In this document: positions 1 through 7,582 of the stretch, one piece after another
Position numbering within the stretch: the first letter of the stretch is position 1
Layout of the letters: every line of letters starts with the position of its first letter
DNA from: a virus
Lineage: Duplodnaviria > Heunggongvirae > Uroviricota > Caudoviricetes
Length of the DNA stretch: 7,582 nt
Reading direction: 5' to 3' (one strand)
Virus record (IMG/VR): IMGVR_UViG_2695420687_000006
Made by a program: the position numbers and the translations under genes
The notes under the pieces: generated by a model
The model's input: only the letters and a program-made list of their open reading frames with translations
What the model was told of the DNA's origin: nothing
Database searches by the model: none

Positions 1-52
1 CGCATCAGTTCCGGCGCGCTGCCGTCAATGGTGAACAGGTCACGCGCCACGC

Positions 53-499
53 CTACCGCCAGTTCCGGGTAGCCGCTAATACTTCCGGATCGTAATCACG
101 ACCATCGCGGGGAGCTGGAATATGGCCCACTGCCTCCGCCACCATCTGCTCAAGCATCGGACGCACATCATCGGGGGTGATACTTTTGCCGTCCGCCGGT
201 ACCGGAATATTCGCAACCGCATCATTCACCGCCTGCTGCAGTACATCCGGATCATAATCACGACCATCACGCGGTACCGAAATGGCCCCCACAGCGTCAT
301 CCACCATCGCCTGCAGAACCGGACGCACCTCATCCACCGTCACATGCTTCTGTAATACCGCCGACAGGGAAGTCAGTTTCTCTTCAAACGCTTGTGCCTG
401 CGAGGCCATCTTCCCCTCAAATGTGCGCTGTAAATCCGCCAGCACCGTGGAGAATTCTTCACCCAGCGCACGGATAATGGACAGTTCACGCTCTGTCAT
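53..499 (-). CDS. hypothetical head-module protein, 148 aa, with N-terminal helical region and internally duplicated motif (DVRPxLxxMVxxAVGxIPxPRDGRDYDP)
   Basis: Complete 148-codon ORF. Its ATG (499..497) overlaps the portal stop codon (498..496) in an ATGA arrangement, suggesting translational coupling. Residues 56-84 and 110-138 are near-identical, with a shorter related unit between them. No family recognised by eye. Confidence 0.6.
   Translation of the reverse strand: MTERELSIIRALGEEFSTVLADLQRTFEGKMASQAQAFEEKLTSLSAVLQKHVTVDEVRPVLQAMVDDAVGAISVPRDGRDYDPDVLQQAVNDAVANIPVPADGKSITPDDVRPMLEQMVAEAVGHIPAPRDGRDYDPEVLAATRNWR
56..334. repeat. intragenic tandem duplication, about 162-bp period with about 81-bp sub-repeats
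   Basis: The DNA starting near 85 (ccggatcgtaatcacgaccatc...) recurs near 247 (ccggatcataatcacgaccatc...) and similarity continues for about 90 bp. This matches the 54-aa spacing of the repeated peptide motif on the minus strand. Confidence 0.6.
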
Positions 500-1860
500 T
501 TTCGCAGTATCCCCCTGAACATCGCCTTCACCGCATCACGCTCTGTTTCGCTTATGGCCTTATTACCGTCAGATGCGCCCTCCTGGCGTGTGCCTGACGA
601 CGTTTTCCCGGAAGACGCGAACGGATCCTCACGGGCATCACGACGGGACAGCGCCTCCAGACTGTAGTTCTGCTGCTGAAGATACAGTGCATCACCGCCG
701 GCAAGGGGCGGCAGGTTCTCACGTTTACGGGCCTCATTGGGCGTGAGAAGCGTATTTTTCACCGATTCACCCAGCGTTTTCATGCGACGTTCGCTGTCCA
801 TTCTCAGCAGCGTGGTGACGTCAAACTCCGTGCTCTCGTTTTCCCCTGTTTCCAGCGCCTCATCCAGTAACAGCTCAATGGACTCAATCAGCGTCTGCAG
901 ACACTGGGAATAATACTGCTGCTCCAGCGCCTCCACGTTGTCACTGGAAGGCGGCTGGCCAACGCCAATCTTGTAGGCCGGGACACGGAACACCGAACAG
1001 ACAATTTCAGCCGTCATCTTCAGTTGTTCCACCGTCTGCGCATCCACCGGTGAAAACGTCGTGGGGTTATATTTCGCCCCATTGCTCAGGATCGCCGTTT
1101 TCCCCGCATTTTCGCCGGTATACCCGCTGTCCCAGTTGCTCTTCAGTTTTTTCGCATTTTCTTCCGTTATACTGCCGGGGATCTCAATCACCCCGGACGG
1201 CCTGCCGCCATTTCTGAAAAAAGACGTTGAATTTGCCTGAATATGATGCCCCTGCGTGGCCGCCAGCCCGGCGGCATACACCGGCGGCAGCCCCACAAGC
1301 GGATGAAAAAAACAGTTAAACCGGTCGTGGATCACTTCCCGGGCAGGCACCGTCACCGCCTCCGTGATCCCGCAGTTCCGGTCCGGTGTAATGCGATAGA
1401 ACACCTCGCCGTCATCCGCCACCAGAGGTTCAACCCGGCTCCAGTCCAGAATACGCAGTTCTTTGATCTGCCCCCGGGAGTTACGGATTTTCAGCACCAC
1501 CGTATTGCCGTGACGCAGTTTGGCGTTCAGCCACAGTTCAAAAAACTGGATACGATTCTGCTGTGCATTGGGACGACGACAGAGACGGGCAATATCCCCC
1601 TGCCGTTTTTCACGGCGGATCCCCTGTGTATCGGTCTGCATCAGGCGCAGTCGCATTTTGGCGATATCCTGGGATATCAGCGAAATGCAAGAAAACACCG
1701 CATGAAAGGAGAGGACACTTTCCGGATCGGCTTTCACGCCCTGCTGCCAGGCACCGGCAAAAGGCTCAGCCACCGCCTGAAACAGGCTGGTCCAGCCCAC
1801 CTCTTTTACATCACGTCCTGATTTCTGGTTTTTTCGGGTTCGCCGCAAAAGGTTCCACAT
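496..1860 (-). CDS. phage portal protein (HK97-family-like)
   Basis: 454-aa ORF. The N-terminal segment ESVLSFHAVFSCISLISQDIAKMRLRL resembles the conserved N-terminal motif of HK97-type portals, and size and position fit a head module. ATG at 1860..1858 has GGAG 11-14 nt upstream and an in-frame TGA just upstream, so no longer form exists. Start codon could still be slightly downstream. Confidence 0.8.
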   Translation of the reverse strand: MWNLLRRTRKNQKSGRDVKEVGWTSLFQAVAEPFAGAWQQGVKADPESVLSFHAVFSCISLISQDIAKMRLRLMQTDTQGIRREKRQGDIARLCRRPNAQQNRIQFFELWLNAKLRHGNTVVLKIRNSRGQIKELRILDWSRVEPLVADDGEVFYRITPDRNCGITEAVTVPAREVIHDRFNCFFHPLVGLPPVYAAGLAATQGHHIQANSTSFFRNGGRPSGVIEIPGSITEENAKKLKSNWDSGYTGENAGKTAILSNGAKYNPTTFSPVDAQTVEQLKMTAEIVCSVFRVPAYKIGVGQPPSSDNVEALEQQYYSQCLQTLIESIELLLDEALETGENESTEFDVTTLLRMDSERRMKTLGESVKNTLLTPNEARKRENLPPLAGGDALYLQQQNYSLEALSRRDAREDPFASSGKTSSGTRQEGASDGNKAISETERDAVKAMFRGILRK

Positions 1861-2027
1861 TCGCCATGCTCCGCATCACGTTTCTTTTTCTGACCTGCCG
1901 GACGTCGCACTGTGATGTACTCCGCCTTCCCCAGGCGAACCAGCACCTCCGCACACGGCTGTGCCACATCACGGATATCCCCGGCCCGGGCATCATGCGT
2001 GCCCTGCAGATATCGGATCTTTGCCAT
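1806..2027 (-). CDS. hypothetical small protein (73 codons), doubtful
   Basis: The only ORF in the otherwise unexplained 212-bp gap between the capsid and portal genes. It begins 9 nt after a GC-rich stem-loop and its last 55 nt overlap the portal start in another frame. The Shine-Dalgarno is weak (AGG too close to the ATG) and no family is recognised. Confidence 0.25.
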   Translation of the reverse strand: MAKIRYLQGTHDARAGDIRDVAQPCAEVLVRLGKAEYITVRRPAGQKKKRDAEHGECGTFCGEPEKTRNQDVM

Positions 2028-2036
2028 AACCTGTTA

Positions 2037-2056
2037 CGGGAGGCGCACGCCTCCCG
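2037..2056 (-). other. GC-rich stem-loop (8-9 bp arms cgggaggcg / cgcctcccg) immediately downstream of the capsid gene stop
   Basis: Perfect inverted repeat read directly from the sequence. It is not followed by a U-tract on either strand, so it is not a canonical intrinsic terminator. It could be an RNA stability or processing element. Confidence 0.4.
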
Positions 2057-2071
2057 TCCTCCTCATCAGAC

Positions 2072-3433
2072 TCAGCCGCCGGACGCACTGCCGTAGTTCA
2101 CTCCTGTGATCACCGCCACCGCCGCAGTACGGCGACGACGCCAGTTGATCCAGCGCTCCGCACGGATGGCCACGCTGCCTGTCTGGAACATGGAAACCAG
2201 CTCCACCGGGGACGGCGTAGTACTGTCGCCGGTCGGTTCAGACTGCATCTCCAGTGACGCTTCACGGGACATATCCACCGCCACACCGCCGTCATCAGCC
2301 AGATAAATATCCGGCGCATTCACCAGCACCAGCTGGTCACCCACGTACTGGGAGACAATCACCGGCAGGCCCTGGAAGGTGCCGCCAAGCAGGGTCATGT
2401 CCGGGTATTCCTTCTGACCCAGCGCATTTTTACGCATGGACAGCGCCAGGGCATTCGTGCTGGACATCAGCCAGACAGCACCAGTGGGCTGCAGATTTGC
2501 CGTCACAAACTGGCCAAACGCGGCCTCGGCATCCGCATCCGGGTTACCGGTTGATGCCGTGCCCTTCACATCATGGGTGATGGACGCCGGGGAGACATCC
2601 GCCACCGCCGCTTTTTTCGGGTCCACAAAGTCTGTATCCAGACGCGCCACTACCGCTTCCGCCAGCGCATTACGGACCAGTGCATCAGCAGCCGGACTGG
2701 AAAAACGGATCAATTCTTCCGTCAGTACCGCAATGGCCGACACTTTCGCATGACTGAAGGTGATGGATTCAAAATCAAACTTCGTCAGGGGTTTTGCCTT
2801 ACCCTCACCCACCCAGCCGGCAGCACCGCCGGACACCTGGGCGTGCACACGGATATTGAACGGCACCTGACGAAGTGCAGGGATCCCGCCCTGACCAAAT
2901 CGCCCGATAATGGTCTGCGGACGCAGGTAATCAATAAAGTCCTGTGCGTATTCCTGATATTCAGACAGGCTGCCTGCCCACTGCGGATCCGTGGTGGTCC
3001 CCGCGCCCACTGCCGATTTCAGGACATGATGCAGACGACTGTCATCCGGATACTGACGACGGGCCACTTCCAGGGCTTCAGATCGGACGCCTTTAGCCGC
3101 AGCCAGCGATTTGGCAAAGCGGGCGAAGCCAATCCCCTTCTCCAGTTTCTGCTCCACACGGATCACCGGCGCTGAAGCCACCGCGGCCACATTCCCGTTA
3201 CCGGCCTGTTTCACCGGCTGCGCCGTGGCGGCCTTACCGGCTTCCAGTTCACGCAGGCGCTTCAGGTGCGCATCCACCTGACGGATTTCCGCTGCGGTGT
3301 TGTCGTAATGCTCTTCCTCCTCCACATCCAGCGTGCGCCCTTCCTCTGCGGCTTTGGTCATGACCTCCTCAAGGGAGGCTGCCAGCGCTGCACGCTTGTT
3401 TTCAAAACTTTTAATCTGTTCGCCAATATTCAT
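2072..3433 (-). CDS. candidate internally initiated major capsid protein (delta domain plus HK97-fold body, 453 aa), nested in frame in the protease-capsid ORF
   Basis: An in-frame ATG at 3433..3431 (Met193) is preceded by AAGGAA with about 9-nt spacing and lies exactly at the linker to delta-domain junction (MNIGEQIKSFENKRAAL...). Whether it is used cannot be decided from sequence. Confidence 0.35.
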   Translation of the reverse strand: MNIGEQIKSFENKRAALAASLEEVMTKAAEEGRTLDVEEEEHYDNTAAEIRQVDAHLKRLRELEAGKAATAQPVKQAGNGNVAAVASAPVIRVEQKLEKGIGFARFAKSLAAAKGVRSEALEVARRQYPDDSRLHHVLKSAVGAGTTTDPQWAGSLSEYQEYAQDFIDYLRPQTIIGRFGQGGIPALRQVPFNIRVHAQVSGGAAGWVGEGKAKPLTKFDFESITFSHAKVSAIAVLTEELIRFSSPAADALVRNALAEAVVARLDTDFVDPKKAAVADVSPASITHDVKGTASTGNPDADAEAAFGQFVTANLQPTGAVWLMSSTNALALSMRKNALGQKEYPDMTLLGGTFQGLPVIVSQYVGDQLVLVNAPDIYLADDGGVAVDMSREASLEMQSEPTGDSTTPSPVELVSMFQTGSVAIRAERWINWRRRRTAAVAVITGVNYGSASGG

Positions 3434-4009
3434 TATGGTCTTTTCCTTATGAAAAACGGTTGTTGACTGTGCCGCAGCGCCGGCAGAAGATGCGATTTTC
3501 ACCACCGGTTTCCGGTTGCCGGACGCGGCAGAAAACGGGCGGTCGAAAGATTTAATGGTCCGGATGGTGCATTCCGCATTCGCGGGCACGGTGACGGCAG
3601 ACACCTCCATCAGTTCCCAGCGCAGAAAATGCAGTCCGCCTCCGTCCAGAAAGGTGTATTCATGGGGACGGAAGCCCACGGACAGCCCCCTGACCAGCCC
3701 GGTCTTAATGGCCGCCCAGACCTCATCCAGCCGGGCTGCCATCTGGGAGGGCATCCCCGGCTCCGGCTTCACCAGCATTGCCGTGATTTCCAGCCCTTCC
3801 CTGACCCGACGCACCGTACACTGGCCTACAGGGCGGGAATGGTCATGCTGCCAGAGAAACGGGATCGTACTGCCAAACTCCGCCCCCTCCGGCTCCAGGA
3901 TGTCACCATCCCGATCCGGAGAAGGCGTTGACGCAATCCCGGTGATCACCCGTTCATCCTCACTGAAGGATTTCACCGTCAGCAGGGAACAGGCCCGTTT
4001 AAGAGTCAC
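2072..4009 (-). CDS. prohead serine protease (S78/U35-like N-terminal domain) fused in frame to an HK97-fold major capsid protein with scaffold-like delta region
   Basis: 645-aa ORF. The N-terminal 155 aa carry prohead-protease-like motifs (ITGIASTPSPDRDGDILEPEGAEF, IPFLWQHDHSRPVG, GLSVGFRP, EVSAVTVPANAECTI). An Ala/Ser-rich linker follows, then a charged helical region (EQIKSFENKRAALAASLEEV...LKRLRELEAGKA) typical of a capsid delta domain, then an HK97-type capsid body. GTG start at 4009..4007 with AGGAGG 5 nt upstream. Confidence 0.85.
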   Translation of the reverse strand: MTLKRACSLLTVKSFSEDERVITGIASTPSPDRDGDILEPEGAEFGSTIPFLWQHDHSRPVGQCTVRRVREGLEITAMLVKPEPGMPSQMAARLDEVWAAIKTGLVRGLSVGFRPHEYTFLDGGGLHFLRWELMEVSAVTVPANAECTIRTIKSFDRPFSAASGNRKPVVKIASSAGAAAQSTTVFHKEKTIMNIGEQIKSFENKRAALAASLEEVMTKAAEEGRTLDVEEEEHYDNTAAEIRQVDAHLKRLRELEAGKAATAQPVKQAGNGNVAAVASAPVIRVEQKLEKGIGFARFAKSLAAAKGVRSEALEVARRQYPDDSRLHHVLKSAVGAGTTTDPQWAGSLSEYQEYAQDFIDYLRPQTIIGRFGQGGIPALRQVPFNIRVHAQVSGGAAGWVGEGKAKPLTKFDFESITFSHAKVSAIAVLTEELIRFSSPAADALVRNALAEAVVARLDTDFVDPKKAAVADVSPASITHDVKGTASTGNPDADAEAAFGQFVTANLQPTGAVWLMSSTNALALSMRKNALGQKEYPDMTLLGGTFQGLPVIVSQYVGDQLVLVNAPDIYLADDGGVAVDMSREASLEMQSEPTGDSTTPSPVELVSMFQTGSVAIRAERWINWRRRRTAAVAVITGVNYGSASGG

Positions 4010-4020
4010 ATCAGCCTCCT

Positions 4021-4047
4021 GAAAATAAAAAAACCGCCGCAGCGGTT
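4021..4047 (-). terminator. candidate rho-independent terminator (minus strand) between terL and the capsid gene
   Basis: The minus-strand transcript reads AACCGC-UGCG-GCGGUU followed by UUUUUUAUUUU. This is a 6-bp stem with 4-nt loop and U-tract, sitting directly upstream of the capsid Shine-Dalgarno. The stem is short, so strength is uncertain. Confidence 0.45.
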
Positions 4048-4072
4048 CATGATGGTTACAGGGTGAGCAGGG

Positions 4073-5734
4073 TTATATGAAAAAAACCTCATACGCTTTC
4101 TTTTTCGGTTCCGGATTCAGGGACATCAGGGACACCGCATTGAAGAGCGCCATCAGCGGGTCAATTTTTCCCCGTCCGCTGGCCTGTTTGGTGATAAGAA
4201 TGGCGTTACCTTTAGGCTCCACCCGGGCATTGCCAACGCACCAGGCCATCAGTGGCTGACCACCATGCACCAGCACTCCCTCAGCCAGTTTGCGCTCGGT
4301 GGTTTTGATGGCCCCGCCCAGCTTCCAGCCCTGGCTTATCCCCACCACACTCTCATCGGGGATCCCGGCTTCCGCCAGTGAATCCAGAATCTGCCCCACA
4401 CCTGACGGGTCAATACCGATATGATCCAGTAACTCAGCCTCATGAATACGACGCACATACTCCGCCACTTCCGCCGTGTCATCCCCGACCCGACGGACAA
4501 TCGTCATGTCTCCACAGGCCACAAAATCCTGAAACCGGGATGCCTCACTCTTCCGTCTGACCACCGCGGTTTCATGCACCCAGGCATGGCCCCAGCCCAG
4601 CCATTCGCGGGTTTCCCTGTCACGGCCAGTCACGTACATTCCCAGCAGATCATCCAGGCCCCCGCCGTCAATCCCCACCGTCACCACATCAGCGCGCTGC
4701 AGGATATCGTCCAGGCTGACGCGCCTGCCCTGCTGCTCCCAGAAATCCGCGCCCGCCCAGCGGTCAGAACGCAGGGCAAGACCGATTTCCACATTGGCGT
4801 GTTTTGACATGAAGCCACGAAATGCTTCCTCACCAGCCTCCCGGGCTTTACGGTACTCCCGGTACAGAAAAGCCTCATCCACCGAATAACCGAGATTCGG
4901 ATTGACCATGGCGAGGTTTTCCATCAGCAGGTGAGCCCCGCTTTCCACCATTTCAGGAGGGTGTTCAAATATCACCGGCAGAAAGTGCGGATCATGAATT
5001 TTGCCGTCGCGCACATCCCGGGCGTACTGCAGTTTCTGTCTGAACACCCCGGCGGGCGGTTCATTCGACTGGGTGGTCGTATACACCACAAACCCTTCCG
5101 GGCGGGAGGCAAGGCCGCCTATGGCTTCACGTAACATGTCCTCCGCCTTGCACTGCTTGCCAAACAGCCACAACTCATCAATCAGCGTACCCACGGACTT
5201 GATACCAGACACCGTATTCGGATCGGCTGCCACCACCTTCAGGGTGGTGTCTGTCACCCTGTGGGTGATGGTCCGGATATGGGTCTGTACCTGGCAGAGG
5301 TCATCCAGATCATCGTCACGTCGTACCATATCCCGGGCAGGGTTGAAGGCGTTGGCCGCCACCTCCACAGTCGGGGCCAGAATCGTGTAACCCGCCGCCT
5401 GCCGCCAGTTCAGTAACAGCGCCGTCATCATGATCCCCGCGGCCAGCGTGGACTTCGAGTTTTTCTTGGGGATAAGGATAAAAACTTCCTTGATATGGCG
5501 TACACCGGTCTGCGCATCGTAGGAGCCAAACAGGGCCGCCACCAGGTCAAACACCCACGGTGCACAGGACTCCCCGAACGTCGGGCTACCAGGTGCATCC
5601 ACAATCCGCAGTTGTTTAAAAATCGCCAGGGCATGTGCGGCCTCGTCCGGATAAATCGGATCCGGAATAATCGACAGCCCCTTTTTCAGGCGCTCTGCCC
5701 AGTCCGGGCAGGCTGTGCTCCATACAGGTATCAT
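4073..5734 (-). CDS. terL: terminase large subunit (Terminase_1 / HK97-like family)
   Basis: 553-aa ORF. It has a Walker-A-like segment FILIPKKNSKSTLAAG, an ATPase coupling segment GTLIDELWLFG, and a C-terminal nuclease-like region (VTVGIDGGGLDD ... GRGKIDPLMALFNAV). ATG at 5734 overlaps the terS stop (ATGA), with GAGG 8 nt upstream. Confidence 0.9.
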   Translation of the reverse strand: MIPVWSTACPDWAERLKKGLSIIPDPIYPDEAAHALAIFKQLRIVDAPGSPTFGESCAPWVFDLVAALFGSYDAQTGVRHIKEVFILIPKKNSKSTLAAGIMMTALLLNWRQAAGYTILAPTVEVAANAFNPARDMVRRDDDLDDLCQVQTHIRTITHRVTDTTLKVVAADPNTVSGIKSVGTLIDELWLFGKQCKAEDMLREAIGGLASRPEGFVVYTTTQSNEPPAGVFRQKLQYARDVRDGKIHDPHFLPVIFEHPPEMVESGAHLLMENLAMVNPNLGYSVDEAFLYREYRKAREAGEEAFRGFMSKHANVEIGLALRSDRWAGADFWEQQGRRVSLDDILQRADVVTVGIDGGGLDDLLGMYVTGRDRETREWLGWGHAWVHETAVVRRKSEASRFQDFVACGDMTIVRRVGDDTAEVAEYVRRIHEAELLDHIGIDPSGVGQILDSLAEAGIPDESVVGISQGWKLGGAIKTTERKLAEGVLVHGGQPLMAWCVGNARVEPKGNAILITKQASGRGKIDPLMALFNAVSLMSLNPEPKKKAYEVFFI

Positions 5735-6294
5735 CCGCTTTCCTCATTATCGTTATTCACCACCAGTCGGGGTGGCGGTGGCACCGCAAAACGGTTAGCC
5801 GCTTTTTTCGCGGCATCACCTTTTGCCGATTTTTTCCCGGTATCCCCTTTTTTATGGTGCGTGAACTGCGCCAGACGCCAGGCCGCATCCAGTGCCAGTT
5901 TCGGATCAATGCAGAGGTTTTCCACCAGGATCCGCCCCATGGCTTTCACCGGATCGGGAAGACCATCCTCCATATATTCAATACCAGGAGACATCACCGC
6001 GGACGGTGGCATCTCCGGATTGTTTTCGTCCGGCTGTGGTATTGCAGCCGCCTCACGGCGACGGGGTTTATCCTCCTGCTCTGATTTTTTCTGCCGGTAA
6101 ACAGGAACCTCATCCACCTCCACCGTCTCGCATTGTTTACGGGCTATAAACGCAAGCACCTCCGGATCTTTTGCCAGCTGCGAGCCTTTAACCCTGGCGG
6201 TCTTCGCCGAATAACCAGCGGCAATGGCTGACGCTGTTTTGTTTTTCCCGGACATGAGCGCCAGCGCAAATTTTCGTTTTTGCGTTGTCAGCAC
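5731..6294 (-). CDS. terS: terminase small subunit (N-terminal HTH resembling the Terminase_2 / SPP1 G1P-type motif)
   Basis: 187-aa ORF. The N-terminus LTTQKRKFALALMSGKNKTASAIAAGYSAKTARVKGSQLAKDPEV matches the LTxKQxxF...NxTxAAxxAGYSxKxAxxxGxxLxxxPxV pattern of small terminase DNA-binding domains. GTG start at 6294..6292 with GGGAGGAGG immediately upstream. It sits directly upstream of terL and overlaps it. Confidence 0.75.
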   Translation of the reverse strand: MLTTQKRKFALALMSGKNKTASAIAAGYSAKTARVKGSQLAKDPEVLAFIARKQCETVEVDEVPVYRQKKSEQEDKPRRREAAAIPQPDENNPEMPPSAVMSPGIEYMEDGLPDPVKAMGRILVENLCIDPKLALDAAWRLAQFTHHKKGDTGKKSAKGDAAKKAANRFAVPPPPRLVVNNDNEESG

Positions 6295-6366
6295 AGCCTC
6301 CTCCCGGGTCCAGAACGCACTCAGCCGGGTATGGTTCAGCCCATTTTTCCCGGCGTCTCATGCCGC

Positions 6367-6493
6367 AAATGTTAACTGCTGCCTGGTTAACATTTGCTGA
6401 AAAAGCCAGTTAACATTTTTTCCGCACAACAAACTGAATAATAAAGATAAAAACCGCAAAAATGCCCGGGCAGCCAGTTAACATGTTAACTGC
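6367..6493. repeat. cluster of GTTAAC-core inverted repeats including an 18-bp perfect palindrome; candidate cos / terminase or regulator binding region
   Basis: The half-site CAGTTAACAT (or its reverse complement ATGTTAACTG) occurs at 6369-6378, 6385-6393 (degenerate) and 6407-6416. At 6475-6492 it forms the perfect palindrome CAGTTAACATGTTAACTG. An AT-rich spacer lies at 6417-6465. The cluster sits in the non-coding region between the HNH and terS genes. Confidence 0.4.
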
Positions 6494-6582
6494 CCTGAAA
6501 CGGGAATTTTTTCTCTGCGTGAGAGGGGGCGCGGTGTCCGGAGCGATCGTTTTTTACGCCGGATGATACCCCCCCGCTCGGG

Positions 6583-6948
6583 TTACAGTCCGATGATGTC
6601 GTCCGCTCTGCCACTACCTCCGGACACCTCCGGCAGCGTCGGGTCCGGCATACCACCCGCCGCTTCACGAGCAGACTTTTGTCGATGGCATTCGGTACAG
6701 AGCGTCCAGAGATTCGTCTCCTCATTACCACCACCGAACTGAAGTGCAATGCGGTGATCGAGTTCACTGTCACAGAGGTCAACCACACGACCACAGAGAC
6801 AGCACTGCCCGGCATCCCTGAGCCAGATATGACGCTTGAGGGAAACACGTGCACTGCCACTGACACGACGCTGTTCACCCTTCAGAATATTCACCCGTCG
6901 GGTATTCAGTGTTTTGATTCTGCTCTGGAGTGTACGAAGCTCAGCCAT
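6583..6948 (-). CDS. HNH endonuclease (phage packaging-associated)
   Basis: 121-aa ORF with a canonical HNH motif: CCLCG ... LDH ... NEETNLWTLCTECH (C-x2-C, D-H, N, C-x2-C-H). It lies immediately upstream of terS and terL, as in HK97-like cos phages. Confidence 0.9.
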   Translation of the reverse strand: MAELRTLQSRIKTLNTRRVNILKGEQRRVSGSARVSLKRHIWLRDAGQCCLCGRVVDLCDSELDHRIALQFGGGNEETNLWTLCTECHRQKSAREAAGGMPDPTLPEVSGGSGRADDIIGL

Positions 6949-6989
6949 GTAAAATCCCCGTCATATGGCAATCAGTAAAGGAAATAAAT

Positions 6990-7190
6990 ATGTCATCGAA
7001 AAACCGGACCCGCAGAACCACAACCCGCAATATCCGTTTCCCCAATCACATGATTGAACAGATCAATATCGCCCTTGAACATAAAGGTTCCGGTAACTTT
7101 TCAGCGTGGGTTATTGAAGCCTGCAGGAGAAGGCTGGCAACAGATGCAACGCATCTGCGTCCGGCCAGCATGACAAATAACGAGAAATGA
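6990..7190 (+). CDS. small ribbon-helix-helix-like DNA-binding protein (66 aa), resembling YlcI/YnfO-type small prophage proteins
   Basis: ATG at 6990 with AAGGA about 8 nt upstream. The pattern RNIRFPNHMIEQINIALEHKGSGNFSAWVIEACRRRL fits a beta-strand plus two helices. The longer track ORF from 6930 would overlap the HNH start and lacks a ribosome-binding site, so the 6990 start is preferred. The family resemblance is from memory and unverified. Confidence 0.55.
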   Translation: MSSKNRTRRTTTRNIRFPNHMIEQINIALEHKGSGNFSAWVIEACRRRLATDATHLRPASMTNNEK

Positions 7191-7321
7191 ACGTTCGGTT
7201 ACAGGAGCAGGCACCCACTGTCCTCCAACAATATTTCATCTTCATACCCGGCGGAACAAGACTTACCCAGCCGGAATGTACAGAATAACAACAGAGTGAT
7301 AATTAATTTCTGATGAAATAA

Positions 7322-7582
7322 TCAGGGTGCAGAAGGACTAAAGATAAACGTTTTCTTCACGCCTTTACGCGGCCTATCCTTCTCAAATCGCCATTTTGCC
7401 ATCGCCTTTACAACCTGCTCATCAAACAGATGGTGCGGCTCTGAACGGATAAACTCAATTCGGGTAACAGTACAAAGCCCACGTAACGGGCGCAATATAA
7501 ATACTCCTGTCGAGTGAATTATTTTTTGTTTATGATCAAGTTCACATCTTTTTTGATGCTTGCATGAACCAGAAGAAGGGGA
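7322..7582 (-). CDS. hypothetical protein, 5'-partial at window edge (or 57-aa protein from TTG at 7495)
   Basis: The minus-strand frame is open from the window edge to TGA at 7324..7322 (87 stop-free codons in an AT-rich region). An internal TTG at 7495..7493 is preceded by AGGAG with 8-nt spacing. C-terminal sequence is ...HHLFDEQVVKAMAKWRFEKDRPRKGVKKTFIFSPSAP. No family recognised. Confidence 0.3.
   Translation of the reverse strand, partial: SPSSGSCKHQKRCELDHKQKIIHSTGVFILRPLRGLCTVTRIEFIRSEPHHLFDEQVVKAMAKWRFEKDRPRKGVKKTFIFSPSAP

Follow-up and report, generated by a model that had tools for sequence, protein, structure and literature searches.

Does a phage head module with a non-canonical gene order mark an unusual mobile element, or a lineage of tailed phages with an arrangement of its own? 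The window considered here, meaning the whole stretch of 7,582 nucleotides in virus record IMGVR_UViG_2695420687_000006, raises this question, as the initial annotation had read from it an order of HNH, terS, terL, protease-capsid fusion and portal and had proposed either a distinct lineage of cos phages or a capsid-forming satellite of the cf-PICI type that borrows its tails. The window is the entire 7582-bp draft contig CDRK01000061.1. We conclude with high confidence that a lambdoid temperate phage of E. coli, long-tailed and packaging from cos, is the source of this block for DNA packaging and head assembly. The phage belongs to one group with the Stx phages BP-4795, JLK-2012, 1717, 2851 and Lys8385Vzw, and its block is present here on a short draft contig broken in a tandem repeat.

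Packaging genes, cos site and head genes

The gene order reported from the sequence is real, and all of its open reading frames (ORFs) lie on the minus strand and are supported by protein families. First comes an HNH endonuclease of 121 aa (6583..6948; PF01844, 29.6 bits against a cut-off of 21.4; phrog_589, E = 8e-45), labelled HNH endonuclease or DNase in phage records. It is followed by the small terminase subunit terS of 187 aa (5731..6294; PF03592, 36 bits against 26.1; phrog_641, E = 1.8e-68) and by the large subunit terL of 553 aa (4073..5734), with ATPase and nuclease domains that match PF03354 and PF20441 above their cut-offs as well as phrog_9 and phrog_7622. The next gene is a protease-capsid fusion in a single ORF of 645 aa (2072..4009; PF04586, PF05065, TIGR01554 and, over its full length, phrog_617), so that both the ORF calls and the family searches bear out its position between terL and the portal. 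A conserved ORF of 73 aa (1806..2027; phrog_829, function unknown, E = 2e-39) overlaps the start of the HK97-family portal of 454 aa (496..1860; PF04860, 272 bits; TIGR01537, 355.9 bits against a cut-off of 112), whose sequence matches in the PDB include 8cez ("Portal protein") at E = 1e-20. Homologues of the 73-aa ORF with 53-61% identity were found by tblastn at the same position in Salmonella, Hafnia, Enterobacter, Atlantibacter and Kosakonia, and searches of Pfam, NCBIfam and the PDB gave no match to it. Behind the portal lies the 5′ part of a further gene (80..499, minus strand; phrog_8767 and phrog_2271), which we call gene X. Outside the head module, a small protein of the YlcI/YnfO family (DUF3950) is encoded on the plus strand (6990..7190; PF13132, 71 bits; NF041551), a gene of phage context that has the same place in JLK-2012, BP-4795 and Lys8385Vzw. 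The last phage feature is the C-terminal part of a TonB_C-like phage protein (7322..7495, minus strand, cut at about 7473; phrog_1267, lysis category, E = 9e-25); its Pfam TonB_C match is weak, and JLK-2012, E. coli NZRM4169 and L003, a sister contig of the window, carry the whole gene (108 aa).

The cos site can be placed by means of Lys8385Vzw, a mitomycin-induced and plaque-purified siphovirus with a long non-contractile tail, for which PhageTerm analysis gave a cos with 3′ cohesive ends, CGCCCCCCCT (PMC7946995). This phage is 96.35% identical to the window over 228-6523 and 96% identical over 228-7473, and its record begins at the base aligned with window position 6523. The predicted cos cleavage site of the window, CGCGCCCCCT (6524..6533, minus strand), lies at the same place and agrees with this genome end at 9 of 10 bases. 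Between cos and terS (6369..6490) stand five copies of ATGTTAAC, in both orientations, where 0.13 matches were expected, and in none of 200 shuffles was the number of five reached. Inverted and direct repeat families were detected in this interval, and the Lys8385Vzw genome carries the same sequence at its left end. The HNH gene, the cos homologue and terS thus adjoin one another as in HK97-like, HNH-dependent packaging, and an HNH gene beside cos and terminase is an arrangement described for many phages (PMC3592412). From these elements, packaging would begin with a cut at cos between the HNH gene and terS that leaves 3′ cohesive ends, as was shown for the 96%-identical Lys8385Vzw, which makes infectious siphovirus particles. 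By analogy with their families, TerS may bind the ATGTTAAC repeats, which are candidate, cosB-like sites, and TerL, presumably aided by the HNH nuclease as in HK97, would cut cos and pump the DNA through the HK97-type portal.

Relatives, contig ends and the nature of the element

Between positions 80 and 7473 the window matches prophages in 1117 of 5426 complete E. coli genomes, as well as 90 phage records, at 96-98% identity. Over the same range, the named phages BP-4795, JLK-2012, 1717, 2851 and Lys8385Vzw, together with Stx1a and Stx2c prophages, show 93-98% nucleotide identity, and JLK-2012 is 96.4% identical over 98% of the window. Their common order is YlcI, HNH, cos, terS, terL, protease-capsid fusion, 73-aa ORF, portal and gene X; it is identical to that of the window in BP-4795, 2851 and 1717, and the gene map of Lys8385Vzw has it together with a full tail. 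The non-canonical order is therefore not new; it is usual in a group whose annotation goes back about two decades, to BP-4795, namely very common and long-known tailed prophages of E. coli that include the Shiga-toxin phages. The order of terL, protease-capsid fusion, small ORF, portal, gene X, connectors and tail was kept in all relatives inspected. It was found in E. coli Stx phages and prophages, in Salmonella and Hafnia prophages, and in genomes of Enterobacter, Atlantibacter, Kosakonia, Pantoea, Arsenophonus, Chelatococcus and Pelagibacterium. Its recurrence from Salmonella, Hafnia and Enterobacter through Pantoea and Arsenophonus to two alphaproteobacteria argues, at the level of sequence comparison, that the module is a deep and distinct HK97-like cos lineage. 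Of the two readings first offered, the one of a distinct cos lineage is thus supported, the order being constant and Lys8385Vzw a demonstrated cos phage.

The other reading, that the module belongs to a cf-PICI-like satellite which forms its own small capsids, packages itself and steals the tails of a helper phage, is extremely improbable. It draws on three features: the module holds the cf-PICI packaging genes HNH, terS, terL, portal, protease and capsid; protease-capsid fusions are known in cf-PICIs of Firmicutes; and the contig carries no tail genes. All of the cf-PICI packaging set except the adaptor and the connector is present in the window, and those two follow in the relatives, but this set is common to HK97-like phages and therefore does not discriminate between them and cf-PICIs. 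The flanks of the relatives speak against a satellite. Downstream of the module in JLK-2012 and E. coli NZRM4169 come the adaptor, head closure, gp10, tail terminator, tail tube, chaperones, tape measure, L/K/I/J, Lom and tail fibres, and upstream come spanin, endolysin and holin. Contiguous connectors were found in all nine of the closest relatives with readable flanks (L001, L002, L007-L010, L109, L119 and L121), and a tail set in all five that could be read far enough, reaching the tail fibres in L001, L002 and L109 and at least the tape measure in L007 and L010. Lysis-cassette genes lie directly upstream, represented by the phrog_1267 fragment in the window and by Rz in L003; tails and holins are counted by SatelliteFinder as forbidden components of cf-PICIs. 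The early region, where it was read (L001), is lambda-like with cI, cro, O, P and Q; upstream, JLK-2012 also shows Q, O/P and cI/cro, and NZRM4169 has a different early region. No integrase, AlpA or primase-replicase was found in the regions read beside the module in the inspected relatives, and ORF and family searches of the window itself gave no integrase, no regulator (AlpA, MerR or Stl) and no primase-replicase. Phage genomes that bear the module are lambdoid and of 50-60 kb, the records being mostly of 44-65 kb with a few partial or of about 90 kb; cf-PICIs measure about 10-18 kb, against which the contig of the window has 7.6 kb and ends that are not reliable. With contiguous connector and tail genes in the relatives, and with an order that is normal for a described phage group, the satellite proposal was not borne out.

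The initial annotation had also noted an unrecognised repeat protein behind the portal in place of connector genes. A gene is indeed there, but the repeat ORF called at 53-499 is not complete: homology to every relative ends at window position 80, followed by 79 nt of the chromosomal gene fixC (1..79; 98.7% identity to fixC in 4017 E. coli genomes), a fragment without a match in the related phages L001 and L002. What can be read of gene X in the window is an N-terminal helix and the first repeats of 54 aa, and the repeat number cannot be read. The connector genes appear to be missing because the contig breaks inside the 162-bp repeats of gene X; their absence is due to the contig end and is not a feature of the element. 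Eight whole IMG/VR contigs likewise end 313-459 nt past a G tract near the portal 3′ end, and the phage part of the window ends 431 nt past it. The window, in which no tail, connector or lysogeny gene was found, ends before the position expected for the tail. Its other tip (7474..7582) resembles the ydfZ-rspR intergenic region, at 91-94% identity in 5329 E. coli genomes. Unlike its relatives, this copy breaks off in gene X and in the TonB-like gene, where chromosomal fragments are joined on.

Both tips are probably assembly chimeras with unrelated loci of the core chromosome. The fixC junction could nevertheless be a real deletion, since a second assembly, L003, has it too, base for base the same at 79/80, and agrees with window 1-7473 at 99.99% identity. 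If so, this copy might be a stranded prophage remnant of 7.4 kb, in which real deletions or rearrangements made both junctions and removed the tail and lysis genes; we consider this unlikely, and it would concern the state of the copy and not the kind of element. Besides the shared junction, such a remnant would be in keeping with the many defective prophages of this type in O157-type E. coli (up to 23 matching places per genome), and neither junction occurs in any complete E. coli genome. However, both contigs stop just 79 nt into fixC, which would not be expected of a unique true junction, and the assemblies do not agree on the opposite end, where L003 has phage sequence in place of the ydfZ-rspR fragment. 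L003 also has runs of N and a mosaic of short segments, with parts of purT and of an ABC-ATPase as well as an antirepressor, which indicates chimeric joins in its assembly pipeline. The break falls in the 162-bp repeats, where other short-read contigs break, and all six head and packaging ORFs are intact. A draft contig of a lambdoid phage head block thus remains the preferred reading.

Protease-capsid fusion, portal and gene X

Pfam places Peptidase_S78 at residues 48-152 of the fusion (PF04586, 33.6 against a cut-off of 21) and Phage_capsid at 386-635. The HK97 major capsid protein model TIGR01554 spans residues 204-584 (78.9 against 27.5), and the stricter protease model TIGR01543 stays under its cut-off (45.3 against 59). 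The ORF accordingly begins with an S78 prohead protease (about residues 1-160), continues with a linker that varies, and has from Met193 onward delta-domain-like helices followed by an HK97-fold capsid protein. A search at E <= 1e-30 gave 1190 cluster representatives as homologues, and among the best 150 the majority are full-length fusions with 630-680 aa. No close capsid structure has been solved; the best PDB sequence match has E = 0.0015. The model for fusions of prohead protease and major capsid protein, NF045541, reaches 53.9 bits against a cut-off of 525 and covers residues 49-289 only, and the two are different fusion families.

Met193 (ATG at 3431..3433, minus strand) is a candidate internal start that would probably yield a protease-free protein of delta domain and capsid. 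Met193-Asn194 is invariant in 26 homologues, while the preceding linker varies, and the unfused capsid proteins P0316, P0346, P0373 and P0382 start at query residues 193-194. A Shine-Dalgarno (SD)-like purine run (AAGGA, GGAGG or AGAGG) lies 5′ of this ATG in 10 of 10 lineages, with pairing energies of -5.3 to -12.2 kcal/mol that are similar to those of the terL and portal starts; in enterobacteria the signal is only moderate, within the top 12-18% of ATGs. From this comparison, the shell would be built from one ORF that supplies S78 protease, delta-domain-like scaffold region and HK97-fold capsid protein, much of the capsid protein would probably be made without protease from Met193, and after assembly the protease would remove itself and the scaffold region.

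At the 3′ end of the portal, the window has a tract of five Gs (511..515, minus strand). With five Gs the portal stops at 496-498, overlapping the next ATG (ATGA), whereas with six Gs portal and gene X form one ORF, and the fused proteins contain ...AMFRGDTEKMTERELS.... In IMG/VR, 57 loci carry five Gs (split) and 41 carry six (fused). Phage 2851 has six Gs and a portal coding sequence of 2580 nt, 1717 and JLK-2012 have five Gs and split genes, and BP-4795 has split genes without the G-tract motif searched for. The full gene X protein has 407 aa in JLK-2012, and the complete copies in IMG/VR range in length from 245 to 569 aa, most of them differing by multiples of 54 aa. Its C-terminal domain matches CBM_5_12 above the cut-off in Hafnia (28.5 bits), and collagen repeats are found instead in Chelatococcus. 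Judged by architecture, gene X may encode a protein built like a fibre, in which an anchor helix is followed by a stalk of repeats and a tip that resembles CBM5/12. The likely capsid internal start, the G5/G6 tract and the fibre-like architecture of gene X are side points of modest interest.

Taken together, these features could reflect an undescribed assembly plan, which we put forward tentatively and as less likely than not to hold as a whole. Capsid protein would be made both as a protease-scaffold-capsid polyprotein and as a protease-free form from Met193. Translation of the portal would be coupled to that of a fibre-like protein whose stalk consists of repeats or collagen and whose tip resembles CBM5/12; in some E. 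coli phages, including 2851, an extra G fuses this protein to the portal C-terminus. If true, a widespread and structurally uncharacterised head lineage would follow an assembly plan that has not been described.

Comparison with known systems

JLK-2012 and BP-4795 are assigned to Marienburgvirus, and 1717 and 2851 to Pankowvirus; these four and Lys8385Vzw are lambdoid Stx-converting siphophages and among the closest known systems to the window. The cf-PICIs, such as EcCIEDL933, share the HK97-derived HNH, terS, terL, portal, protease, capsid, adaptor and connector, but they are islands of 10-18 kb with integrase, regulator and primase-replicase, which the relatives of the window are not, and the small T=4 capsids that EcCIEDL933 builds do not apply to these relatives. 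In having the protease fused to the capsid protein, the module resembles NF045541. Lambda C/Nu3 offers a parallel for the internal start, as a shorter assembly protein is made there from an in-frame start inside the protease gene; in the window, what the nested start would yield is the capsid protein, and this start is predicted by sequence conservation only.

A further comparison is with HK97 (gp74 HNH, gp1 terS, gp2 terL, gp3 portal, gp4 protease, gp5 capsid), which has the same protein families. Common to both are the HNH gene beside cos and terminase, the TIGR01537 portal, the S78 protease and the TIGR01554 capsid protein with an N-terminal delta-like region, and cos packaging with 3′ cohesive ends is likewise known from the close relative Lys8385Vzw. 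In contrast to HK97, protease and capsid of the window form one ORF that stands before the portal and not after it, and the portal is flanked by the conserved 73-aa ORF and the fibre-like gene X. The canonical order of terS, terL, portal, protease and capsid as separate genes thus gives way in the window to a variant that is kept across the lineage.

Composition of the module and its place among known prophages

Gene calls and family searches run for each gene bear out the order that the initial annotation had read from the sequence, namely an HNH endonuclease (6583-6948; PF01844), terS (5731-6294; PF03592), terL (4073-5734; PF03354 and PF20441), a protease-capsid fusion of 645 aa (2072-4009; Peptidase_S78 at residues 48-152, Phage_capsid at 386-635 and TIGR01554 at 204-584) and the portal (496-1860; TIGR01537, 355.9 bits, cut-off 112), all on the minus strand. 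Between the capsid gene and the portal lies a 73-aa ORF (1806-2027, minus; phrog_829, no assigned function), which overlaps the portal start by 55 nt and is found at 53-61% identity in five further enterobacterial genera, while in Chelatococcus another, different small ORF fills its slot; a PDB sequence search gave no close structure for it. The portal is followed by a 148-aa ORF (53-499, minus; phrog_8767 / phrog_2271), the start of a repeat-protein gene that we call gene X. Beyond the HNH gene lie a YlcI/YnfO (DUF3950) gene on the plus strand (6990-7190) and the C-terminal part of a TonB_C-like protein on the minus strand (7322-7495; phrog_1267, PHROGs lysis category). Rfam at gathering thresholds gave zero matches in the window, and the numbers of promoters (2, with 3.8 expected) and terminators (6, with 6.9 expected) found by scanning it were not above chance. 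The 63 nt that separate terL from the capsid gene contain a terminator-like hairpin with a T run (4031-4048, minus), the terminator count being at chance level, and downstream of the capsid stop codon is a 9-bp GC hairpin that lacks a T run (2036-2057, minus; z-score -1.5, not outstanding).

Of 5426 complete E. coli genomes, 1117 have prophages that match the interval 80-7473 at 96-98% identity, and the same level of identity is reached by 90 phage records, which for the most part are Stx1a-, Stx2a- and Stx2c-converting phages. After the module, both JLK-2012 (Marienburgvirus) and E. coli NZRM4169 carry the full range of connector and tail genes, namely those for a gp6-like adaptor, a head completion protein, an HK97 gp10-like protein, a tail completion protein, an Ig-decorated tail tube, chaperones, the tape measure, L/K/I/J, Lom and tail fibres. 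Spanin, endolysin and holin genes precede the module in both, and further upstream JLK-2012 carries Q, O/P and cI/cro, the early region of NZRM4169 being different. BP-4795 and 2851 have the same gene map, as does the Stx2c phage 1717 save for an IS629 that interrupts terL (5645-6955 of its locus, L120). The block is ordinary: a head module as found in the late region of lambdoid prophages in E. coli, many of which bear Shiga toxin genes.

Exact-protein look-ups and a scan of species-representative genomes recovered a shared order, (HNH) terS, terL, fusion, small ORF, portal and gene X, then connectors and tail genes, in Salmonella, Hafnia, Enterobacter, Atlantibacter, Kosakonia, Pantoea and Arsenophonus, and also in the alphaproteobacteria Chelatococcus and Pelagibacterium. 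Since it is conserved across these genera, this order is the signature of a broad HK97-related lineage and no local rearrangement. Together with the cos typing of phage Lys8385Vzw, the conservation supports a distinct lineage of cos phages, which was one of two readings put forward initially.

The other reading, that the block belongs to a cf-PICI-like satellite making its own capsids and taking a helper's tails, is rejected as highly improbable. Published criteria describe a cf-PICI as an island of 10-18 kb with an integrase or recombinase, modules for regulation and replication and its own packaging genes, and further without lysis genes and without a complete tail module. The packaging genes alone agree with this description, and they are a trait common to HK97-like phages, whereas the relatives inspected depart from it on the remaining points, lysis genes lying upstream and connector genes directly after the module in all nine whose flanks could be read, with a tail set in the five read far enough, and the window itself bears a fragment of the lysis cassette (phrog_1267). 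That a short draft contig lacks a tail, above all where it breaks off in a tandem repeat, is no evidence for a satellite.

Origin of the contig ends

The window is the entire 7582-bp draft contig CDRK01000061.1 (assembly GCA_000936005.1), and homology to phage relatives is limited to 80-7473. Positions 1-79 correspond to the chromosomal gene fixC (98.7% match) and 7467-7582 to the chromosomal ydfZ-rspR spacer (91-94% match); both tips are unrelated pieces of core chromosome with abrupt joins to phage DNA. Eight whole IMG/VR contigs with the module stop 313-459 nt past a G tract in the portal gene, within the 162-bp tandem repeats of gene X, and the phage part of the window stops 431 nt past the same tract. 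The simplest reading is probably a short-read assembly break in these repeats combined with chimeric tips, which can occur in such draft assemblies.

Alternatively, the tips possibly record a real deletion or rearrangement, which would make the block a stranded remnant. A second assembly contains a sister draft contig (L003) with 99.99% identity across 1-7473, and the fixC junction (79/80) is thereby seen again, in favor of a real event; however, the opposite end is not the same, L003 continuing past ~7473 with intact phage genes (TonB-like, Rz) and on to eda and edd. At 950-1300 of L003, N runs occur and pieces of purT and of an ABC-transporter ATPase gene, ~50-140 nt long, are joined to a phage antirepressor gene, a patchwork that points to chimeric or low-quality assembly in this data set.

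Whether the tips are chimeric or rearranged, the 148-aa repeat ORF represents only part of a protein that is 245-569 aa long when complete. The initial annotation had remarked that no obvious connectors follow the portal, which holds for the contig itself, but the cause is the contig end, as connectors follow in the relatives. The 162-bp repeats went undetected by Tandem Repeats Finder in the window because under two copies survive there.

Packaging site and capsid fusion

Phage Lys8385Vzw matches window 228-7473 at 96% identity. It was obtained by mitomycin C induction and plaque purification, and has a long non-contractile tail (PMC7946995). PhageTerm assigned it to the cos type, with 3′ cohesive ends and with CGCCCCCCCT as the site at the genome end (PMC7946995). 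The first base of its record aligns with window position 6523, and CGCGCCCCCT at 6524-6533 of the window is therefore the homologous cos sequence. Packaging of a phage with this module would be cos-initiated, giving 3′ cohesive ends and infectious siphovirus particles, as has been shown for the near-identical Lys8385Vzw. In the PPompW prophages (hits H104-H109), the IS110-family element ISEc20 abuts the equivalent of window ~6573, ~40 nt from cos.

Between the cos homologue and terS, ATGTTAAC occurs five times in both orientations (6369-6490), where 0.13 matches are expected by chance and five were reached in no shuffle; judging from the sequence, these copies are likely candidate sites for recognition by TerS. 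Many phages have an HNH gene adjoining cos and terminase (PMC3592412), and by analogy with HK97, the HNH nuclease probably assists TerL in cleaving cos.

A search with the fusion protein gave 1190 cluster representatives (50% identity) at E ≤ 1e-30, the best 150 being mostly full-length fusions of 630-680 aa, and a PDB sequence search gave no close structure, its best match being marginal (E = 0.0015). The 645-aa ORF would combine a gp4-like protease with a gp5-like delta-domain-plus-capsid protein, from which the protease and scaffold part are presumably removed by self-cleavage. Within it, Met193-Asn194 is invariant (ATG at 3431-3433, minus, within 2072-4009) and the linker before Met193 varies, and several unfused capsid proteins of the representative library start exactly at query residues 193-194. 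An SD-like run precedes the Met193 ATG in 10 of 10 lineages, ranging from AAGGA in E. coli through GAAGGAGGG in Chelatococcus, with different encoded amino acids, and its anti-SD pairing of -5.3 to -12.2 kcal/mol is on par with the terL, portal and HNH starts. This pattern suggests that a protease-free capsid protein may also be translated from Met193 inside the fusion ORF, a start that we keep as putative because the anti-SD pairing test at the internal ATG was moderately significant at best in enterobacterial loci. Such a product, if true, would solve the protease-to-capsid stoichiometry problem.

Gene X and comparison with known phages

Gene X starts at an ATGA overlapping the portal stop (496-499) in E. 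coli and distant relatives alike. In E. coli, a G5 tract (511-515, minus) leaves portal and X separate and a G6 tract yields a single portal-X ORF of 859 aa; pattern scans of IMG/VR counted 57 G5 (split) and 41 G6 (fused) copies. Exact 30-31-nt queries of the phage records, which gave 5 and 0 matches, are unfit for this count because the upstream flank varies. Phages 1717 and JLK-2012 are split with G5, 2851 is fused with G6, and BP-4795 and Lys8385Vzw have split genes without the searched G-tract motif. As other genera have AGAGGA at the G-tract position, the split form is ancestral; PGAP annotation labels it a frameshifted portal. A hypermutable phase-variation switch was ruled out, since the state mostly tracks the flanking haplotype, with 3 of 33 haplotypes mixed.

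Copies of gene X lie at window 80-499 (5′ part), at 19197-20420 in JLK-2012 (L001) and, in two further relatives' loci, at L117 13820-14692 and L010 13491-14375. The protein begins with a long helix, continues as a variable stalk and ends in a beta-rich domain. The E. coli stalk is built of 54-aa repeats (162 nt), most complete copies measuring 245-569 aa in 54-aa steps, and in Chelatococcus a collagen triple-helix repeat takes their place (PF01391, 59 bits). For the C-terminal domain the Pfam match is CBM_5_12, which scores over its cut-off in Hafnia but falls short of it in E. coli, Salmonella and Chelatococcus. Sub-threshold Pfam matches of gene X to TetR_C_35, FliG_N and DUF4244 were set aside as repeat or helix noise. 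A PDB sequence search gave no close structure, and an AlphaFold2 model of one gene X protein (P0124, 353 aa, shallow 10-sequence alignment) reached a mean pLDDT of 39.8, too poor for a fold search. By its predicted architecture, gene X is of a fibre-like design, kept directly after the portal from Gamma- to Alphaproteobacteria.

Roughly one in five complete E. coli genomes carries this head type, and searches brought up no close solved structure for it. Three of its features might merit follow-up: the putative nested start of the capsid protein, the coupling or fusion of portal and X, and the fibre-like build of X. The feature as such is ordinary and not new: the BP-4795 record already has a 'putative major head protein/prohead protease' between terL and portal, and the arrangement is therefore already known. 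The curated NCBIfam protease/capsid fusion NF045541 is another family, the window protein scoring 53.9 bits for a cut-off of 525. Among known systems, Stx phages of Marienburgvirus and Pankowvirus, together with many related O157-type prophages, come closest by sequence and synteny, whereas by mechanism the closest is HK97, from which the module differs in the fusion, the order and two extra genes.

What the first reader, a model, noticed from the sequence alone, without database searches (positions are those of the whole stretch)
53..499. Portal-coupled 148-aa protein built from an internal tandem duplication with a PRDGRDYDP-containing repeat
The gene is translationally coupled to the portal gene (ATGA overlap), so it is very likely expressed, yet it matches no family recognisable by eye. 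Its C-terminal two-thirds is a recent-looking duplication of a roughly 27/54-aa unit, mirrored by a 162-bp DNA repeat, which could vary in copy number by recombination. In the position after the portal one would expect connector, decoration or scaffold-type proteins. The helical N-terminus plus repeats suggest a structural or scaffold-like role.
Basis: seen in the sequence. Interest (0 to 1): 0.5.

Follow-up and report, generated by a model that had tools for sequence, protein, structure and literature searches.

The report
Truncated portal-adjacent phage repeat gene
The 148-aa "protein" is the first 140 codons of a much longer, widespread but uncharacterised phage gene that sits just after the portal gene, cut off here by a junction with the unrelated chromosomal gene fixC, so this copy is a broken remnant and not a complete small protein.

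Summary
The ORF lies at 53..499 (-), its ATG overlaps the portal stop (ATGA), and it holds a 54-aa/162-bp internal repeat well above chance.

The ORF is not a natural protein, however. Window bases 1-79 are fixC, a core E. coli gene, joined bluntly to the phage repeat. The last 8 codons and the stop are therefore fixC DNA read out of frame.

Intact relatives are 245-569 aa. They have a conserved N-terminal helix, 1-7 copies of the 54-aa unit, and a conserved ~135-aa beta domain with a chitin-binding-like (CBM5/12) module. All of this C-terminal part is missing here.

The gene always follows the portal gene and precedes the gp6-like adaptor gene. It is a separate, overlapping gene in at least ten enterobacterial genera and is under purifying selection.

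In some E. coli prophages one extra G (G6 instead of G5) fuses it to the portal. This explains the "portal protein" and "frameshifted" labels in databases.

Its function is untested. The best inference is a portal-vertex accessory structural protein. The window copy is ordinary decay or an assembly chimera. The gene family is moderately interesting.

The parts
1..79 (-). 3' fragment of the chromosomal gene fixC (about nt 1127-1205 of the 1287-nt gene), in the same orientation as the phage genes. It is not phage DNA.
   Evidence: 98.7% identity to fixC in 5,404 E. coli genomes. The alignment shows identity up to base 79 and none beyond.
78..81 (.). Breakpoint (79|80) between fixC DNA and the phage repeat, with at most 1 nt of shared sequence.
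   Evidence: Three-way alignment of the window, fixC and phage Stx1_14744. No complete E. coli genome spans it. The exact junction was found only in IMG/VR contig L012 and not in the species-representative genomes.
53..499 (-). Chimeric 148-aa ORF: 140 phage codons (80-499) plus 8 codons and a TAG stop (53-79) read from fixC out of frame.
   Evidence: Intact relatives continue ...DYDPEVLKQAVNDAV... where the window reads ...DYDPEV-LAATRNWR*.
335..499 (-). Conserved N-terminal segment (aa 1-55, M[T/N]ERELS..LGEEF...), predicted to be a single long helix. Inferred to be the portal-docking end.
   Evidence: Conserved across 26 homologues from many genera. AlphaFold helix 3-52, pLDDT 58-69. It sits directly after the portal C-terminus in fused forms.
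167..328 (-). Repeat unit 1 (aa 58-111). It has two half-units, each a short helix followed by a Pro-rich turn (VPRDGRDYDP / VPADGKSITPDD).
   Evidence: Helix/turn pattern.
80..166 (-). Repeat unit 2, incomplete (aa 112-140), cut by the fixC junction.
496..499 (-). ATGA overlap: the ORF2 start ATG (499-497) and the portal stop TGA (498-496).
   Evidence: The same 4-nt overlap is found in E. coli relatives, Salmonella phage FSL SP-016 and eight other genera.
511..515 (-). G5 tract (codons AGG GGG for the conserved Arg-Gly near the portal C-terminus). It is also a Shine-Dalgarno-like AGGGGG 11 nt before the ATG. A sixth G here fuses the portal and ORF2 into one frame.
   Evidence: G5 in the window and in L001, L002, L004 and L005; G6 in L007, which encodes the 837-aa fusion P0101. 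IMG/VR pattern counts: G5 at least 80 loci, G6 42 loci.
496..1860 (-). Portal gene (454 aa, HK97 type), intact.
   Evidence: Pfam PF04860 6.6e-81 and TIGR01537 2.1e-106.

Best explanation
The 148-aa ORF is the 5' 140 codons of a longer phage gene, called ORF2 here, that lies between the portal gene and the gp6-like head-tail adaptor gene in an HK97-type head module. The module order is HNH, TerS, TerL, protease-capsid fusion, small ORF, portal, ORF2, adaptor.

In this sequence the gene is cut inside its second repeat unit and joined to the 3' end of chromosomal fixC. The reading frame therefore runs 8 codons into foreign DNA and stops. The conserved C-terminal domain and all neck and tail genes are absent, so this copy is a non-functional remnant. 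The remnant comes either from a real deletion or from a chimeric contig end.

Intact ORF2 (245-569 aa in E. coli prophages) has three parts:
1. A conserved ~55-aa N-terminal helix.
2. A spacer of 1-7 tandem 54-aa units (helix plus Pro-rich turn) that expands and contracts by recombination.
3. A conserved ~135-aa beta domain ending in a CBM5/12-like (chitin-binding-type) module.

Shown: ORF2 is normally a separate gene whose ATG overlaps the portal stop (ATGA), and its stop overlaps the adaptor start. It is under purifying selection. A single-base change in a G5/G6 tract 15 nt upstream has repeatedly fused it in frame to the portal C-terminus in E. coli prophages. An independent fusion exists in a distant lineage.

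Inferred: ORF2 is translated by termination-reinitiation coupling, helped by the AGGGGG Shine-Dalgarno-like tract. It is a portal-vertex accessory structural protein whose N-terminal helix docks on the portal and whose repeats hold the C-terminal binding domain at a variable distance. Portal C-termini normally face the capsid interior (general knowledge of portal structures). The fusions therefore favour an internal, portal-tethered protein, comparable in position to SPP1 gp7/MuF or the P22 portal barrel, over an external neck fibre. This is not settled.

The confidence of 0.8 applies to the anatomy: a truncated fragment of a separate, portal-coupled gene of this family. The structural role is about 0.5, and the internal location about 0.55 of that.
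For: Truncation:
- fixC identity of bases 1-79 and a clean breakpoint.
- Relatives have 487-, 515-, 407- and 461-aa ORFs with the same start.
- Length classes differ in 54-aa steps and end in the canonical ...AAKRGRDAGGGK.

Separate, coupled gene:
- The same ATGA junction occurs in E. coli, Salmonella phage FSL SP-016 and Phytobacter, Kosakonia, Atlantibacter, Kluyvera, Buttiauxella, Enterobacter, Citrobacter and Pantoea.
- All 120 listed homologues in the Salmonella-phage search (Salmonella, Enterobacter, Klebsiella, Cronobacter, Kosakonia, Citrobacter, Pantoea and others) lack a precomputed portal domain, and nearly all are 285-410 aa (one is 463 aa).
- ORF2's stop overlaps the adaptor start by 4 nt (coordinates).

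Selection:
- dN/dS is 0.34 (N-terminus) and 0.18 (C-domain) among G5 alleles, the same as among G6 alleles.

Fusion by one G:
-. Phage 2851 encodes an 859-aa fused portal. BP-4795 has 454 + 461 aa.
- G6 occurs on at least 6 portal haplotype clusters, and G5 alleles occur with 0 differences in 900 nt from G6 alleles.
- Independent fusion P0379 (1237 aa) is seen on 4 contigs.

Synteny in distant members.

Architecture:
- Alignment A1 and the AlphaFold models.
- Pfam CBM_5_12 is above threshold in P0320 (31.1 vs 26.2 bits) and just below in the others.

Viability of split-layout phages:
- FSL SP-016 was isolated as a temperate siphovirus (PMC3728262).
- PhiESI is a related phage isolated from coculture; whether it shares the split layout was not checked (bioRxiv 10.64898/2026.03.17.712176).
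- Stx1 phage Lys8385Vzw was induced and is annotated with 'portal proteins' in the plural (PMC7946995).
Against: - No experiment shows the protein in virions or shows its location. I found no paper on it in four literature searches.
- The full-length AlphaFold model is poor (mean pLDDT 48.6) and the C-domain model only moderate (66.6). Foldseek TM-scores are low (0.24-0.32).
- A CBM5/12-type domain, a short collagen-like G-x-y run in non-E. coli members, and a variable stalk are what one expects of an external fibre. This sits awkwardly with an internal location.
- The fusions may be merely tolerated accidents of a slippery G tract and carry no information about function.
- The G5 alleles found on G6 haplotypes could be sequencing errors in draft assemblies.
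- The window and L012 are identical over 7,465 nt, so they are not independent evidence that the fixC junction is real.
Confidence: 0.8

Rival explanations
1. One reading: a complete, free-standing 148-aa protein (helical N-terminus plus about two repeats) made by coupling to the portal, acting as a small connector, decoration or scaffold protein.
For: The ORF, the ATGA overlap and the repeat are all present.
Against: The last 8 codons and the stop are fixC DNA. Only one other surveyed locus has this ending, and that locus (L012) is the same sequence. Intact homologues are 245-569 aa and carry a strongly conserved C-terminal domain.
Confidence: 0.02
2. The PGAP view: portal and ORF2 are one gene, a ~860-970-aa portal with a C-terminal extension, and the G5 state is an inactivating frameshift. 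On this view the window's portal/ORF2 pair was already a pseudogene before truncation.
For: RefSeq annotates the 2.9-kb span as a 'phage portal protein, frameshifted'. Contiguous fused ORFs exist (P0101 and P0102 at 837 aa, phage 2851 at 859 aa). Two records call it a pseudogene.
Against: The two-ORF layout with the identical ATGA overlap and a conserved Met start is found in ten genera, including the isolated phage FSL SP-016, where no G tract exists. G5 alleles are more numerous and far more diverse than G6 alleles. ORF2 remains intact and under purifying selection in G5 alleles. The 454-aa portal contains the whole portal domain.
Confidence: 0.08
3. A programmed -1 ribosomal frameshift at CGA AAA UGA (tRNA-Lys slipping back on A AAA, with the AGGGGG tract as an upstream stimulator, as in dnaX or B. 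subtilis cdd) makes some portal-ORF2 fusion from split alleles, in addition to free portal.
For: The ORF2 frame is -1 relative to the portal. The sequence A AAA UGA allows perfect re-pairing of tRNA-Lys. A Shine-Dalgarno-like AGGGGG lies 8 nt upstream (and my own knowledge of dnaX and cdd frameshift sites). The fused product is evidently tolerated.
Against: In most other genera the junction is ACC AAA TGA or GCC AAA TGA, where a -1 slip would land on CAA, so the slippery motif is not conserved. One distant member has an 18-nt spacer, another an 8-nt overlap. The conserved ATG and the conserved MNERELS start fit independent initiation. No canonical X XXY YYZ heptamer is present.
Confidence: 0.05
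4. The fixC junction, and the ~109-nt foreign tail at the other window end, are chimeric contig ends from a draft assembly and not a real deletion. The source prophage may carry an intact ORF2.
For: None of 5,426 complete E. coli genomes spans the junction. The only other record with it (L012) is identical over 7,465 nt and its contig ends at exactly the same base. The right end of the window (about 7466-7582) also switches abruptly to unrelated chromosomal-like sequence (the ydfZ-rspR intergenic region, 92%) where L012 continues as phage. Tandem repeats are classic assembly break points.
Against: The join is clean and was reproduced in two records that differ at the other end. All other phage genes in the window are intact, which also fits a recent real deletion. 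There are no read data to test this.
Confidence: 0.45

Closest known systems
PHROG families 1289, 2271 and 8767 (labelled 'portal protein' or unknown), including ORF59 of phage BP-4795, the second 'portal protein' of phage JLK-2012, and the C-terminal half of the phage 2851 portal
   Same: Direct homologues. The window ORF matches phrog_8767 (3e-94), phrog_2271 positions 455-598 (1e-88) and phrog_1289 (2e-50). The position after the portal, the start and the repeats are all the same.
   Different: The window copy stops after 140 codons and lacks the C-terminal domain. The family itself has no demonstrated function, and its 'portal' label comes from fused members.
SPP1 gp7 / Mu gpF (MuF) minor head proteins
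   Same: They are encoded immediately after the portal gene, bind the portal inside the capsid, are sometimes fused to the portal, and carry variable C-terminal domains (my own knowledge). ORF2 shares the gene position and the recurrent fusion to the portal.
   Different: No sequence similarity: no Phage_Mu_F hit in the Pfam scans. ORF2 has tandem helix/Pro repeats and a CBM5/12-like end. Its location in the virion is untested.
P22 portal C-terminal helical barrel
   Same: A long helical extension follows the portal crown and projects into the capsid (my own knowledge). In fused alleles the ~50-residue ORF2 helix follows the portal C-terminus directly.
   Different: In most lineages here it is supplied as a separate polypeptide. 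It is followed by a variable repeat spacer and a beta domain, which P22 lacks. No homology was shown.
Neck or collar fibres (T4 fibritin whiskers, TP901-1/Tuc2009 neck passage structure) and CBM5/12-tipped phage fibres
   Same: An N-terminal anchor, a repeat stalk of variable length and a distal beta binding domain. The gene lies among the neck genes. The C-domain resembles chitin-binding modules and tailspike or fibre proteins.
   Different: External fibres are not expected to be fused to a portal C-terminus, which faces the capsid interior. No trimeric coiled coil or foldon was shown, and similarity scores are low.
Homopolymer-tract (slipped-strand) phase variation of bacterial and phage genes
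   Same: A G5/G6 tract toggles the reading frame. Both states are common and occur on several haplotypes.
   Different: Both states leave both coding regions translatable (split versus fused), so this is not an on/off switch. A 5-6-nt tract is short for high-frequency switching. No evidence of within-population switching was obtained.

Membership tests
Portal-adjacent ORF2 family (PHROG 1289/2271/8767) | Conserved N-terminal M[T/N]ERELS..LGEEF helical segment | tested here: met
   The window's aa 1-55 align to phrog_8767 and phrog_2271 and to alignment A1.
Portal-adjacent ORF2 family (PHROG 1289/2271/8767) | Tandem 27/54-aa helix plus PxPxDG repeat units | tested here: met
   About 1.5 units are present. 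Relatives have 1-7.
Portal-adjacent ORF2 family (PHROG 1289/2271/8767) | Conserved ~135-aa C-terminal beta domain (..GGLWRAYEKTHGMRGWEC..GDTVTWGGSLWHC..) | tested here: not met
   Absent: the ORF runs into fixC after codon 140. The window copy is therefore a fragment of a family member and not an intact member.
Portal-adjacent ORF2 family (PHROG 1289/2271/8767) | Start codon overlapping the portal stop; gene followed by the gp6-like adaptor gene | tested here: inconclusive
   The upstream overlap is met. The downstream adaptor gene is deleted or absent in the window.
Phage portal protein (Pfam PF04860 / TIGR01537) | Portal domain (wing, stem, clip, crown) detectable by the family HMM | tested here: not met
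   No portal hit for the 148-aa ORF or for full-length ORF2. The hit lies only in the upstream 454-aa ORF or in the N-terminal half of fusions. The 'portal protein' label for ORF2 is a name carried over from fusions.
gp6-like head-tail connector (Pfam PF05135 / TIGR01560) | Match to the connector/adaptor HMM | tested here: not met
   ORF2 homologues that NCBI names 'gp6-like head-tail connector' do not match these models. Only the next gene does.
SPP1 gp7 / MuF minor head protein (Pfam PF04233) | MuF domain | tested here: not met
   No such hit in the Pfam scans of the window ORF or of full-length homologues. The resemblance is in gene position and portal fusion only.
CBM5/12 carbohydrate-binding module (Pfam PF02839) | HMM score above the gathering threshold, and the fold | tested here: inconclusive
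Programmed -1 ribosomal frameshift site | Conserved slippery sequence that allows re-pairing in the -1 frame, kept across relatives | tested here: not met
   A AAA UGA occurs in E. coli and SP-016, but ACC/GCC AAA TGA occurs in most genera. Other junction geometries occur in distant members.

The most novel reading that the evidence does not exclude
ORF2 may define an undescribed class of portal-tethered virion protein: a helix that docks on (or is fused to) the portal crown, a length-variable spacer and a glycan-binding end. The G5/G6 tract in E. coli prophages would then act as a heritable switch between a free and a covalently portal-fused form, changing virion properties. If the protein is internal, its CBM5/12-like domain could act on peptidoglycan after being ejected ahead of the DNA.
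Probability: 0.15. Interest if true: 0.6.

Novelty: new member of a known kind. Interest (0 to 1): 0.3.

Why it matters
For this window it matters little. The ORF is a broken remnant of a prophage gene and should not be treated as a small novel protein.

Three points have wider use:

1. RefSeq/PGAP flags the portal gene as "frameshifted" in both E. coli prophages inspected here. Yet the two-gene layout is conserved across the enterobacterial genera sampled and is under selection. That label, and the names "portal protein" and "gp6-like connector" for ORF2, are probably systematic mis-annotations.

2. ORF2 belongs to a large family (5,403 clusters at 50% identity with E <= 0.001) in a well-studied head module. 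It includes Stx-converting phages of EHEC, and no function has been assigned to it.

3. Recurrent fusion to the portal gives a concrete, testable hypothesis about where the protein sits in the virion.

Tried and rejected
- Tandem Repeats Finder on the window found nothing, because there are fewer than two copies.
- Pfam and NCBIfam on the 148-aa ORF gave only sub-threshold noise: Mnd1, DUF4244, Secretin_N, LipB.
- The precomputed 'PF28083 QatB' tag on homologues is marked faint and was disregarded. The TetR_C_35, FliG_N and DUF4244 hits on full-length ORF2 have no individually significant stretch and are summed weak repeat matches, so I disregarded them too.
- PDB sequence searches with one protein and with the family profile found nothing meaningful.
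- The full-length AlphaFold model was too poor to use for fold search. I used a C-domain-only model instead.
- A programmed -1 frameshift at A AAA UGA was considered and rejected because the motif is not conserved.
- The junction pattern search in species-representative genomes found nothing, so the source organism stays unidentified.
- Four literature searches found no study of this protein.
- The long antisense ORFs across the repeat (77 aa here, 448-493 aa in relatives) were judged a by-product of the repeated, stop-free sequence.
- I did not use the third fold-search job, the metagenome scan or the third homologue search, because the question seemed settled without them.

Full report
**What is in the window.** On the minus strand the window carries an HK97-type head-packaging module:
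- HNH endonuclease (6583-6948)
- small terminase (5731-6294)
- large terminase (4073-5734)
- a prohead protease/major capsid fusion (2072-4009)
- a 73-aa ORF (1806-2027)
- a 454-aa portal (496-1860)
- the flagged ORF (53-499)

These assignments rest. Bases 80-7473 are 97-98% identical to lambdoid prophages found in over a thousand complete E. coli genomes, and to Stx1a, Stx2a and Stx2c converting phages.

**Checking the observation.**
- The ORF is real. Its ATG (499-497) overlaps the portal TGA (498-496).
- The internal repeat is real. Two DNA copies lie 162 bp apart at 75% identity.
- At protein level, aa 58-84 and 112-138 share 19 of 27 residues. The maximum in 2,000 shuffles was 11.
- Each 54-aa unit consists of two related half-units, a short helix followed by VPRDGRDYDP or VPADGKSITPDD.

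**The ORF is truncated.**
- Window bases 1-79 do not match the phage relatives. They are 98.7% identical to fixC, a core chromosomal gene, in 5,404 E. coli genomes. They lie inside the fixC coding sequence in the same orientation as the phage genes.
- A three-way alignment shows a clean switch at 79|80 with at most one shared base.
- Exactly 140 codons are phage-derived. Codons 141-148 (LAATRNWR) and the TAG stop come from fixC read out of frame.
- In intact relatives the same gene, with the same start, encodes 487 and 515 aa (two E. coli chromosomes), 407 aa (phages JLK-2012 and Stx1_14744) and 461 aa (BP-4795). It is followed by the adaptor, head-closure, gp10-like, tail-terminator, major-tail and tape-measure genes. 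None of these is in the window.
- No complete E. coli genome spans the junction. The exact junction occurs in one IMG/VR contig, L012. That contig is identical to the window over 7,465 nt and ends at the same base. It is absent from the species-representative genomes.
- The other end of the window (about 7466-7582) also switches to chromosomal-like DNA, the ydfZ-rspR intergenic region at 92% identity, where L012 continues as phage.
- I cannot tell whether these are real deletion joints or chimeric contig ends. Either way, the 148-aa product is not a natural protein.

**What the intact gene looks like.** I surveyed 122 IMG/VR loci that carry the junction motif.
- Complete ORF2 copies fall into length classes of 245, 299, 353, 407, 461, 515 and 569 aa. 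These are steps of 54 aa, corresponding to 1-7 DGRDYDP units, with a constant C-terminal end. Short-read assemblies may collapse repeats, but finished genomes and phage records also differ.
- An alignment of 26 homologues from many genera shows three parts: a conserved N-terminal ~55 residues, a variable repeat spacer, and a very strongly conserved ~135-residue C-terminal domain.
- AlphaFold gives a long helix (3-52), a string of short helices through the repeats, and a beta-rich C-domain. Overall confidence is low, with mean pLDDT 48.6.
- The C-domain modelled alone reaches pLDDT 66.6.
- BFVD matches are collagen-repeat, CBM5/12 and fibre proteins, with low TM-scores.
- Pfam CBM_5_12 is above its threshold in one distant member and just below in the others.
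- No solved structure is related by sequence.

**Relation to the portal.**
- PHROG 2271, an 859-position 'portal protein' profile, aligns the window's portal to positions 1-451 and the 148-aa ORF to positions 455-598.
- Contiguous fusions exist: P0101 and P0102 (837 aa) and the 859-aa portal of phage 2851.
- At the DNA level the only relevant difference is one G. Fused alleles read TTCAGGGGGGATACTG, while the window and all split relatives have five Gs. The tract encodes a conserved Arg-Gly near the portal C-terminus.
- Both alleles are common. There are at least 80 G5 loci (the listing cap) and 42 G6 loci in IMG/VR. Among the 60 of 92 phage records listed, 6 rows (5 distinct phages) are contiguous and the rest are split.
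- G6 occurs on at least six portal haplotype clusters. Three G5 alleles sit inside the main G6 cluster, and two of them (L017, L045) are identical to G6 alleles over the 900 nt upstream. The tract has therefore changed length repeatedly, although sequencing error in some drafts cannot be excluded.

**Which state is the norm?** The split state.
- Salmonella phage FSL SP-016 was isolated as a temperate siphovirus (PMC3728262). Its portal ends ...RGFLTK and is overlapped by the ATG of a 347-aa ORF2, with AGAGGA in place of the G tract.
- The same 4-nt overlap and the same MNERELS start occur in prophages of Phytobacter, Kosakonia, Atlantibacter, Kluyvera, Buttiauxella, Enterobacter, Citrobacter and Pantoea.
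- All 120 listed homologues from the Salmonella-phage search lack a portal domain.
- ORF2's stop also overlaps the adaptor start (coordinates).
- Among G5 alleles, dN/dS is 0.34 for the N-terminal 70 codons and 0.18 for the C-domain, the same as among G6 alleles. Most G5 copies retain the canonical C-terminus.
- The PGAP call 'frameshifted portal' is therefore most likely an annotation artefact caused by fused reference proteins.
- NCBI's name 'gp6-like head-tail connector' for stand-alone ORF2 is not supported by any model. Only the next gene matches PF05135 and TIGR01560.

**Frameshifting considered.** The ORF2 frame is -1 relative to the portal. CGA AAA UGA preceded by AGGGGG resembles known -1 sites (my own knowledge of dnaX and B. 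subtilis cdd). However, most genera have ACC or GCC AAA TGA, and distant members have an 8-nt overlap or an 18-nt spacer. A conserved programmed frameshift is therefore not supported. Termination-reinitiation at the overlapping ATG is the simplest mechanism, but this is inferred and not shown.

**Family size and context.**
- An exhaustive phmmer search finds 5,403 clusters at 50% identity with E <= 0.001, and 627 with E <= 1e-30.
- Ten long members have no Pfam domain, except P0379. This 1,237-aa protein has a portal domain at 50-379 and an ORF2-like region at 896-1232, with about 20 helix/Pro-rich repeats between. It occurs on four contigs from JGI and ENA samples, in the same gene order. It is an independent portal fusion.
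- Two other distant members also sit immediately after the portal gene. One of them is followed by the adaptor gene.

**How it most likely works.**
- Shown: a separate gene tightly packed between portal and adaptor; a conserved N-terminus; a variable repeat spacer; a conserved beta C-domain with a CBM5/12-like module; recurrent fusion to the portal C-terminus; purifying selection.
- Inferred: the N-terminal helix docks on the portal, the repeats act as a spacer of adjustable length, and the C-domain is the working end.
- Portal C-termini face the capsid interior in all solved portals I know of. The fusions therefore favour an internal, portal-tethered protein, comparable in position to SPP1 gp7/MuF or the P22 barrel.
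- The fibre-like build and the glycan-binding-type end would fit an external neck fibre better.
- My rough weights are 55% internal, 30% external and 15% something else. Virion proteomics and cryo-EM would decide.

**Verdict.** The sequence features were seen correctly, but the '148-aa protein' is a truncated remnant and not a novel small protein. The underlying gene family is already in databases (PHROGs; annotated in Stx phages), but it is uncharacterised and widely mislabelled. The one-G switch between split and fused forms is a neat, modestly interesting detail.

Noticed in passing
window 7466-7582: The right end of the window departs from the otherwise identical contig L012 and from all phage relatives. 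It resembles the chromosomal ydfZ-rspR intergenic region at only ~92% identity, and it truncates a phage 'TonB family' ORF (7322-7495). This is a second abrupt junction with non-phage DNA. The low identity hints that the host may not be typical E. coli.
   Followed up: partly
window 1806-2027 (-): A conserved 73-aa ORF sits between the capsid and portal genes and overlaps the portal start by about 55 nt. It is annotated as hypothetical in E. coli and in phages. Small ORFs occupy the same position in Salmonella phage FSL SP-016 and in the distant locus L134. Function unknown.
   Followed up: no
window 2072-4009 (-): The prohead protease (Peptidase_S78) and the HK97-type major capsid protein are fused in one 645-aa ORF placed before the portal gene. 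This order is unusual compared with HK97 itself (portal, protease, capsid).
   Followed up: no
window 122-355 (+); L001 2795-4276 (+); L002 3092-4438 (+): Long stop-free antisense ORFs (77 aa here, 448-493 aa in relatives) run across the repeat region. They are probably a by-product of the repeated sequence and not a gene.
   Followed up: no
L001 2874-5781, L002 3035-5943 (RefSeq annotation): PGAP annotates the portal plus ORF2 as one 'frameshifted' pseudogene in both E. coli prophages inspected (possibly in many more, not counted). Elsewhere NCBI names stand-alone ORF2 'gp6-like head-tail connector protein', although it matches no connector model. Both look like systematic annotation errors.
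   Followed up: partly
L001 2957-4420 (-), plus three G6 loci: A recurrent ORF2 variant ends ...VTWGARCGTATV in place of ...VTWGGSLWHC..., which is a frameshift inside the CBM5/12-like motif. It was seen at lengths of 325, 379 and 487 aa. Some prophage copies therefore carry a damaged C-domain.
   Followed up: no
L131 (phage vB_EcoS_phi330) 3060-3200: This phage has the G6 tract but is still annotated as two ORFs. An additional indel upstream appears to end the portal frame early (portal CDS ends at 3135, ORF2 starts at 3165).
   Followed up: no
window 6930-7190 (+): A YlcI/YnfO family (DUF3950) ORF lies on the opposite strand next to the HNH gene. It is flagged as frameshifted in one E. coli relative and is intact here.
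   Followed up: no

What the first reader, a model, noticed from the sequence alone, without database searches (positions are those of the whole stretch)
2072..4009. Prohead protease and major capsid protein encoded as one 645-aa reading frame, with a plausible nested internal start for the capsid protein
In HK97 itself the protease and capsid protein are separate genes. Here the protease domain, an Ala/Ser-rich linker, a delta-like helical region and the HK97-fold body form one uninterrupted frame with no separate scaffold gene in the window. An in-frame ATG with a good AAGGAA ribosome-binding site sits exactly at the domain boundary (Met193, 3433..3431), so the locus could make both a fusion protein and a stand-alone capsid protein. 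Nested in-frame expression is known for lambda C/Nu3, and the ratio of the two products would set protease copy number per capsid.
Basis: partly seen in the sequence, partly recalled or inferred. Interest (0 to 1): 0.6.

Follow-up and report, generated by a model that had tools for sequence, protein, structure and literature searches.

The report
Capsid gene nested in protease-capsid fusion
This common Shiga-toxin-phage head gene encodes the capsid-maturation protease and the capsid protein as one reading frame, and comparative evidence indicates it also makes the capsid protein alone from a conserved internal start, which would set how many proteases each capsid receives.

Summary
Window 2072-4009 (minus strand) is one 645-aa frame made of an HK97-gp4-type protease, a disordered linker, a delta-like helical hairpin and an HK97-fold capsid body. 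The fusion itself is not new. The gene is about 98% identical to the "major head protein/prohead protease" of long-tailed Stx phages, occurs in about 1,100 of 5,426 complete E. coli genomes, and matches a catalogued PHROG family.

The nested start at Met193 is strongly supported by three sequence-based lines of evidence:
- A Shine-Dalgarno motif plus an in-frame ATG or GTG is kept at this boundary in essentially every fused homologue, down to about 39% identity. The encoded residues and even the codon register vary, and split relatives start their capsid gene at the same site.
- The site lies in the most AT-rich, least structured stretch of the ORF.
- Rare-codon use drops from 7.9% to 1.1% exactly at residue 192|193, matching the separately translated HK97 gp4/gp5 pair.

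The likely mechanism resembles lambda C/Nu3, except that the nested product is the capsid protein itself. No experiment confirms this, and I found no paper describing it. I rate it a new variant of a known kind, of moderate interest.

The parts
2072..4009 (-). Full-length ORF of 645 aa (69.2 kDa): protease, linker, delta-like domain and HK97-fold capsid body. The stop codon is at 2072-2074.
   Evidence: PHROG 617 'major head protein' covers residues 1-639.
4021..4048 (-). Terminator-like hairpin (GAACCGC-TGCG-GCGGTTT) plus a T-run, between the terL stop and the SD of the fusion gene.
   Evidence: It is conserved, with stem changes, in enteric relatives and in Hydrocarboniphaga. HK97 has an annotated putative terminator at the equivalent spot before gp4.
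4007..4020 (-). Initiation region of the full-length product: AGGAGG (4020-4015), a 5-nt spacer, then GTG (4009-4007).
   Evidence: SD pairing -10.3 kcal/mol. Relatives mostly use ATG with GGAGG.
3551..3952 (-). Prohead protease domain (residues 20-153). Predicted catalytic His55 is at 3847-3845 and Ser110 at 3682-3680.
3434..3550 (-). Ala/Ser-rich linker (residues 154-192), predicted disordered, with conserved AASG and AGAxA motifs. It takes the place of the roughly 60-residue C-terminal tail of HK97 gp4.
   Evidence: pLDDT below 50 for 155-188. Alignments.
3431..3448 (-). Internal initiation region: AAGGAA (3448-3443), a spacer, then ATG (3433-3431) = Met193. It lies in the most AT-rich, least structured part of the ORF.
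   Evidence: conservation. GC is 0.31 against 0.60 for the ORF, and MFE is -6.0 against a median of -18.7.
2072..3433 (-). Nested in-frame ORF: stand-alone capsid protein precursor of 453 aa (48.3 kDa) with its delta-like domain.
   Evidence: Stand-alone homologues begin here. Rare codons are 5 of 453 here against 15 of 192 upstream.
3224..3433 (-). Delta-like scaffolding domain (residues 193-262), a two-helix hairpin at 195-222 and 229-262.
   Evidence: AlphaFold2 pLDDT above 90. It aligns to residues 4-73 of the cf-PICI EcCI2 major head protein.
2075..3133 (-). HK97-fold capsid body (residues 293-645).

Best explanation
One late mRNA segment gives two in-frame products.

Ribosomes starting at GTG 4009 (strong AGGAGG) make a 69-kDa polyprotein: an HK97-gp4-type serine protease, a disordered linker, a delta scaffolding domain and the HK97-fold capsid protein. 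Ribosomes that bind independently at the conserved, unstructured AAGGAA-ATG site (Met193) make the 48-kDa capsid precursor alone, probably in large excess.

Both products share the whole capsid-protein part, so a minority of fusion subunits co-assemble into the procapsid shell with their protease domains facing inward. The covalent tether replaces the C-terminal targeting tail that the free HK97 protease uses. Once assembled, the protease removes the linker and the delta domains, and the shell matures. The ratio of the two initiation events sets the number of proteases per capsid.

Shown from sequence: the single frame, the two domains and their folds, the invariant catalytic His/Ser, RNA-level conservation of the internal SD and start codon, and the codon-usage step.

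Inferred: that both products are made, their ratio, co-assembly, and the cleavage events.
For: (1) Conservation at the RNA level.
- The Met193 column is the unique maximum for 'start codon preceded by an SD core' in 26 genomic homologues: 23 of 26 overall and 7 of 8 non-enteric.
- All 47 viral homologues at 41-59% identity have ATG (43) or GTG (4) there, and 40 have AGGA/GGAG/GAGG 3-11 nt upstream, against a 4.5% background.
- The residues encoded by the SD vary (EG, EA, KG, KE, KD, RR, RS, ES, EN, ED), and in L081 and L099 the motif sits in another codon register.
- Among 144 fused representatives that are mutually below 50% identical, 129 have Met at -4/-5 from the anchor, against 3.8% expected. 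13 of the other 15 have Val, and every Val in the DNA sets is GTG.

(2) Homology to proven starts. Split relatives with the same synteny start the MCP gene at this position: Burkholderia phage vB_FUBS1 (AAGGA, 10 nt, ATG, then MTIAEKI), Snodgrassella, and L087 with 'AAG TAA ATG' in frame. The stand-alone cf-PICI EcCI2 head protein aligns from residue 4 to profile position 195.

(3) Initiation-region signature. The 61 nt around the site are the most AT-rich and least structured of the ORF, at median percentiles of 0.7% for GC and 1.4% for MFE over 26 sequences.

(4) Expression signature. Rare codons are 15 of 192 before Met193 and 5 of 453 after it (Fisher 2.9e-5), and the best split point is 192|193. 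The protease part (7.9%) resembles terL, portal, terS and HNH (5.5-6.6%), while the MCP part is at 1.1%. The same direction is seen in 16-17 of 18 enteric homologues. HK97, with separate genes, shows 6.2% for gp4 and 0.5% for gp5.

(5) The protease must be made as a fusion. There is no stop codon, H55 and S110 are invariant, the upstream SD is strong, and no other protease gene is in the module.
Against: There is no direct evidence of two products: no Ribo-seq, proteomics or gel data were found.

In this sequence the internal SD is only moderate, with a long spacer of about 10 nt, and it is not an outlier by SD energy (rank 13 of 52). Elongating ribosomes from the upstream start pass over the site and could interfere with initiation.

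The AT-richness partly follows from the Lys/Asn/Ile/Glu-rich conserved peptide MNIAEQIKSFE. The codon-usage step could in principle be inherited from a split ancestor. The sequences compared are related, so the binomial and Wilcoxon values overstate independence. A capsid made only of fusion subunits is not obviously excluded on steric grounds.
Confidence: 0.8

Rival explanations
1. Fusion only. Every capsid subunit is synthesised as the 69-kDa polyprotein from GTG 4009, so each subunit brings its own protease. The internal SD and ATG are an unused relic of an ancestral separate capsid gene.
For: The frame is uninterrupted, and the upstream start has the stronger SD. The single-sequence SD score of the internal site is unremarkable. 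Annotators treat the gene as one product.
Against: An unused relic would not keep both the SD and the start codon in essentially all of about 200 homologues down to 39% identity, inside a linker whose residues and length vary freely. It also would not keep them in different codon registers. Nor does it explain the unstructured window or the codon-usage step at 192|193 that matches separately translated HK97 genes.
Confidence: 0.1
2. The conserved purine-rich motif is an internal SD-like pause site, or an unstructured spacer, that lets the protease domain fold before the delta domain emerges. It would not be an initiation site.
For: The motif sits exactly between two independently folding domains, in a disordered linker.
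Against: This does not explain the near-universal ATG or GTG 5-10 nt downstream, the use of the same site as the true start in split relatives, or the codon-usage step. From general knowledge, SD-induced pausing is itself contested.
Confidence: 0.05
3. The internal start is the only important one. The upstream protease part would be a decaying or dispensable remnant, and maturation would be done by another protease.
For: Many E. coli copies lie in defective prophages, and truncated or deleted variants exist.
Against: H55, S110 and many protease residues are invariant or nearly so across 87 divergent fusions. The upstream SD and start are conserved. No other protease gene is in the head module. 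Infectious Stx phages carry the intact gene.
Confidence: 0.03

Closest known systems
Phage lambda C/Nu3, and the analogous HSV-1 UL26/UL26.5 and Haloferax virus HFTV1 gp17/gp17.5 nested protease-scaffold genes
   Same: A long ORF has the protease at its N-terminus. An in-frame internal start gives a shorter, more abundant product that shares the C-terminal part. That shared part carries the protease into the procapsid, and the ratio of initiations sets protease dosage. HFTV1, lambda and HSV-1 are described in bioRxiv 10.64898/2026.09.13.751334.
   Different: In those systems the nested product is a free scaffolding protein and the capsid protein is a separate gene. Here the nested product is the capsid protein itself with its delta domain, so the protease would be tethered to a shell subunit. 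The protease family also differs from lambda C, which from general knowledge is ClpP/SppA-like; here it is S78.
HK97 gp4 (protease) plus gp5 (capsid protein with delta domain)
   Same: The protease family is the same: 30% identity, with H65/S114 aligned to H55/S110. The capsid fold is the same. There is an N-terminal helical scaffolding domain and no separate scaffold gene. A terminator-like hairpin lies upstream of the protease. The rare-codon contrast between the protease and capsid parts is the same.
   Different: In HK97 these are two genes separated by a stop codon. gp4 has about 60 extra C-terminal residues, which from general knowledge (Duda et al. 2013) form the capsid-targeting region; the fusion lacks them. 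The gene order is also different: terL, portal, protease, MCP in HK97 against terL, protease-MCP, orf73, portal here.
Annotated 'major capsid and protease fusion proteins' (PHROG 617 and 4523; actinobacteriophage clusters AU, AM, BI, DJ, CC and EE; Rhodobacter RcC phages; thaumarchaeal proviruses)
   Same: A single ORF carries a prohead protease domain in front of an HK97-fold capsid protein.
   Different: Those reports are annotations only. None that I could read addresses how the gene is expressed or mentions an internal start. Apart from PHROG 617, they are different sequence families, and I did not test them for the signal.
Split relatives of the same family (Burkholderia phage vB_FUBS1, viral contig L087, Snodgrassella prophages)
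   Same: They share the synteny terS, terL, protease, MCP, small ORF, portal. The linker is homologous, and the SD and ATG lie at the same position.
   Different: A stop codon (L087: AAG TAA ATG) or a frame change ends the protease before the capsid start, so the protease is a free protein.

Membership tests
Peptidase S78 / HK97 gp4-type prohead protease | Match to the family profile above the curated cut-off | tested here: met
   PF04586 at 33.6 bits against a cut-off of 21, E 5.3e-8, residues 48-152. PHROG 80 'head maturation protease' E 1.7e-41. BLASTP to HK97 gp4 E 2e-9.
Peptidase S78 / HK97 gp4-type prohead protease | Catalytic His and Ser in place | tested here: met
   H55 aligns to gp4 H65 and S110 to gp4 S114. 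Both are invariant in 87 fusions at 36-53% identity. That H65 and S114 are the catalytic residues is from my knowledge of the HK97 literature, not from a tool.
Peptidase S78 / HK97 gp4-type prohead protease | Herpesvirus-assemblin-like fold | tested here: met
Peptidase S78 / HK97 gp4-type prohead protease | C-terminal capsid-targeting tail, as in free gp4 | tested here: not met
   The alignment to gp4 ends at gp4 residue 162 of 225. The fusion continues with a 36-residue disordered linker instead.
Peptidase S78 / HK97 gp4-type prohead protease | Proteolytic activity on the delta domain | not testable with these tools
   This needs biochemistry.
HK97-fold major capsid protein with N-terminal delta (scaffolding) domain | Profile match and HK97 fold | tested here: met
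HK97-fold major capsid protein with N-terminal delta (scaffolding) domain | Helical N-terminal domain in front of the N-arm, with no separate scaffold gene | tested here: met
   Predicted helices at 195-222 and 229-262 with pLDDT above 90. No scaffold family among the window ORFs. This is a prediction, not a structure.
HK97-fold major capsid protein with N-terminal delta (scaffolding) domain | Delta domain removed by the protease; position of the mature N-terminus | not testable with these tools
   The cleavage site was not determined. It presumably lies in the low-confidence segment at about 263-292.
Nested in-frame protease/assembly-protein gene pair (lambda C/Nu3 type) | Protease at the N-terminus of the long ORF, with a conserved internal in-frame start and RBS | tested here: met
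Nested in-frame protease/assembly-protein gene pair (lambda C/Nu3 type) | Both products are actually synthesised | not testable with these tools
   No expression data were found in ten literature searches.
Nested in-frame protease/assembly-protein gene pair (lambda C/Nu3 type) | The shorter product is made in excess | tested here: inconclusive
   The support is indirect only: a rare-codon step at 192|193 that equals the HK97 gp4/gp5 contrast.
Nested in-frame protease/assembly-protein gene pair (lambda C/Nu3 type) | The nested product is a free scaffolding protein | tested here: not met
   The nested ORF is the capsid protein with its own delta domain.
Protease-capsid fusion proteins (PHROG 617) | One ORF spanning both domains, matching the family profile end to end | tested here: met
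   phrog_617 E 2.7e-260, residues 1-639 against profile positions 7-626 of 626. 98% identity to Stx-phage 'major head protein/prohead protease'.

The most novel reading that the evidence does not exclude
The conserved nested start would define a general protease-delivery strategy that has not been described. In this large family, which holds well over a thousand sequence clusters and includes the long-tailed Shiga-toxin phages, the maturation protease would exist only as an N-terminal extension on a minority of capsid shell subunits. Two competing initiation sites on one mRNA would set its copy number. The covalent tether would replace the targeting tail of free HK97-type proteases. Fused and split states would interconvert by a single stop codon without moving the capsid start.
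Probability: 0.5. Interest if true: 0.65.

Novelty: new variant of a known kind. Interest (0 to 1): 0.55.

Why it matters
How many protease molecules enter a procapsid, and how they get there, is a standing question in tailed-phage and herpesvirus assembly. The known solutions are a targeting tail (HK97) or a nested protease/scaffold gene pair (lambda, herpesviruses).

This locus points to a third arrangement, in which the shared module is the capsid protein itself. It occurs in a very large family that includes medically relevant Stx-converting phages. The idea can be tested directly with simple mutants: a synonymous SD knock-out, Met193 changed to Ile, or an inserted stop codon that mimics the natural split relatives.

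There is also a practical point for annotation. Thousands of database entries list one product where two are probably made. The approach used here could flag other nested genes; it combines conservation of a start codon and SD across shifting codon registers with a codon-usage step.

Tried and rejected
- Ranking in-frame starts by anti-SD duplex energy within single sequences did not discriminate. G-U pairing inflates GTG-rich stretches, and the enteric SD is only moderate. I replaced it with a positional conservation test.
- Ten literature searches found the fusion as an annotation and found nested protease/scaffold genes. They found nothing on a nested capsid start or on proteomics of this Stx-phage head module. 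Duda et al. 2013, Oh et al. 2014 and Liu & Mushegian 2004 are not held, so an earlier mention cannot be excluded.
- Moraxella phage Mcat19 was examined as a possible independent fusion. Its protease and capsid protein are separate genes.
- Locus L028 was dropped because the capsid gene precedes the protease there.
- I considered placing the maturation cleavage site by analogy with HK97. The HK97 sequence around K103|S104 gives no convincing match, so no site is proposed.
- Short E. coli variants of 580-605 aa are internal deletions in decayed prophages and say nothing about expression.
Full report
**What is there**

The window is a phage head-packaging module on the minus strand. It holds HNH endonuclease (6583-6948), small terminase (5731-6294), large terminase (4073-5734), the 645-aa ORF in question (2072-4009), a 73-aa ORF (1806-2027), portal (496-1860) and a further ORF (53-499).

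The ORF starts at GTG 4009, 5 nt downstream of AGGAGG. Codon 193 is ATG at 3433-3431, preceded by AAGGAA at 3448-3443.

**Identity of the two halves**

- Pfam places Peptidase_S78 on residues 48-152 and Phage_capsid on 386-635, both above their curated cut-offs.
- Residues 21-156 align to HK97 gp4 at 30% identity (E 2e-9). His55 aligns to gp4 His65 and Ser110 to gp4 Ser114. Both are invariant in 87 fused homologues at 36-53% identity.
- An AlphaFold2 model built on that alignment (mean pLDDT 86) shows a compact domain at 20-153, a disordered stretch at 155-188, a two-helix hairpin at 195-262 and a capsid body at 293-635.
- The alignment to gp4 stops at gp4 residue 162. The roughly 60 C-terminal residues of the free HK97 protease have no counterpart and are replaced by the linker.

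**The fusion is common and already annotated**

- The window is 97-98% identical to prophages in E. coli. 1,117 of 5,426 complete genomes hold at least 80% of it.
- The protein is about 98% identical to products of Stx1a, Stx2a and Stx2c phages such as 2851, 1717, YYZ-2008 and JLK-2012, which depositors call "major head protein/prohead protease".
- PHROG 617 spans the whole protein.
- An exhaustive profile search found 12,636 relatives. 144 of the best 150 cluster representatives, which are mutually below 50% identical, are fusions of 620-700 aa.
- Fusions of this general kind are a recognised annotation category in actinobacteriophages, Rhodobacter phages and thaumarchaeal proviruses.

So the architecture is real but not new.

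**The internal start: conservation**

I collected DNA for 26 fused genomic homologues at 39-77% identity. They come from Enterobacterales, Hydrocarboniphaga, Marinobacter, Chelativorans, Mesorhizobium, Hyphomicrobiales and Caulobacteraceae. I also collected 47 fused viral-contig homologues at 41-59% identity.

- The linker varies in sequence and length, yet an in-frame start codon preceded by a Shine-Dalgarno core lies at the boundary in 23 of 26 genomic sequences. This is the only column of the alignment with such a count. The runner-up, at 14 of 26, lies inside a conserved DDGG..M peptide.
- In the viral set, 47 of 47 have a start codon (43 ATG, 4 GTG) and 40 of 47 have a strict core, often AAGGAGGG. 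The background for a random 9-codon window is 4.5%.
- The residues encoded by the motif differ widely (EG, EA, KG, KE, KD, RR, RS, ES, EN, ED, GA). In two contigs the GGAG lies in a different codon register. Selection is therefore on the nucleotides, not on a peptide motif.
- At the protein level, 129 of 144 fused representatives have Met 4-5 residues before the conserved xAEQI motif, where the linker background predicts 3.8%. 13 of the remaining 15 have Val at that spot. Wherever DNA is available, that Val is GTG.

**The internal start: homology to proven starts**

- Burkholderia phage vB_FUBS1 has the same synteny but separate protease and capsid genes. The capsid gene starts MTIAEKI, 10 nt after AAGGA.
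- Snodgrassella prophages are likewise split.
- Viral contig L087 reads AAG TAA ATG in frame, with GAGGGGA upstream. It differs from the fused state by a single stop codon, so there the site must be the capsid start.
- Stand-alone capsid homologues, and the solved cf-PICI EcCI2 head protein, begin at the Met193 equivalent.

**Two further signatures**

1. Initiation-region character. The 61 nt around the internal start are the most AT-rich and least structured of the ORF in almost every homologue. In the window, GC is 0.31 against 0.60 and MFE is -6.0 against a median of -18.7. The median percentiles over 26 sequences are 0.7% and 1.4%.
2. Codon usage.
 - Codon usage changes abruptly at the boundary. 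Rare E. coli codons are 15 of 192 before Met193 and 5 of 453 after it (Fisher 2.9e-5). The best split point over the whole ORF is 192|193, with 166|167 statistically about as good (p 3.1e-5).
 - The protease part (7.9%) looks like terminase, portal and HNH (5.5-6.6%). The capsid part (1.1%) looks like a highly expressed gene.
 - The direction holds in 16-17 of 18 enteric homologues.
 - As a positive control, HK97, where the two genes are translated separately, shows 6.2% for gp4 and 0.5% for gp5.
 - Equal ribosome flux along a single-product ORF would not predict such a step.

**Mechanism proposed**

The full-length product supplies the protease, since there is no other way to make it. The nested product supplies the bulk of the capsid subunits. 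Because both share the capsid part, fusion subunits would co-assemble and place the protease inside the shell, and the ratio of initiations would set the dose.

This is the logic of lambda C/Nu3, HSV-1 UL26/UL26.5 and HFTV1 gp17/17.5, with the capsid protein taking the place of the free scaffold. The upstream site has the stronger SD but a GTG codon and more local structure (-12.0 kcal/mol). The internal site has ATG and little structure (-6.6). The actual ratio cannot be computed from this.

**Caveats**

- Nothing here shows the two proteins directly.
- The sequences are phylogenetically related, so the P values are descriptive.
- The AT-richness is partly a consequence of the conserved N-terminal peptide.
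- The codon step could be inherited.
- Several key older papers could not be read, so prior mention of the nested start cannot be excluded.
- I put 0.8 on the nested-expression model, 0.1 on fusion-only, and the remainder on minor alternatives.

**Verdict**

- The fusion is already known. The nested capsid start is, as far as I could find, undescribed, and is best classed as a new variant of a known kind.
- Interest is moderate. It is not a conceptual surprise for phage-assembly specialists. But it is widespread, present in Stx phages, cleanly testable, and relevant to how protease copy number is set.

Noticed in passing
window 4021-4048 (minus strand); also L002-L018 upstream of the fusion gene: A terminator-like hairpin with a T-run sits between the terL stop and the SD of the protease-capsid gene. 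It is conserved in all enteric relatives and in Hydrocarboniphaga, with different loops and stem changes (AACCGC/GCGGTT, ACCCGC/GCGGGT, GCCCG/CGGGC). HK97 has an annotated putative terminator at the equivalent place before gp4. Its role is open: read-through under antitermination, or an mRNA-stability element.
   Followed up: partly
window 53-499 and 496-1860 (minus strand); L001 4874-7781: The portal ORF (454 aa) and the next ORF (148 aa) overlap by ATGA. They match positions 1-451 and 455-598 of a single 859-position portal PHROG (phrog_2271). RefSeq calls the region a 'frameshifted' portal pseudogene in strain NZRM4169. The ATGA junction is conserved in Kluyvera and Phytobacter relatives, so this may be two coupled genes, or a recoding site, rather than decay.
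   Followed up: partly
window 53-499 (minus strand): The 148-aa ORF downstream of portal contains repeated P-x-P-x-D-G-(K/R)-D/S..D..V motifs (VPRDGRDYDPDVL, VPADGKSITPDDV, APRDGRDYDPEVL) and has no Pfam match. It may be a repetitive head-associated or decoration-type protein.
   Followed up: no
window 496-5734; L031 (Burkholderia phage vB_FUBS1) 353-5451: The gene order is non-canonical: terL, protease-capsid, small ORF, portal, with portal after the capsid gene. HK97 has terL, portal, protease, capsid. The unusual order is shared with the distantly related Burkholderia phage.
   Followed up: partly
window 1806-2027 (minus strand): A conserved 73-aa ORF of unknown function (phrog_829) lies between the capsid and portal genes and overlaps the portal start by 55 nt. 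A small hypothetical gene occupies the same position in vB_FUBS1.
   Followed up: no
window 3434-3550 (linker, residues 154-192); alignments: Short motifs (AASG at 161-164, AGAxA at 176-180) are conserved across classes inside the otherwise variable, disordered linker. They could be protease self-cleavage sites or a capsid-targeting signal. The split relative L087 ends its free protease with this same linker.
   Followed up: no
L109 about 1675 (viral contig IMGVR_UViG_3300026078_000087): An in-frame TAG interrupts the protease domain right after the conserved HEHDEPIG motif. This could be a pseudogene, a sequencing error or stop-codon reassignment.
   Followed up: no
window 6930-7190 (plus strand): An intact 86-aa DUF3950 (YlcI/YnfO family) gene lies on the opposite strand, just upstream of the HNH gene. 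The same gene is annotated as frameshifted in strain NZRM4169.
   Followed up: no
L028 2911-4709 (Parasphingorhabdus MAG): A relative has the reverse arrangement: the capsid gene comes first, followed by an overlapping 283-aa protease gene with a long C-terminal extension.
   Followed up: no

Follow-up and report, generated by a model that had tools for sequence, protein, structure and literature searches.

The small terminase subunit (TerS) of the phages lambda, 21 and N15 recognizes cosB, an array of TerS sites (R3-I1-R2-R1) which adjoins the nicking site cosN (PMC4669245). Simple and complex versions of cosB occur within this one family, with N15 being simple and lambda and Monarch complex, and the specificities of lambda and 21 differ by matched changes in the R sites and in the recognition helix of TerS (PMC4669245). 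HK97 is the only structurally solved phage of the cos type with an HNH partner and 3' overhangs. Here TerS recognizes just one site, an A/T tract of 15 bp (+15 to +29), the DNA being threaded through the TerS ring and gripped by an arginine clamp (PMC11331095). A further point of comparison is the G1P small terminase of SF6 and SPP1, which are headful (pac) phages; DNA binding by helix-turn-helix (HTH) domains of the SF6 type is reported to depend little on sequence, as far as the reference list of PMC11331095 indicates. For the Stx1 phage Lys8385Vzw, PhageTerm applied to virion reads gave 3' cohesive ends, and CGCCCCCCCT as the cos sequence with which the genome terminates (PMC7946995). The cohesive end of this close relative of our locus is thus already published, while a limited literature search identified no earlier description of the repeats reported here or of their two matched specificity types.

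In this work we analyzed a stretch of 7,582 nucleotides of a virus of the class Caudoviricetes (IMG/VR record IMGVR_UViG_2695420687_000006), which is referred to as the window throughout. The packaging genes all lie on the minus strand, and the YlcI/YnfO gene is on the opposite strand. The features are, in the direction of the packaging genes:

7322-7495: Rz-like spanin fragment
6990-7190, plus strand: DUF3950 YlcI/YnfO protein, 66 aa, ribbon-helix-helix-like
6583-6948, minus strand: HNH endonuclease, 121 aa, the last gene before cos (Pfam HNH, phrog_589)
6583 (HNH stop) to 6294 (terS GTG start): intergenic gap of 288 bp
6297-6305, minus strand: Shine-Dalgarno (SD) sequence of terS, GGGAGGAGG
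5731-6294, minus strand: terS, 187 aa, GTG start (Pfam Terminase_2, phrog_641)
6172-6240, minus strand: coding DNA for HTH helices 2-3 of TerS (residues 19-41)
4073-5734, minus strand: terL, 553 aa, nuclease/ATPase (Pfam TerL_ATPase, TerL_nuclease)
2072-4009, minus strand: prohead protease-major capsid fusion
between capsid fusion and portal: ORF of 73 aa
496-1860, minus strand: portal

The full gene set of an HNH-type cos module is present, i.e., HNH, Terminase_2, TerL, S78 protease-capsid fusion and portal. In a prophage 99.8% identical to the window, where RefSeq likewise names an HNH endonuclease, the module is preceded by stx1, Q and the lysis genes and followed by HK97-like head-tail and lambda-like tail genes. 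With a threshold of 80% identity, the intergenic region was found in about a quarter of the complete E. coli genomes (1282 of 5426), with up to eight copies per genome, and in 94 phage records, mostly of long-tailed phages converting for Stx1a, Stx2a or Stx2c, such as BP-4795, 2851, and 1717. The gene neighborhood and these phage records together identify the window as part of an E. coli prophage, long-tailed, lambdoid and of the Stx type (BP-4795/1717 group), of which it is the packaging end, and not as a satellite.

The 645-aa ORF at 2072-4009 combines a Peptidase_S78 domain (residues 48-152) and an HK97-type major capsid domain (386-635), and the capsid CDS annotated by RefSeq in a related prophage is shorter than this fusion. 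The portal frame is broken into two minus-strand pieces, 496-1860 (454 aa) and 53-499 (148 aa), both of which are covered by a single PHROG portal profile of 859 positions. RefSeq flags the portal of a near-identical prophage as frameshifted; the split may be a genuine defect or reflect programmed frameshifting.

The repeats under study lie in the gap between the HNH gene and terS and, in the order in which they follow the HNH gene, are as follows:

6475-6492: proximal pair, a perfect 18-bp palindrome CAGTTAACATGTTAACTG composed of two overlapping CAGTTAACATTT units
6419-6474: T-tract-rich spacer of 56 bp between the palindrome and the three distal sites
6407-6418, minus strand: distal site 1, AAATGTTAACTG
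6384-6395, minus strand: distal site 2, AAATGTTAACCA
6367-6378, plus strand: distal site 3, inverted, AAATGTTAACTG

The hexamer GTTAAC occurs five times in the 7.6 kb of the window (6371, 6386, 6409, 6477, and 6485), always within this cluster, where 1.03 copies would be expected by chance; five or more were found in none of 200 shuffled sequences. The 12-mer CAGTTAACATTT, when up to two mismatches are allowed, likewise has five copies in both orientations, 6367-6378 (minus), 6384-6395 (plus), 6407-6418 (plus), 6475-6486 (plus), and 6481-6492 (minus), as opposed to 0.38 expected and again none of 200 shuffles reaching this number. Distal sites 2 and 3 are part of a perfect 12-nt inverted repeat (6365-6376 and 6386-6397) with a gap of 9 nt. 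The original prediction had described four half-sites and one palindrome at a density far above chance, separated by an AT-rich spacer. The density, the perfect palindrome and the spacer were all borne out, but the palindrome had been placed one base too high (6476-6493), and the cluster is made up of three isolated sites plus a palindrome which itself consists of two half-sites. It was also observed that the ATG within the palindrome opens a mini-ORF of 24 codons for a hydrophobic peptide (MLTGCPGIFAVFIFIIQFVVRKKC; 6410-6484, minus strand) which ends in the next repeat, and that two other forward repeats open ORFs of 9 and 11 aa. The 24-aa ORF was considered as a small membrane peptide and discarded; it is truncated or absent in three related loci (L305, L307, and L205) and is probably no gene.

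The position of the cut relative to the repeats can be predicted from Lys8385Vzw, which is 96-97% identical to the window and whose record MT225100 contains the same HNH, terS, terL, and capsid genes. This record begins with CTCACGCAGAGAAAAAATTCCCGTTTCAGGGCAGTTAACATGTTAACTGG and ends in ...GGACACCGCCCCCCCT. Its start, CTCACGCAGAG, corresponds to the window from 6523 downward, and the minus strand of the window runs from ...GGACACCGCGCCCCCT directly into CTCACGCAGAGAAAAAATTCCCGTTTCAGGGCAGTTAACATGTTAACTGG. Since the mapped ends of Lys8385Vzw correspond to 6523 and 6524-6533, the cut is placed by homology at 6524-6533, with the left genome end starting from 6523. The cos core is then composed of:

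6534-6577, minus strand: upstream half, with a G7 run (6569-6575), ...CGATCGCTCCGGACAC
6524-6533, minus strand: predicted cosN, 10-nt 3' cohesive end CGCGCCCCCT, by homology to the ends of Lys8385Vzw
6501-6523, minus strand: downstream part CTCACGCAGAGAAAAAATTCCCG, with an A6 tract at +12 to +17

Counted from this predicted cut, the palindrome begins after 31 bp and occupies +32 to +49 (its hexamers +34-39 and +42-47), the distal sites lie at +105 to +157, and terS starts at +230. The end positions of MT225100 thus place the array between the cut and terS, which is where lambda has its cosB. That cos should lie between the HNH gene and terS had been anticipated by the original prediction and agrees with the homology-mapped position; the cleavage position itself would lie outside the predicted interval of 6367-6493. 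The upstream half of the core is conserved from Enterobacterales to Pseudomonas and Burkholderia relatives, while the downstream part is kept in all relatives.

Four further observations concern the surroundings of the cut. A perfect 11-nt inverted repeat (GGTGTCCGGAG at 6533-6543 and CTCCGGACACC at 6618-6628, 74 nt apart) has one arm abutting the predicted cohesive end and the other within the 3' end of the HNH gene, so that the arms bracket the G-run half of the core. In PPompW-type prophages similarity to the window ends at about 6572, between the HNH stop and the G-run, where the IS110-family element ISEc20 is annotated just upstream of the cos core; judging from this arrangement, the HNH gene of these prophages may be disabled or parted from cos. 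One IMG/VR contig (L041, IMGVR_UViG_2681813226_000009) starts a single nucleotide from the predicted cut, with its palindrome at positions 33-50, which may reflect an assembly break at free cos ends or coincidence. Burkholderia phage records starting near terS were considered as independent end maps and set aside, as their start offsets vary.

The array resembles the cosB of lambda in being a multi-copy array located between the nicking site and terS, on the end that is packaged first (PMC4669245), in having copies in both orientations, and possibly in a bendable or IHF-type segment between the proximal and distal sites. It differs from it in the compact palindrome which serves as the proximal element and in the orientation pattern of the sites, and it has no sequence homology to the cos of lambda. 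The TerS of the window has a Terminase_2 (SF6 G1P-like) HTH, as opposed to the winged HTH of lambda gpNu1, and in place of the 12-nt 5' overhangs of lambda there are 10-nt 3' overhangs, as mapped in the relative Lys8385Vzw, and an HNH partner. In function the element is, to judge by its sequence, probably a cosB; because of the TerS fold family, the 3' and not 5' overhangs, and the HNH partner, it is no member of the lambda cos family by descent. With HK97 (PMC11331095) it shares the gene order HNH, cos, terS, terL and, as predicted from Lys8385Vzw, a 10-nt 3' cohesive end, as well as an A/T tract within about 30 bp downstream of the cut and a putative TerS recognition region on the terS side; the A/T tract is seen at the left end of HK97, where terS begins at +50. 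However, HK97 TerS has no HTH domain whereas that of the window is of the HTH type with the array further out, at +32 to +157. Neither homology to HK97 gp1 (BLASTP, E = 0.82, no sequence relationship) nor a single recognition site at +15 to +29 was found.

The relationship of the protein lies instead with SF6 and SPP1 G1P. The N-terminal domain of TerS matches Pfam PF03592 (Terminase_2; 1.3e-8), and its PDB profile matches include the small terminases of SF6 and Pam5. An AlphaFold model based on an alignment of 19 sequences (pLDDT 92-96 for residues 1-50) has predicted helices at 4-14, 19-25, 30-41, and 44-56, i.e., the N-terminal four-helix HTH domain of Terminase_2/SF6 G1P-like small terminases, and Foldseek superimposes it on the DNA-binding domain of the SF6 small terminase (4zc3) with a TM score of 0.84 and an rmsd of 1.6 Å. 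By this likeness multiple contacts with repeated DNA elements are to be expected, although SF6 and SPP1, unlike the window, have neither defined cohesive ends nor an HNH partner.

The strongest link between the repeats and TerS comes from the comparison of related loci. TerS homologues of E. coli carry two alleles of the N-terminal region, type A, which is that of the window (...SGKNKTASAIAAGYSAKTARVKGSQL..., with K19/A25/T32/V35), and type B (...SGKNRTA(S/A)AIEAGYSEKSARCKGSQL..., with R19/E25/S32/C35). Outside this region TerS of the two types can be 90% identical (P0004), so that the alleles are mosaic. The 91 distinct IMG/VR sequences with the exact palindrome are about 95% identical over the intergenic region, which makes their alignment uninformative, and a scan of IMG/VR for the type-B palindrome gave 91 AT-rich chance matches, none of them beside a cos core; type-B loci came from protein look-ups and E. 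coli genomes. Upstream DNA was recovered for eleven diverse loci. Those with type-A TerS (the window, L210, L304, L305, L207, and L307) have AAATGTTAAC-type sites. In those with type-B TerS (L205/L206, L303, L309, L306, and L308) the layout of the array is the same, but all five sites are altered to TGTTTA(C/T), i.e., AAATGTTTA(C/T), and the palindrome becomes TATAAACATGTTTATA. The association of T32/V35 with GTTAAC and of S32/C35 with GTTTAY has no exception in the eleven diverse and 110 IMG/VR loci; all 110 of the latter, which have a type-A palindrome and a readable terS start, carry T32 together with V35, or with I35 in one case. Two loci have mixed combinations, since L307 has R19, T25, and E30 yet T32/V35 and retains GTTAAC, and L306 has A30 with S32/C35 and GTTTAY sites. 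These narrow the correlation to TerS residues 32 and 35, which in the model lie one turn apart in helix 3, the second helix of the HTH. The pattern is the same as that described for lambda and 21. Satellite-like loci with a T32/V35-type TerS but GTTACAC repeats indicate that this residue-to-base rule is local to the Stx-type lineage.

The sites also stand out from their surroundings by their conservation. Within each type, identity is 0.97 at the 8-bp site cores and 0.74 at the other columns of the array, and when the site mask was shifted circularly, this value was reached by none of 206 placements. The number of copies varies by whole units, L207 and L307 each having one extra. Together with the position of the predicted cut 31 bp from the palindrome, the covariation with the TerS helix is in keeping with the primary reading of the original prediction, namely TerS recognition elements, and we consider it probable that the repeats are a cosB-like array of sites for the N-terminal HTH of TerS, located just inside the left end of the genome.

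Since the array and the HTH codons are neighbors, covariation of adjacent DNA can in part be due to linkage, and the sequence data are as such compatible with sites which are bound by another factor (TerL, HNH, a host protein or another phage regulator) and covary with the 5' end of terS through adjacency alone. TerS itself could then bind, in the manner of HK97, to the conserved A-tract at +12 to +17. The boundaries of recombination speak against this reading. The type-B locus L303 is about 100% identical to the window over YlcI/YnfO, HNH, and cos core down to about 6511, whereas identity over the array and the codons of the HTH is 60-70%. L309 has the same profile, and its identity is 93-97% over the rest of terS; its first 13 terS codons are 97% identical to those of the window. 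The TerS proteins P0004 and P0021 likewise have a type-B HTH on type-A-like backbones. In these independent mosaics the exchanged segment encloses just the array and the HTH codons, and such tight cassette boundaries argue against simple linkage as the source of the covariation. As far as the aligned sequences indicate, the array and the recognition helix travel together. The HNH protein was tried as the specificity partner and rejected; that of L303 is 99.2% identical to the window HNH and no HNH residue was found to segregate with array type. For a host factor no change of the sites would be required. We regard a different factor as unlikely. Over the upstream half of the cos core, E. coli loci of types A and B share about 100% identity. 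The A6 tract likewise does not differ between the types and falls outside the segment that recombines; it may be contacted by TerS in addition to the repeats, or by TerL or HNH, and by analogy with HK97 it could also be the TerS site instead of, or besides, the repeats.

The related loci also bear on the alternative put forward in the original prediction, that the repeats are operators of the ribbon-helix-helix-like YlcI/YnfO protein. This is the nearest predicted small DNA-binding protein, and palindromes and inverted repeats are typical of operators. Its gene, however, lies about 500 bp away, past the HNH gene, and is transcribed away from the repeats, and an identical YlcI/YnfO protein (WP_000095744.1) is found beside a type-B array in L303 and a type-A array in L304, which means that the repeats change while YlcI/YnfO does not. 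As the proximal hexamer pair is moreover present in Pseudomonas and Burkholderia relatives, there is hardly any probability left for a YlcI/YnfO operator.

These relatives were identified by scanning species-representative genomes with a TerS alignment, which gave 35 full-length homologues of 33-48% identity from Enterobacterales, Pseudomonas, Burkholderia, and others; an earlier genome scan with a single TerS protein as the query had confirmed no relative. All of them retain the cos core (G-run ... GGACACCGCGCCCCCT followed by CTCACGCACAGAAAAAATTCCC), usually right after the HNH gene. As in HK97, terS starts about 40-50 bp after the cut in these relatives, typically at about 40 bp, e.g., ...GGAGGGTGTAAAC ATG TTA ACA GCG, and the hexamers GTAAAC-AT-GTTAAC at +34-39 and +42-47 straddle the terS ATG. 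Their positions match the two halves of the palindrome of the window, which makes the palindrome an ancient element straddling the start of terS in the simple arrangement. The ATG TTA AC at the start of terS encodes Met-Leu-Thr, and 30 of the 32 relatives use TTA for the first leucine, among them Pseudomonas loci with a GC content of about 60%, while TTA accounts for only 3.6% of the leucine codons in the same loci. This excess points to selection on the DNA (or RNA) sequence TTAAC and not on the protein. In both exceptions, Pantoea L140 and Morganella L146, terS starts with ATG CTG ACA, and the GTG CTG ACA start of the window lineage has the same CTG. Between the cut and terS, L140 has three or four GTTAACC-like direct repeats and L146 one GATTAAC, with further GTTAAC/GGTTAAT copies upstream of the cut in the latter. 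On these comparisons the relatives, with one hexamer pair, look like a simple version of the array and the Stx-type lineage, with five or six and a start moved 190 bp downstream, like a complex one, in the way that N15 and lambda differ within their family. Conservation in related elements, proposed originally as a check, was thus found both for the repeats as sites and for the proximal pair in distant relatives.

Could the copies be neutral relics of duplications of the terS 5' end (ATG TTA AC), with no present function? All of them contain ATGTTAAC, the proximal pair of the relatives coincides with the terS start, and one flank, CAGGCAGCAGTTAACAT, resembles CAGGGCAGTTAACAT. Because the flanks of the copies resemble each other, it is plausible that the extra ones arose when the terS start region was duplicated. 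As relics, though, the sites are far better conserved than the spacer around them, all type-B copies have changed in concert, copy number shifts by whole units, and the mini-ORFs are not conserved, so that the absence of any function is very unlikely.

The position at the ancestral terS start also raises the idea that the palindrome acts mainly as an RNA hairpin in the minus-strand late transcript, either as an intrinsic terminator behind HNH or by influencing translation where terS originally started, and that the remaining copies are by-products. Several lineages have an extended palindrome followed by a T run (e.g., GGTGGTTAACATGTTAACCACC-TTTT in L207), that of the window can be extended as GGGCAG...CTGCCC, the element overlaps the SD-ATG of terS in relatives, and the changes in both palindrome halves would be compensatory for a hairpin as well. 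But scanning the region for terminators and promoters yielded nothing convincing on the gene strand and no terminator at the palindrome, the z-score of the RNA fold is only -1.2, Rfam gave no match for the palindrome region, and the stems are A/U-rich, with the GC clamp missing in type-B arrays. A hairpin would also leave unexplained the concerted change of the three distal copies and the link to the TerS helix, and in the window lineage terS is provided with a separate start and SD at a distance of 190 bp. As the main role of the palindrome this is improbable; termination or another hairpin activity may be a secondary function.

If the repeats are sites for TerS, packaging could be initiated as follows, with binding, bending, and the order of events being what we infer from the layout. 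TerS oligomers would bind to two groups of sites, the palindrome at +32 to +49 and the three distal AAATGTTAAC copies at +105 to +157, and bending of the DNA by the T-tract-rich spacer, possibly with IHF, would bring both groups into contact with a single TerS assembly. TerL and HNH would thereby be anchored over the conserved cos core and would cleave it in a staggered manner to give 3' ends of 10 nt, and packaging would then run toward terS. The array and the TerS recognition helix would form one specificity cassette, of which there are at least two matched versions. The T5 tracts of the spacer at +62-66 and +71-75 are conserved. No match to the IHF consensus with at most one mismatch was detected in the spacer; a candidate IHF-like site, ATTCAGTTTGTTG (6427-6439; ATTCA-N4-GTTR), has two mismatches to the consensus and is a weak match, in which ATTCA and TTR are conserved across arrays while the intervening positions vary.

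Other loci in the comparison have repeats of their own. Two E. coli contigs (L208/L209, at 1370-1530) are satellite-like loci with their own conserved cos core, a primase (D5_N/DUF5906), small ORFs, a TerS of 46% identity, and a capsid-like gene; two AAAAGTTACAC repeats follow the core, and TTAAC lies within the start of terS. Their gene content suggests a satellite which has its own TerS/cosB specificity and would use the TerL and HNH of a helper. In a group of Enterobacterales relatives (L128, L132, L135, L136, L137, and L141) the stretch that separates HNH from the cos core contains, 60-180 bp before the core, AT-rich AATGATAnnnATTATCATT repeats, which are absent from the window and resemble Fur boxes (about 14 of 19 positions by eye in L135). 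In Pseudomonas sp. RP23018S (L145) a direct repeat of about 21 bp, which contains TGACGTGC(T/C)ACA, is present ten times in tandem at -310 to -100 from terS, directly upstream of the core, with two or three similar copies in L142-L144 and L150. These latter repeats may represent a different recognition array on the opposite side of the cut.

Taken jointly, these data allow a more speculative reading, which we put forward tentatively and regard as possible but less likely than not to hold in full. The array, together with roughly the first 40 codons of terS, would be a compact, exchangeable packaging-specificity cassette. At least two, possibly orthogonal, versions of it would circulate among the many Stx-type prophages that reside together in EHEC, and the version present would determine whose genome is packaged by a given terminase. 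The proximal palindrome would be the ancestral ribosome binding site and start of terS, so that in the ancestral simple cos TerS would bind across its own start codon and couple the initiation of packaging to its own synthesis, and the Stx-type lineage would have uncoupled the two by a start 190 bp downstream and by multiplication of the sites.

The interest of the locus lies in the link of the proximal site to the ancestral terS start, in the abundance of the module in EHEC genomes which carry several such prophages, and in its two alleles. The pairing of T32/V35 with GTTAAC and of S32/C35 with GTTTAY would be a natural two-allele system that could be used to study how an HTH small terminase of the SF6 type reads DNA sequence. 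The anatomy of cos and its specificity determinants bear on which prophages, defective prophages, and satellites are packaged by which terminase, and this packaging compatibility in turn bears on the mobility of Shiga toxin genes.
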